From Victivallaceae bacterium (GTDB lineage Bacteria > Verrucomicrobiota > Lentisphaeria > Victivallales > Victivallaceae): a stretch of 64,000 nucleotides of DNA. Every line of letters starts with the position of its first letter. Position 1 is the stretch's first letter. Below the pieces are notes generated by a model. That model was not told the origin of the DNA, searched no databases, and was given only the letters and a program-made list of their open reading frames with translations. A program made the position numbers and the translations under genes. Of the stretch, positions 1 to 64,000 are shown one piece after another. The stretch spans positions 231,242 to 295,241 of the forward strand of contig OY761536.1 in NCBI GenBank assembly GCA_963664605.1, in the 5' to 3' direction.

Positions 1-1
1 A

Positions 2-2044
2 GAACCGGATATTGATAACAATCCAACTTGGGTTATTTTCGATCCTGTGGCTGACAGTTACTTCAAAATAAGCGAGGCGAAATACCAGATGCTCCGGGTA
101 TTGTCCGCCAATATGGAAATAGAACAATATCTGGGAAAACTAAAATCCGTCGGAATCCATGCCGATAAGATGGAAGTTCTAAAGTTGATTAAGTTTCTAG
201 AGGAACACAACTTATTTATGCCGCGATATCTCCAGAGTGAAGCTCAAACACTTAAGCTACGCGAAATGAAAAAGAAAATGTTCTGGCAACGCTTGATGTC
301 AACATATTTATTTTTCAAAATACCAATAGTCAAGCCGGACCGCTTTCTTAACCACACAATCGACATTATCCAAAATATCCTTAACAAATGGACTTTGGCT
401 CTGTTATGGATAATTGCCATCTGCGGATATATCGGCTTGATTATGAACTGGCACAAGTTTACTGAGAAATTCATCAGCTCTATTTCACTGCAGGGTCTGG
501 CCCGTTATTCAATAGCGGTTATAGCGGTCAAATTTATTCATGAGTTCGCGCACGCTTATTCCGCGAAAGTGCATGGCGTCAGAGTACGCCGCATGGGAAT
601 AGCAATAGTGTTCTTTATTCCAAGACTGTATTCCGACCTGACCGACTCGTGGCGCATTCATGACTGGAAAAAACGGTTTCTGATTGACGGAGCCGGTATA
701 ATAAGTGAAATTATTATCGGTGGTTTTGCAGCTTTAATATGGGTAAACACGATTCCGGGGATTACTCATTCGGTCGCTTATTTTGTTTTTGCCGTGAGTA
801 TAATAAACACCGTATTGATTAACGGAAACCCGTTTATCCGTTATGACGGTTATTTTATGCTGATGGACTTTATGGGCATTGACAACCTGCAGCAGCGGGC
901 AATAGAAAGGACAAAAGCTTTATGGCGGAAACAGTTATTCGGGCTTGACCTGCCGACAAACGATCATACCAAAGGCTGGAAACGTCATTTTCTGGTAATC
1001 TTCGGGATTTCTGCTTTTATATATCGTATTTTTCTGTACACATCAATTATTATGATAGTTTATTTTCAATTTCCCAAAGCTATAGGTATTGTATTGTTGT
1101 GTTTGGAAGTGTATTTATTAGTAATTAAGCCCTTAACAATGGAAATTAAATTTTTAATTATGATGCGTAAAAAAATGAATCGGACCAAGTCTTTACTATC
1201 GTATATTGGTATTACTGTAATCCTGCTCTGTTTTTTCCTGCCTCTGCCCTGGGATGTAACTCTGCCTTGTGAAGTCAGGCCGGTGAATTTTGAAAGAATT
1301 TATGCTCATAGGGGATTTATCAGTGATATTCTGGTAAAGGATGGTCAAAGGGTAAAAAAGAACCAGCTTTTATTCAAACAGTCGGACCCATATCTTTCAT
1401 GGCGTCTCAAGGAAGCGGAAATCTCCATAAAAATTGACGAAACAGTTCTTGACCAGGCTCAAAGCAGTGTGGAAAGGCTCGGAGAAATAAAAATCGACCG
1501 CCGCTCTCTTCAAAGCAGCCGCAATTTTGTTAAAGAGTTAAAGCGCAAAGAAGCTTTATTGGATATAAAAAGCAGGCTTGACGGCGTCTTCTCTCTTTAT
1601 GACCAGAAATTGACTGTAGGCAAATGGCTTAATAATGGTGAGGTGATAGGCGAGGTTTATAATCCCAAACTAAAACAGGTAGTAGCTTATGTGGGAGAAG
1701 AAGAGATGCGTAAACTACAGGCAGGAGACAAAGTAAAACTGCACCTTGAGCATAGTTTGGAAACTTATTCAGGAGAAATTGTTTCAGTAAACGATGTTGC
1801 CGCGGAGCTTGAACCAACTCCACTGCTGGATGTATTCGGCGGCAGTATCCTCAGCAACCAGAATCCTAAACGGGGATACTTTAAGCCTTTGCATCCCCAT
1901 TATCAGGTCAATATCAGAATAGATGAAACCGTAGACCTCCCTGTAGGACGTTCGGGAGCGATAAATATCCGCAAATATTCTTCCATAGGAGGAAATATCG
2001 TCCGCAAGATAATAAATGTCCTGCAACGTGAATTAACTTTCTAA
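2..2044 (+). CDS. Fusion protein with a PqqD-like N-terminal domain, an M50 (site-2-protease type) zinc metalloprotease membrane core and a HlyD-type periplasmic adaptor C-terminus; the 5' end runs off the window
   Basis: The frame is open from nt 2 (EPDIDNNPTWVIFDP precedes the GTG at 47). HEFAH (HExxH) and NPFIRYDG (NxxPxxxxDG) lie inside a multi-TM region. The C-terminal ~250 aa shows the lipoyl-like/coiled-coil/beta-barrel pattern of HlyD/MFP adaptors. Confidence 0.7.
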   Translation, partial: EPDIDNNPTWVIFDPVADSYFKISEAKYQMLRVLSANMEIEQYLGKLKSVGIHADKMEVLKLIKFLEEHNLFMPRYLQSEAQTLKLREMKKKMFWQRLMSTYLFFKIPIVKPDRFLNHTIDIIQNILNKWTLALLWIIAICGYIGLIMNWHKFTEKFISSISLQGLARYSIAVIAVKFIHEFAHAYSAKVHGVRVRRMGIAIVFFIPRLYSDLTDSWRIHDWKKRFLIDGAGIISEIIIGGFAALIWVNTIPGITHSVAYFVFAVSIINTVLINGNPFIRYDGYFMLMDFMGIDNLQQRAIERTKALWRKQLFGLDLPTNDHTKGWKRHFLVIFGISAFIYRIFLYTSIIMIVYFQFPKAIGIVLLCLEVYLLVIKPLTMEIKFLIMMRKKMNRTKSLLSYIGITVILLCFFLPLPWDVTLPCEVRPVNFERIYAHRGFISDILVKDGQRVKKNQLLFKQSDPYLSWRLKEAEISIKIDETVLDQAQSSVERLGEIKIDRRSLQSSRNFVKELKRKEALLDIKSRLDGVFSLYDQKLTVGKWLNNGEVIGEVYNPKLKQVVAYVGEEEMRKLQAGDKVKLHLEHSLETYSGEIVSVNDVAAELEPTPLLDVFGGSILSNQNPKRGYFKPLHPHYQVNIRIDETVDLPVGRSGAINIRKYSSIGGNIVRKIINVLQRELTF

Positions 2045-2047
2045 ATA

Positions 2048-2797
2048 ATGAAGAGAGTATTTATGGAAAAAATATTTATAGTACTTTTGTTTTGCGCCTT
2101 AGCTGCAGGCTGCAGCTCAATCAAACCGGAACCATACGAAGTTAATTATACAAGTATTCCAATAAAAGTAGACGGCAAACTTGATGAACCAGCCTGGGGA
2201 AAAGCAAAACCTTTGCCCCTGCAGCCAATTCCCAGATCTTCATGTATTGAAAAAGGGGCCATAAAGGTTCTCTGGGATGATAAATATGTTTATTTCGGGG
2301 GTGTATTTTACGATTCTGATATAGTCCAATTGGCTAATAAAGACTGGCGGCATTATTACAGAACCGGTGACCTTATGGAAATCTTTTTAAAACCTGAAAA
2401 TAAACGTTATTACTGGGAATTATATTCAACTCCAAACAGCCTTAAAAACTCATTATTCTATTGGTCGGGCGGACGTCTAGGGTTGCGCGGCAGCAGCCTC
2501 GCATATAGAATGGAGGGAATGCTTGTCAAATCAAGCTGTGATGGAACCCTCAACAACGAGAAGGACTACGATAAACAATGGACAACTGAAATGGCTGTTC
2601 CAATAGGGGAGTTGGAAAAGCATGGAGAGAAGATCGAGCCTGGAAAAGTCTGGAGATTTTTAACAGGGCGTTACAATTACAGCATCCATCTTGACCAAAA
2701 AGAATTAACAAGAAGTGGAAAACCGGAATCAAACAGTTTTCACAGCCCAAAATCCTGGAGTCGCTTAAGGTTTTCAGGTTCCTCAAGCAAAAATTAA
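2048..2797 (+). CDS. Lipoprotein with a CBM9/DOMON-like (carbohydrate-binding family 9) domain
   Basis: Signal peptide with lipobox LAAGC. The IPIKVDGKLDEPAWGKAKPL ... WTTEMAVPIGEL pattern is present. The start lies 4 nt after the upstream stop, so the gene is probably co-transcribed. Confidence 0.6.
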   Translation: MKRVFMEKIFIVLLFCALAAGCSSIKPEPYEVNYTSIPIKVDGKLDEPAWGKAKPLPLQPIPRSSCIEKGAIKVLWDDKYVYFGGVFYDSDIVQLANKDWRHYYRTGDLMEIFLKPENKRYYWELYSTPNSLKNSLFYWSGGRLGLRGSSLAYRMEGMLVKSSCDGTLNNEKDYDKQWTTEMAVPIGELEKHGEKIEPGKVWRFLTGRYNYSIHLDQKELTRSGKPESNSFHSPKSWSRLRFSGSSSKN

Positions 2798-2941
2798 ATT
2801 GTATTTTTATAAGAATCTACTAATATCGCAAGCAGGGACATTGTAAAAAAGTATTTCTTTATTGATTTTCCCCGGTTCACAAAGTATATTTATATTTCAC
2901 CGCAAATTTTCAGGCCTTTAACAGAAAAGAGGAGTTATATC

Positions 2942-3184
2942 ATGAATATTCAGATTTTAACGTCATTTTTTATGTGGTGCACAATCATTAACGCAGGTTT
3001 ATTAATTCTTTCTGCTATAATGATTATACCTGCTGAAGATTTGGTTTACCGTATACACAGCAAATGGTTCTCTTTTTCCAGAGAAACTTTCAATGTCGTA
3101 ATATATTCATTCCTCGGCCTATATAAAATTGCTATCCTGGTATTCAATCTCGTTCCCTGGATCGTTTTGCTTATTGTCGGGTGA
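2942..3184 (+). CDS. Small two/three-TM membrane protein of unknown function
   Basis: 80-aa hydrophobic ORF with RBS aagaggag upstream, located directly upstream of the hemerythrin gene. Confidence 0.45.
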   Translation: MNIQILTSFFMWCTIINAGLLILSAIMIIPAEDLVYRIHSKWFSFSRETFNVVIYSFLGLYKIAILVFNLVPWIVLLIVG

Positions 3185-3205
3185 AAACTTAACTGGAGAT
3201 AGAAG

Positions 3206-3625
3206 ATGATTGTAAATCCTAGCAAATACATGACTGGAATACCAGTTATTGACAAGCAGCATAAGGAATATATAGCGCTAGTCAATAAACTCGTTGCCAA
3301 ACATAAGGGAGGCGGCATGTCAAAAAGAGAATTTTTTCATTACGTCAATGATATCGTTACCTATACCCTGGAACATTTTGACGCGGAAGAGTTTCTTATG
3401 CGTTCAGTAAAACATCCTTTTTATGAAGAGCATCTGGATAAACATAATGTTTTCCGTGATAAAATGGATGAGTTCCTTGAGCGGATAGATACAAAAGCAA
3501 TAGATATGGAACAAGACGTCGATTTTCTATGTAAGTGGCTCGTGGACTGGTTCAAAATGCAGGTGCTGGATGATGATATCAAGTTAGCTAAATTTATTAA
3601 GGAAAACAATATTGCCTGTGATTAA
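3206..3625 (+). CDS. Bacteriohemerythrin (hemerythrin-like metal-binding protein)
   Basis: GIPVIDKQHKEYI, EHFDAEEFLM and HLDKHNVFRDKMDEF match hemerythrin His/Asp/Glu iron-ligand motifs. RBS is ggagat. Confidence 0.85.
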   Translation: MIVNPSKYMTGIPVIDKQHKEYIALVNKLVAKHKGGGMSKREFFHYVNDIVTYTLEHFDAEEFLMRSVKHPFYEEHLDKHNVFRDKMDEFLERIDTKAIDMEQDVDFLCKWLVDWFKMQVLDDDIKLAKFIKENNIACD

Positions 3626-3646
3626 TTTACAGAGGAGGAATAAGTG

Positions 3647-4099
3647 ATGAGGTTATTTTTATTAATATTCACAATTGTTGTAATCAGTCTGTCTACGCCT
3701 CAAACCATCTATGCGCATTGTCAGATACCCTGCGGAATATATGACGATAACGCACGGGTAAAAATGATGCTCGAAGATGCCGCTACAGTAGAAAAATCCA
3801 TGAAACTGATTAGTGAATTAAGCTCTAAAACAGATGCGCAGTCCAAAAATCAACTGGTTCGCTGGATCAACAATAAAGAAAAACACGCTCAAAATATTAT
3901 TTCAACAATCAGTGATTATTTTTTAACGCAGCGGATCAAGCCGGAACAAAAAGATTATGTTGATCGTCTAAAGAAACACCATGCGGTAATTATCGCGGCA
4001 ATGAAAGCCAAACAGAATGTCGATATTAAATATGTAAAAAACCTCAAAAAATGCATTGAGTCCCTGCTTGCGTACTATCCCGAACACCATCACCATTGA
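3647..4099 (+). CDS. sodN: Nickel-containing superoxide dismutase precursor (NiSOD)
   Basis: The Ni-hook HCQIPCGIYDD (compare the Streptomyces HCDLPCGVYDP) follows a 23-aa hydrophobic leader ending IYA. SDYF and KHH blocks are conserved. GGAGG lies 8 nt upstream of the ATG, and an alternative GTG sits at 3644. Confidence 0.85.
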   Translation: MRLFLLIFTIVVISLSTPQTIYAHCQIPCGIYDDNARVKMMLEDAATVEKSMKLISELSSKTDAQSKNQLVRWINNKEKHAQNIISTISDYFLTQRIKPEQKDYVDRLKKHHAVIIAAMKAKQNVDIKYVKNLKKCIESLLAYYPEHHHH

Positions 4100-4112
4100 G
4101 GAGGATAAGTAA

Positions 4113-4484
4113 ATGTTGAAGATCAAGTTGGATAAAAAAAGAGGCATAGCTTTTCTGGAACCGGTTGAAACTCTGTCTAAAGAGGATTTTGAGAAAGCCG
4201 CTGCCGTCATCGACCCCTATATTGAAAAAAACGGAAAACTGCATGGTATAATAATACACGTAAAATCATTTCCCGGATGGGATTCATTCGGAGCTTTAAT
4301 ACGGCATCTCAAATTTATTAAAAATCATCACCGGAAAATTGCCCGCATAGCGCTGGCAACAGATTCACCTATCGGAAGTTTCGCTGAGCATATTACAAGC
4401 CATTTCGTCAATGCGGAAATCAGACATTTTCCCTTTGACCGCATCTTAGATGCTCAGGAGTGGGCTGCAGCCCCCGATGAATAA
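4113..4484 (+). CDS. STAS/SpoIIAA-like (DUF3478-type) protein
   Basis: LSKEDFEKAAAVIDPYIEKNGKLHGIIIHVKSFPGWD ... KIARIALATD ... IRHFPFDRILDAQEWA matches the SpoIIAA-like family pattern. Confidence 0.6.
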   Translation: MLKIKLDKKRGIAFLEPVETLSKEDFEKAAAVIDPYIEKNGKLHGIIIHVKSFPGWDSFGALIRHLKFIKNHHRKIARIALATDSPIGSFAEHITSHFVNAEIRHFPFDRILDAQEWAAAPDE

Positions 4485-4493
4485 GGAAATCAA

Positions 4494-4946
4494 ATGACAC
4501 TATATCTCGATGGAGATGCGTTCCCCAACCAATTAAAGCCTATCTTATTTCGTGCAATAAAACGACTTGCGATTCCGACATTTGTCGTCTCAAACAAACG
4601 AATCAATATTGGTGAATCAAATAATATCACTTATATCATAGTCCCCCCGGGACCGGATGAAGCTGATAAACGAATTGTGGAAATGCTTGAGGAAGGAGAC
4701 TTAGTCATAACGGCAGATATTCCTCTGGCTGACCATACCATAAGTAAAAAAGCTCATGCCATCAATCACCGCGGAGAACTTTATACAACAGCAAACATAA
4801 AAAATCGCCTGGCTATGCGCAATCTGATGCAGGAAATGCGCGATATTGGCATGCCGACCAAAGGTCCGGCTCCTTTCTGCGCCAAAGACGCACATGAATT
4901 CGCCAACCAGTTAAATAAATTTCTGACAAAACAGAAACTTGATTGA
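4494..4946 (+). CDS. YaiI/YqxD family protein (UPF0178)
   Basis: LYLDGDAFPN ... ADKRIVEMLEEGDLVITADIPLA ... NHRGELYT closely parallels E. coli YaiI. Confidence 0.75.
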   Translation: MTLYLDGDAFPNQLKPILFRAIKRLAIPTFVVSNKRINIGESNNITYIIVPPGPDEADKRIVEMLEEGDLVITADIPLADHTISKKAHAINHRGELYTTANIKNRLAMRNLMQEMRDIGMPTKGPAPFCAKDAHEFANQLNKFLTKQKLD

Positions 4947-5011
4947 TTTTTTACTTTTGCGGCGATATGTTCTCAAAGAGCTGTGAATATGATAAAAAAA
5001 AGGTTGTACTT

Positions 5012-6118
5012 ATGAATAAGCTAAAAATTTTATTTCCTTTATTTTCCATATTGTTCTCAAATATCTGCCTCGGAGTACTGCCGCCGGAATATTTCATTGC
5101 ACGGGAAAGAAATGCTAAAATCAAGGCTATCGCTATTGTCAAAAGCGTAAAATCTGGTTTTCTTAACAAAAAAACCGGTATTGAAACTCAAACCGTCACC
5201 TTTGAAACAATCAGCCCGTTAACTGATGATAAAATTCCAAAAATATTCACAGGTTATTGTTACAGCTCGACAAAACAAACTGGATATATTGGCGGAGAAA
5301 GGTATTATTATCCAAAAGAATCATTGGGCAGAAAAGTTTATGTATCAGTAAGCGCTGACAGAGGACAAATCGCTGATTTCAGATCTGTAAATAAAAAAGA
5401 AATAATAAAGTTGAAAAATCAATTTAAAAACCGGAATCTGCTGCTTGGACAAATGAATGTGGACGATTTGACAAATTCCATTCACCGCCCTTTCGACAAC
5501 TTATATTTGTTTAAAGTAAATGGCGAAATCCAAGGCTGTCTTGAACATAAAAAAAACAAGTCATACCCTCAGGCATATATGTCTGAACTATATTTCAAAA
5601 CCCCAAAATCATTCAAAAAATATTCCATAAGAACATATTATTCAGGTAATGGACGATTTCAACTTAATGAAATACATCTGGCAGCGGTCAATTCTCCGAA
5701 TGATGCATATACAATCACTTTTAAATACGACAAATCCCAAAAACCAGCCGAAGGCATTTTGAAAAAAGACGGGGAGTACCCTGCCGCTCTGAATACTATT
5801 TCAGATTTTACTTTATTTAATATTGTAAGCTTACTGCCATTTGATAAGAAACAAACCTTAAGTTTTACGCTAATTGAATCCCTCAAATTGAACATCAAAA
5901 AAAATATGGAAATTAAATTTACCGGCCGGGACAACGGTCTTTTCAAGTTTATTCAGCTGGATTCGAAAAAATGTTGTACTGCGCAATACTGGGTTGATAA
6001 AAACCACATATTGCAACGTGTCGCATGGGATAAGGATAAAGAGTTTATAAGAACAAACAAGAACTTTTCAATAAAGGCAATAAACAGCCAGAGTTCTCAA
6101 ATGGCACAGGAACAATAA
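5012..6118 (+). CDS. Secreted hypothetical protein
   Basis: The ATG at 5012 gives the signal-peptide-like N-terminus MNKLKILFPLFSILFSNICLG. No recognisable motifs; the gene is AT-rich. Confidence 0.5.
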   Translation: MNKLKILFPLFSILFSNICLGVLPPEYFIARERNAKIKAIAIVKSVKSGFLNKKTGIETQTVTFETISPLTDDKIPKIFTGYCYSSTKQTGYIGGERYYYPKESLGRKVYVSVSADRGQIADFRSVNKKEIIKLKNQFKNRNLLLGQMNVDDLTNSIHRPFDNLYLFKVNGEIQGCLEHKKNKSYPQAYMSELYFKTPKSFKKYSIRTYYSGNGRFQLNEIHLAAVNSPNDAYTITFKYDKSQKPAEGILKKDGEYPAALNTISDFTLFNIVSLLPFDKKQTLSFTLIESLKLNIKKNMEIKFTGRDNGLFKFIQLDSKKCCTAQYWVDKNHILQRVAWDKDKEFIRTNKNFSIKAINSQSSQMAQEQ

Positions 6119-6122
6119 AAGC

Positions 6123-7181
6123 CTAAAGAACTATCTCTGTATCCGCGTCAATTCCGGAAATTATTCTCAGCGTATCCGGCGTAGGCCCATCTACGGTCCT
6201 GACTAACACTTTTGAAGAGGAACCATCCTTTATTACGGTCAGGTATTCCAACTGGCCTATTTGAGTAATCGCTGATGCCGGGACAATATAAGCATTTTCT
6301 TTTCCCAGCTTCATTTCAACGATTCCAAACATGCCCGGCATCAGGCCTTTGATGTCCCCGGTAATATCCATTTTCACCAGAAATGTGCGGCTCCCGGGAT
6401 CTACAGACGGCACTATTTCTCTTATTATTCCTTTAAAAGTCCGCTTCAGGGCGCCTACATTAAATTTTATCACATCTCCGATTTTAGCTGATTTGACCAG
6501 TGATTCACGCAGAGGCACATAAAGCATCAAACGAGTCGGATCAAATATTTTCATAATGATATTTCCAGGACTGGCAATATCGCCGGGGTCATCAACGCGG
6601 TCTGAAACAATGCCATTCATCGGGCTCCTGATGGTGGCATAAGATAAATTGGCAGCTGCCTGTTGTAATGACTGCTGAGCTGCTTTTCTTGCCGCGATTG
6701 CTGACCTCAAAACCTGTTCTGCCTGCTCAAAGGTTTTGCGTGGAATAACATTTTCCGCCAATAATTTTCTCTGTCGTATATAGTCTTTTTTTGCCAGCTG
6801 CAGAGCCGCATCAAGGGACTTCATGTTTTCAATTATCTGATTTTCCGCCGCTTTTAGATCGCTGTTGTCAAGCTGTACCAGAATTTCATCCGCCTTGACG
6901 GAATCCCCGCTGCGCTTAGTTATTTCAATAATTCTCGCCGTAATGCGTGGAGCAAGCTCGATCTCATCCCGGCTCCTGACGGTTCCAACGCTTTTATATA
7001 CAATCGGGATCTCACTCAATTTCAGTTTGAACAGTCTATTTTTGCTGAATTTTTCATTCATAACAGGCTGCTCGCCTGGAGAAATCATGCCGGAACGGAA
7101 AGTTCCCGTTTGATATAATATAACGGCAAGAATTATCAACGCAGCAGCAATAATTACAATAATTTTCAATAATTTTTTCAT
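6123..7181 (-). CDS. Efflux RND transporter periplasmic adaptor subunit (MFP/HlyD family)
   Basis: N-terminal TM anchor, a lipoyl-hairpin-lipoyl pattern (VKADEILVQLD ... coiled coil ... IRSPMNGIVS) and a beta-barrel C-terminus. It has an ATGA overlap with the upstream permease. Confidence 0.85.
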   Translation of the reverse strand: MKKLLKIIVIIAAALIILAVILYQTGTFRSGMISPGEQPVMNEKFSKNRLFKLKLSEIPIVYKSVGTVRSRDEIELAPRITARIIEITKRSGDSVKADEILVQLDNSDLKAAENQIIENMKSLDAALQLAKKDYIRQRKLLAENVIPRKTFEQAEQVLRSAIAARKAAQQSLQQAAANLSYATIRSPMNGIVSDRVDDPGDIASPGNIIMKIFDPTRLMLYVPLRESLVKSAKIGDVIKFNVGALKRTFKGIIREIVPSVDPGSRTFLVKMDITGDIKGLMPGMFGIVEMKLGKENAYIVPASAITQIGQLEYLTVIKDGSSSKVLVRTVDGPTPDTLRIISGIDADTEIVL

Positions 7182-10100
7182 TTGGAAATCTCCTGTTTAT
7201 CTGAATTTACCAGCATATATATAGTGGGAATAACCAGCATTGTAAAGAAAGTGCTGGCAATCAATCCGAAAATAAGAGCCCAGGCCAAGCCGGAAAAAAT
7301 CGGGTCCAGCGTAATCGGCCACGCTCCCATCATAGTGGTCAGCGCAGTAAGCATTATCGGGCGGAACCTGACGGCACCGCTTTCAATTATAGCCTGACGC
7401 AGTGGAGTTCCCTGTTTCACCGCTTCCTGTATGAATTCAATAAGTACGATACTGTTGCGGATAACAATCCCGCCAAGCGCGATCATACCGATCATACCGG
7501 TGGCGGTAAAGAATATCGGATCGGAAAATCCGGCTACTTTGCTTCCCATAATCAGGTTAAGCAGATAAAACCCTGGTGCAATACCAATTATTGTCAAGGG
7601 AATGGCGCACATAATAATCAAAGGCATAAGAATGCTGCCGGTTTGAATAATCAACAACAGAAAAATTCCAATCATAGCAATTCCGAAAGCTATTCCTAAA
7701 TCCCTGAATACCCGCAAAGTTATTTCCCATTCGCCTTCCCCTGCCCATTCTGCCCGGATATCCTCCGGCAGCGGATCGTCACGCAGCGTATCCCATATTG
7801 TTTGTAAAATCAATTCACCCGGAGGCCTGCCGACACACTCTGCGGTAACAAAAACCACCCTCTGCAGATTCTTGTGATAAATCGGCTGTTCTGACTTTCT
7901 CCGGATAAATTTTCCGATCTCAGCCAATTGAACCATATTGTTATCGCCCCCCTTTATCCATAAGCGTCCAAGACGTTCAGCATCAAATCTATCCTGATAT
8001 GGAATCTGTACATAAGCATAAAGCGGAGTACGTTCATAAGGCCGTCTTATCAATGCCGTGTTATCACCGTTAAGGGCTATTTTCAACACATCCGTTATCT
8101 GCGCAGAAGTAATACCATGCAGCGCTATCTTATCGCGGTTAATTCTAAATTCAAGACGGTCATGCAATGTTTCAGACATATCATTGATCTCAACGATATG
8201 AATTGAATCTGTCTTCCGCAGCCTGTCTTCAACCGCTTCCGCTCCTTTTATCAGCTCACTGTATTTATGCCCCGGAGTTCCGTAAACCTCAACCGTAATC
8301 GTTGACAGCACCGGAGGTCCAGGCGGAACTTCCACAATATTAATTACCGCATTGTGCTTTTCTGCTATCTCAGTTACAGGCTTGCGAATACGCAAAGCTA
8401 TTGAATGACTTTGCTGTTCACGTTTCGCCTTATCCGCAAGATTTATCCGTATATCGGCAAGATTGGCTTCCTGCCGCATACCGTAATGTCTGACCAAACC
8501 GTTGAAATCAATTGGCGCGTTAATCCCGACATAGGCTTGATAATTATCTATCTCATTTACGGTAGCAAGGTATTTTTCCAGTTCGCCCACAACGTTATAA
8601 GTTTTCTCAAGCGAAGTGCCTTCCGGCATTTCCACAACCAACTGCAATTCATTTTTATTGTCAAAAGGCAACATTTTCAAGGGTACTTTAAACAGCATCA
8701 GAGCCGCGGAAACCAACAACAGAATCATTACCCCGCCCAGTAGGATAAACGCATTGCGCCGCTTCAGGAAAGGCTTGATAAATGCAGCATAAAGTCTTTT
8801 TACCCATTCCGGTGTAACATCAGAACCACTACTTCCTTCCGGACTTGCATTGCTTCCGGCTTTTTTCTTCAAAAGCCGATATGACAACCACGGAACAAAA
8901 GTCAAAGCGCATACCGTGGAAAAAGTAACCGTCAGAGGAACGTTTATAGCCATCGGCCCCATGTACGGCCCCATCATCCCGGTAATAAAAAACATTGGAG
9001 TGAATGAGATGATAATTGCCAGGGTTGACATTATCACCGGCGGAATAACTTCCTTAACCGCGGCGAGGGTGGCATGAAACGGGTCAAGCAGCCCCATCCG
9101 TATATGCCGCTGTATATTATCGACATTAGTGATCGGGTCATCAACCACCAGGCCAAGACTCAGGATAAGAGCGAAAAGCGTTACCCGGTTGATAGTGAAA
9201 CCGGAGATATAGTTAACGAAAAGCGCCAGAGCGAAACTCACCGGCACTGCCAGCCCGACAACTATTCCTTCGCGCCAGCCCATTGTCAGGGCAATCAGGA
9301 TAACTACAGTCAAAATAGCAAATATCATACTGGAGATCAAGTCATTGACTTTGTCGTCCGCGGTTTTTCCGTAATCCCTGGTGACAATCATTTTTACATC
9401 TTCAGGCAATATAGTCTGCTGCAGTTTTTTTGCTGATTCAATGACATTCTGCGCAACCGAAACGGCATTAGTTCCTGTTTTTTTGCTGAATGACAGGGTC
9501 ACTGCCGGATATATTTTACCACGTTCAGCTTTATCTCCCTTAAAAGCCGGGCCAAATCCTATATTTACATAGTTACTCTGCTCTTCCGGCCCGTCAATAA
9601 CTTTCGCGACATCCTCCAGGCGGACAATGCGGTCATCTTTCGCTGTAATCACCGTCTTGCGCAGTTGTTCGGCGCTTTCCAATCCCGGCATAGTTAAAAT
9701 ATTGATTTCCTTACCGGAGGATATGGCTTTTCCTACAGTTGCAACACTATTATCCTGAGCTAAAGCATCCTTTATGTCATTAAGGCCGATCTTCCTTGCC
9801 GCAAGGTTTTCGATATTCGGCTCAATACGGATCTGACGACGATAACCGCCGACAATTTCAGTAAGGGAAATATCACGCAAAGAATCCAGGCGGGCCTTGA
9901 CCTCCTCTGCCATTCTTCTTAACTCAAAAGCATCCCGTTTCGGCGAATAAAAAGTCAATGAAACAATCGGCACATCATCAATCTCAACCGGATTCACCAG
10001 CCAGTTTGTAACCCCCTGCGGCACAAGCTGGAGGTTTTCCTGGATCTTATCACGCACTTTGACCATCGCACGGTCTCGATCCTCTCCAACATAAAAACGT

Positions 10101-10408
10101 ACGCCGACAAAAGCCGAATCACGATTGCTGACCGAATAAACATGTTCCACCCCGCTGATCTGCCATAACAGACGCTCAAGCGGAATTGTAACAAGCTGTT
10201 CGACTTCCGCCGGAGAGTGACCGGGGAATTCTACCATAACATCCACCATAGGAACAACTATCTGCGGTTCCTCTTCGCGGGGGGTCATAAAAATTGCCAT
10301 GATCCCCAGTAAAACCGCCAGGGATATAAAGATCATTGATAAGGGGCCGGTGAGAAAAACCCTGACAGTATTAATTATAAAGCCTTGATGTTTATCATTC
10401 TGATGCAT
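7178..10408 (-). CDS. Efflux RND transporter permease subunit (AcrB/CzcA superfamily)
   Basis: 1076 aa with the 12-TM and two large periplasmic loop organisation. Conserved TM4 region ALILSLGLVVDDPI. Confidence 0.9.
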   Translation of the reverse strand: MHQNDKHQGFIINTVRVFLTGPLSMIFISLAVLLGIMAIFMTPREEEPQIVVPMVDVMVEFPGHSPAEVEQLVTIPLERLLWQISGVEHVYSVSNRDSAFVGVRFYVGEDRDRAMVKVRDKIQENLQLVPQGVTNWLVNPVEIDDVPIVSLTFYSPKRDAFELRRMAEEVKARLDSLRDISLTEIVGGYRRQIRIEPNIENLAARKIGLNDIKDALAQDNSVATVGKAISSGKEINILTMPGLESAEQLRKTVITAKDDRIVRLEDVAKVIDGPEEQSNYVNIGFGPAFKGDKAERGKIYPAVTLSFSKKTGTNAVSVAQNVIESAKKLQQTILPEDVKMIVTRDYGKTADDKVNDLISSMIFAILTVVILIALTMGWREGIVVGLAVPVSFALALFVNYISGFTINRVTLFALILSLGLVVDDPITNVDNIQRHIRMGLLDPFHATLAAVKEVIPPVIMSTLAIIISFTPMFFITGMMGPYMGPMAINVPLTVTFSTVCALTFVPWLSYRLLKKKAGSNASPEGSSGSDVTPEWVKRLYAAFIKPFLKRRNAFILLGGVMILLLVSAALMLFKVPLKMLPFDNKNELQLVVEMPEGTSLEKTYNVVGELEKYLATVNEIDNYQAYVGINAPIDFNGLVRHYGMRQEANLADIRINLADKAKREQQSHSIALRIRKPVTEIAEKHNAVINIVEVPPGPPVLSTITVEVYGTPGHKYSELIKGAEAVEDRLRKTDSIHIVEINDMSETLHDRLEFRINRDKIALHGITSAQITDVLKIALNGDNTALIRRPYERTPLYAYVQIPYQDRFDAERLGRLWIKGGDNNMVQLAEIGKFIRRKSEQPIYHKNLQRVVFVTAECVGRPPGELILQTIWDTLRDDPLPEDIRAEWAGEGEWEITLRVFRDLGIAFGIAMIGIFLLLIIQTGSILMPLIIMCAIPLTIIGIAPGFYLLNLIMGSKVAGFSDPIFFTATGMIGMIALGGIVIRNSIVLIEFIQEAVKQGTPLRQAIIESGAVRFRPIMLTALTTMMGAWPITLDPIFSGLAWALIFGLIASTFFTMLVIPTIYMLVNSDKQEISK

Positions 10409-10718
10409 GTTTATCCCTCAAATCATCTTCTTTTAAAGTAATCCTCTCCCCGTCATTATCAAACAATGCAAACATTTTTTTTACGAAATCAGGGCGTACA
10501 ATATAGAAACAGCGTTTTGTCCCGACCTTACAAAAATCCAGTATATCCGCCTCGGTCAAAGCTTTCAAGTGCTGAGAAAGGTTTGGCTGCGAAACATCAA
10601 TGTTACGATTAGTCAAGGTCGCGCAGCTGGGGCCGTCAAGCAGGATGCGCAGTATCTGTAACCGGACCGGATGTCCCATTACTTTAAGAGTATTTGCTAG
10701 TTTTTCATCATCATGCAT
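10395..10718 (-). CDS. ArsR/SmtB family transcriptional regulator
   Basis: HPVRLQILRILLDG ... VSQPNLSQHLKALTEADIL winged-HTH signature. The ATG at 10718 overlaps the upstream TAA (TAATG). The gene overlaps the RND start by 14 nt. Confidence 0.85.
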   Translation of the reverse strand: MHDDEKLANTLKVMGHPVRLQILRILLDGPSCATLTNRNIDVSQPNLSQHLKALTEADILDFCKVGTKRCFYIVRPDFVKKMFALFDNDGERITLKEDDLRDKHASE

Positions 10719-11092
10719 TAAAACTGCCCCGTCCTTAGCATAACCAGAGTACATGCGTGTATAACTTTTATCCCATTAGCCGCCAATGCCGCTTCCAACT
10801 CGGAATTTTCCGATCCCGGATTAAAAATAACACGCTTCGGAGAGAGTTCTAGAATAGCATCTTTCTGAGCAGTTGAAACAGCCGGGCCAACATACATAGT
10901 CAAAGTATCAACCGGTATTTCAATTTCTCCAAGGTTCTTCATTGTGCATAGATCATGAATGCTGACTCCGGAAGGGTTTACCGGGACAACTTCATAACCG
11001 TGCTCTTTAAGCATCGCAACCGCCTGATTGGAATAACGCTCAGATTTCGGCGACGCGCCTAAAACAACTACTGTCCGGGTTTCATCTGACAT
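10718..11092 (-). CDS. CoA-binding domain protein (YccU-like)
   Basis: VVVLGASPKSERYSNQAVAMLKEHGYEVVPVNP is a typical CoA-binding Rossmann N-terminus. Confidence 0.8.
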   Translation of the reverse strand: MSDETRTVVVLGASPKSERYSNQAVAMLKEHGYEVVPVNPSGVSIHDLCTMKNLGEIEIPVDTLTMYVGPAVSTAQKDAILELSPKRVIFNPGSENSELEAALAANGIKVIHACTLVMLRTGQF

Positions 11093-11264
11093 AATTTAAA
11101 TCCTTTTTTAAATATAATATTTACATTATATAATAATATTTTTATATTCAAAAAAGTCAAATGGGAAAGCAAATTATTATAAGAGAAAAAAGTAAAATGC
11201 CGGAAAGCTTGAAGAAATCAATAGCAATCCGGCATGGTTATTAGATACGGCTGGCAAACAAGAA

Positions 11265-12710
11265 TCAAGCTTTTCCGAAAACCGGACTGCTCCATGCTAT
11301 CTCTCCCGAAAAAGTAGTTATTCTGACATAAACAAATTCATCCTTTGCCAATGCCGGAATATTCAGGGATTGTTCAAGAAAACGTGAATCCCCTTCAAAC
11401 AATAGATTTTGCGTGATATTACCATTCCTGATAATTTCGACATCTTTTAAGCCGTGTTCTGAAGCGCATTTAATATCCATTTCAAGATCATTTCCGGATT
11501 CTCTGGTATCTGCAGTCAAAAATATTCTACTACAGGTCGAGGCATAAGTATGATGTTCTTTTATAGCGTCAAAAACATTTTCCCTGGTCAGTTCCGGGAT
11601 TATTGCCGCTGTCAAACCGGAAGGATATATTACCGTAGGATGCCCGTCCAGACAATCTCCGGGGCGGCCGTCATGAATATCTCCACCGCTAACAAAGCCG
11701 AAGCGATAACCAAGTTTCAGAGCATCACGAACATGTCTGCCTTTTAACTCTCCATCACAATTTTTTATTGGAAGAATATTACCTTCATCTTCGTGACACT
11801 CACTACTTCCCCAACAAGAATACATCTCCACCGCTTTCTCATATCTCGGGTTCCAGCCCAAAGACCAGTCACAGCCCATTTTCTTATTAGCCGAGTGGTG
11901 CGGGATCAGCAAGACATCTTCACCAGTCGCCGATATCTTATCTGCCACAGCCCAAAGTTTTTCCAGAGTGTCACTGGCGGCATTACGGCTATCTACCAGA
12001 GGGCCTTTGCCTCCTCTGTAGTAGATATTTCTGTGCCCGTATTTCTGGTTCGTCCATTCCTGCCCAATCAAAGTTGCAAACCTGCCCGGTTCATTATAAT
12101 CATTGCTTACTGCCTGGAAATATTCCCACTGACGCTCAGTAACACTTTCCATGTGATCGCTAATGGCGCCAAAATCCAGAAAGGCTTCATTACGGGCAAA
12201 TCCATACAGCTCTTCAGGACTGCGAATTCCGTCGCTGAATATTGTCTGCCAATGCGGATCTCCCCAATAAATTCTTGATTCCGGTATTTTTTCCGTTACA
12301 TAAACCGGATTGGAAAGGAATTCTTTTCCAGTTCCCGGGTCAGTTATCTTGACAAAATGAAATCCAGGCTTGTTCCATGAATATCCGCAAAATTCCTTTA
12401 TCGGGCGGGTATCCCCAGGGAACACCCCTTGATTTACGCCGTCAAATTCAATTTTGTCATTACCATTCAACGCATCTCCACAATCAACATCTAAAGTACC
12501 GCACCATTCAGGCAGAGTATCATCGATATATTTTATGTCCCTGCCGGGAGCCAGATTAAACGGACTTTCCAATTTAGGTTTTTTAGTATACCAGGCAAAG
12601 TGAGAGCAGGGAATTTCCCGTGCTTTACCTTTGAGCTTTAGTTTAATCGTAAATTTTTCACCAACTCCAAGCCTTGAAGGGATTACACATAAAATTTTAG
12701 TTATAGACAT
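11265..12710 (-). CDS. DUF3604/PHP-fold-like metal-dependent hydrolase (function uncertain)
   Basis: YWGDPHWQTIFSDG ... FGAISDH ... LIPHHS ... GGDIHDG resemble PHP/DUF3604 metal-ligand blocks. Confidence 0.45.
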   Translation of the reverse strand: MSITKILCVIPSRLGVGEKFTIKLKLKGKAREIPCSHFAWYTKKPKLESPFNLAPGRDIKYIDDTLPEWCGTLDVDCGDALNGNDKIEFDGVNQGVFPGDTRPIKEFCGYSWNKPGFHFVKITDPGTGKEFLSNPVYVTEKIPESRIYWGDPHWQTIFSDGIRSPEELYGFARNEAFLDFGAISDHMESVTERQWEYFQAVSNDYNEPGRFATLIGQEWTNQKYGHRNIYYRGGKGPLVDSRNAASDTLEKLWAVADKISATGEDVLLIPHHSANKKMGCDWSLGWNPRYEKAVEMYSCWGSSECHEDEGNILPIKNCDGELKGRHVRDALKLGYRFGFVSGGDIHDGRPGDCLDGHPTVIYPSGLTAAIIPELTRENVFDAIKEHHTYASTCSRIFLTADTRESGNDLEMDIKCASEHGLKDVEIIRNGNITQNLLFEGDSRFLEQSLNIPALAKDEFVYVRITTFSGEIAWSSPVFGKA

Positions 12711-12716
12711 AAGTAA

Positions 12717-14021
12717 TTATCCCATTTTATTTAATAATTTCGTATTTTCCTCAACTAAGGCATCGTCAATGTTATCAGCGAGCAAATATGGTCCGGCGGC
12801 TTTCCCAACCCAGGTTTCATAGCCGCCGCGATGCCGGGCTTCCCGGGTCGGGAGATAAGACAGCGAACCATTCGAAACGCTGCAGCACAGGGTGTATTGA
12901 AAGGGACTTTGCTGTCTAATGCGCAATGATATCCCAGAAAACATCTCTCCAGGCATTGGAACTATTGCTATTGGCCCAATCTGCGTAATAGTCTGTGTAA
13001 AGTTACGTCCTTTCTGTGGAGCTTTCTTATGTGCTTCAATAACCGAACAAGCATGCATATATTCGCACATCGGGGTTCCGAATTCATCTTTGCGCGGCTC
13101 CCATTCGGCTTTATCAGATTCAGCTTTCTCTAACGGTTCCAAGGGTGCATAAGGTATAAATATATCTTCCACCAGAACATTTAATTTCAAATCATTACGC
13201 CACTCTTTAATTGAAATCAAAGCTCTAAGCGCATCAGTCGCAGCACGGTAACCGACTTCGCGGACGGATTCAATGCCGTCGCCAGCTCCAGCGGAAAAAC
13301 CGTTACCAAGGAGCCTGTTGGTTCGCGGCCCGACATCTCCTATTGCTCCGTTAAGAAACAGCACCGGAGCCTTGAACTGTGATTCAATGCGGTCTTTCAT
13401 TATCCCAGTCCAGTCACGGGAAACCAGACGATTAGTTCCCATTGCAGTACAGTGAGCGCCATAATGAACAATGAAGCCGGAATTGCCGTTTTTATTTTTA
13501 AATTGCATAACGGTCATTACCGGATCAAACGAACCATTCGGGTCGCCGCGGAAACAGACTTTTCCGTCTTCATTAACACTGCGGCGATTGACACCAACCA
13601 GACTTTCTGTTTCAGCGACGCCTACTTCAACTTCCTGCAAGTCTTCAAGCGCAATATCGACAGAACGGCTTATTTCCGGCAATACAGAATCGATATATTC
13701 CTGTTCTCGAGTTCCCCATCCCCAGAAATTTAAAGTATTGGGTACAGAATGGCTATGAATCGTACAGACTGAAATATGTTCCTTTGTTATTCTGGTATTC
13801 TTATTAATGCTTGAACGAATTTTTTCAACAATGTCTTCTTCAATACATATCCAGTCAAGATTGATAATAACTGTTCTAAGCTTATCCTGCTCAAGCACCA
13901 CAGTAGTTGAGTGAAGATTATCGAAAATTTCTTCTGCCGGCCTTTCCTCAACTCCATACCCGCCGAGGCGCACTCCAAGTTCAGGAGTTATATCTGTCCT
14001 GCCGAAACCTGCTTTTAACAT
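12717..14021 (-). CDS. Neutral/alkaline ceramidase-like N-terminal domain protein
   Basis: MLKAGFGRTDITPELGVRLGGYG, CTIHSHS and GAHCTAMG blocks. Located 6 nt upstream of the next gene. Confidence 0.55.
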   Translation of the reverse strand: MLKAGFGRTDITPELGVRLGGYGVEERPAEEIFDNLHSTTVVLEQDKLRTVIINLDWICIEEDIVEKIRSSINKNTRITKEHISVCTIHSHSVPNTLNFWGWGTREQEYIDSVLPEISRSVDIALEDLQEVEVGVAETESLVGVNRRSVNEDGKVCFRGDPNGSFDPVMTVMQFKNKNGNSGFIVHYGAHCTAMGTNRLVSRDWTGIMKDRIESQFKAPVLFLNGAIGDVGPRTNRLLGNGFSAGAGDGIESVREVGYRAATDALRALISIKEWRNDLKLNVLVEDIFIPYAPLEPLEKAESDKAEWEPRKDEFGTPMCEYMHACSVIEAHKKAPQKGRNFTQTITQIGPIAIVPMPGEMFSGISLRIRQQSPFQYTLCCSVSNGSLSYLPTREARHRGGYETWVGKAAGPYLLADNIDDALVEENTKLLNKMG

Positions 14022-14137
14022 TTTAGCACTCTCCGTTGATTTGATTGTATAGAAATGTATAGAAATATTATAATTGTTCCATGCTTTAAAAACAATGTAT
14101 CATTATTGCTGAAACTTTATCATTATTGCTAAAATGA

Positions 14138-15001
14138 CTATTCAATTATATTTTTACGGAGCCAGTGTGAGAATGATGACGCGCATGAAAAGCCTAACTC
14201 TTCAGCTATTTCTTTTTTGTTGTACCCGTCATTGAGCATACTCTTTACTTTAGATATTCTTATAGTGTTTATGTATTTGTGAACACTTTCACCAGTATAT
14301 TCTTTGAACAGGCGCAAAAAATGGAATTTACTATATCCAGCCAGCCTGGATAGCTTATCAATCGTCAAATTTTTTCCTGAAGTATTAACAATATGTTCTT
14401 TAATCATATCAATTGTTTGAGCTTGGTAAGTTTTTATATTTCCGGCTGCACTATCGTAGTTTAAATCACGTTCCACCAATTCCAGCATAAATAAAGAAAT
14501 TATCGAAATTAACTTCTTACGCTTCATATCATCAGATAATTTACTACTCTTGAGGGAATCCCATATTTTCTGCATCAACAAAATCAGGTTTTTGTCTTCG
14601 ATTATTAATTCGTGACCGGAATATTCAATGCGGTGATTCTTAATTCTAACGATTCGTGCAGCAACTTTTACTTTAAGGAAATGCAGCCATAAATGATCGA
14701 TATTTTCATTCATTAAAGAATACGCGCGATCGTGTTCCTCCAATTTATCAAATAGAAACAAACTTCCAGGAGAGCAAAGATAACTTGTGCCGTTTAAGCT
14801 ATTAAGCGAATTGCCTTTCAAAGCAAGCAGAATTTCTCTGTGTAGATGTCTATCCGTATTTTTCTTAAGCCATCTGTCATGCTTTTCTGAAGATGACTGA
14901 GGAACTTCCAGCGGGAGTTGCGAACAAGCAATTTTCCAGCACTTACTGTCCAGCATGACGTCTAATGACGCTTCATCAAAGATATTTCCGACAATATTCA
15001 T
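14138..15001 (-). CDS. AraC family transcriptional regulator
   Basis: C-terminal double HTH (LTIDKLSRLAGYSKFHFLRLFKEYTGESVHKYIN ... IAEELGFSCASSFSHWLRK). Confidence 0.85.
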   Translation of the reverse strand: MNIVGNIFDEASLDVMLDSKCWKIACSQLPLEVPQSSSEKHDRWLKKNTDRHLHREILLALKGNSLNSLNGTSYLCSPGSLFLFDKLEEHDRAYSLMNENIDHLWLHFLKVKVAARIVRIKNHRIEYSGHELIIEDKNLILLMQKIWDSLKSSKLSDDMKRKKLISIISLFMLELVERDLNYDSAAGNIKTYQAQTIDMIKEHIVNTSGKNLTIDKLSRLAGYSKFHFLRLFKEYTGESVHKYINTIRISKVKSMLNDGYNKKEIAEELGFSCASSFSHWLRKNIIE

Positions 15002-15129
15002 AATTATAGCAACAATGATTAACTATTAGCAATATATATTAATTGCAAAAACTCCTTTTGTCAACTAAAATCAAAATATAGTTTAAAAACTTAAAGCAAT
15101 ATAATTCAATTAAACAAAGGAGATACACT

Positions 15130-16344
15130 ATGTCAGAATTAGCTCTATTCGGAGGCTCTCCGGTATCAGAAAAAATTTGTCCGCCGCCCTGGCCGCCAGT
15201 ATCAGAAAAAACCGCTGATAAAATGCGGGAACTTTACTTGAGCCGCGCATGGTCCTTCAACAGCCAGTCAGAACAGGATTTTGAAGCAGCTTTCGCAAAA
15301 TATCATGGCGCTAAACACGGTATTTTCATGGTTAACGGCACAGTAACGCTGGAATGTGCCCTGCTTGCCGGTGGCATTGGCAAAGGCGATGAAGTTATAG
15401 TCCCGGCCCTGACCTGGATCGCTACCGCGATGGCGGTTCATTATGTAGGCGCGACTCCGGTTTTTGTTGATATTGAGCCGACAACACTATGTCTTGACCC
15501 GAAAAAAACGGAAGCCGCTATTACGCCTAAAACTAAAGCAATTATTCCGGTACATCTCTATGGTTCAATGGCGGATATTGGCAAATTCAAAACTATTGCA
15601 GATAAACATAATTTATTTCTTATAGAAGACTGTGCCCATATGCAGGGCGGTAAATGGAACGGCCGCGGTGTCGGCAGCTGGGGCGATGTCGGTTCTTTCA
15701 GTTTTCAGCAATCCAAAACGCTTTCCTGTGGCGAAGGCGGAATATGCCTGACTAATAATGACGATCTGGCAATACGCCTTTATCGCGCCAAGCATATCGG
15801 TTATGCCGGAAATGCAGCACAAGGCGCCGCCAGTGACGGGCCGCCTCCCGGACTTACCTGCCATAATTATCGCGGAACTGCCTTTGGAGCGACTATACTG
15901 AAGGATCAACTGAAAGGCTTGCCTGATCTGATTGAACGCTACAATAGGACCGCTGCTATAATCACGGAAAAAATTGCCGATATTCCAGAAATCAGAGTCC
16001 AGTCAAAAGGCCGCCTGGCATCTCCCCAGGGATATTATACCCTTGCTGTTATTTTTGATGGAAACGGAATAAAAGATGTCCCTCTGGAACGCATTATTGA
16101 AGCTTGCGCGGCTGAAGGGTTGCAGATGGGAAAAACTTACGGCCCCGTATATAAGCATTTGTTATTCAATATGGCGGATAATGAGTACCGGATTGACGGA
16201 GGCTCATGTCCGGTAGCGGAAATCATCGGCTGGGCAAGGACAGCTATGCTGGGACATCCATATTTGGGATGCAACGATGAAACTGCCGCTAGAATGGGAG
16301 ATATTATCGCTAAAGTTATAAAGAACTACAAAGAACTTTTATAA
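15130..16344 (+). CDS. DegT/DnrJ/EryC1/StrS family PLP-dependent aminotransferase
   Basis: NGTVTLECAL, IIPVHLYG and SFQQSKTLSCGEGG (PLP-lysine block). AAGGAG RBS. Confidence 0.85.
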   Translation: MSELALFGGSPVSEKICPPPWPPVSEKTADKMRELYLSRAWSFNSQSEQDFEAAFAKYHGAKHGIFMVNGTVTLECALLAGGIGKGDEVIVPALTWIATAMAVHYVGATPVFVDIEPTTLCLDPKKTEAAITPKTKAIIPVHLYGSMADIGKFKTIADKHNLFLIEDCAHMQGGKWNGRGVGSWGDVGSFSFQQSKTLSCGEGGICLTNNDDLAIRLYRAKHIGYAGNAAQGAASDGPPPGLTCHNYRGTAFGATILKDQLKGLPDLIERYNRTAAIITEKIADIPEIRVQSKGRLASPQGYYTLAVIFDGNGIKDVPLERIIEACAAEGLQMGKTYGPVYKHLLFNMADNEYRIDGGSCPVAEIIGWARTAMLGHPYLGCNDETAARMGDIIAKVIKNYKELL

Positions 16345-16353
16345 CTTCAATAA

Positions 16354-16404
16354 ATTGGTGCTTCGGCGGTTTATAACGCAATCCGAAACCGTTGAAGCGC
16401 CAAT
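16354..16404 (+). terminator. Long 3' hairpin after the DegT gene (19-bp stem, 13-nt loop, no U-tract)
   Basis: attggtgcttcggcggttt / aaaccgttgaagcgccaat. Three positions pair only as G-U on the + strand transcript. The hairpin begins 10 nt after the stop. Confidence 0.35.
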
Positions 16405-16526
16405 AAATCCTGCTGCTAAACCGGCATATCAGGCTTTATTTTATAAATAAATTTTATTGATTTTCCAAATATCAATGCTAATTTGATGCTACTGTAGAAA
16501 CCAATAGCTGTTAAGGAGTAATCATT

Positions 16527-17171
16527 ATGAAAAAGATTTTGTTTGTACTGAGCCTCGCAATTGTCTGTTCCACCGCATCATTCGGACAAAAACTTAAACC
16601 TATCAAGCTTTTAAAACCGCAGACTGACGGCGGAAAACCTTTGATGCAGGCTTTAAAAGCCAGAAAAAGCTACCGTGTTTTCAGCGACAAAAAACTGCCG
16701 CCCCAGATATTGTCTAATTTATTATGGGCGGCATTTGGTGTAAACCGTCCAGGAAAAACCGGCAAACGCACAGCGCCATCTGCATGCAACTGGCAGGAAA
16801 TTGATATCTATGCGGCATTTGCTGAAGGCCTGTTCCTCTATGATGCCAAAGAACACATTCTAAAACCGGTTTTAGCGAAAGATGTCAGGGCCGCAGCCGG
16901 ACGCCAGAAATTCACTCAACAGGCGCCATTAAACCTGATTTTTGTCGCAAATCTGTCAAAAATGGGCAGGGCTAACCAAAAAACCAAAGATTTTTATTCT
17001 GCAACCGACACCGGATTTATAAGTCAGAATGTTTATCTTTTTTGCGCTTCGGAAGGCCTGGCAACTGTTGTGCTCGGCTTTGTCGACAAAGCTCTTTTGA
17101 GCAAGGAAATGAATTTAAGAGCTGATCAGAAGATAATTTTAAGTCAGCCAGTCGGCTACCCCGGAAAATAA
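16527..17171 (+). CDS. Nitroreductase / SagB-ThcOx family protein with signal peptide
   Basis: LKARKSYRVFSDKKLPPQILSNLLWAAFGVNR and the FYSATDTGFISQNVYLF pattern. Signal-like N-terminus. Confidence 0.7.
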   Translation: MKKILFVLSLAIVCSTASFGQKLKPIKLLKPQTDGGKPLMQALKARKSYRVFSDKKLPPQILSNLLWAAFGVNRPGKTGKRTAPSACNWQEIDIYAAFAEGLFLYDAKEHILKPVLAKDVRAAAGRQKFTQQAPLNLIFVANLSKMGRANQKTKDFYSATDTGFISQNVYLFCASEGLATVVLGFVDKALLSKEMNLRADQKIILSQPVGYPGK

Positions 17172-17331
17172 TTTAAAATTCTTTATAAATTAGTGATAGA
17201 CAGGCACAAAAAAACTTTTTTCCCAATTTTTGTTGCTTTTTGCTGCTCTATGGAGTACATTAAGGGAGTAAAATTCTTTTTTGGGCAGAAAACTGCGGAT
17301 AGAATTAATAAATCAAAGCAAGAGGTACGCT

Positions 17332-17535
17332 ATGAGTACAGGTACAGTAAAGTGGTTTAATTCAGACAAAGGTTATGGATTTATCACTCCCGACGAAGGT
17401 GACAAAGATTTGTTTGTGCATCATTCAGAAATCAAGGTTTCCGGATATGCAACACTTGATGAAGGTCAGAAAGTTGAATACGAAGTTGGCGAAGGACAAA
17501 AAGGTCCATGCGCTAAAAACGTTATTCCTCAATAA
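17332..17535 (+). CDS. cspA: Cold-shock protein (CspA family)
   Basis: [34 protein letters not shown] contains the RNP1/RNP2 motifs. RBS agagg lies upstream of the ATG at 17332. Confidence 0.92.
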
Positions 17536-17575
17536 ATTATATATTACTCATCAGAGTAAAATAATAGTTTTGAAA

Positions 17576-17606
17576 AGAGCAGGCTTTAATGCCTGTTCTT
17601 TTTTTT
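17576..17606 (+). terminator. Rho-independent terminator of cspA
   Basis: agagcaggc-tttaat-gcctgttct stem-loop (one G-U pair) followed by a T7-8 run. Confidence 0.75.
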
Positions 17607-17699
17607 GTTTTATTTTTTGCTTTTTTCATCCCTTAAGTTATTTTAATCCTAAAATATAAAGTTGCTTATATTAATTCTTAATTTGATGGAGAGATAATC

Positions 17700-18692
17700 A
17701 TGTTATGTGAAAAATGCGGCAGCCAGATTTCTGAAGATAAAACCCATTGCGTCAAATGTGAAAAATCTCTTGAGGCAAGGAACAGATGTTCATCTTTCGA
17801 TGGAACGAGTGAAAAACAGTTCTATACACATTCAGGTAAAATTGCACCCCAACTGGTTCTCGGAGTGCCGATTCTTCTAATTGTATTTACTTTGCTGGCA
17901 TTCACTTATGCATACACTGTGGTATATATACCGATTATCGGGTATCTAAGTTTTCTTCTGACTATAGGTTTCGCGCTTGGCGTCGGTTTTTCAACAGCCG
18001 TAGTCCTGCAGTTCTTTAAGACTCGTAACTCTATATTTGCGTTTTGTTTCGGAATGGGAGCAGGTATTATTGCACTATATGCGGCATGGGTCACTTTTGA
18101 ATATGTATTCCTGAACAAAGTTTCCGATGAAAATATTGAACTGTTTCGTATAGCCAATCCCCGGGTTACCTGGGACATAGCCTGTTTCATTGCGGAAAAA
18201 GGATGGTATTCTATCCGGAGCTTTACTCCAAAAGGCGTGGTCTTGTGGGCTTTCTGGGGCATAGAAGCCTGTATTATAATCGGAGCTCCGGCTTATATGG
18301 CACATTCCTTTATTAAAGATTCAGTATTTTGCGAATCCTGCAAAGGCTGGGCGGATGATCACAAAAACAAACTTATCTTTGAATATCTCAGCGAAAGTGA
18401 ACTGAAGCAGAAACTGACCGTTCAAGACATGAGTTTTCTGGATAGTATCCTGAAAGTAAAACGCACCGCTGAATCTTTCTATCGTATAGACTGCAGCGCC
18501 TGCTGCACCTGTGACAACCTTTATACCTTGTCGCTTCTGAGGGTAACAAGAACCTGGGATAAAGAAGGCAAGGAAACTGATAAAGAAAAATATATACTCA
18601 AAAACCTGTTCATCTGCAAAGCAACTTTCGATAGACTGAACAACGCAAAGCCGAATGTTTCCGGGGCAACTGACAACGCCGGTGAAAGTTAA
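17700..18692 (+). CDS. Zinc-ribbon membrane protein, uncharacterised
   Basis: N-terminal CxxC...CxxC (CEKCGSQ...CVKCEKS), about 5 TM helices and a C-terminal Cys-containing soluble domain (CESCKGW, CSACCTCDN). Confidence 0.5.
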   Translation: MLCEKCGSQISEDKTHCVKCEKSLEARNRCSSFDGTSEKQFYTHSGKIAPQLVLGVPILLIVFTLLAFTYAYTVVYIPIIGYLSFLLTIGFALGVGFSTAVVLQFFKTRNSIFAFCFGMGAGIIALYAAWVTFEYVFLNKVSDENIELFRIANPRVTWDIACFIAEKGWYSIRSFTPKGVVLWAFWGIEACIIIGAPAYMAHSFIKDSVFCESCKGWADDHKNKLIFEYLSESELKQKLTVQDMSFLDSILKVKRTAESFYRIDCSACCTCDNLYTLSLLRVTRTWDKEGKETDKEKYILKNLFICKATFDRLNNAKPNVSGATDNAGES

Positions 18693-18771
18693 GAATCACC
18701 CAAAAGATAAAAACAAACAGCCCTAAATTACAGGTGACTGTTCTCCAACAAATAAAATAACAGGACAAAAA

Positions 18772-20175
18772 ATGATTATTAAAAACGGGTATACCAATAG
18801 TCATGACTTACCGAAACCAGTCTTACCGCCGGAAAACGAAAAATTAATTGAACTTTATTATGATGCCTGGCGGCTCGCTAAAGAGCATGTAAGACACGAT
18901 GCGCGTTTCCCTGCCCCTTATTTCATGGACGAAGGTTTTTGCCCTGAATACTCCTGGGTCTGGGACACCTGCTTTATGTCCATGTTTTGCCGTTATGCCG
19001 CAGACCTTTTTCCCGGTATCGAATCACTTGACAACTTCTATGCAATCCAGAAAGAAGATGGTTACATAACCATGACCGTCCAGGTCGATACTGGTGATGA
19101 CGCCTATCCGCTTCCCCACGGAAGAATCAATCCCCCCCTATTCGCCTGGGTAGAATGGGACAACTATAAAATAACTGGAGACTCTTCACGCTTTGAGCGC
19201 GTCCTCCCGCATTTACTTAAGCTGGATGAATGGATAGAGAAAAACCGTCGCCGTGAAGATGGCTCGTATTGGTTTGCCGACTGCGGCTCTTCGGGCATGG
19301 ACAACTCGCCCCGCACCTGCCGCGTCGACAACTTCGGCAATAACACTAACTTTATTGATCTCGCCTCTCAGCAGGCTTTCGCTGCCAACTGTATAGCAAA
19401 AATAGCTAATGTAACCGGCAACCGGGAAACCGCCGCTAAATACCTTGCCCTTTTCAAAAAACGCTCTGATTTCATCAACGAAAAACTTTGGGCCTCCCGC
19501 GATCACTTTTATTACGATGCCTATCTGGACGGACATTTTACCGGGTGCAAAACCGTCGCTTCATTCTGGCCTATGCAGGCAGAGGTGGCAGCTCCCGTGC
19601 AAGCTGCAAAGCTGGTTGAACATCTGGAAAATCCCTCCGAGTTTAATCGACCGCACTCCATTCCCACCCTGTCTTACGACAATCCAAATTTCAAAGATGA
19701 TGGCGGATACTGGTTAGGAGCGGTTTGGGCTCCGACTAACTACATGGTGGTCAAAGGGCTTGAGAAATACGGATTCAACAAACAGGCAAAAGAAATTGCT
19801 ATTCGCCATCTAAGCCATATGAAAACCGTCTACGACGAGTGCACTCCTCACACAATATGGGAATGCTATTCATCCGAATTCTCCAGGCCGGCAGAACGCG
19901 AGGAAGGAGGACGCGTCAGGCCGGATTTTGTCGGATGGAGCGGCTTGGGACCGATTTCAATGCTTATTGAGAACATAATAGGTCTTCGTATAGACTACCC
20001 GGCTGGAAAAATAACTTGGTTCAGTAACGAGATAGGCGAACATGGTGTAGAAAACCTGCGCTTTGGCCCCCACAGGATCTCGGTTGTAGCCAAAGCAAGA
20101 AAATCTACAACCGAAATTCCTGAAATCATTGTGGAAGCCGATTGTAAAGTAGCCATCGATTTTCAAACGTTCTGA
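18772..20175 (+). CDS. (alpha/alpha)6-barrel glycoside hydrolase, GH63/MGH1/trehalase-like
   Basis: WVWDTCFMS, FADCGSSGMDNSPR, GGYWLGAVWAPTNYMVVKGLEKYG and WECYSSE blocks are typical of GH63-like enzymes. Confidence 0.6.
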   Translation: MIIKNGYTNSHDLPKPVLPPENEKLIELYYDAWRLAKEHVRHDARFPAPYFMDEGFCPEYSWVWDTCFMSMFCRYAADLFPGIESLDNFYAIQKEDGYITMTVQVDTGDDAYPLPHGRINPPLFAWVEWDNYKITGDSSRFERVLPHLLKLDEWIEKNRRREDGSYWFADCGSSGMDNSPRTCRVDNFGNNTNFIDLASQQAFAANCIAKIANVTGNRETAAKYLALFKKRSDFINEKLWASRDHFYYDAYLDGHFTGCKTVASFWPMQAEVAAPVQAAKLVEHLENPSEFNRPHSIPTLSYDNPNFKDDGGYWLGAVWAPTNYMVVKGLEKYGFNKQAKEIAIRHLSHMKTVYDECTPHTIWECYSSEFSRPAEREEGGRVRPDFVGWSGLGPISMLIENIIGLRIDYPAGKITWFSNEIGEHGVENLRFGPHRISVVAKARKSTTEIPEIIVEADCKVAIDFQTF

Positions 20176-20226
20176 AAATTAAAAGTAGAATAAGCATACA
20201 AAGACAATATCAATTTGCGTTCAAAA

Positions 20227-21324
20227 CTATAAAACAGCTTGAAAACTTATTAATTCTCTTTGCCTTTCCCGAAGTCTGATAATATTTTCATACCGTCCGA
20301 ATTCGGGGTGGAGATTATTGTCTTTCCCGCAGCCCAGTTCAAGGCCTTCACCCGGCTGGTTATGGTCATCAGAACCATTTGTAAAAAGCAATGGAAGCTT
20401 ACCAGGGTGCTCACGGTTATAGCGTTGCCGCAGGCCTTCAAAAACCTCTATCTGAGGCAGACCGCATTCCGGGCATATTGCATTGCGCCAGCCATCGACC
20501 TCAAGAGTCTGCAAACCGCATTCTGCCAGTTCACAAATAATTTTATACAAATCTTCATTGCCGAGCTTTTCTTTGCTCCGCAACTCCGTTGGATGCGCAA
20601 TTCCCGGCAGCCCGCCCCATTTCCTTATGTGTTTTACAAATGCTTCAGGAGAAATATCCATATCCAGTTCCAACGACACATTCAACATATCATCACGAGT
20701 AGTATAACTCCCGTGAAAATGCTTGACATCGCTAGACAATCCAGCCTCAGCTAACCGCAAGCCGTATTTCTGCCACATGATGACGCTGATGTCACCTTTA
20801 GTGGAAACCCCGTTACGGACAAAACGGTCAATATCAGCGGGCGTTATTTCGGCAGAAAAGTTTAGTTTTGCAAAACATGCCGGTACTCGTGCCATCATAG
20901 CGCTTAATTGCTTTTCCTTGGCTGCCCGGATGGGTTCGCAAATCTCATCAAAAACTCCCGAATCAAGCTCTTTTAAAAAACATTCCCGGTCCGGGAAATG
21001 TCCTATAATCTCAATTCCTGAACGGTCAGTATAAAATTCAATCGCCGGAATAATATCTATTCCGAAAATCTTTCCAGCTTCAATAGCTTCCCGTTGGCCG
21101 TCAACTACGTCGTGGTCGGAAATCGCTATGCCTTTCATCCCTCGCCGCCAAGCCTCGAACACCCTGCCGGACGGGGAATTGTAGCCATCAGAATAAAAAG
21201 AATGACAATGCAGATCCGCCTCACAAACCGCATACATATCGGGTCTAAAGTTTTCTGCGAGCCAGCGCGCGGCCTCAAGACGTTTTTCAACTTTGCAATG
21301 AAAATCATTTATTTGTATCAGCAC
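20227..21324 (-). CDS. PHP domain-containing metal-dependent phosphoesterase
   Basis: ADLHCHSFYSDG ... GIAISDHD ... GIAHP ... GSDDH PHP motifs. Confidence 0.75.
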   Translation of the reverse strand: MLIQINDFHCKVEKRLEAARWLAENFRPDMYAVCEADLHCHSFYSDGYNSPSGRVFEAWRRGMKGIAISDHDVVDGQREAIEAGKIFGIDIIPAIEFYTDRSGIEIIGHFPDRECFLKELDSGVFDEICEPIRAAKEKQLSAMMARVPACFAKLNFSAEITPADIDRFVRNGVSTKGDISVIMWQKYGLRLAEAGLSSDVKHFHGSYTTRDDMLNVSLELDMDISPEAFVKHIRKWGGLPGIAHPTELRSKEKLGNEDLYKIICELAECGLQTLEVDGWRNAICPECGLPQIEVFEGLRQRYNREHPGKLPLLFTNGSDDHNQPGEGLELGCGKDNNLHPEFGRYENIIRLRERQRELISFQAVL

Positions 21325-21668
21325 ATTTATTCCTTTTTTATCAAAATTTACACAGCGAATAATAAATATATTATCTTTTATAATTTTTTATAGTAAAAGA
21401 ACGGCTAAAAGCCTGAAATATTTGTTTCGTCAGAGCTTTGCAGGAAAGCCGTTTACCATTGATTAATATTATTTTTATATTAAAATGATATTTTTGTATT
21501 AAATAAAACGGGAATATCACAGGATGTTTTCTTGAAATTTTGATTATTTCATGTTATTTTACAACATGTCGGATAGTCTATGTTTTGTGGTTTAACATAT
21601 TCTGTTTAGAATAATTTATTGATGAAAACAAAATCATATATAAGAGAAGATGCGGGAAAACAACGGTT

Positions 21669-21941
21669 ATGGCAGAGGCGCAGAAGAAAGTAAAAATTAT
21701 AAACACCCTTGGTTTGCATGCCCGGCCCGCATCATTATTTGTTAAAGTCGCAACCAGTTTTAAGTCTGAAATAATTGTTGAAAAGGACGGAGAAGAAGTA
21801 AACGGTAAAAGTCTGATGGGGCTGCTAATGCTTGCCGCCGCATCAGGAAGCATTATTAATATTTCAGCAAAAGGTGAAGACTGCGAACATGCTTTAAAAG
21901 CTATTGTTGAATTAATAGAAAGAAAATTTGAAGAGGAATAA
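21669..21941 (+). CDS. ptsH: Phosphocarrier protein HPr
   Basis: GLHARPA (His15 site) and VNGKSLMGLLML (Ser46 site). Confidence 0.9.
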   Translation: MAEAQKKVKIINTLGLHARPASLFVKVATSFKSEIIVEKDGEEVNGKSLMGLLMLAAASGSIINISAKGEDCEHALKAIVELIERKFEEE

Positions 21942-21946
21942 GCATA

Positions 21947-23737
21947 GTGTCTGAAGCAAAAGAGAAAATATATCACGGTATCGGAGCTTCTCCCGGCATT
22001 GCGATCGGAAAAGTACTGCTCATCAAAGAACACAGCACATCCTATGTCAAACCGGAAGATACTACTATTACCCCAGAACAGGTTGACGCTGAAATTGAAA
22101 AATTTGACAGGGCTTTGAATAGAACCCGTAACGAACTTGAAGATCTTCAAAAGCGGGTACTTAATAAACTTCAATCTCATGAAGCAAGCATCTTTGACGC
22201 ACATCTGCTGATCGTTGACGACCAAATGCTGCAGAGCGAAGTACATGATAGTATAAGAAACCAACTAATCTCTGCCGATTGTGCTTTTTTCAAGATCATG
22301 GAACGTTATGTCACAGCGATTTCGGTCATGAAAGACGATTATATAAAAGAACGGGTCGCGGATATAAAGGATGTCGCCTCAAGGGTATTAGCCAATCTGC
22401 GGGAAACAAACCGCCCCGCCCTGGATTACCTTGAGGACATGCGAATTATAATCGCTCACGACTTGACCCCTTCGGACACAGTCCTGCTTGACCGCCAGAA
22501 AGTACAGGCTTTCGCGATTGAGAGCGGCAGCAATACGTCACACACGGCAATTCTCGCACGCTCAATGCAGATACCGTCCGTTGTTAATATTCAGGGAAAC
22601 ATAGTCGATAAACTTGAAAATGATGATAATATAATTGTTGACGGCTTTATCGGCACAGTTATTGTCCATCCCAGCGAAAAGACCCGCAAAGCTTATCAGT
22701 TGAAGGCAAAAGAGGAAGGGCGTTTTTATATTGATTTGATTCGTGAAAGCCGCCTCCGTCCGGAAACCCTTGACGGCTTCACCGTACAGTTGGCTTCCAA
22801 TATTGAAACTCTGGCAGACATCCAGACCGCAAAAAAATTCGGCACTAGCGGAGTCGGTTTGTTCCGTACCGAATATATGTATATGGGGAACAAGGAACTG
22901 CCCACGGAAGAAGCCCAGGTAGAAACATTTAAAAACTTAATCAAAGAAATGAATGGAGAGCCTGTAATCGTCAGGACACTGGATATCGGCGGCGATAAAT
23001 ATTGCGAAAACTTGTCGCTCCGCAAAGAAGCCAATCCGTTTTTGGGGCTGCGTGCAATCCGGCTCTGCCTGCATGAATGTCAGGATGTTTTCCGAACTCA
23101 ACTGCGTGCTCTGCTTCGGGCGGGAGCTATTGGAAACCTTAAAATAATGCTGCCGATGATCTCATGCGTTCAGGAAGTATTGCAAGTTAAGAAGATCATT
23201 GAAAATTTGAAAAAAGAACTATCCAAAGAAGGCCTGCCTTTCAACCGCAATATTGAAGTAGGTATTATGATCGAGACTCCAGCCGCGGCATTAATGGCGG
23301 AACATTTCGCTAAACACGTTGACTTTTTCAGTATCGGCACGAATGATCTGATCCAATATACTATCGCTATCGACCGTGATAATGAAAGGGTATCTTATCT
23401 CTATGAACCAACCAATCCGGCAATCCTGTATTTAATAAAAAATGTTGTGGAAGCCGCTAAAAAGAACCGTATTTGGGTCAGCGTCTGCGGACAAATGGCA
23501 GGCAGCCCGCAATATGTTCCATTGCTGCTGGGGATGGGCGTACATGAATTAAGCATGGTTCCAATGTCTCTTGGCGCGATACGACGTATTATTCGCAAGC
23601 TGAATATGCATGAGGCTGAAGTCGCGGCAGAAAAAGCATTGAAATGCTCAAAAGCACAGGATGCTTTGAACATTTCATTGGAACTGCTAAAGAAGATTGA
23701 ACCGGAAATCACCGATCTGGCATTCCGCGGGTTATAG
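21947..23737 (+). CDS. ptsI: Phosphoenolpyruvate-protein phosphotransferase (PTS Enzyme I)
   Basis: GSNTSHTAILARSMQIPSV phospho-His region, GLFRTEYMYM and FFSIGTNDLIQYT. GTG start 5 nt after the ptsH stop. Confidence 0.92.
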   Translation: MSEAKEKIYHGIGASPGIAIGKVLLIKEHSTSYVKPEDTTITPEQVDAEIEKFDRALNRTRNELEDLQKRVLNKLQSHEASIFDAHLLIVDDQMLQSEVHDSIRNQLISADCAFFKIMERYVTAISVMKDDYIKERVADIKDVASRVLANLRETNRPALDYLEDMRIIIAHDLTPSDTVLLDRQKVQAFAIESGSNTSHTAILARSMQIPSVVNIQGNIVDKLENDDNIIVDGFIGTVIVHPSEKTRKAYQLKAKEEGRFYIDLIRESRLRPETLDGFTVQLASNIETLADIQTAKKFGTSGVGLFRTEYMYMGNKELPTEEAQVETFKNLIKEMNGEPVIVRTLDIGGDKYCENLSLRKEANPFLGLRAIRLCLHECQDVFRTQLRALLRAGAIGNLKIMLPMISCVQEVLQVKKIIENLKKELSKEGLPFNRNIEVGIMIETPAAALMAEHFAKHVDFFSIGTNDLIQYTIAIDRDNERVSYLYEPTNPAILYLIKNVVEAAKKNRIWVSVCGQMAGSPQYVPLLLGMGVHELSMVPMSLGAIRRIIRKLNMHEAEVAAEKALKCSKAQDALNISLELLKKIEPEITDLAFRGL

Positions 23738-23739
23738 AT

Positions 23740-24432
23740 ATGGACGGCATAAAGGTAATCGCTTTTGATGCAGATGACACCTTATGGGAAAATCAACCTC
23801 ATTTCACCCAGACTATAAACGAATTTACTAAGCTTTTAAAACCGTATTGCTCTGAGGGGACAAGTGAAAAGGCCATCCTTGCCGCTCAAGTTGATAATCT
23901 TCCGATATATGGCTTCGGCGCCAGATCTTTAACTTTATCAATGCTTCAGACCGCTTGTAAATTATCAAATCACCATATTGATGCTTTAGGTATTGAAAAA
24001 ATAATTGAACTCGGCAGAAAACTTCTGACCATGCCGGTCGAACTTTTAGATTCTGCTGAAGAAGTCATAAAAGAGCTCAAAGGGAAATACCGCCTGATAT
24101 TGATAACCAAGGGGGATTTGGTGGAACAGGAACGCAAATTGCGCGATTCAGGTTTAAGCAAATATTTTCATCATATTGAAATATTGAGTGATAAAAGAAT
24201 AGAAGATTACAAAAATTTATTTGACCGGCTTGATGTGACACCGAAAGAATTTATCATGATAGGAAATTCCCTGAAATCAGATATAATCCCGGTTCTTGAA
24301 CTGAACGCCAAAGCTATTTACATTCCATATCACAGCACCTGGGAGCACGAGCACGTTAGCGACTATGACTTAGGGCATAAGAATCTGACTAAAATAGAAA
24401 AATTAAGCGATCTGATTGGAATGCTCATATAA
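23740..24432 (+). CDS. HAD-superfamily hydrolase
   Basis: AFDADDTLW (DxDxT), ILITKGD and IMIGNSLKSDI motifs. Confidence 0.8.
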   Translation: MDGIKVIAFDADDTLWENQPHFTQTINEFTKLLKPYCSEGTSEKAILAAQVDNLPIYGFGARSLTLSMLQTACKLSNHHIDALGIEKIIELGRKLLTMPVELLDSAEEVIKELKGKYRLILITKGDLVEQERKLRDSGLSKYFHHIEILSDKRIEDYKNLFDRLDVTPKEFIMIGNSLKSDIIPVLELNAKAIYIPYHSTWEHEHVSDYDLGHKNLTKIEKLSDLIGMLI

Positions 24433-24434
24433 AT

Positions 24435-25739
24435 TTATGGTTCAATGAGTTTGCTTGTTTCGCTTTCCCCTTCAGCGAGAGTGGCAATACTCTGAGGCAT
24501 TTCCTTTTTGACTTTCACACCAAGCTCAACAAAACCTTCAGCCTGACGGATTAAATTACCTTTGCCAAGAGTCAGTTTGTTCATCGCATCCTGATAAGTT
24601 TTATCAACTGTATCAAGTTGTTTGCCTATTTTTTCGAAGTCTTCAAGGAAACCGCGCAGTTTGTCATAGACCGCACCCGCCTTATCAGCAATCTGCCTGG
24701 AATTTTCATTCTGCCGCTCGTAACGCCAAATGTTCTCAATAGTACGTAAAGTCGCCAGCAAAGTCGTCGGGGTTACAACCACTATTTTCTTTTCAAAGGC
24801 GGTATTGAAAAGCTTTTCATCGGATTGAAAAGCCGCCATAAAAGCAGCGTCTATCGGCATGAACAGCAAGATAAAATCTAAAGAACGCAAGCCCTTAAGA
24901 CTGGAATAATCCTTACCGCTGAGATTATTTATATGTTCGCGCACCGAGTGAACATGAGCGGCAAGAGCTTTTTTTTGTTCGTCCGCATTATCGCTGTTAA
25001 TATATTCATTGTAATGGATCAATGATACCTTGGAGTCAATTATTATGTCTTTTCCTTCAGGCAGATGAATGATGACGTCAGGCTTAAGAAGGCTGTTTTC
25101 CGTATTGCGGAAAGCTTTTTGTATCTCGTATTCCCTGCCTTTTCTTAACCCGGATTGCTCAAGGACTTTTTCAAGAATCATTTCTCCCCAATTTCCCTGG
25201 GCTTTATTGTCGCCTTTCAAAGCCCGCGTAAGGCTTTTGGCTTCTTTATTCATTTCCTGATTAAGGGTTTGAAGTTGTTCAATATGCCCCCGCAGGGTAT
25301 TTCTGTCCTTTGCGTCTTCGTGATGAATTTCGTCAACGCGTTTTCGAAAATCCCCCAACTGGGTATGCATGGGTTTAAGGAGTTCGTTCAGACTGCTTTT
25401 ATTCTGTTCCGCAAAGCGTTTGCTTTTTTCCTCCAGAATTTTATTTGCCAGGTTTTCGAATTCCACAGTCATGCGTTTTTTGACTTCTTCAAACTCCTTA
25501 AGACGTTCTTCATTCTGTTTTTTTTGTTCCTCAAGGCGGGTTTTAAGCTCAGAATGACCTGCCATACTGCTTGCCGCCTGTTCGGTAAGGGTGTTTATTT
25601 TTTCATCCTTTTCCGCAAGAGCAGCCTCCAGCCGGGCAAGCTGCGCCTTGCGTTCCTTTGAAATAAAATAGTGGATCAGGAGGCCCAGAGCCAGCCCCAG
25701 AAGCAAAGCGATTAAAGGATAAATTGTTTCCATTGTCAT
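24435..25739 (-). CDS. rmuC: DNA recombination protein RmuC
   Basis: N-terminal TM, a long Lys/Glu coiled coil and a C-terminal RmuC nuclease-like block (PDVIIHLPEGKDIIIDSKVSL ... DFILLFMP). Confidence 0.88.
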   Translation of the reverse strand: MTMETIYPLIALLLGLALGLLIHYFISKERKAQLARLEAALAEKDEKINTLTEQAASSMAGHSELKTRLEEQKKQNEERLKEFEEVKKRMTVEFENLANKILEEKSKRFAEQNKSSLNELLKPMHTQLGDFRKRVDEIHHEDAKDRNTLRGHIEQLQTLNQEMNKEAKSLTRALKGDNKAQGNWGEMILEKVLEQSGLRKGREYEIQKAFRNTENSLLKPDVIIHLPEGKDIIIDSKVSLIHYNEYINSDNADEQKKALAAHVHSVREHINNLSGKDYSSLKGLRSLDFILLFMPIDAAFMAAFQSDEKLFNTAFEKKIVVVTPTTLLATLRTIENIWRYERQNENSRQIADKAGAVYDKLRGFLEDFEKIGKQLDTVDKTYQDAMNKLTLGKGNLIRQAEGFVELGVKVKKEMPQSIATLAEGESETSKLIEP

Positions 25740-25904
25740 TCCGTGAAATTTATTTTATAATTATAACAATAGCACATGAAAGAATATGCACAAGTTATCT
25801 TATCCAGATACTTTTAAAGAAATCCAGCTCTTATTTCGAGAACCGGTTGACAAGTTTTTTTATTGGTAAGAGGCACATGGGGTGTTTCTGAAAAATAAAA
25901 AATG

Positions 25905-25982
25905 TATCCACGAATCATACAAATTATCACTAAACATTCGTGAAGTTCGTGTAGTTCATGGATGAAAAAGGAGAGCAATAAA
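25905..25982 (+). promoter_or_regulatory. Leader element copy 1 (inverted CACGAA plus three tandem 9-nt TTCGYG units abutting the RBS)
   Basis: TCCACGAAT at 25907-25915. ATTCGTGAA/GTTCGTGTA/GTTCATGGA at 25936-25962, then AAGGAG at 25968-25973. About 80 percent identical by hand alignment to copy 2. Confidence 0.6.
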
Positions 25983-26411
25983 ATGCAGGATGTTCAAAGG
26001 AATGATTTCAAGTTCGGTTCAGGAGAAGTCACATACAAAGGTACTTTCCTCGGTCAAAGCCGTGGAGTCATCGGAATCAGCAGAAAAACCAGTGTCCACG
26101 AAGTTAAAAAAGATTCAAACTCAATTGTCGCGGATTGCTCAGTAATAACCGGGATCAGACTGGAAATTTCAATGACTCTGCTTGCCACAGACGCCAGCGT
26201 GGAGGAATTCTTCAATCTGCAAACTTTACTACTTTCCCCGTTAATAGGTTCCGACCTCTCCGCCACCGCCGGAACGTTGGTCATTAAGCTTGATGACACA
26301 GGTGTCGAACATACTTTTTCCAATGTCGTCATCGATCCTGGTTTCAAACATTATTTGGGGAGTGATGACAACATCATTGATGTGGTTTTCTACAGTTACA
26401 GCAACTCATAA
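25983..26411 (+). CDS. Hypothetical beta-rich protein A (142 aa), possibly with a phage tail-tube-like fold
   Basis: The start was chosen at the ATG 9 nt after AAGGAG, parallel to the gene B start. The N-terminal FKFGSGEVTYKGTFLGQS and later blocks are paralogous to gene B. Confidence 0.55.
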   Translation: MQDVQRNDFKFGSGEVTYKGTFLGQSRGVIGISRKTSVHEVKKDSNSIVADCSVITGIRLEISMTLLATDASVEEFFNLQTLLLSPLIGSDLSATAGTLVIKLDDTGVEHTFSNVVIDPGFKHYLGSDDNIIDVVFYSYSNS

Positions 26412-26424
26412 AATAACAAAGGCA

Positions 26425-26505
26425 TATCCACGAATCACACAGATTGACACGAAAGAAGCATTCGTAAAATTCGCGTAGTTCGTGGACAAAAAAGGAGAAT
26501 AAATT
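26425..26505 (+). promoter_or_regulatory. Leader element copy 2 (intercistronic)
   Basis: TCCACGAAT at 26427-26435 and an extra CACGAA at 26448-26453. ATTCGTAAA/ATTCGCGTA/GTTCGTGGA at 26460-26486, then AAGGAG. A perfect 8-bp inverted repeat TCCACGAA/TTCGTGGA is present. Confidence 0.6.
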
Positions 26506-27399
26506 ATGTCATCAGAAACACAAAACTTCAAAATCGGTCCTTGTTCAATCACCTACAAGGGCGAACTGCTGGGAATTACTAATAACTCGTCTATTTTAAG
26601 CTTCAGTTTTAATTATTATGATGTAAAATGCAACAAAACTCACGATCAGGTTCTCGAAAAACGTTTAACTGGTATTGAGATCACCTTTAAAACAGAAATT
26701 TTACAAGTAGATAAAGGATTGGATTTTATTTTTGACGGCAACAATACTCTGACTTTGGATGAGCTGGGGAAACGCATGAGTCATGAAGGTGGAGAATTAT
26801 TAATCGTCCCGATAAATCCTAACGACAAAACCGCATATCGTCTACCAAACGCTATCGTTGTGAATAATAGTGACTGCAGTTTTAATACAAACGAAGAATA
26901 TGCGTTAAAGTTGGAATTTGAGGCCAATTACAATGACGGCGAGGAAATCCTGATTCAGCGTCTGGATGCCGACAGTCTGGAAAGAGCAAGTTTGCCCAGC
27001 ATTAATGATATTGATTCAATCGTTTTTGAGCGAGCTATGACCACATATATCGCTGATAAAATGAACATGACTGTTGATAGTGATATTTTCCGTAGTGGAG
27101 TTCCGTTAAATATTGAGGGGTGCGGTGTAGAGCTTGTAGGACAGCAAACTGATGATTCGTTAAGATGTCAACGGTATGTTGTTCGTTTCTCCTGCCTTAA
27201 TAACTCTCGTGACACCGTAATGGAAACTATCAATATTTTCAATTCTCAATTCCCGGTATACGGTGAAAGCATTAATGTTGACGGTGAAGATATTGAATGC
27301 AAGACCATCTTGAGAAATTTTAGTGAGTATGAACGTACAATCAGCGACAGCGGAAAAATCAAGATTCTTGGTGAATCGGTATTGACTGTAATAATCTAG
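26506..27399 (+). CDS. Hypothetical protein B (297 aa): an A-like N-terminal domain plus an extra C-terminal alpha/beta domain (tail-terminator-like pattern)
   Basis: FKIGPCSITYKGELLGIT, LTGIEITFKTEIL and GELLIVPIN parallel protein A. The C-terminus contains IFRSGVPLNIEG ... RYVVRFSCLNNSRD. Confidence 0.55.
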   Translation: MSSETQNFKIGPCSITYKGELLGITNNSSILSFSFNYYDVKCNKTHDQVLEKRLTGIEITFKTEILQVDKGLDFIFDGNNTLTLDELGKRMSHEGGELLIVPINPNDKTAYRLPNAIVVNNSDCSFNTNEEYALKLEFEANYNDGEEILIQRLDADSLERASLPSINDIDSIVFERAMTTYIADKMNMTVDSDIFRSGVPLNIEGCGVELVGQQTDDSLRCQRYVVRFSCLNNSRDTVMETINIFNSQFPVYGESINVDGEDIECKTILRNFSEYERTISDSGKIKILGESVLTVII

Positions 27400-27417
27400 A
27401 ACCCTGGAAAATAAAAA

Positions 27418-36651: not shown

Positions 36652-37610
36652 TGGCTATCAGGAATTTCGAACTGGCTTATATGATTAATACTGTAAAATG
36701 GGATGGCAAGGTCATCAGTCAAGTTGATGACGTCAACATCGCAAAGTCTCTGGATATGCTGAAATCTATTGGTATTTCGAAGGTTATGCTTTCAGGGTAT
36801 CAGCTTGAAGAGCCATCTGATTTCGATATGATTGAAGGCGCAAAACATGTGGGAGAAATGCTTGCTGCGCGTGGAATGCGTGCATCACAGCACCATGGGC
36901 TTGCGGCTACTTTTGCCCCTGTCGGGGAATCTCAGGAAGAAGTTCAGAATAAGCTGAAAAAAGTTGTCGAAATCACATCAAAATTACAGGCTGATTGCCT
37001 TGTTTTACATTCCGGCCGTATTGAAGGCACTCATAAATCAGCAGAGGATTTCTGCAATAAATACGAGGAACAAGTGCAGAAACACGGCGTTGAAAAGATT
37101 ATTGAGATCAGTGCTGATAATATTCGTTATGCCGGAGAAATTGCGGCAAAATATAATTTGAATATAGCATTAGAGAATTTAGACAGGTTTGAACCTTTGG
37201 GTAATATGGAATTATTGCCAAAATTGGTTGAAACCGTAAATCTGGATAACGTAGGATACTGTCTGGATTCCGGGCATGCCTGGTGTGCCGGAGTTAATCC
37301 GGTTGACTGGATAAAAATAATGGGAAATAAGTTGTTTACCACTCATTTCCATGATAACCGGGGATGTCCTGACTGGGTGAAAAAATCTGATGGATTCATT
37401 CGTCCAACTGGTATTGACGAACATCTGCCGCCCGGCTTTGGAACTATAAGCTGGATGGATGTAATAAAAATATTAATGGAAATCGAATATAAATATCCCG
37501 TAACTTTTGAATCAGGAGGCTGGCCTGCTGAAAATATAAAAGAAGGATATTTACATGCCATCCGCTTTTGGCGTAACGCCGAAGCATTAACCTGTAGCAA
37601 AAATCATTAA
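36651..37610 (+). CDS. Sugar phosphate isomerase/epimerase (xylose isomerase-like TIM barrel)
   Basis: LVLHSG, ALENL, CLDSGHA and HFHDN metal-ligand blocks. TAATG overlap with the lacI-family stop. Confidence 0.75.
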   Translation: MAIRNFELAYMINTVKWDGKVISQVDDVNIAKSLDMLKSIGISKVMLSGYQLEEPSDFDMIEGAKHVGEMLAARGMRASQHHGLAATFAPVGESQEEVQNKLKKVVEITSKLQADCLVLHSGRIEGTHKSAEDFCNKYEEQVQKHGVEKIIEISADNIRYAGEIAAKYNLNIALENLDRFEPLGNMELLPKLVETVNLDNVGYCLDSGHAWCAGVNPVDWIKIMGNKLFTTHFHDNRGCPDWVKKSDGFIRPTGIDEHLPPGFGTISWMDVIKILMEIEYKYPVTFESGGWPAENIKEGYLHAIRFWRNAEALTCSKNH

Positions 37611-37628
37611 TTATAAAGGAAATTATTT

Positions 37629-39152
37629 GTGAAATCTTTAAAGTTAAACCGTTCTGAATACAGAGAAAAGGTCGTAGGGTGTTTTCTCGGCAAAAATATC
37701 GGGGGGACGCTTGGTGCTCCTATGGAATGGTACAGGCAAATAAACAATGTTGATTTTTACACACAGGATTTAGCTGGAGAACCTTTGCCGAATGATGATT
37801 TGGATATTCAACTTATCTGGCTGGTGGCGCTTGAAGAAATGGGAGTTAAGATCGATCCAATCACTTTGGCTGACTACTGGTGCACCTATCTGACTCCGCA
37901 CTGGGAGGAATACGGGCAGAGCAAGGCCAATATGCGCTCAGGTTTACTGCCTCCTCTTTCAGGTTCTGTAAATAATGAAGACAAGGACAGCTGCGGCGCA
38001 TTTATACGTTCTGAAATATGGGCATGTATTGCCCCCGGAAATCCTGATATTGCTGTTCAATACGCTTACAACGATGCAATTCTGGATCATGGCGGCACAG
38101 GGGAAGGCACTTACGCTGAAATGTTCTGTGCAGCGCTTGAATCCGCCGCATTTGTAGAAAGCAATATCCAAAAGTTAATTAAAATAGCGCTGTCATATAT
38201 TCCTGATGATTCAAGCGTGAGAAAAGCAGTGGAGGATGTTGTCAGGGAAGTGAAAACAGGCAAAGATTATCTTGAAATCCGCGATTATATTCTAAAAAAT
38301 TATCGTGGAGCTCCAAGACGCCAGCCGGTATATACGCCTGACATCAAAAAGGGATTTGATAACGGGCCGATGGGCTTTGATGCACCAGGGAATATCGCTA
38401 TCATGGTGCTCGGTCTGTTGTGGGGAGGGGATGACTTCGGGAAAGTCGTTTGCTCGACTGTTAATTGCGGAGAGGATACGGATTGTACTGCCGCGACTGC
38501 CGCTTCCATATACGGGATCATACACGGTGTATCCGGCATACCTGAAAAATGGGTTAAGCCAATTGGACTCTCTATTAAAACTGCTTGTATCAATTTGGGA
38601 GAAATGGGGATTGAGCACAGCCTTATCCCTGAAAATATTGATAATTTAACAGAACGAGTTACTAAACTGGCGGAACTGGTTTTGATGACTTTTCCCGCGG
38701 CTTGCATGCTAAGTGATGAAAAAAGCTGTACAAATGTAAATTTTGTAGAAAAATTTAACGGCGGCAAACTGCTGGCTGAATTAATGAACAATGCCTACGG
38801 TCCGGTATTTAAAACAGATTTTTTTACATTAGGCGTAAATTACGATGAAACCGGCCCTTTTATTAAATCCGGGGAAAAGAAAATAATAAAATTAAAACTA
38901 AAAAGCAACTACCGGGTGCAGGGAAACATGTCTTTGCATATTTACGCGCCTGACAATCTGGAAATATCTCCATCAAGAGATGGTTTTGTAGATTGTATGA
39001 GATGCCTTGAAAACCGACAATCTCTGGAAATAGGTTTTCTTTGTGAAAAAGTTGAAGGATATAAAATTCAAGGAGTCATTGAACTGGCATGTGATAGCCG
39101 CCCAGTTAAGGTGCTGGCGCCATTTACTTTTTTAAACGGAGATTTTTATTAG
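37629..39152 (+). CDS. ADP-ribosylglycohydrolase (ARH) family protein with a ~170-aa C-terminal beta-rich extension
   Basis: VVGCFLGKNIGGTLGAPME, PNDDLDIQLIWL and NCGEDTDCTAATAAS ARH metal-site motifs. GTG start after aaaggaa. Confidence 0.8.
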   Translation: MKSLKLNRSEYREKVVGCFLGKNIGGTLGAPMEWYRQINNVDFYTQDLAGEPLPNDDLDIQLIWLVALEEMGVKIDPITLADYWCTYLTPHWEEYGQSKANMRSGLLPPLSGSVNNEDKDSCGAFIRSEIWACIAPGNPDIAVQYAYNDAILDHGGTGEGTYAEMFCAALESAAFVESNIQKLIKIALSYIPDDSSVRKAVEDVVREVKTGKDYLEIRDYILKNYRGAPRRQPVYTPDIKKGFDNGPMGFDAPGNIAIMVLGLLWGGDDFGKVVCSTVNCGEDTDCTAATAASIYGIIHGVSGIPEKWVKPIGLSIKTACINLGEMGIEHSLIPENIDNLTERVTKLAELVLMTFPAACMLSDEKSCTNVNFVEKFNGGKLLAELMNNAYGPVFKTDFFTLGVNYDETGPFIKSGEKKIIKLKLKSNYRVQGNMSLHIYAPDNLEISPSRDGFVDCMRCLENRQSLEIGFLCEKVEGYKIQGVIELACDSRPVKVLAPFTFLNGDFY

Positions 39153-39234
39153 ACTCAAAAATAACAGGGAGGGAAAAATTAGTAAATACAGACAGGAAAA
39201 ATTATTTAAACAACAAAAATAAGGAGAGTTTATC

Positions 39235-40011
39235 ATGAAAACAAATTACCGAAAACAACAAATTTTCACACTCATCGAACTCTTGGTCGTGATAGCTATC
39301 ATAGCGATCCTCGCCTCAATGTTGCTTCCAGCGCTTAACAAAGCGCGTGATACGGCAAAATTTTTAAAGTGTACAAACAATACCAAAACTATTGCCCTGG
39401 GGATGCAGTTGTATTCAGATGATTATGAGGGATATTTCCCGGAGCGGGATTCAGGAAGTGGAGCTTACCGCTTCTGGTATCGTAAAATCTATATGCAGGT
39501 TTCAGGCAAAGACTGGGCTCCGGGAGATAATACCATTCTGAAGCCATTCGATTTTTTGCGCTGCCCAAGCCATATTCTTCCAGAAAATCATCCGATCGGC
39601 TATAACACGATAGCTTATGGTTTTAACAGCAATCTTGGCACTAGCGCAACAGCTACCCCAAAGCCAATAAAAAAGCATCAGATTAAACGTCCGTCAAAAG
39701 TAATAATCATCGGCGACAGCGATGACGACGGTTACTATGGTATGATGATTGCGAGTGATTTGTATGCTTTGGGCAACCGCCATGGCGGCAAAGCTTCAAT
39801 TGGCTGTGCTGACGGTCATGCGAAACAGGTGTTTGGCAAAGATTATGTGATGCCGGATGTAGTCTATGGTTCCATGGACAATAATGGAACGACTATTGAA
39901 AAGACAACAAGTTCAAGCATTCCCACAACCAGTAGAGATCAGTTTTACAAGGATGTCTGGGGATTTCGCGGCGTAAACTATGACTATATGACACAAGATG
40001 GAGTATTTTAA
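39235..40011 (+). CDS. Prepilin-type N-terminal cleavage/methylation protein of the H-X9-DG (DUF1559-like) family
   Basis: [24 protein letters not shown] and [13 protein letters not shown] (H-X9-DG). AAGGAG RBS. Confidence 0.88.
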
Positions 40012-43000
40012 TGAAATATATATTTAGTATCACGATGTTGTTAACATGTTTTTTATGGAATTTGTCTGCCGATGAGGGAGACTACGTGTGCGACGGAAAA
40101 AATCTCATGCAATTTGTTAACGGAGCCCTGGAAAAAGCGGGACAGGAAGTAATATCTGATGATTTCAGTAAAAAAGATACTGAAAAATGGGATTATAAAA
40201 GAGTTAATCATTGCTGGGAAACGAAAGACAATGTTATTACTACAACCAGCTATGGTGGAGGCCTGAGTCTCAAAACAAAGATCGATAGCGGTTATGTCTT
40301 AACAATCAAGGTAAAACCGGTTGCATATGAGCCTGAAAAAAAAGGCGGATTCGCCGGAATGTCGGTTGGAGGCGTATTGTTCATTCTTTCCGACACTAAC
40401 TATAGAGCAATATACAGGCTTCCCGGAGAAAAGCGCAGCACCGGTAAATGTAAACAGGAAAAAATTCCATTCGGTCGCTGGTATGATTTTAAAATAGTTG
40501 TTCGCCCCGGCGGCGTTTACGAATGGTTTGTTGACGGTCGGAAAATTGCCAGTTTTGTTGAACCGGAATTAAAAGGAGGCATAGGCTTACAATCATGGCG
40601 TTTAAAAGTTGCTTATAAGGATTTCAGAATATATAAGATAGATAAAATTGAAAAAAAATCCGTTGCAGTCAACATTAACCGCGTTAGAAACAGTTCCTTT
40701 GAGATATTCAATGACAACCTGCCTCCCTTTTGGCGTCCGCAAGGATTCATGAATATCCCATTTACTCACGGAACTAATGAGAAGTTTTATGAAGAATGGA
40801 AGCTGGATCCGCAGGAAAAGTATGATGGAAAGTATTCGCTGCGTATGAAGAATTGCAAGGCTAATGGCGTTAGAAGCTATTTCTGCAGTATTCCTAAAGG
40901 TGACTGTGTACTGTCTCTGTACATGAAAAGCAATGTAGACGCAATGCCGGTACAAGTTTTCCTGGCTGGAGTACCTGGCAGGAAAACCTTTACGGTCAGT
41001 AAAGAATGGAAACGTTATTCCATGCCTTTTATTAATAAGTCAAAATCAAAATGTCGTTTCTATATTATTCCTAAAGGAACTGACACTTTATGGGTAGACG
41101 CAATTCAGCTCGAAGGCGGTAAGGTTGCTACAAGCTACAAGGCCAATCCTCTGGATAAAGCTAAGAAATTTGCAGTTAAAAAGAAAGAGCTTCCAGTATC
41201 AAGAGTTGCCAGGATCAAACAAGCTCCTGTTATTGACGGAAAATTAGATGATCCTGCATGGAAAAATGCCGCCAGGGCTCCTGAATTCAGGATACCAGGA
41301 AATATACCCGGAACATACAAAAAACCAAAAGAAAAGACAGATGCATATTTGTGTTATGATGACAAAGCGCTTTATGTCGGGATCAGATGCCATGATTCGA
41401 ATATTGATAAATTGAAAGTCAACGCTAAAAAGAATAGTCCTGCTGTTGCCGGGGATGAATGTATTGAATTTTTTATTGATACCAATAATGATAAAAAGAC
41501 TTTTTACCGTTTCGTCGTAAATGCACTCGGCTATAACTTTGAAAGTAAGGGCAGTAATGATGTAGCCTGGTCTCGTGATTGGAAGGTAAAAACAGCTAAA
41601 GATAAAAAAGCCTGGACCGTCGAAATCGCCATTCCGCTGTCATCTTTAGATTTGTCTCCGGTAATCAGCGATGTATGGGCTATGAATATAGGCCGTTCAA
41701 ATCCTAAAACTTCTGAATATGCCTGTATATCGCCCGTTCCTAAAAAGAGCATGTATTTTCATGATGTAAGTAATTTCTGCACTTTTAAATGGGATGATGA
41801 TAAAGCATTCAAACATTACTTCCTGACAATAAAAAAGCTTAGTCTGGTAAACAGACAAAATGGTAAACTTGATTTAACCGGCGAAGTTGTTAATCAAACT
41901 TCTAAGGATATGCGCCTTGAAATTACTGCTAAAATTGCCGGGCAAAAAATACAATCAAAAGTTTTTGAGGTAAAAAATGGTGACAAATGCAGTTTTTCAA
42001 TTCCAGGATTCAAGAATGCAAAATTCAAGGATGTAATTACCCAGGTAAAGCTGATTAACGTAAAAAATAAGCAAACTCTTGCACAAGCTACCGCAAGAGT
42101 CGTTAAGGCTGAGTTGATGAATGCTGTAGCCAACTACTCATACTATACTAACGAAGATAGGGTCTTGATGGAGATATCTCTTGCCAGTTTAATCAAAAAT
42201 GCAAATATCGTTTGCGAATTATATGATGGAACAGGCAAAACTGTTTTTAGCAACAAATATAGCGCAGATAAAAGAGTAAAAATGCTGAATATTCCGCTGA
42301 AAAATCTGCCATATGGAGATTATGAAGCTAAAATAAAATTACTCAACGGCAAAAAAAACTTAGCTCTTGTAACTGAAACAATCCGCAAGCTTCCACCGAA
42401 AAAGGGTGAAGTCAAAGTTGAAAAAATCAAGAGATATATAACAGTTGACGGCAAACCGTTTTTCCCGTTTGCCCCACTGCAGGTATTTCATGTTCCTTCC
42501 AGTCATCCTTATCGCGATTATGATAAAAAAATAGATACATCAATTAAATACTGGGCTGACCTTGGCTTTAAAACCCTTATGGTTGGGGCTAATCTTCATA
42601 AGGAAAAAGGCAAATGGGGTGTTCGCATATGGGATCAAGTATTTAAGTCCGCAAACAAATATGACATAAAAATTATTGTTTTCTGGACGGGTCCCTCCTA
42701 TAAAATGTTTGCCGACAAAGAAACTATCAAATCCCACATTGAGCGCTGGAGAAATGAACCGTCTCTGCTGGCATGGGTCCCGGAAGATGAACCGGAAATA
42801 AAGCATGTTAAGCCAACGGAAATTGCGACAGCCGTAAAATTCATACAGAAGCTGGACCCGTACCATTTGACGTATATAAACTTTACGCAGATGGGCCCGA
42901 CATCGCGTTATGCCGGACTTCCAGGGGATATCATGAGTCTGGACTATTATCTGACTTCAGCAGAAGGGCGCACTGTGGAAAATACTCTTCAATATGCAGA

Positions 43001-43502
43001 TATTATGCGTAAGGTATCAGAACCAATGCATGTACCCGTTTGGAATTTCATTGCAGGCTCCAACCTCGATAATCATTCCCGGGAACCGTCAGCCGGGGAA
43101 CAGGTTGCTCAGACTTACGGCAACATAATAAAAGGCGTTACCGGACTGACATATTTCTTCGGACAACTTGCCGGACGGCAACACTGGAAGGCTTATCTGC
43201 AATTAAACCGGGAAATCCTGGAACTTACTCCGGTAATCCTTACAGGCGATGAACGGCAGATAAAAAGCAATACGCCTTCTGTGTTGGCAGTAATAAAGAA
43301 ATATAAAAATTCTGTTTACCTGATCTGCGTAAATATTGAGAATTCCGCAAAAGACGTAAAGTTTGATTTATCAACAATAGACGGAATTTCCACAGAGGGA
43401 ACAGTACTTTTTGAAAACCGTCATGTAACGTTAAAAAACGGCTTGCTTAGTGATAGATTTAAAGCCTATGAACGTAATATTTATTGTTTTAAGTTAAAAT
43501 AA
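40011..43502 (+). CDS. 1163-aa secreted multidomain glycan-active protein (DUF1080/LamG-like, CBM4_9-like, CBM9-like, Ig-like and a clan GH-A-like TIM barrel)
   Basis: Signal peptide. WRLKVAYKDFRIYKI (DUF1080 end), LWVDAIQLEGG (CBM4_9 end), APVIDGKLDDPAW (CBM9-like) and NEPSLLAWVPEDEPE (NEP-type acid/base strand). Confidence 0.6.
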   Translation: MKYIFSITMLLTCFLWNLSADEGDYVCDGKNLMQFVNGALEKAGQEVISDDFSKKDTEKWDYKRVNHCWETKDNVITTTSYGGGLSLKTKIDSGYVLTIKVKPVAYEPEKKGGFAGMSVGGVLFILSDTNYRAIYRLPGEKRSTGKCKQEKIPFGRWYDFKIVVRPGGVYEWFVDGRKIASFVEPELKGGIGLQSWRLKVAYKDFRIYKIDKIEKKSVAVNINRVRNSSFEIFNDNLPPFWRPQGFMNIPFTHGTNEKFYEEWKLDPQEKYDGKYSLRMKNCKANGVRSYFCSIPKGDCVLSLYMKSNVDAMPVQVFLAGVPGRKTFTVSKEWKRYSMPFINKSKSKCRFYIIPKGTDTLWVDAIQLEGGKVATSYKANPLDKAKKFAVKKKELPVSRVARIKQAPVIDGKLDDPAWKNAARAPEFRIPGNIPGTYKKPKEKTDAYLCYDDKALYVGIRCHDSNIDKLKVNAKKNSPAVAGDECIEFFIDTNNDKKTFYRFVVNALGYNFESKGSNDVAWSRDWKVKTAKDKKAWTVEIAIPLSSLDLSPVISDVWAMNIGRSNPKTSEYACISPVPKKSMYFHDVSNFCTFKWDDDKAFKHYFLTIKKLSLVNRQNGKLDLTGEVVNQTSKDMRLEITAKIAGQKIQSKVFEVKNGDKCSFSIPGFKNAKFKDVITQVKLINVKNKQTLAQATARVVKAELMNAVANYSYYTNEDRVLMEISLASLIKNANIVCELYDGTGKTVFSNKYSADKRVKMLNIPLKNLPYGDYEAKIKLLNGKKNLALVTETIRKLPPKKGEVKVEKIKRYITVDGKPFFPFAPLQVFHVPSSHPYRDYDKKIDTSIKYWADLGFKTLMVGANLHKEKGKWGVRIWDQVFKSANKYDIKIIVFWTGPSYKMFADKETIKSHIERWRNEPSLLAWVPEDEPEIKHVKPTEIATAVKFIQKLDPYHLTYINFTQMGPTSRYAGLPGDIMSLDYYLTSAEGRTVENTLQYADIMRKVSEPMHVPVWNFIAGSNLDNHSREPSAGEQVAQTYGNIIKGVTGLTYFFGQLAGRQHWKAYLQLNREILELTPVILTGDERQIKSNTPSVLAVIKKYKNSVYLICVNIENSAKDVKFDLSTIDGISTEGTVLFENRHVTLKNGLLSDRFKAYERNIYCFKLK

Positions 43503-43509
43503 TATGACT

Positions 43510-43531
43510 GGGCGCGCTTTCAAGCGCGCCC
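43510..43531 (+). terminator. GC-rich hairpin after the 1163-aa gene
   Basis: GGGCGCGC-tttcaa-GCGCGCCC, 8 nt after the stop, with a weak T-tail (ccattt). Confidence 0.5.
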
Positions 43532-43694
43532 CCATTTACGGGAGACGTCCCTTATATCTTAATGCGCATAAACTTACTACTAAAAAATGAAGGAGGGCTG
43601 TAAAAATCACAATAATATTTTGATGTAAGAAAGAATTATATTTTTTTCTTGAATTGAATATAAAATTGTTAAAAAATAATCATAAGGGTGAAGA

Positions 43695-45485
43695 ATGAAA
43701 AAGCTATTTTGGACTTTATTAGTATTACTCTTTTCATGTGCATTAAATATTTTCGCAGCAACGGTTGAAACTCCAATGACGCAGGACCTTGATGCCAATA
43801 GTTATGTAATATCAAATATTGCTGATTTGGTAACAGCCGGTCCGTGGGCTGACGTAAGGGCATACGGAGCTGATCCGACTGGCACAAGCGACAGTTATAC
43901 AGCATTTTACAATGCTGCAAACAGTGGTGTTGGAACAGTTTTTGTCCCCAAAGGCACTTACCGGCTCGACTCTCCGCTCTCATTAGCAGTCAATCTCATT
44001 GCTGAAGATGGTGTTGTAGTTATTAATTATTATGGTTCTGGAACAGCTATAACTATTAACGGATCGTCCTATGCAACCGGCCGGATAATATCCGGATTTA
44101 AACTGGTATCTAAAGCATCGAGTCAAAACGGGATTCTAATTAGCGGCGGAACTTTTATGAAAGCCAGGAATATAGTAATTGATGATTTCGATGGTATAGG
44201 ATTACGAGTGGGAGTAGCAGGGACCAGTGGAGTATATTTTGCTAATGTTTCAGAAGTATATTGCCGCAATGTAACGGTTCAAGGAGATACAGGAATACTT
44301 GTTGACGGTGTTTCCATACCTAACTCAAATGCTAATACTTTTACAAATGTCGCCGTAAAAGGGAAATGGTCTACATTTTATCATATAAAAGGTAATCGTA
44401 ATCTGTTCTTAATGGGAAATGCTGAGGTTAATACTTCTGAAGACGGTTGTGATGATGTTTGGAAAATCGAAGGTATTGGAAATGTGGTTGACGGATGTTA
44501 TTATGAAATGTCTGTAGCAGGAACTCTTCCTGACTGTACGTTTTCATTTTCTTCAACCTCATCCGGCAACAAAATAAAAAATATCTATCATACGGCAGGA
44601 GGGGAAAATATATATGCTTACACAGATGACCAGGGATGGGGCAATGAACTTTCTTATGCTCCTTTGGGCTGGAATTTTCCTTTTCCGGTTGAGAACAAAA
44701 GTGTCGAAAACCTTGTAACCAATTCGCATTTTAAATATATGAACGGAAATGCCCCCTATGGTTGGACAATAATCAACCAGTCTGCTCAGGAATCATCAAT
44801 TGTACGTGGTTCAAAGTACAGCCTTAAAATGAGCGGAACCAGTTATGCAAACTGTTATGCTGCCGGTCATTCAAGTTCAATAAGCGGGCTTCCTATAGAA
44901 AGGTTCCAAGGTAAGACAGTTGTTGCAGGGGTATGGGTGAAATCAACTGACTCTGATACTCAACCCCTGAAAATATGGACCGGTGGAACAGGATATGGCG
45001 GTAACAAACACACCGGTGATGGAACCTGGCAGTTTATAACCGCTATGGCTAGAGTTCCGGAAGATGCTACTAACCTCAGCTTACAATTGCGAAGCAATGG
45101 CACTACATATTTTAGTGAGCCAATATTAGTTGAAGGAGTTCATCTGCCGCAACCCAGTCCAAGGCCTCTGAATGACGGCTATGCCCGTATGGCCGGGCCT
45201 TTTATCGGCAGCCCGTTCATAACTTTTGCGGATGGTGATCCGACTCCTGATGTGAGCGACGGCAACCATTTCAAGACTTCTAATACACTCAGTACGACTA
45301 TTACTGATTTTGACGGCGGGGCTCCCGGCCAGGAAATAACTATTGTATTCGGCGATGCCAATACAACAGTGTCAGATTCCGGAAACATCAAGCTGTCAGG
45401 TGCTTTCACCTCAACGGCTGATGATACGTTAAAATTATTATATGATGGAACTTATTGGTATGAAACATCCAGAAGCGTCAACTAA
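43695..45485 (+). CDS. Secreted right-handed beta-helix protein (Pectate_lyase_3/tailspike-like) with a CBM4_9-like domain
   Basis: Signal peptide. ADVRAYGADPTGTSDSYTAFYNAANSGVGTVFVPKGTYRL is the typical N-terminus of pectate-lyase-superfamily beta-helices. NLVTNSHFKY ... YSLKMSG ... EPILVEG forms a jelly-roll. Confidence 0.65.
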   Translation: MKKLFWTLLVLLFSCALNIFAATVETPMTQDLDANSYVISNIADLVTAGPWADVRAYGADPTGTSDSYTAFYNAANSGVGTVFVPKGTYRLDSPLSLAVNLIAEDGVVVINYYGSGTAITINGSSYATGRIISGFKLVSKASSQNGILISGGTFMKARNIVIDDFDGIGLRVGVAGTSGVYFANVSEVYCRNVTVQGDTGILVDGVSIPNSNANTFTNVAVKGKWSTFYHIKGNRNLFLMGNAEVNTSEDGCDDVWKIEGIGNVVDGCYYEMSVAGTLPDCTFSFSSTSSGNKIKNIYHTAGGENIYAYTDDQGWGNELSYAPLGWNFPFPVENKSVENLVTNSHFKYMNGNAPYGWTIINQSAQESSIVRGSKYSLKMSGTSYANCYAAGHSSSISGLPIERFQGKTVVAGVWVKSTDSDTQPLKIWTGGTGYGGNKHTGDGTWQFITAMARVPEDATNLSLQLRSNGTTYFSEPILVEGVHLPQPSPRPLNDGYARMAGPFIGSPFITFADGDPTPDVSDGNHFKTSNTLSTTITDFDGGAPGQEITIVFGDANTTVSDSGNIKLSGAFTSTADDTLKLLYDGTYWYETSRSVN

Positions 45486-45502
45486 GAAACACAAATAAAG
45501 CT

Positions 45503-45546
45503 CACTTATCCTGCCCGCTGAAATCAGCGGGCAGGATAAGTGTTTT
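45503..45546 (+). terminator. Strong rho-independent terminator
   Basis: Perfect 16-18 bp stem CTTATCCTGCCCGCTG-aaat-CAGCGGGCAGGATAAG followed by TGTTTT. Confidence 0.85.
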
Positions 45547-45585
45547 ACATGAATAAAAAAATAACAAAAGGAATCAAATTTTTAG

Positions 45586-47094
45586 ATGAATTCTCCAGAA
45601 ATAAACTATCGGGACAAAGTTTTCGGTTGCTGGGCAGGTAAATGCCTTGCTGGCGCTATCGGCATGCCATTTGAAGGAGTGCCGTTTCAGCCAGATATGA
45701 AAGCTGATAATATTAATATTCAGGATGTTCCGAATGACGATCTTGAATTGCAGCTGGTATGGCTTATCGCGCTCGAAAAATATGGCCTCAAGCTCAACCC
45801 TATGCATTTAGCAAAATACTGGCTGGATGATATCAAGCACGGTGTTGATGAATACAGCATGGCAATACGCAACATCAAACGCGGAATCATGCCTCCGGCA
45901 AGCGGTTGGGAAGATAATTTCTTTCACGATGGAATGGGCGGAGCAATCCGTTCTGAAATCTGGGCGGCGGTATTTTCCGGACGCCCGGACGTTGCCGGTT
46001 ATTTTGCCGCCAATGACGCAATAGTGGATCATTGGGGCGACGGCGTTTGGGCCGAAAGTTTCCTGGCAAAAGCCGAAAGTCGCCTTTTTGAGAATGAAGA
46101 TATACTTATATCATTGAAGGTTTCCTTAGCTGAATTACCGCAATCAGGCAGACTGGCTCAAGCCCTGACAGAAGTTATAAAACTTTATGAACGCGGAATA
46201 AGCGAAGAAAAAGCAAAGGCGTTTATCATACGCAAATACTATCATCATAACTTTACAGATTGTGTTATGAACCTTGCTTTTATGGTTTATGCCCTGCTAT
46301 GGGGAGAAGGGGATTTTATAAAAACCATCCTGCTTGCCATAAATTGCGGCCGCGATACAGATTGCACTGCCGCGACCTGTGGTTCATTCCTCGGCATCTG
46401 CCATGGAAGTGAAGTCATTCCGGATTATTTGTTGAATCAGCTTTCTCCTGATTTAGTAATAAGCAAATATATCAGCCAGATCGACGGAATCCCCCGCACT
46501 TTGCCTGAACTGGTTGAACGCACCGTCGCTTTGCATGAAAAGCTGGCAAAAGATATACCCGAAACGCATTATCCCGGATACCAGCCGCTTATCCCGGGGA
46601 AACCAGCCGGCTTTGACCGCGCCCGCTGGCTGGTTCTTGACGAATCCGAACACGATATCGAATCAGTCAAGGAAAATCTGTTGAAAAATGGAAAATGCCC
46701 GGAAGAACTCGAAAAGAACATTATCAATACTGACGGCTTGACTTTTGACTTGTCAAAACATGCCGCAAACGCGAATACATTGAATCTTTTCACCTTTCTC
46801 AATGTTGAAAATCAGGATATTGACAGCAATGACATTGTCATTTCCGCCACCGCTGATGTTGGTATGACTTTGTGGTTTGACAACGACAAACTTTTCAATC
46901 ATCATTCCCGCCAACTTGCCATTCCATCCTTTCACCGTACAGAGGGCGGAGCGGCTTTTAATTATCCTCTGAAACATGGAGATCATAAACTGATACATAT
47001 TAAGTTGTATTCTTGTTTATCACCGCTAAATTGCACCTTAATGTTTGGAAATAATCTCAACGATCATCTTGAGGGATTTAAACTGAGTATATAA
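45586..47094 (+). CDS. ADP-ribosylglycohydrolase family protein, second paralog, with a C-terminal beta-rich extension
   Basis: VFGCWAGKCLAGAIGMPFEG, PNDDLELQLVWL and NCGRDTDCTAATCGS. Confidence 0.8.
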   Translation: MNSPEINYRDKVFGCWAGKCLAGAIGMPFEGVPFQPDMKADNINIQDVPNDDLELQLVWLIALEKYGLKLNPMHLAKYWLDDIKHGVDEYSMAIRNIKRGIMPPASGWEDNFFHDGMGGAIRSEIWAAVFSGRPDVAGYFAANDAIVDHWGDGVWAESFLAKAESRLFENEDILISLKVSLAELPQSGRLAQALTEVIKLYERGISEEKAKAFIIRKYYHHNFTDCVMNLAFMVYALLWGEGDFIKTILLAINCGRDTDCTAATCGSFLGICHGSEVIPDYLLNQLSPDLVISKYISQIDGIPRTLPELVERTVALHEKLAKDIPETHYPGYQPLIPGKPAGFDRARWLVLDESEHDIESVKENLLKNGKCPEELEKNIINTDGLTFDLSKHAANANTLNLFTFLNVENQDIDSNDIVISATADVGMTLWFDNDKLFNHHSRQLAIPSFHRTEGGAAFNYPLKHGDHKLIHIKLYSCLSPLNCTLMFGNNLNDHLEGFKLSI

Positions 47095-47095
47095 A

Positions 47096-47800
47096 ATGAA
47101 TTTTGAATCGCAATATTATTTTGTTGATATTGATGGCACGCTTACAAATTACCGTTCTGGCTCTATCTCTCCGGATAAAATGCTGCATGGCAATTTCCTC
47201 TTCCCTGTAATCCGCGAAATGATGCTTGAATGCGGCTGGGAAAAACAAAAAGCTGAGGATGCGATTTTAGAACTTGTGACACGTATCCAATTCTGGGACT
47301 ATACTGATTTTATTGCAGAATTTGAACTTCCTGTAGTAAAGACGTTTGAGCAGATGCGACAATGGCATTTCGATAATTTAACTATTTATCCGGAAACCGT
47401 GGAATTGGTAAAGCAGCTTGTTTGTGATGGGAAACAACTATTTGTCATGAGTAATAATCCATATGTGGGATGTATGTTTAAACTTCAAGTTGCCGGACTT
47501 GCGGATGATGATTTTTCTTCGCCTTATTTCCGCCGTGTTTTCGGAACAGTTGCCCTGCGAGGATGTAAGAGTGTGCCTGAGGTCTGGAAACGCGCAATTT
47601 CCCAAATTCCGGCGGATGTCTCAGAGATTGGTGTTATCGGTGACAATCCTCGGGAAGATGGGGAAATTCCACGCTCATTAGGAATAAAAGATACTGTTAT
47701 TATTCCCCGCCCGGAAATTGCACATGGAATTGAAAATACACAAAAACAGAAGCTAACAGAGAGTGAACATTCAACGGCTTCTGTAAAACACCTCAATTAG
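47096..47800 (+). CDS. HAD-superfamily hydrolase/phosphatase
   Basis: FVDIDGTLTNY (DxDxT), VMSNN and GVIGDNPREDG. The start lies 2 nt after the ARH stop. Confidence 0.75.
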   Translation: MNFESQYYFVDIDGTLTNYRSGSISPDKMLHGNFLFPVIREMMLECGWEKQKAEDAILELVTRIQFWDYTDFIAEFELPVVKTFEQMRQWHFDNLTIYPETVELVKQLVCDGKQLFVMSNNPYVGCMFKLQVAGLADDDFSSPYFRRVFGTVALRGCKSVPEVWKRAISQIPADVSEIGVIGDNPREDGEIPRSLGIKDTVIIPRPEIAHGIENTQKQKLTESEHSTASVKHLN

Positions 47801-49271
47801 TGTAACCGGAACGATTCAGCACAAAAGCATCATGGTCCTGAAACATCAGGCTGTCATTTGGATTTTCAAGGTAACTTTCGTCATAAAGGGGATATTTTTT
47901 CCACTCAAGTCCCGATTCTGTTTCCACATAAGCATTTTTTGCGTTTTCAGATTTTAGATATTCAAGTAAAGGTTGTTTCATGCTTTCTTTAATTGGCAGA
48001 TCAGCTTTATTATTTGTTTCCTGCGGATCATTGATCCGGTCAAAGAGAAATTCTTTGTCATCACCGGCTGAATAAAAATATTTCCATTCCCGGTTAACTG
48101 CCATGTAAATCCCTGTCTCACCTTCACTATATTGAGAAAATACTGTTTTACGTTCACAATTTCCATCAGCAACTTGCGCCATGTCTTCGCCATCCAATTC
48201 AACATCTGACAAGTCTGTTCCTGCTGCTGACCCGATAGTTGGAAAGACATCAACCAAACTTACTGCTTGTTCGCAAATCCCCCCCATTTTAAAACGTTCA
48301 GGATAACGTATAATCATTGGCACTTTTGAAGACGCATCATGCATGCTTCGTTTCCCGAAGCAATTGTAATCGCCAAGATATTCACCATGATCAGAAGCAA
48401 AAATAATTAATGTGTTGTCCAACTCGTTGCTATGCTCCAAAGCTTCAAGTATACGTCCAATCTGGTAATCCACAAACGATATTGTGGCATAATAATAAGC
48501 TTTTATATTACGCATCAGGTTGTTGTCGATTCCGTAATCGCGATATTTGTAACGGTTTTGTCTGTGGTTGATCCATGTATGCAGTGAAGTACTGGCATCC
48601 GGCACTTCCGGCAAAGGCATGTCAGGCGCACGATACAGTTTGTGCCACGGTTTTGGCGGCGCGAATGGCGGATGCGGATGAATAAAACTCGAAAACAACA
48701 TCCATGGCTTTTCTTTTCCAGACTGTTCATGAATGAAATCAACGCTACAGTCTCCAATCCAATTACTGGGATGATCTTTCTCTGAATGCAGCGATATTTG
48801 CGGTATATAATACATCTCTCCACGCGTCCCCTGTGGCTCATCAAAATCATAACCGTTATCCTGCAGCCACTTGCAATAGTCATCCTCTTCAGGATTTGAA
48901 CAGCATTCTTCTTGTATCAATCGCTGTTGAAAACCTCGCATCGCCTGCTTGTCAGGCGTAAAATGACATTTGCCGATAGCTTTAGTCATGTAACCATTTC
49001 TATTCAGCACCCCTGGGATAGAATTGCCATTGTCAGGCGGCATAGTTCCATTATGGGCAAGTCCGGTTTTCTGGGGATAAAGGCCATAATGCATACAGCA
49101 TCTGGCAGAAACACAAACAGGTGATGGAGAATAACAACTGGTAAAAGCTGTTCCTTCTTTGACGAGGCGGTCAAGGTTGGGAGTTTTTATAACTGGGTTT
49201 CCCAGTGCGTGAATGGTATCCGCACGCTGCATGTCAGTAAAAATCAACAGTACATTAGGTTTATCGTTCAT
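47793..49271 (-). CDS. S1-family sulfatase with the atypical active-site motif C-V-S-A-R
   Basis: NVLLIFTDMQRAD, SPSPVCVSARCCMHYGLYP and IFASDHGEYLG. The ATG at 49271 was chosen because the upstream extension lacks homology. Confidence 0.8.
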   Translation of the reverse strand: MNDKPNVLLIFTDMQRADTIHALGNPVIKTPNLDRLVKEGTAFTSCYSPSPVCVSARCCMHYGLYPQKTGLAHNGTMPPDNGNSIPGVLNRNGYMTKAIGKCHFTPDKQAMRGFQQRLIQEECCSNPEEDDYCKWLQDNGYDFDEPQGTRGEMYYIPQISLHSEKDHPSNWIGDCSVDFIHEQSGKEKPWMLFSSFIHPHPPFAPPKPWHKLYRAPDMPLPEVPDASTSLHTWINHRQNRYKYRDYGIDNNLMRNIKAYYYATISFVDYQIGRILEALEHSNELDNTLIIFASDHGEYLGDYNCFGKRSMHDASSKVPMIIRYPERFKMGGICEQAVSLVDVFPTIGSAAGTDLSDVELDGEDMAQVADGNCERKTVFSQYSEGETGIYMAVNREWKYFYSAGDDKEFLFDRINDPQETNNKADLPIKESMKQPLLEYLKSENAKNAYVETESGLEWKKYPLYDESYLENPNDSLMFQDHDAFVLNRSGYTN

Positions 49272-49378
49272 TGTATCACCAAATATTATTTTAAGATTTA
49301 ATCTACTATTGATTTTATACCTTAATTGTGTTAATATCAATATAAAAAAGAGACTATAAATATTGTTTTAAGATTATT

Positions 49379-50242
49379 ATGCAAAAATTAGCACTACAAA
49401 AAATTAATCCTGTTATTCGCGGAGCCAATTACTCTTCAATGAATCCGCTCCGTTTTGGTCCTAGAATTAACTACGGTTACCAGTTATTCTATGTATTTAA
49501 AGGGACTGGAACGGGCCGGATAAATGAAAATAATTTTGGATTGTATCCGGGAACGTTTGCTCTTTACGGCCCGGGAGACGTTCATGAATTCAAAAGCTTC
49601 AGCCATGAAACAATGACTTTTGCAACGATATATTTTTCATGGCATAAAGTTGACGTAAAACGCATGGCGACAAGCAATAAAAATGTAGCAGAGCTAAGTG
49701 ATGAATATTGGCGTTTAGCTGATCCTAAAGCATCTGTTGAAGGACTTCCTGCAATTCCATTTGTTTTAGAAATACCCCAAAGTGAATGTATGACAATTGA
49801 GAAATTGCTCCATGAAACCGGTCGCGGCTTCAGAAGGTCTAATAGTCCTTTACAACAGCTCAAATACAGGTCTGCATTACTGGCAATAATCTATGAGTTA
49901 ATAAAACTTAATCAACATAAATCAGGCTGCGTGGAACACCATCTTATACGCCGTTTCAGGGAATATATAGACGAACACTATTTTAACGGGCTTAAACGCA
50001 ATGACGTTAGCAGTTTTTTATGTATAAGCGAAAGCTACCTGACTACCTTGCTTCGTAAAGAACTTGGCACAAACTTTACTGATTATTTAACCAGAATACG
50101 TATGCAAAAAGCAATGGAGCTACTTCAATACAGCAATCTCAGCATAAAAGAAATTTCTGTTGCTATAGGTTTTCGCGACTATAATTATTTCATAGCCCGC
50201 TTCCGTCAACTCCATTCTAAACCACCTGGAGCATTTAGATAA
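49379..50242 (+). CDS. AraC family transcriptional regulator
   Basis: Cupin-like N-terminus and a C-terminal double HTH (FLCISESYLTTLLRKELGTNFTDYL ... VAIGFRDYNYFIARFRQ). Confidence 0.85.
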   Translation: MQKLALQKINPVIRGANYSSMNPLRFGPRINYGYQLFYVFKGTGTGRINENNFGLYPGTFALYGPGDVHEFKSFSHETMTFATIYFSWHKVDVKRMATSNKNVAELSDEYWRLADPKASVEGLPAIPFVLEIPQSECMTIEKLLHETGRGFRRSNSPLQQLKYRSALLAIIYELIKLNQHKSGCVEHHLIRRFREYIDEHYFNGLKRNDVSSFLCISESYLTTLLRKELGTNFTDYLTRIRMQKAMELLQYSNLSIKEISVAIGFRDYNYFIARFRQLHSKPPGAFR

Positions 50243-50466
50243 TAAAGTCAACTTTTATTCCGCTTTGCTCACGGTTTCATAACATTATTATAATTTTTAT
50301 CATTAGCTTGATGTGTAAATATCAATATTCAAAACAGCAAGTAGCGTTTGATTAAACGCAATAAAACTTGTACACAGCTTATATAGATAATTCTACCAGT
50401 ATATCTTGATTGACAATTACATTTTAATATATGAACAATTCTTTCCCCAAATAAAGATTTGTGGTT

Positions 50467-51864
50467 TTATAGTTTTCGTCCCTCGAGAAGTTGGGTTTTT
50501 ATCCAGTCATTCGTCAGTTTGTCGCCGGTATTTTCCATCCAGGCATATAAGCGTTTGCGAAAATCCGCAAGTTCATGGGAGAAGGCTTCATCCGAAGCAA
50601 GATTTTTCAATTCATAAGGATCATTTTCGAGGTTATATAATTCATCCCGGTCGGTTGCGTTCCAAATATATTTCCATTTGCCGTCAGTTATCATTCGTTG
50701 ACTGAACTGTCCGAACTGGTTGCCGTTCCAACTGCAGAAAATATCATTCCTGACAGGGGTTTCATCTCCCAGCATAGCCGGCAGCAGGCTGATCCCGGAA
50801 AATGTTTCCGGTTTTTCCAGTCCGTATAGATCAATATAAGTTGCAGGCAAATCAATTGAATTGGATACAAAACCCTTGTGGCGGGTTTCGCCTTTAATTC
50901 CATCAGGCCAACGCATTATCAGGGGGACACGGCATACATCGTCATACATTATGTAATGTTTGTCGAGCATTCTGTGTCCGCCGATCATATCGCCGTGATC
51001 GGCTGTATAAATAACAAGTACCTCGTCAGCTATTCCAAGTCTGTCGAGTTCATCAAGGATTCTGCCGATTTGCGCATCCAGCAGACTGATTTCGCCCAGA
51101 TAACGAGAAACTACCGGAGCCCAGTCATCCCAGGTAAAATTTTCAACGCCCCAAGTACGGAGTTGCTGTTCCTGTATGTACGGTTTGTTTTTGAAAGTGT
51201 CGCCGAAACTGCCCCATGGTTCAATACACTCCGGGGGATACATTGAATTGTAAGGTTCAGGAACGATATTCGGCAAATGTGGTTCAACCGTATCCATATT
51301 GATATAAAACGGTTTTCCGCCTTCGACCCTTTCCCTTAGTCTTTCAATTACATTATCGCAGGTCCATGAGAGTTTTGATTCTTCCGGCGTGATGTACGGG
51401 TCGGAATTGCCGAACCATTTGCCATGCGAAGGCTGTGGAGGAATTCCCTTGTCTTTTCTCCACTTGTAATATTTGCCGTCGCTCAGGAAAGTATCAAAGC
51501 CGTAGTCGGTCGGCTCGGCCCGGTTATTTACATGCCACCTGCCGAAAAAATCCAATGTCATTCCGTTGCGGGATAAAATACGCGGGAACACGGTTGCTTT
51601 CGTGTCCAGCGTCTTAGAGCATTCGCCGTCAAAATTGCAGATTGTACCATGCTGCTGCGGCCATTGTCCGCACAGATATGAAGTCCGGGTTGGCACACAA
51701 AGCGGGGTCGGGGTATAGGCGTTTTCAAAAAATATGCCTTCATTCGCCAGTCTGTCCATGTTAGGGGTTTTAACAAGTGGATGCCCTGTAATTCCCATGC
51801 AGTCAAAACGGTGCTGGTCTGACTCGATGAATATTATTCCACGTGGAGAATTGGACGATTTCAT
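50467..51864 (-). CDS. S1-family sulfatase
   Basis: IIFIESDQHR, TPTPLCVPTRTSYLCGQWP (CxPxR) and IYTADHGDMIG. Confidence 0.88.
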   Translation of the reverse strand: MKSSNSPRGIIFIESDQHRFDCMGITGHPLVKTPNMDRLANEGIFFENAYTPTPLCVPTRTSYLCGQWPQQHGTICNFDGECSKTLDTKATVFPRILSRNGMTLDFFGRWHVNNRAEPTDYGFDTFLSDGKYYKWRKDKGIPPQPSHGKWFGNSDPYITPEESKLSWTCDNVIERLRERVEGGKPFYINMDTVEPHLPNIVPEPYNSMYPPECIEPWGSFGDTFKNKPYIQEQQLRTWGVENFTWDDWAPVVSRYLGEISLLDAQIGRILDELDRLGIADEVLVIYTADHGDMIGGHRMLDKHYIMYDDVCRVPLIMRWPDGIKGETRHKGFVSNSIDLPATYIDLYGLEKPETFSGISLLPAMLGDETPVRNDIFCSWNGNQFGQFSQRMITDGKWKYIWNATDRDELYNLENDPYELKNLASDEAFSHELADFRKRLYAWMENTGDKLTNDWIKTQLLEGRKL

Positions 51865-54800
51865 TATGAATTCCTTCTTTACGAGTTTCCCCCAGGGTAT
51901 TTATTTTAATACTTCCCCCGGGTGTAGGTATATTGGCTTGAATTCTTATATCTGATTGCATAGCATCGTTTATATAGGAACTGAAACCAGGCTTATACGG
52001 TTTTATTCCTGCAAGAGCAGAAAAATAGAAATATACAGGAAGAGCCGACCAGCCATGACAAAGGCTCCCTGCCTTCCCAAAAGCCTCCGCGCCTTCGCTT
52101 GTTTCCCAAAAAGAAGTGGCTCCGGCAGAGAGCATTTCGCCCCAGATATCCGCAATTAATTTAAAAACCAGATCGCCGTATTTTTTTTGTTCTGAAAGCA
52201 AGGCTTCAAATTTGAAAAATGACTGACTTAGCGTAAGCGGAACCAGGCTGGATTTGTCCGAGGCCAGTTTTTCTAACAAAATGCTCCGGCAGCCTGGAGG
52301 TAAAGCATTCGTAATCAACGCAAGGGACTGGCTCATTTCAGAGAAGCAATAACGTCCCGTTGGTGTGCCAGAAATAAAAAATGCTTTTTGCCGGTCGTCC
52401 CAGAAAGTTGCGGCTATCGCTTCCCGGCAGCATTTGCCCGCAACAATGCATTGTTCGGCAAACACATTGTCCTGACAATATTCGGCAATTTCAGCGCTGG
52501 CATCCAGAGCCATAACAAAAAATAAATTCAGCGGAGATTCGAACTCTTTGCCGTTGCTTTTTTTCATAGTGAATGAGCCTTCCGGCAAAAGACCGTTGAC
52601 TCCTGGAGCCCAATCATAAAAATGCCAATAGCCTTCTCCTGACGGTAGTGGCAGCAAACTATTTGCTACTTCCTCCAACCTTAGTTTTATGATAATTTTG
52701 ATGATCTTCAGCCATTTTGAAATATGTCCATCAGGATCTCCGGCATAAAGCAGATAATCCCTGACCATCAATATCCAGGCAAAGGTAAAAGACGGTATGC
52801 GTACGGCAATTTTAGCCGGGGCGCAAAGCTCCAGCCATGCGTCCTCTCTGATTGAATTTCCAAGCAGGCCGATTGAGGCTGCAGGGAATTCATATTCTCC
52901 AAAACAATAATATCCGCACAGGGCTTGCAAACGGGCATCGTTGGCATAAAGAGCCTGTTCCCGCCATGGCGTGTCTTCATAATGCTCATGCATGCACAAA
53001 CGCAAGGTATGAACTGCTGTCTGGTATATTTTTTCGTGAAGCGGATCATCAATCACCATATTTCCTCTTTCCGCGACTGGATATATACATGGAACCAGAC
53101 CCGCATAGTGTAATTTAAATTCACAGCCCGGTTTATGGATGTGCAATTGCAGATATCGCCCGCTCCAGCGGGTGAAATAGTGAGTAAAAAGATTATGTCC
53201 TTCCCGGCATATATAACCGGATGCAAAATTTCGTCCTGAGATAAAGGAACGTACCCGTTGGTCATCCAGATGTTGGCCATAGGCAATTTCAACGACAGTG
53301 CCTTCATCCGCTTCAATATCAATTTTGGGAAAACCGCACGTTTCAGAGCCGAAATCAAAGATCAGGTATATTCCGTCAGCATTATTGGGAATCCCGGCAA
53401 TATTAAATTTTATTCCATGAGGGGATGGTACAATATATTCAGAATTTGTATTGTTTTCAGTAATAAATAAATCTTGTGCCGGCAGCTCCATAAGCAAATC
53501 CCGATACATTGCCTCGGCACACAATGAAGTTTTCTTCGAACGCTGAAAAAAACCTTGAGCAATAATCCGGGATGAAGCTACTTTCTCAATGATAGTCTTT
53601 TTGACCGGGCGGGCTGTTAATGGGTGAAGCTGTCTTCGGACGCAAAAATCATTTTCTTTTATTTGATGCCATTGTTCATCGTCTTCTTCTGCTTTGCAGG
53701 CGTTGTACTCAAAGACAAAACCCATTTGCGGCGAAATTCTTGGTATTACTCCTTGCTGGTAGCCTTTTTCGACTTTGTAAAGGGTATCAAGCCCGCTATT
53801 GATGTTTTCCCTCCCGGATTTTAGTGCATAAATCAAACCAGGATGCCCCTTAAGCGAAATAGAACAGTCAATTCCGCGCCAGTAATGAAGAATCATAAGA
53901 GAATTTTCACCTTTTGCCAGGAATTCGCCAACAGTCAGAGAATCGTATGTTTTTTCTTCTGGAAAATCGGGAAACTGTCCACAATCAATGAACTTTCCAT
54001 TCAACCATACGGCATAATCCGAATCCGCGCTGATGTAAAGTTTAGCAGCGGAATCGACTTCGCTAAGTTTAAAATTATGCTTGAAACGCATAAAGCTGTT
54101 GGGTTCGGAAAATTGCCCGGGATAAATCCACTTTGCCTGCATCGGGCCAATATCATAACAGATATTAGTGTGATTGGTAAAATCATTCTTTGAGTGATTG
54201 AAGAAATAACCTGACTTTCTCATAATGTTTACAGAATCAAAAAACTCATCATTTTTTTCTGCCAGTTTTCTTTTGAGAGTTTGCTGCAATTGTTTTTGAA
54301 CTGTGGCATATTCAGGCAACTGGCACAAATTATTCATTTGTTCAGGATCTTTTTCATTGTCAAACAACAGCCATGGTCCATCAAGCGACTCTGTATAGGT
54401 ATATCTCGAATTACGCACTCCCCTGTATTCTCTGCCGCCAATATTTCTCGGCCACTGACCGAACGGTACAAAAGAACAGAGCAGAGCCGTTCCGTCATCA
54501 GGCATTTCAGCGCCCTTCATATACCCGGAATAGTCCAATCCATCAAACTTGAGCGAATGTTCAATTCCGCAAAGTCCTAATAATGACGGAAGAATGTCTG
54601 GTGCGTCAATCAAGGCATCCAGATTTTGACCGGCTTTCAGTTGGGCGGGATAGCGAATCAAAAATGGAACCCGTACGGATTCGTCATAAGGCTGCTGTTT
54701 TTTACGCGCGCCATGTGAACCAAGCATATCTCCATGGTCAGATGTGAAGACAAATATAGTATTTTCCCTGATTCCCTGTTGTTCAATACAATCAAGAAGT

Positions 54801-55501
54801 AAATCAAGACAATTATCCAGGGCGGCAATATGGGCGTAATAGCCTGCCAGTTCTTTTGCCGCGAGGGCAGCATCCTCAGCAGGGACATTAGCGCGCAGTA
54901 TTATATCCCGGTCTGTATATTTTTCCCGGTATTTTTCCGGGGCGGTATCATAAGGGGCATGAGGAGGCCCCCATGACAAAAACAGACAAAAAGGATTATT
55001 TCCCCCCTGTTTATTAATAAAATTTACAGCGTCTTCTGTCTGGGCTAAAGCATCGTATCCTTCCCATTGCTGTAGCTGAGGAGTGTCTGCATAGTAAAAA
55101 GACTTGTTGTAGTCATGGGTACATTCAAGCACTTTCCAATAATCAAAACCATGCCGTCGTTCTTTTGGGATAAAACTTTCTCTGCCGTGCCCGTCAACAT
55201 GCCATTTGCCAATATAAGCCGTGTCATAACCGGCATCTTTAAAGATTTCACCAGCCGCAGGCAGGGACGGATCAAGCGGCATGTCGTTCACAATCAGCCC
55301 GTGATTTAACGGGTAAAGCCCGGTCAGCATACTGGCGCGCCATGGCGTGCATACGGGACATCCGGACACTGCATTGGTAAAATTAACGCTTTCTTCAGCA
55401 AGCTGGTCGAGGCATGGCGTTATAGCGTTGACATCGCCGTTATAACCGGTTGCCTGAGCCCGCCATTGGTCGGCAAATACAAAAATAACATTAGGCTTCA
55501 T
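51803..55501 (-). CDS. Fusion of an N-terminal S1 sulfatase and a C-terminal GH78-like alpha-L-rhamnosidase ((alpha/alpha)6 six-hairpin)
   Basis: Sulfatase part: VIFVFADQWRA, CPVCTPWRASMLTGLYP and VFTSDHGDMLG. GH78-like part: AKWIYPG ... LYISADSDYAVWLNGKF, TPWREQALYANDARLQ, GATSFWETSEG and SLCHGWSALPVYFY. Confidence 0.75.
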   Translation of the reverse strand: MKPNVIFVFADQWRAQATGYNGDVNAITPCLDQLAEESVNFTNAVSGCPVCTPWRASMLTGLYPLNHGLIVNDMPLDPSLPAAGEIFKDAGYDTAYIGKWHVDGHGRESFIPKERRHGFDYWKVLECTHDYNKSFYYADTPQLQQWEGYDALAQTEDAVNFINKQGGNNPFCLFLSWGPPHAPYDTAPEKYREKYTDRDIILRANVPAEDAALAAKELAGYYAHIAALDNCLDLLLDCIEQQGIRENTIFVFTSDHGDMLGSHGARKKQQPYDESVRVPFLIRYPAQLKAGQNLDALIDAPDILPSLLGLCGIEHSLKFDGLDYSGYMKGAEMPDDGTALLCSFVPFGQWPRNIGGREYRGVRNSRYTYTESLDGPWLLFDNEKDPEQMNNLCQLPEYATVQKQLQQTLKRKLAEKNDEFFDSVNIMRKSGYFFNHSKNDFTNHTNICYDIGPMQAKWIYPGQFSEPNSFMRFKHNFKLSEVDSAAKLYISADSDYAVWLNGKFIDCGQFPDFPEEKTYDSLTVGEFLAKGENSLMILHYWRGIDCSISLKGHPGLIYALKSGRENINSGLDTLYKVEKGYQQGVIPRISPQMGFVFEYNACKAEEDDEQWHQIKENDFCVRRQLHPLTARPVKKTIIEKVASSRIIAQGFFQRSKKTSLCAEAMYRDLLMELPAQDLFITENNTNSEYIVPSPHGIKFNIAGIPNNADGIYLIFDFGSETCGFPKIDIEADEGTVVEIAYGQHLDDQRVRSFISGRNFASGYICREGHNLFTHYFTRWSGRYLQLHIHKPGCEFKLHYAGLVPCIYPVAERGNMVIDDPLHEKIYQTAVHTLRLCMHEHYEDTPWREQALYANDARLQALCGYYCFGEYEFPAASIGLLGNSIREDAWLELCAPAKIAVRIPSFTFAWILMVRDYLLYAGDPDGHISKWLKIIKIIIKLRLEEVANSLLPLPSGEGYWHFYDWAPGVNGLLPEGSFTMKKSNGKEFESPLNLFFVMALDASAEIAEYCQDNVFAEQCIVAGKCCREAIAATFWDDRQKAFFISGTPTGRYCFSEMSQSLALITNALPPGCRSILLEKLASDKSSLVPLTLSQSFFKFEALLSEQKKYGDLVFKLIADIWGEMLSAGATSFWETSEGAEAFGKAGSLCHGWSALPVYFYFSALAGIKPYKPGFSSYINDAMQSDIRIQANIPTPGGSIKINTLGETRKEGIHNEIVQFSTWNNIHRVRPAPF

Positions 55502-57393
55502 TTATTTTTCTCGTTTTTTAAAAACTTTGTTTCCAAAGGAAGTGGTATTGGATTTTTCCTATTTCCATTATAACACATGTCGTCTGAAATTTCTATACCT
55601 AAACTTACTCCCCAGGATTTATTATGGTTAAGGGCTAGGGCAAACACAAACTGATTCTTCCCTTTTTGCAAATCGACAATAAGCTTTTGCCTCGCAGGAA
55701 CAAGCGGATTACTTCCATTTTTGTCAGTAAAGATATCTTTTCCGTTGAAGAAAAATTTTACCGGACCGTCGTAACCAAGCAATAAAGTAAGTTTTATCTG
55801 TTCCGGAACAATATATGCCGTTCTAAAAAAACGGACAGCCTCTTTGTCTGGAACTGATGCCCTGTCCGCGGGGACTACTCCGAAACTGCTCTGTACCGGT
55901 GTGGAATAAGAAAGGTTTAAAGAATTTTTATACATAACCTTATCAATATCTTCATCGCCGAAAAGCGGTTCGCTGACCTCCATAAAACTTGTGAAAGCCT
56001 TTTTAAAGAGATTATTCTTTTTATATACCGGGTATGGGGCAAATGCCGGAATCGAACGTCCTGCTTCGTCGGTGATATTGCAGTATGGGTTCGTTCCATA
56101 GCCATAAGATATATATGATATCCCTTTCCAGTGTGGGCAATGGAGAATTACTTTATCATCTTTTAATTCAGTATTAAAGCTGAAGTCAGAAGATACACAA
56201 TTAAAAGAAAAACCATTAGGGCGTGATCCTGAAACCAAAGAGCCAACTACATTTTTGAATGATATTTCCACCTGTTTTTCAGAAAATTCCAGATGGTCTA
56301 CAATACATACGGATTTTAACTCAATTGGCGGCGGCAATGAATTTTTATCATTATTAATAGTTATAACAGCTTCGGCAAGGCGGCGGCCAAGTATATTTTG
56401 TGATTTTCCGCATAGGTGAATATGGTCATCAAGCTCGAGGTCAATAGCGGGAACAGTTAGAAGATTTTTAATACGGGTGTGCATTGTTCTCTGAATTTCG
56501 CGAATTACAGTCCACATGGAGTCCAGTCGTTCGTTTCCGTAAACCAACCGCGCAAGCTGTACTTGAATAAATGGCATTTCGGGGTAATTAAAGTCATTCC
56601 TGAGGTTTTTGACAAAATTTTGCATTCTTCTTGCGAAAAGGGAAGCATCGTGCTGGTTTGTTTCGCTGCAGCCTTGATACCAGATCATGCCGGAAACCAG
56701 TCCGCCGTTGAGATTGACACGGTGAAGCATTGCTCCATAAAGAGAATCAGTTCCTGTTTTTTTCAGTTCAGGGCTCCATTGAGTCATTGAAGAACCGCCA
56801 TGAGCACAGGCTATTATCCCCTGTGGTATTCCAGTCATTTTGTAGAGCTCATTGGCAAACGCGACTCCGGGACCGGTCCCTTTATCAAAAGGGTCTTTCC
56901 ATTTCATGATCTTGTCAGGTTTCTTCTCGGGCAGAATATTCCAATGTGCGTCAAATTCTGACATCTGAGGTACAATAACCGGGTCTTTCGCATATCCCCA
57001 TCGTTCTTCCATATAATAAGCGCGAACCATTGGAGATGAATTCTTGTATGCATTAATTAGCTTGCCGCGCCCCTGCATGTTGGATTGTCCGCCGAGTATC
57101 CACACGTCGCCGACTAAAATATTTTTTATCTGGAGAGACTCTTCTCCTATCTGCAATTTGAGATTATAAGGACCGCCAGTTTCCAGTCCTTTGAGTATCC
57201 CATTGAAGGAGCCGTTTTCAGCCTTGCCAACTTTAACCGCATTAAAGCCTTCAATAATTTTATCTTCAGCATTTCTTACGGTGGCAATTATCTTTCCTGC
57301 CTGAGAGCATTTCCCGCCAAATGGTTGTTCGCTTACGTTTAAACGATTTCTTCTAATTACCATGTTGTTGGAAAAGCCTGTTAAGATTTTCAT
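55498..57393 (-). CDS. Sialate O-acetylesterase (SASA/SGNH-like) family protein
   Basis: GDVWILGGQSNMQGRG, GIIACAHGGSSMTQW and MIWYQGCSETN. ATGA overlap with the downstream gene. Confidence 0.8.
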   Translation of the reverse strand: MKILTGFSNNMVIRRNRLNVSEQPFGGKCSQAGKIIATVRNAEDKIIEGFNAVKVGKAENGSFNGILKGLETGGPYNLKLQIGEESLQIKNILVGDVWILGGQSNMQGRGKLINAYKNSSPMVRAYYMEERWGYAKDPVIVPQMSEFDAHWNILPEKKPDKIMKWKDPFDKGTGPGVAFANELYKMTGIPQGIIACAHGGSSMTQWSPELKKTGTDSLYGAMLHRVNLNGGLVSGMIWYQGCSETNQHDASLFARRMQNFVKNLRNDFNYPEMPFIQVQLARLVYGNERLDSMWTVIREIQRTMHTRIKNLLTVPAIDLELDDHIHLCGKSQNILGRRLAEAVITINNDKNSLPPPIELKSVCIVDHLEFSEKQVEISFKNVVGSLVSGSRPNGFSFNCVSSDFSFNTELKDDKVILHCPHWKGISYISYGYGTNPYCNITDEAGRSIPAFAPYPVYKKNNLFKKAFTSFMEVSEPLFGDEDIDKVMYKNSLNLSYSTPVQSSFGVVPADRASVPDKEAVRFFRTAYIVPEQIKLTLLLGYDGPVKFFFNGKDIFTDKNGSNPLVPARQKLIVDLQKGKNQFVFALALNHNKSWGVSLGIEISDDMCYNGNRKNPIPLPLETKFLKNEKNK

Positions 57394-57404
57394 AAAAATA
57401 TCCT

Positions 57405-59615
57405 CTAACTAATGCATTTATCCTTTTTATTAGCAGACAAAAATATTATCGTTTTTTTTATTCGTTTAATATACTCATGCCATAACTCTATATCACTGTT
57501 CCCGGGAGATGAAAATTCAAACTGAAATTCATTTGAAATATATTTCTCAAGCAATGAAATATTGCTATTTATTTCTTGCCGCATTTTAGAATTTAGTTTT
57601 CTGGTATTGAAAATATCAGCGATAATTCTTGCAAATTGCATCCCGACATTGAGGCATTTCAACAGATGCCTTATATCCGGCAAAAATATTTTGTTCAAAT
57701 CATCACACTCAAGAGCTTTATTTGTATATCTGATTGCTTTTGTGTTTAACTCCAATATCTTTCGCCATTTGCTTGCTTCTTTGCCAAAATCTAGTTTTTT
57801 TATTTCCTCCAACTTCCAGAAAAGTTGTTGCGATTTGAAAGGATAGAACATTATTGATAACGGAAATTCACCAGCATCGCTTCCCAACAAATTTAATTTA
57901 AAAAGCCATTTTCCAGCTTTAGAACCATACAGATATTTGCAGTATTCAGCCAGGAAGCCATCAGGTGATTTGAATCCTGCCGGCAGATAATGTAAATCTG
58001 TATATTTCCGGTATGACTGTACAGCTTCTTCGTATGTGGGAGCCAAGTCCATTGCCCGCAAACTGTTCCAGGAAAATTCTGAGTTAATCAGTTGCTGTGG
58101 TTCCTGAAACAATATTCCTGAAAAATTAAAAATAGCTGTTGCTCCTGTAAAATAATTGTTTAACACAGGAGCTGCTGAAATCATTGCATTATTTAAATAT
58201 AAATCTGAACCGCTGACCGAAAAAATGAAGATTCCATGCCCATTCCCTTTTGCTTTAAGGCTTTTGGCTAGTTCTTCAATTCGCAGTTGACTATTGTCCA
58301 TGCGCCAGAATTGTTCCCGGAACCCGAGTAGAACATTTTTATTATACTTTAATTCATTACTGATATTAGACCACATCTTGACAATTTTATCCCAGGTTTC
58401 ATCCGAGTTTAAATAATCTCCATAAGCTGGAGACACCAGGATAATCATGCAGTCTCTTTCCGCATCATATCCAGATTGCTTATTTTTCACAGAAAAAACT
58501 GCTTCGCATAATTGGTTCATGCCAAAAGATATTGCACCAGCTCCACCATCCACTTCTTCCAATTTATCGCTTTTCCATTTTTTTCTACATTCCGGGCAGC
58601 GTAATTGCCACATATCACTACCGATTGCGAAATCCGCTATATCTTCATTATGAATATAGAGAGCTCTTGGCTCAATATCTTTTACATATTTTTTCAGTTC
58701 ATATTTTTTCAGTTCATTAAGTTCCTGATTTGAGCGGCATGTACCGTTATATCGAGTTTTTTCTTCCCATTTAAGCCCGCAACACGGATAGAGTTCTCCG
58801 TCAGGATAGCTTCGGCGGTTTTTATCTCCAAGCCCTTTCATGAAACCGCAATTCTCAATACCTGCAGCTTGGGGATTTCGTCCACCGACTCCGATACCAT
58901 GTCCACCGAATATCAATTTTATTCCTCTGGCGGATGCATATTTATTTAGTTGCCGCATATCAGAAGCGTATTCAGGATATTTATTGCTGTTCCACTCAAA
59001 GCCGTCAAAAAATATCATGTTGATTTTATGGCGAAAGCAGAAATTAAGCTTTTCCCGAAACCTTTGCATTAATTTTTCCCTGCCATCTCCCCAGTCATAA
59101 GACCAGCGATCAGCTTCCAGACAGATCAACCAACGGCAAGCAACTCTGTATTCGAAGTCCGGATAGTCACGAATATACAGCTCTGGACATGTAATAGTTC
59201 CGTTTTTTGATTCCAGTAACTGTTTTAGTGTTACAACTGCATATAGTATCCCTGAGATTGCATGAGCTGCCATTACTATTACATTTCTTTGATTCTGGAT
59301 TGATGCAAAAGATCTCAAGATGAATGCCTGATCTGATTTTTGTTTCAATATGAATTGTTTATCTTCTTCTGATAGTAATCCCAATGATTTATTAATCTCT
59401 TCAGGAAATAATATTACGATATTAAAATCAGCTTCTGCGTTGTTTGAGCAAGTGCGAAGACCGGAATCTTCTAATTCCTGATTTATAACAGCTAAGGCAT
59501 CATTAAAATGTTTATGAGCAAAATTAATTCTAAAAGACGGCTTATTGTTACGTGGGGTGAGCATTTTCCCGCTCATTGAATAGCAATATTTGGGAGTTGG
59601 AATAAGTAGTGGCAT
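57405..59615 (-). CDS. Large hypothetical protein with a GH20-like N-terminal/TIM-barrel pattern (uncertain)
   Basis: LIPTPKYCYSMSGKM and IRDYPDFEYRV resemble the GH20 domain-2/catalytic junction. The remainder is unrecognised and includes CPECRKKW. Confidence 0.35.
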   Translation of the reverse strand: MPLLIPTPKYCYSMSGKMLTPRNNKPSFRINFAHKHFNDALAVINQELEDSGLRTCSNNAEADFNIVILFPEEINKSLGLLSEEDKQFILKQKSDQAFILRSFASIQNQRNVIVMAAHAISGILYAVVTLKQLLESKNGTITCPELYIRDYPDFEYRVACRWLICLEADRWSYDWGDGREKLMQRFREKLNFCFRHKINMIFFDGFEWNSNKYPEYASDMRQLNKYASARGIKLIFGGHGIGVGGRNPQAAGIENCGFMKGLGDKNRRSYPDGELYPCCGLKWEEKTRYNGTCRSNQELNELKKYELKKYVKDIEPRALYIHNEDIADFAIGSDMWQLRCPECRKKWKSDKLEEVDGGAGAISFGMNQLCEAVFSVKNKQSGYDAERDCMIILVSPAYGDYLNSDETWDKIVKMWSNISNELKYNKNVLLGFREQFWRMDNSQLRIEELAKSLKAKGNGHGIFIFSVSGSDLYLNNAMISAAPVLNNYFTGATAIFNFSGILFQEPQQLINSEFSWNSLRAMDLAPTYEEAVQSYRKYTDLHYLPAGFKSPDGFLAEYCKYLYGSKAGKWLFKLNLLGSDAGEFPLSIMFYPFKSQQLFWKLEEIKKLDFGKEASKWRKILELNTKAIRYTNKALECDDLNKIFLPDIRHLLKCLNVGMQFARIIADIFNTRKLNSKMRQEINSNISLLEKYISNEFQFEFSSPGNSDIELWHEYIKRIKKTIIFLSANKKDKCIS

Positions 59616-59628
59616 TACATCTTTTCCT

Positions 59629-60798
59629 TTAAATCAATTTATCAAGTCTTATTCCATCTTCAGGAATAAATTTACGCCAATAGGCGACGGAATCTTTAAG
59701 TTTGTTTATAATATCGACTGGCAGCTCTGATGTAACTGAAAATATTTCCAGAGTCAAAAATATATTCTCACATGTTTTTGGCATTGACTTGTGTTCTTTG
59801 CTGTATGATTTAGCCAATGCCTGCAGGACTTTATCCCCTTTTATTATTCCACCTGCATTGTTTTTCTCATTAAAAGCCAAATGAGAAGATGAATCTCCAG
59901 AAGTTTGCTGAAGATGAATTATTGGTGAAAAGCATCCTAATTGCTCCAGCCATTGATAAGGGTCTCCATCTTCATAAGCAGCAAAAAGATAAGGGTATTT
60001 ATCCATTTCAATAACAATATTTTCAATGGAATGTTTTGAGTTTTCGTTTCTTGCAATGCCTTTAAATATTTGCCAGGCAGACCTTGGGCCTATCCAAAAT
60101 CCATCTACCCTTTCTGTATCTCTAAATGTTCGTAAAGCTTCTTTTATCTGAACATAGTTTGGCCGCAAAAATTTGCGCTGTCCGCTTTGGTGTCCAGTAT
60201 CAATAGTTATATAAAAATCTTTACCGCTTTTTGAGTAAACCTGGTTTATCAAGTCTTTCGAACCTGTTATTGTCCATGGTATTTGGTGAGGAGTGTACAT
60301 TTGCTCCACCCCTATAGTGCAAACACCATTTTTTGAAGCATAAACTGATAGTTCTGCCAGGCGAGAATAAAGTTCTTCACGAGCAGTTGAATAAGATTTC
60401 GGAGATCGAAGTAGGCGTTGTGAAAAAGCGTGGCAGAAAAAACCGAGACCTGCATCCAGTTTTGCAGACATGCCTATCATTTTCTCCAGCCACTCCTTTT
60501 GCATCCTATTGCGGATCCTTTCGTCATAATGTGCCAATCCGAGAGTTGAATAGGTTCCGTGTCCGGAATAAAGGTTTATGACTTTTACCCCTGTTTCTTT
60601 TTCCATTCGCTTCACTTCTTCAACCCAATCATCCAGATATTTTTGATCCATATAAAGAGGGTCACATTCATTGTCAGCGCTTGCTTCAACATAATTAATT
60701 CCTATTTTTTGAGCCAGTTTCATCCAACGGGACGGCATCGTCCAGCGCTTGGAGGCAAAACAATTGTCAACGGCAAGATAAATGCGCGGATATTCCAT
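59629..60798 (-). CDS. Xylose isomerase-like TIM-barrel family protein (sugar phosphate isomerase/epimerase-like)
   Basis: INYVEASADN, GVEQMYTP and ITIDTGHQSG blocks. Confidence 0.5.
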   Translation of the reverse strand: MEYPRIYLAVDNCFASKRWTMPSRWMKLAQKIGINYVEASADNECDPLYMDQKYLDDWVEEVKRMEKETGVKVINLYSGHGTYSTLGLAHYDERIRNRMQKEWLEKMIGMSAKLDAGLGFFCHAFSQRLLRSPKSYSTAREELYSRLAELSVYASKNGVCTIGVEQMYTPHQIPWTITGSKDLINQVYSKSGKDFYITIDTGHQSGQRKFLRPNYVQIKEALRTFRDTERVDGFWIGPRSAWQIFKGIARNENSKHSIENIVIEMDKYPYLFAAYEDGDPYQWLEQLGCFSPIIHLQQTSGDSSSHLAFNEKNNAGGIIKGDKVLQALAKSYSKEHKSMPKTCENIFLTLEIFSVTSELPVDIINKLKDSVAYWRKFIPEDGIRLDKLI

Positions 60799-60801
60799 AT
60801 T

Positions 60802-62697
60802 TTAACCCTTGATAGCATTTATTGAGGAATAAACTTGAGGATATTTCAAATTTATAAGAGCCGTCATTGCAGCAAGAGCGCCAGCTCCCCAGTCAAAACC
60901 GGACCGGTGTACAGGGCCGTCTATGCCGCAGTGAGCATAATTTTCAGGAGCAAGCCCAATAGGGTAACAATCATATCTTATTGGATTTGTATCTTTGTGC
61001 TCAGGGTGACATATCAGTGCACAACCAGCCCTGAGGGCGGCAGTGCCGCGTTGCAGGTATTCTTCTTTGCCTGTCAACTTATAAGCCAGGAGATATGTGT
61101 CAGCAAAATAAGCTTGGCGCGTATCGTTCCACTCCCCATCTGTGTTCATCACCCCGAAGCCGCCAAAAGTATAGAGAGAAATATAAGGAGGATTCCATAC
61201 TTGCTGATATAGCGAAAGACGGTCAAGGCAGTGCAAGCCCCATTTTAATAATTCAGTATCTTTAGAAAATGAATATGCTCTCAACAATGTTTCCGTTATC
61301 CAGTAAAGACAAAGGTTGTTTTGCGCATTCTGTTTAGTTCTGTTATCATAAAAATCAAGCGCTTTTTCAGAACATGAAAAGAAAGTTTCAAAATCATGAT
61401 ATTTTGATTCTGGGATGATTTCTTTGATATAAAATTCGCAGGATTTTATTATGGATTTAAGTATTTTCTCATCTTTTCTATTTTCGTAGAACTCGCAAAG
61501 CAATAATGATGCCATCCCGGAATGCCCTGAATATTTCAATAGATTTAGAATATTTCCGTTTTTATCCATATAGCCGGGGAATGCCCCGTTTTCAGCCTGC
61601 AAATCAATATAAGTTTCAGCTGTCTTTTTTACTCTTTCATATAAGCGGGCATCTTTTTCTATATATCTATTCCAGAGCAGCATCCATTGTGCGCTATGAG
61701 CTGGTGTTGTCAGGTTGAAAATGTCCTTTCCTGCACCAAGTCTTGTAACGCCGCACCACCATTCTTTGTTTTCATAGTCATATAGAGCAGGAATTAACCC
61801 ATTATCAAGTATATCCGGCGCTTCAAGAAGTAGTTCTTTCACCTTGTTTGCAGCTTCTGAATATTCTTGGTTCTGAAATTTTCCAGCATAATATTTCAAG
61901 CCGAAAGCTGTCCTGAAACTATTAAACCATGAATGAAACCATATTGCTTTGGGGGGGACTTTGAAATAACTTGACTCAATGTTTTTTGTGTTTTTAGCTG
62001 AACCAGTATTAAACCCGCCAGCATTTTTTCCTTTGAGAGTTTTGAATTCCACAAAGTCACCTGTCCCAAGCGCGCTTTTATAAGCCATGTCAGCATATTC
62101 ATCAAGGGAAAGTTTCTGTGGTAATGTAGAATCTTTGTATTTTGAAGCATATTTATTCCAAAGAAAAGATAGCGTTCTGCTTATGTCCATCGGGTCGTCA
62201 ACATCATTACTGCTAAGAATATAATAACTTAATTTCAACACATGACCTTTAGAGAATTTGAGAGCTTTGCCAGTCAAACGGTAATACACATGGGGCCTGC
62301 ATTCATAATCAGCAAAACCGATTGAAGCTTTGCTGCTGTTCAGACTCATGAACATTTTTATTTGCTCTCTTTGTTCGCCCAGGGTTTCAAGATCGGGGAT
62401 TAAAGAAAAGGAGCTTGTATTGTTTTGTAGTATAATTGCCGGACTCCTGAATGCATGGTCGCCTATGACATCGCCATCTTCCGGACAAAGAGCCGGCGTC
62501 CATATATATTCAGGATTTGCTATTTTTGTATTCAGGGTTTCAAAAAAATGTATAAGTTCTGAATCTTCCAGAAAAATTACTTTAGAATCTACTTTTGTAA
62601 CATTTCCATATTCTGATATTTTTCGCGAGTGGGAGATCTGCCCACTCGCGAGTTTAATGTCCGGTTCCGAACAAAGTTGCACAACAACATTATTCAT
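60802..62697 (-). CDS. Hypothetical 631-aa protein, possibly an (alpha/alpha)6-toroid glycan-processing enzyme
   Basis: Helix-pair-like repeats with aromatic/Gly blocks (ENGAFPGYMD, GHSGMASLLLCEFY, FGGFGVMNTDGEWND). No firm family assignment. Confidence 0.35.
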   Translation of the reverse strand: MNNVVVQLCSEPDIKLASGQISHSRKISEYGNVTKVDSKVIFLEDSELIHFFETLNTKIANPEYIWTPALCPEDGDVIGDHAFRSPAIILQNNTSSFSLIPDLETLGEQREQIKMFMSLNSSKASIGFADYECRPHVYYRLTGKALKFSKGHVLKLSYYILSSNDVDDPMDISRTLSFLWNKYASKYKDSTLPQKLSLDEYADMAYKSALGTGDFVEFKTLKGKNAGGFNTGSAKNTKNIESSYFKVPPKAIWFHSWFNSFRTAFGLKYYAGKFQNQEYSEAANKVKELLLEAPDILDNGLIPALYDYENKEWWCGVTRLGAGKDIFNLTTPAHSAQWMLLWNRYIEKDARLYERVKKTAETYIDLQAENGAFPGYMDKNGNILNLLKYSGHSGMASLLLCEFYENRKDEKILKSIIKSCEFYIKEIIPESKYHDFETFFSCSEKALDFYDNRTKQNAQNNLCLYWITETLLRAYSFSKDTELLKWGLHCLDRLSLYQQVWNPPYISLYTFGGFGVMNTDGEWNDTRQAYFADTYLLAYKLTGKEEYLQRGTAALRAGCALICHPEHKDTNPIRYDCYPIGLAPENYAHCGIDGPVHRSGFDWGAGALAAMTALINLKYPQVYSSINAIKG

Positions 62698-62743
62698 TTT
62701 ATTAGATATTCTTAAAAATAGATTTTAATAATGTTTTTATCCA

Positions 62744-64000
62744 TTATTTGATTATACGGCCGGAACCTGAATTATACAACTCCAGAATTTCATCCTGGGT
62801 CAAAACCCGATTCCAAATACAGACTTCATCCATATTACAATTTCTGTATGCGGGGAAGGTCAGCTTTGTTGTGTTGCTGATGTCGTCAATATCTGCTGTT
62901 CCTTCAGCTTTCTTTACACCATCTATCCAGACTGCGCCAGTGTCAGAGCCGGTTGCGTTATTTTGGAATGTCCAGACTGCTAAATGCCAGCTGCCGTCAT
63001 TAATTGTTCCACCTGCAGTACTGTTTATACTTATGGTGTTTCCATTATCCCCATGAACTACAAGGTATATTCTGCCGCCATTCATTGTTAACTGATAATA
63101 ACCGCTTCCGACTTTATATTTATTAAAGAATCTGCCGTAATCACTATCTGTTGTTTTTACCCATGCGGCAAAAGTAAATGAATCAGTACCAAAAGCATAG
63201 GTGCTTCCATCAGGGACTTCAATACAGTCATAAGATGATTGCACAAAGCTTCCTCCGTAAGAACCAAGTTTAGCCGCGCCGCTTGTAGTGCAGGCATCAT
63301 ATTTAGAGGTGGCATGATTATCGTAACCGGAACTGTCAATTACTTCACCTGCTGTGCCGTCCCATTCCTCCTCAAACCGGTAATAACCGATCAGATTATA
63401 AATCAGGCTTGTATATTCGGTTGGACCAATATCCGGAGTATTAATAATGGGAAATCCATTAATATCTTCTGTCAACCCTACATCAGTTCCGGCATTAATA
63501 CAAGGGGAGCTTGGATCAAGAGTAAAATCTTCATTATCCGGGTCGTTTAGTAATGGATCACTGGTAAGTGAATTAGCATCGACAACTCCGCCCGCAGTAT
63601 TATTCCCGGAAGTAATTATTGCAGCTTGTGCCGTCTTCCAGTCGGCAAAATCAGCGCTGGTGTTAGACGCTCCGGCATCAGGTTCAATGATATAAAACAA
63701 TCCTGTTTCATCGGGGTGGTAAAGGTTATTATCACATTCAAAACTGTAACTGATGGAGCCGCCGCAACTTTGATAAAAATAAATATGTTTTTCTCTTGGG
63801 TCAAGTGAAATATTGTTTTTAAAATCAACGCTTGCGCCGTCTGTACGCTGACCGCTGAATTTATAACTTATGGTACAATTTATAACCAGGTTATTATAGA
63901 TCTCGGCAATTTCTTTTCTGGAAGAAAAAATACCAACGCCCTGGGCATAGCCTGTTCCTACAGAGTCCATAATCACATTGCCGGCTATAAGTAGATCGCC
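62744..64000 (-). CDS. Secreted beta-helix plus LamG (Laminin_G_3/concanavalin-like) domain protein; the 5' end runs off the window
   Basis: The frame stays open upstream of the GTG at 63976 (GDLLIAGNVIMDS). YYRFEEEWDGTAGEVIDSSGYDNHAT ... FTFAAWVKT ... MDEVCIWNRVLTQDEI is a typical LamG_3 pattern. Confidence 0.65.
   Translation of the reverse strand, partial: GDLLIAGNVIMDSVGTGYAQGVGIFSSRKEIAEIYNNLVINCTISYKFSGQRTDGASVDFKNNISLDPREKHIYFYQSCGGSISYSFECDNNLYHPDETGLFYIIEPDAGASNTSADFADWKTAQAAIITSGNNTAGGVVDANSLTSDPLLNDPDNEDFTLDPSSPCINAGTDVGLTEDINGFPIINTPDIGPTEYTSLIYNLIGYYRFEEEWDGTAGEVIDSSGYDNHATSKYDACTTSGAAKLGSYGGSFVQSSYDCIEVPDGSTYAFGTDSFTFAAWVKTTDSDYGRFFNKYKVGSGYYQLTMNGGRIYLVVHGDNGNTISINSTAGGTINDGSWHLAVWTFQNNATGSDTGAVWIDGVKKAEGTADIDDISNTTKLTFPAYRNCNMDEVCIWNRVLTQDEILELYNSGSGRIIK

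Follow-up and report, generated by a model that had tools for sequence, protein, structure and literature searches.

A conserved intercistronic stem-loop in a tail-tube-like gene cluster of Victivallales, with a second copy ahead of the first gene

The window analysed here, a 64-kb stretch of DNA from a Victivallaceae bacterium, carries a cluster of three co-oriented genes, A, B and C, together with two copies of one long stem-loop element, one ahead of gene A and the other ahead of gene B (Table 1). Gene A is the best conserved gene of the cluster, with 40 homologs, most of them 70-85% identical, and starts at 25983 rather than at 25984. The best PDB matches of its AF2 model (pLDDT 73) are phage 812 neck and tail proteins, Hcp1 and the diffocin tube; a PDB profile search with the gene A alignment returned no match. 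The gene B model (pLDDT 76) matches tail tube, tail terminator and Hcp folds in the PDB, and its sequence matches phrog_2175 (E = 3e-10); tblastn of B against a phage collection found nothing. The two proteins share 25% identity over 97 aa (E = 1e-6), in good agreement with the weak similarity noted in the preliminary description of this DNA, and are old paralogs with a phage tail-tube/Hcp fold. Gene C, which also lies downstream of B in L027, L029, L016, L047 and other related loci, matches no Pfam, NCBIfam or PADLOC family, and NCBIfam and PADLOC likewise gave nothing for A or B. Gene C converges with a TPR gene, their stop codons being 6 nt apart. A literature search on Victivallales combined with tail tube found no papers. 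The product of gene A is presumably the abundant subunit of the cluster.

Table 1. Coordinates of the genes and leader features in the window.
Feature	Position	Strand	Remarks
Conserved CCGGTTGACA box upstream of gene A	25843..25852	+	promoter-like; no canonical -10 at sigma-70 spacing
Small 8-bp stem-loop AGAGGCAC / GUGUUUCU	25869..25889	+	gene A's native 5'-leader hairpin
A-rich left junction GAAAAATAAAAAATG before copy 1	25890..25904	+	likeness to L025 leader CTGCAAAAATAAAAGGAAATG and to 27404-27420
Copy 1, long stem-loop	25905..25964	+	gene A 5' leader; covariance-model match 69.7 bits, E = 4.8e-16
Shine-Dalgarno AAGGAG, gene A	25968..25973	+	read in sequence; P(unpaired) >= 0.98 at 20-45 C
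Gene A, 142 aa	25983..26411	+	phage tail-tube/Hcp-like fold, highly conserved
Copy 2, long stem-loop	26425..26488	+	A-B intercistronic spacer, ancestral position as judged from other leaders; covariance-model match 78.9 bits
Shine-Dalgarno AAGGAG, gene B	26492..26497	+	read in sequence; P(unpaired) >= 0.92
Gene B, 297 aa	26506..27399	+	tube-like N-terminal domain paralogous to A, plus C-terminal domain
Gene C, 259 aa	27418..28197	+	third gene of conserved A-B-C cluster

The two copies are about 80% identical. Aligning 25880-26000 with 26400-26525 (MAFFT) gave a mean column identity of 81% with a single 4-nt indel, which matches the earlier estimate by hand; the ungapped blocks 25905-25934/26425-26454 and 25932-25974/26456-26498 are 83% and 84% identical, respectively. 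All of the motifs described previously were recovered: TCCACGAA at 25907 and at 26427, the three-unit TTCGYG stretches at 25936-25962 and 26460-26486, an extra CACGAA in copy 2 at 26448-26453, and AAGGAG 5 nt downstream of each copy. The 9-bp units are present as both direct and inverted repeats, and the 27-nt three-unit pattern, with up to 3 mismatches allowed, occurs exactly twice in the 64 kb, against 0 expected from 100 shuffles. On the sense strand both copies are followed by YRAAAAAGGAG, that is, by an A-run and the ribosome-binding site (RBS) and not by a U-tract; on the minus strand a T-rich stretch lies beyond the hairpin (e.g. CATTTTTTATTTTT after copy 1).

The three 9-nt TTCGYG units form the 3' side of one long, imperfect hairpin and, because the 5' arm is likewise built of three 9-nt mirror units, each copy is one nested hairpin. 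The AT-rich stems carry periodic 1x1 mismatches. Copy 2 folds with -18.9 kcal/mol (z = -3.9). Copy 1 (about 23 bp, -14.3 to -16.1 kcal/mol, z = -2.5 to -2.9) is the weakest member of the family, with 3 A.C mismatches and 4 G.U pairs among its ~23 pairs. The hairpin potential proposed for both leaders was therefore confirmed (z = -2.9 and -3.9), but as one nested structure and not as the mutually exclusive hairpins of an RNA switch: the 42-47 suboptimal structures within 3 kcal/mol are all variants of the same fold, with no register-shifted alternative for either copy in that range. The AAGGAG of both copies is unpaired with a probability of at least 0.92 at 20, 30, 37 and 45 C. In copy 2 only, the minimum-energy fold pairs the AUG of B with GGCAUA just 5' of the hairpin, a pairing that is absent from copy 1 and most relatives. 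In line with the earlier statement that the leader belongs to no known riboswitch or leader class, a permissive Rfam 15 scan of 25000-28500, which admitted E values up to 10, matched nothing on the element, and at gathering level there was no match anywhere in the window. We also considered, and dismissed, a uORF of 13 codons that runs from the ATG at 25902 across copy 1's 5' arm, since it lacks a Shine-Dalgarno sequence (SD) and is absent in copy 2 and the relatives.

Homologous leaders, whose absence from other genomes had been named as a refutation, do exist, at 13 distinct Victivallales loci. We compared 25 distinct Victivallales A-B spacers; copies 1 and 2 of the window are labelled WIN1 and WIN2. 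A TCCACGAA-type hairpin is present in 13 of the 25, the orthologs of copy 2 being those of L033, L047, L031, L030, L028, L027, L034, L035, L025, L022, L003 and L020. Seven spacers have hairpins of unrelated sequence at the same site, some with a T-run: L004 (15 bp, perfect, z = -4.4), L012 (z = -9.2), L029 (z = -2.6) and L002 (z = -3.4), as well as L005, L018 and L006. The remaining five (L007, L011, L016, L021 and L048) have no hairpin. Stability is pronounced in several loci (z = -4.4 to -11.4 in L004, L012, L028, L030, L031, L033 and L022), and a T-run follows the spacer hairpin in L012 (TTATTTTT), L030 (CTTTT) and L018 (GCCGCTTTTAAATTTT). Where the hairpin is of the TCCACGAA type, 7-12 nt separate the end of the stem from the SD of B, a spacing that copy 1 keeps with respect to gene A. 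Other dimensions vary considerably. The stem is 19-23 bp long in WIN1, WIN2, L028, L030, L031 and L047, 11 bp in L003 and 7-11 bp in L029; the arms lie 9 to ~70 nt apart, with loops of 9 to ~60 nt; and L022 has its centre inverted with respect to L025. Three mirrored 9-nt units are shared by WIN1, WIN2, L033, L031, L047 and L030, yet the number of units per arm ranges from 1 to 3, with one in L003 and about two, without periodicity, in L022 and L028.

A covariance model run on the window and 28 other loci (188 kb in total) matched once per A-B spacer plus copy 1, with no other significant match in those 188 kb. A scan of viral contigs for TCCACGAAT-N11-41-ATTCGTGGA, the two sides of the basal stem, gave 11 matches, which we attribute to chance because none of them is near an A or B homolog and their contexts are unrelated.

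Pairing is preserved as the sequence changes. Independently, RNAalifold returned a consensus stem of 19 bp in which both sides have changed at 4 pairs; in an alignment of 6 sequences 86.7% of cells are paired, compared with 30-40% when the partners are slid by 1-3 columns, and over the basal 14 bp in 11 loci 94.5% of cells pair. Both-sided changes fall at basal positions 4, 6, 9, 10 and 11 (5 of the 14 pairs), with G.U intermediates. Compensatory changes are exemplified by L028 (TCCGCAAAT/ATTTGCGGA) and by L047, where a G-C pair has become U-A (TCCACTAATT/AATTAGTGGA). The column-shuffle control for covariation, run on the 6-sequence alignment, was not significant. Taken together, the hairpin exists, is conserved in orthologous operons with compensatory changes and is swapped for unrelated hairpins in other lineages. 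The strand on which it acts is less evident. Folding energies show no consistent plus versus minus asymmetry among loci (the minus strand gives the more stable fold in WIN2 and L033, the plus strand in L030 and L031), and since plus-strand G.U pairs (10) barely outnumber A.C mismatches (6), selection specific to the sense RNA is not demonstrated.

The leader of gene A points to a late origin of copy 1. The long hairpin is found in none of the 22 other gene A leaders, and the syntenic locus L033, with rmuC upstream, lacks it too; the distance from the TTGACA box to the ATG is 70-84 nt in all 22 but 143 nt in the window. Copy 1 is accordingly the A-B spacer copied in this lineage alone, with the join at the ribosome-binding site; judged from these leaders, it is the derived copy and the A-B spacer is the ancestral position. 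GGTTGACA does not vary among 17 aligned gene A leaders and is present in 20 of 20 extracted ones, although the CCGGTTGACA box is not among the sigma-70 scan matches. The small stem-loop that follows forms in all temperature runs, and an equivalent hairpin appears at the same position in individual folds of other gene A leaders; RNAalifold on their MAFFT alignment gave no consensus structure. The A-rich left junction resembles the B-C junction, as repeat families D2 and D6; it may be left over from a former RBS and start codon, or else from the A-rich beginning of the spacer. At the other end, GGAGAGCAAT has the look of a cross between GGAGAA (B-type) and GGAGCAT (A-type). In the lineage of the window, the A-B spacer was copied into the gene A leader in full, from the stop codon region through the hairpin and A-rich linker to the SD. 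AAAGGAG, a microhomology common to both sites, is the likely point of unequal recombination or gene conversion, and gene A is left bracketed by hairpins on both sides.

This history bears on the earlier argument that a leader better conserved than the adjacent coding sequences must be under selection. The argument fails because the paralogy of A and B is ancient, while the A-B spacer was copied ahead of gene A much later; moreover, across species the hairpin is 65-86% identical, no better than gene A DNA (~75-85%). Gene conversion, offered as the alternative, found partial support: a tract with 90-100% identity lies over the hairpin, in a locus that is otherwise 62-82% identical. This tract is ~360 nt long and centred on the hairpin (62-90% identity over the rest of the locus). 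A and B identities are discordant between loci (77% and 92% in L027, 85% and 49% in L030), and further mosaic breakpoints lie elsewhere in B.

We give about even chances to the reading that the element is a conserved intercistronic stem-loop of a polycistronic A-B-C mRNA with a protective, processing or attenuating role; most likely it acts at the RNA level, through mRNA stability, processing or attenuation. As is typical of such elements, a stable stem-loop lies between co-oriented and closely spaced genes (z = -2.9 and -3.9 in the window). The hairpin would act in one or more of three ways: as a 3' barrier that shields the gene A segment from 3'-5' exonucleases, as a partial terminator in some lineages, or by giving the B-C segment a structured 5' end or a processing site, so that A would be made in excess over B and C. 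The tube/Hcp folds of A and B, with A the best conserved gene, fit an order of major subunit followed by minor ones. Counted against a role of the hairpin in the mRNA are the five loci that do without any.

There is precedent for such a role. In malE-malF a 3' protective structure after the first gene reshapes operon stoichiometry, and in papA a 5' hairpin does so (Dar and Sorek 2018, PMC5927463). Like the malE-malF REP hairpin, the stem-loops of the Rhodobacter puf operon and the protective structures of Dar and Sorek 2018 (PMC5927463), the element is a stable hairpin right after the first and presumably most abundant gene, is conserved in orthologous operons, lacks a U-tract and would be expected to go with differential stoichiometry. 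It differs from these 3' protective stem-loops in how near it stands to the following SD (7-12 nt for the TCCACGAA type) and in its internal three-fold 9-bp periodicity, and from the malE-malF REP in being confined to one locus within the 188 kb rather than belonging to a dispersed REP family. It also resembles the 5' stabilising hairpins of papA (after RNase E processing) and the ompA 5' UTR, in that it stands a few nt upstream of an exposed A-rich RBS and, for copy 1, in a true 5' leader; unlike in those cases, gene A has a small conserved leader hairpin of its own (25869-25889).

Copy 1 may not share the function of copy 2. It is possible, if on balance unlikely, that copy 1 is functionless, a neutral by-product of unequal crossover or gene conversion that is now decaying. 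It is unique to the lineage of the window, it folds most weakly of the family (-14 to -16 kcal/mol, with the imperfect pairs listed above), and its 77-81% identity to copy 2 means that it has diverged as far as the orthologs of other species. Against decay, copy 1 still folds better than shuffled sequence and keeps the exact hairpin-to-SD spacing. This reading concerns copy 1 alone and is compatible with an mRNA stem-loop role for copy 2.

Alternatively, the hairpin could be a sequence-specific protein site on the RNA, serving either for processing of the RNase III type or for a dedicated translational regulator, which would bind the three stacked 9-bp modules and control translation of the gene directly downstream. 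The basal stem TCCACGAAT/ATTCGTGGA is retained even where gene A is only 41% identical (L022, L025) and across loci with 41-48% identity, a hint that the sequence itself is recognised or has spread by recombination; the 19-23 bp stems of many loci are long enough for a dsRNA-binding enzyme, and the 7-12 nt always left before the SD in the TCCACGAA-type loci, a spacing kept in copy 1, and the recurrence of the three-unit design would also suit a bound protein. We nevertheless consider such a protein site unlikely: unrelated hairpins stand in for it in seven lineages and five have none, the units differ in number between loci, the SD is always left free, and recombination tracts together with slow evolution of paired stems can explain the sequence conservation. 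As for the RNase III version, phage T7 polycistronic mRNAs carry intercistronic RNase III sites, which are likewise long imperfect hairpins (~20+ bp) between phage-type structural cistrons, just upstream of the next RBS, with several related copies in one transcript. The element departs from them in its variable stem length, from 11 bp (L003) to ~23 bp (window), and in that the window copies have periodic 1x1 mismatches rather than a T7-type internal loop. An elaboration strikes us as improbable: the three stacked modules (NNCACGAAU/AUUCGUGNN) might serve as a platform for a dedicated regulator or nuclease that sets subunit ratios in a tail-derived, Victivallales-specific tube-only assembly (A-B-C, several loci per genome), with the palindrome doubling as a junction for exchange of A and B-C cassettes.

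A signal after gene A at which RNA polymerase would partly stop, as an attenuator or terminator of transcription, or an insulator against antisense read-through from the convergent TPR gene, seems similarly improbable. Intrinsic (Rho-independent) terminators are also stem-loops after a stop codon, a T-run follows the spacer hairpin in L012, L030 and L018, T-rich minus-strand sequence follows the hairpin, and the TPR gene does converge on C. However, the combination of a G+C-rich stem and a U-tract is found only in these three relatives; the window stems are AT-rich and followed, on the sense strand, by the A-run and RBS. Neither copy is among the terminator scan matches, and copy 1, upstream of the first gene, would silence the operon if it terminated. 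A genuine-looking terminator does occur elsewhere in the window, at 45503-45542, with a 19-bp perfect stem followed by TTTT.

We regard it as very unlikely that the element acts as DNA, whether as a palindromic operator array or as a cruciform or recombination hotspot that swaps A and B-C cassettes among paralogous loci. The near-equal symmetry of the two strands, the direct and inverted 9-bp repeats, the mosaic locus with its highly identical tract, the discordant A and B identities of L027 and L030 and the inverted centre of L022 all speak for the DNA level. But neither unit number nor spacing nor orientation relative to a promoter is fixed as in an operator, and half-sites 9 to ~70 nt apart misfit a fixed protein-DNA complex; for the same reasons, and given the unrelated hairpins elsewhere, the phased 9-nt binding array suggested earlier is unlikely. 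Compensatory changes preserve pairing and not a recognition sequence, and the mosaic breakpoints are not limited to the hairpin. Nor does a conserved promoter overlap it: an internal promoter in the loop of copy 2 (TTGACA-N15-TAAAAT) was rejected, since the distance to -10-like hexamers is 11-15 nt in relatives and TTGACA is on the other strand in L022.

Mobile-element relationships fare no better. As in REPIN, MITE-like and Correia palindromic repeats, a ~60-nt imperfect palindrome has been copied to a second intergenic site; unlike these, it occurs twice in the 64 kb and once per locus across the 28 other loci, holds the same orthologous position across species and is not dispersed within the 188 kb. 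No target-site duplication or transposase is evident. An integron attC site was rejected as well, the GTTRRRY core being absent, and no integrase was matched in the 10 neighbouring ORFs scanned (17700-25739, 29283-34384).

Finally, an RNA thermometer (ROSE or fourU type) or a riboswitch, working through alternative CACGAA/TTCGYG pairings, has next to no credence: the repeated units could in principle pair in shifted registers and the AUG of B is paired in copy 2, but the SD stays at least 92% unpaired from 20 to 45 C, no mutually exclusive structure lies within 3 kcal/mol, there is no Rfam match, and a single stem stands where a conserved multi-helix core would be expected.

The element is thus most likely an ordinary mRNA-protecting or processing hairpin and not a riboswitch or thermosensor, and it opens no new mechanism. 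If the mRNA stem-loop reading is correct, it would provide a clean, one-locus candidate structured RNA motif, not in Rfam, from the barely studied Lentisphaerota (order Victivallales), and it would single out gene A as probably encoding the major subunit in a conserved module of three genes with a predicted tail-tube fold. For work on differential expression inside operons of PVC bacteria the element also offers a simple experimental handle. Of greater interest than the element, perhaps, is the A-B-C module itself.

The duplicated segments ahead of genes A and B, the tail-tube/Hcp-like paralogs of the window, are present as first described: in a MAFFT alignment 25880-26000 and 26400-26525 share 81% column identity with one 4-nt indel, a repeat finder returns two ungapped blocks (83% and 84%), and the 27-nt three-unit pattern occurs at only 2 sites in 64 kb, namely the two copies, with none expected in shuffles. 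We found that the three 9-nt TTCGYG units do not stand alone as an array: together they make up the 3' arm of a single long, imperfect hairpin, whose 5' arm carries three mirror units (in copy 2, TCCACGAAT, CACACAGAT and TGACACGAA). The folding energies are -14.3 kcal/mol (z = -2.9) for copy 1 (58 nt) and -18.9 kcal/mol (z = -3.9) for copy 2 (62 nt). From the preliminary description we therefore retain a real, conserved and unclassified hairpin, and drop the switch, the thermosensor and the phased binding array; its argument that a leader better conserved than the paralogous coding sequences implies selection also fails. The element is a locus-specific intercistronic stem-loop of a kind already known.

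We folded all 25 distinct A-B spacers from the window and related A-B loci of other Victivallales sequences (L-numbers; L022 is identical to L017, L003 to L013 and L014, and L020 is truncated). A TCCACGAA-type hairpin was found in 13/25, a hairpin of unrelated sequence occupies the same place in 7/25, and no hairpin was detected in 5/25 (L007, L011, L016, L021, L048). Six copies were used to build a covariance model, which matched exactly once per A-B spacer and at copy 1, with no other significant match in 188 kb; scanning viral contigs with the outer arms returned only chance matches in unrelated contexts.

RNAalifold yields a 19-bp consensus stem with both-sided change in 4 pairs, and 86.7% of alignment cells are paired versus 30-40% when the partners are slid; a column-shuffle control on the six-sequence alignment was not significant, with only six sequences. 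For the basal 14 pairs, 94.5% of cells are paired across 11 loci, with both-sided changes at positions 4, 6, 9, 10 and 11 and G.U intermediates, such as that at position 4 in L034; L028 offers a compensatory example (TCCGCAAAT/ATTTGCGGA) and L047 a G-C to U-A pair change. The arms are as little as 9 nt apart in L003 and as much as about 60 nt apart in L027, whose loop has an insertion, and the hairpin centre, TTGACACTAAAAAAACATT, lies in opposite orientation in the two related loci L022 and L025, which is a loop flip within the inverted repeat. Taken together, the compensatory changes, variable arm separation and flipped centre are consistent with a structure whose arms are required to pair, and do not fit a fixed protein-DNA site. 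As for selection on the sense RNA, plus- and minus-strand energies show no consistent difference, and G.U pairs (10) only slightly exceed A.C mismatches (6). The L027 insertion can form a small hairpin of its own.

Features of the window and of related A-B loci
Sequence	Feature	Position	Remark
window	gene A	25983-26411	142 aa
window	gene B	26506-27399	297 aa; tube-like N-terminal domain and C-terminal domain
window	gene C	27418-28197	about 260 aa
window	A-B-C module	25983-28197
window	copy 1	25905-25964	gene A leader
window	copy 2	26425-26488	A-B spacer
window	GGTTGACA leader region	25843-25889
window	CTGAAAAATAAAAAATGTAT	25888-25907	before copy 1
window	B-C junction CTGGAAAATAAAAAATGGAT	27404-27423	contains gene C start codon
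window	13-codon ORF	25902-25943	MYPRIIQIITKHS, then stop
window	tract shared with L035	26180-26540	3' half of A, hairpin, first codons of B
window	comparison terminator	45503-45542	19-bp perfect stem, then TTTT; between two co-oriented ORFs
window	strong imperfect stem	29218-29265	23 bp, no T-run; between dprA and TPR gene
L027	loop insertion	3920-3965	~35 nt; 7-9-nt tandem units CGGCTTACGG CTCACGT CTTACGG CCTACGT
L022	hairpin centre	599-640
L025	hairpin centre	1190-1240
L028	transposase	5403-6614	ISL3 element, splits gene C
L029	transposase	5875-7086
L031	transposase	97-1629
window, L035, L033, L047, L031, L030, L028, L027, L034, L025, L022, L003, L020	TCCACGAA-type hairpin
L004	unrelated hairpin		15 bp perfect, z = -4.4
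L012	unrelated hairpin		z = -9.2, then TTATTTTT
L029	unrelated hairpin		z = -2.6
L002	unrelated hairpin		z = -3.4
L005, L018, L006	unrelated hairpins

The long hairpin is absent from 22/22 other gene A leaders (20 extracted leaders plus those of L047 and L048). In the extracted leaders, which measure 70-84 nt from box to ATG, the order is a conserved GGTTGACA box, a small hairpin, AAAGGAGCAT and the start codon; the window leader measures 143 nt. Invariant in the window and the 20 loci, the box is followed by ~14 T-rich nt, TGnnAAGAG and the small stem-loop (e.g. GAGCGGCAATAAAGCGCGCTC; AGAGGCAC..GUGUUUCU in the window). Any -10-like hexamer lies too close to the box to make a textbook sigma-70 promoter, and RNAalifold on the MAFFT-aligned gene A leaders gave no consensus structure. 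The segment CTGAAAAATAAAAAATGTAT agrees with the B-C junction at 18/20 positions; it may descend from an earlier RBS and start codon, or the match may be chance in low-complexity sequence. The 13-codon ORF, with its ATG directly before copy 1, reads through the 5' arm; no SD precedes it, and neither copy 2 nor the relatives have such an ORF.

How did copy 1 arise? At the syntenic locus L033, where rmuC again lies upstream and the rmuC-A spacer is similar, the A leader has no long hairpin. The window SD region GGAGAGCAATAAAATG resembles a hybrid of B-type GGAGAA and A-type GGAGCATTATAAAATG, and weak similarity between the copies reaches ~15 nt upstream of the stem. We infer that unequal recombination or gene conversion, acting at the AAAGGAG common to both sites, placed a copy of the entire A-B spacer in the leader of gene A; alternatively, gene A may have been duplicated in tandem and the first copy then lost. 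The copies are 77-81% identical, about equal to orthologs of other species, and copy 1 is the least stable hairpin of the family, so that it is either old and relaxed or came from another locus. Copy 1 is lineage-specific and secondary.

Recombination is active in this locus family, as seen from L035 (JGI 3300010411) and from mosaicism in other A-B loci. L035 shares a ~360-nt tract with the window at 90-100% identity (100% over 26380-26500, hairpin included); identity is only 62-82% across the 5' half of A and 72-90% deeper in B. Such a tract suggests that loci or lineages have recently recombined or undergone gene conversion with one another.

Judged by its position, its conservation and known analogues, the hairpin is best read as an intercistronic mRNA stem-loop, which would shape the fate of the A-B-C transcript. 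Documented protective structures in bacterial operons include the malE-malF 3' structure and the papA 5' hairpin (PMC5927463). The hairpin could likewise shield the gene A segment at its 3' end, give the B-C segment a structured 5' end and, with a T-run in some lineages, cause partial termination; protein A, small, conserved and tube-like, would then be made in excess over B and C. Phage T7 carries intercistronic RNase III sites, a further analogue. Sequence-specific recognition of the hairpin is conceivable, since the sequence of the basal stem is retained even in loci with no more than 41% gene A identity. Weighing against it, hairpins of unrelated sequence take its place in seven loci, a further five do without any, and the element is crossed by recombination tracts. 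For the window, a canonical terminator finds no support: an A-run, not a T-run, lies 3' of both copies, in contrast to the clear terminator at 45503-45542, whose 19-bp stem leads into TTTT. A thermometer or riboswitch is disfavoured by the AAGGAG, 5 nt 3' of the stem in both copies and unpaired at 20, 30, 37 and 45 C (P >= 0.92), by suboptimal structures within 3 kcal/mol that are all the same nested hairpin, with no register-shifted folds, and by the lack of a matching Rfam family. Note that in copy 2 alone the gene B AUG forms a weak pairing with GGCAUA, immediately 5' of the stem; copy 1 and most relatives have no counterpart.

Over 97 residues, proteins A and B are 25% identical (E = 1e-6). 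We found 55 homologs for B and 40 for A, and all sources with a named organism are Victivallaceae or Victivallales (phylum Lentisphaerota). Gene A is the best conserved (70-85% identity in most homologs); B spans 34% to 92%. AlphaFold models (pLDDT 76 for B, 73 for A) resemble phage tail tube, tail terminator, neck and Hcp folds in the PDB, and the B N-terminus matches phrog_2175; A, B and C have no family in Pfam, NCBIfam or PADLOC, and tblastn of B against phage genomes gave no match. The locus is not a prophage, because its neighbours in the window are housekeeping genes (rmuC, HAD hydrolase, PTS enzyme I, dprA, aroB). The trio recurs in varying flanks, with at least two to three loci per genome; the module (window, L027, L028, L029, L030, L031, L033, L047, L048) is Victivallales-restricted and usually adjoined by a convergent TPR gene, with no sheath, baseplate or capsid genes nearby. 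Transposase genes (ISL3, Transposase_mut, IS66) lie in or beside gene C or upstream of A in several relatives, and gene B of L033, called as a pair of ORFs, may be a pseudogene. This tube-fold module is arguably more intriguing than the hairpin itself.
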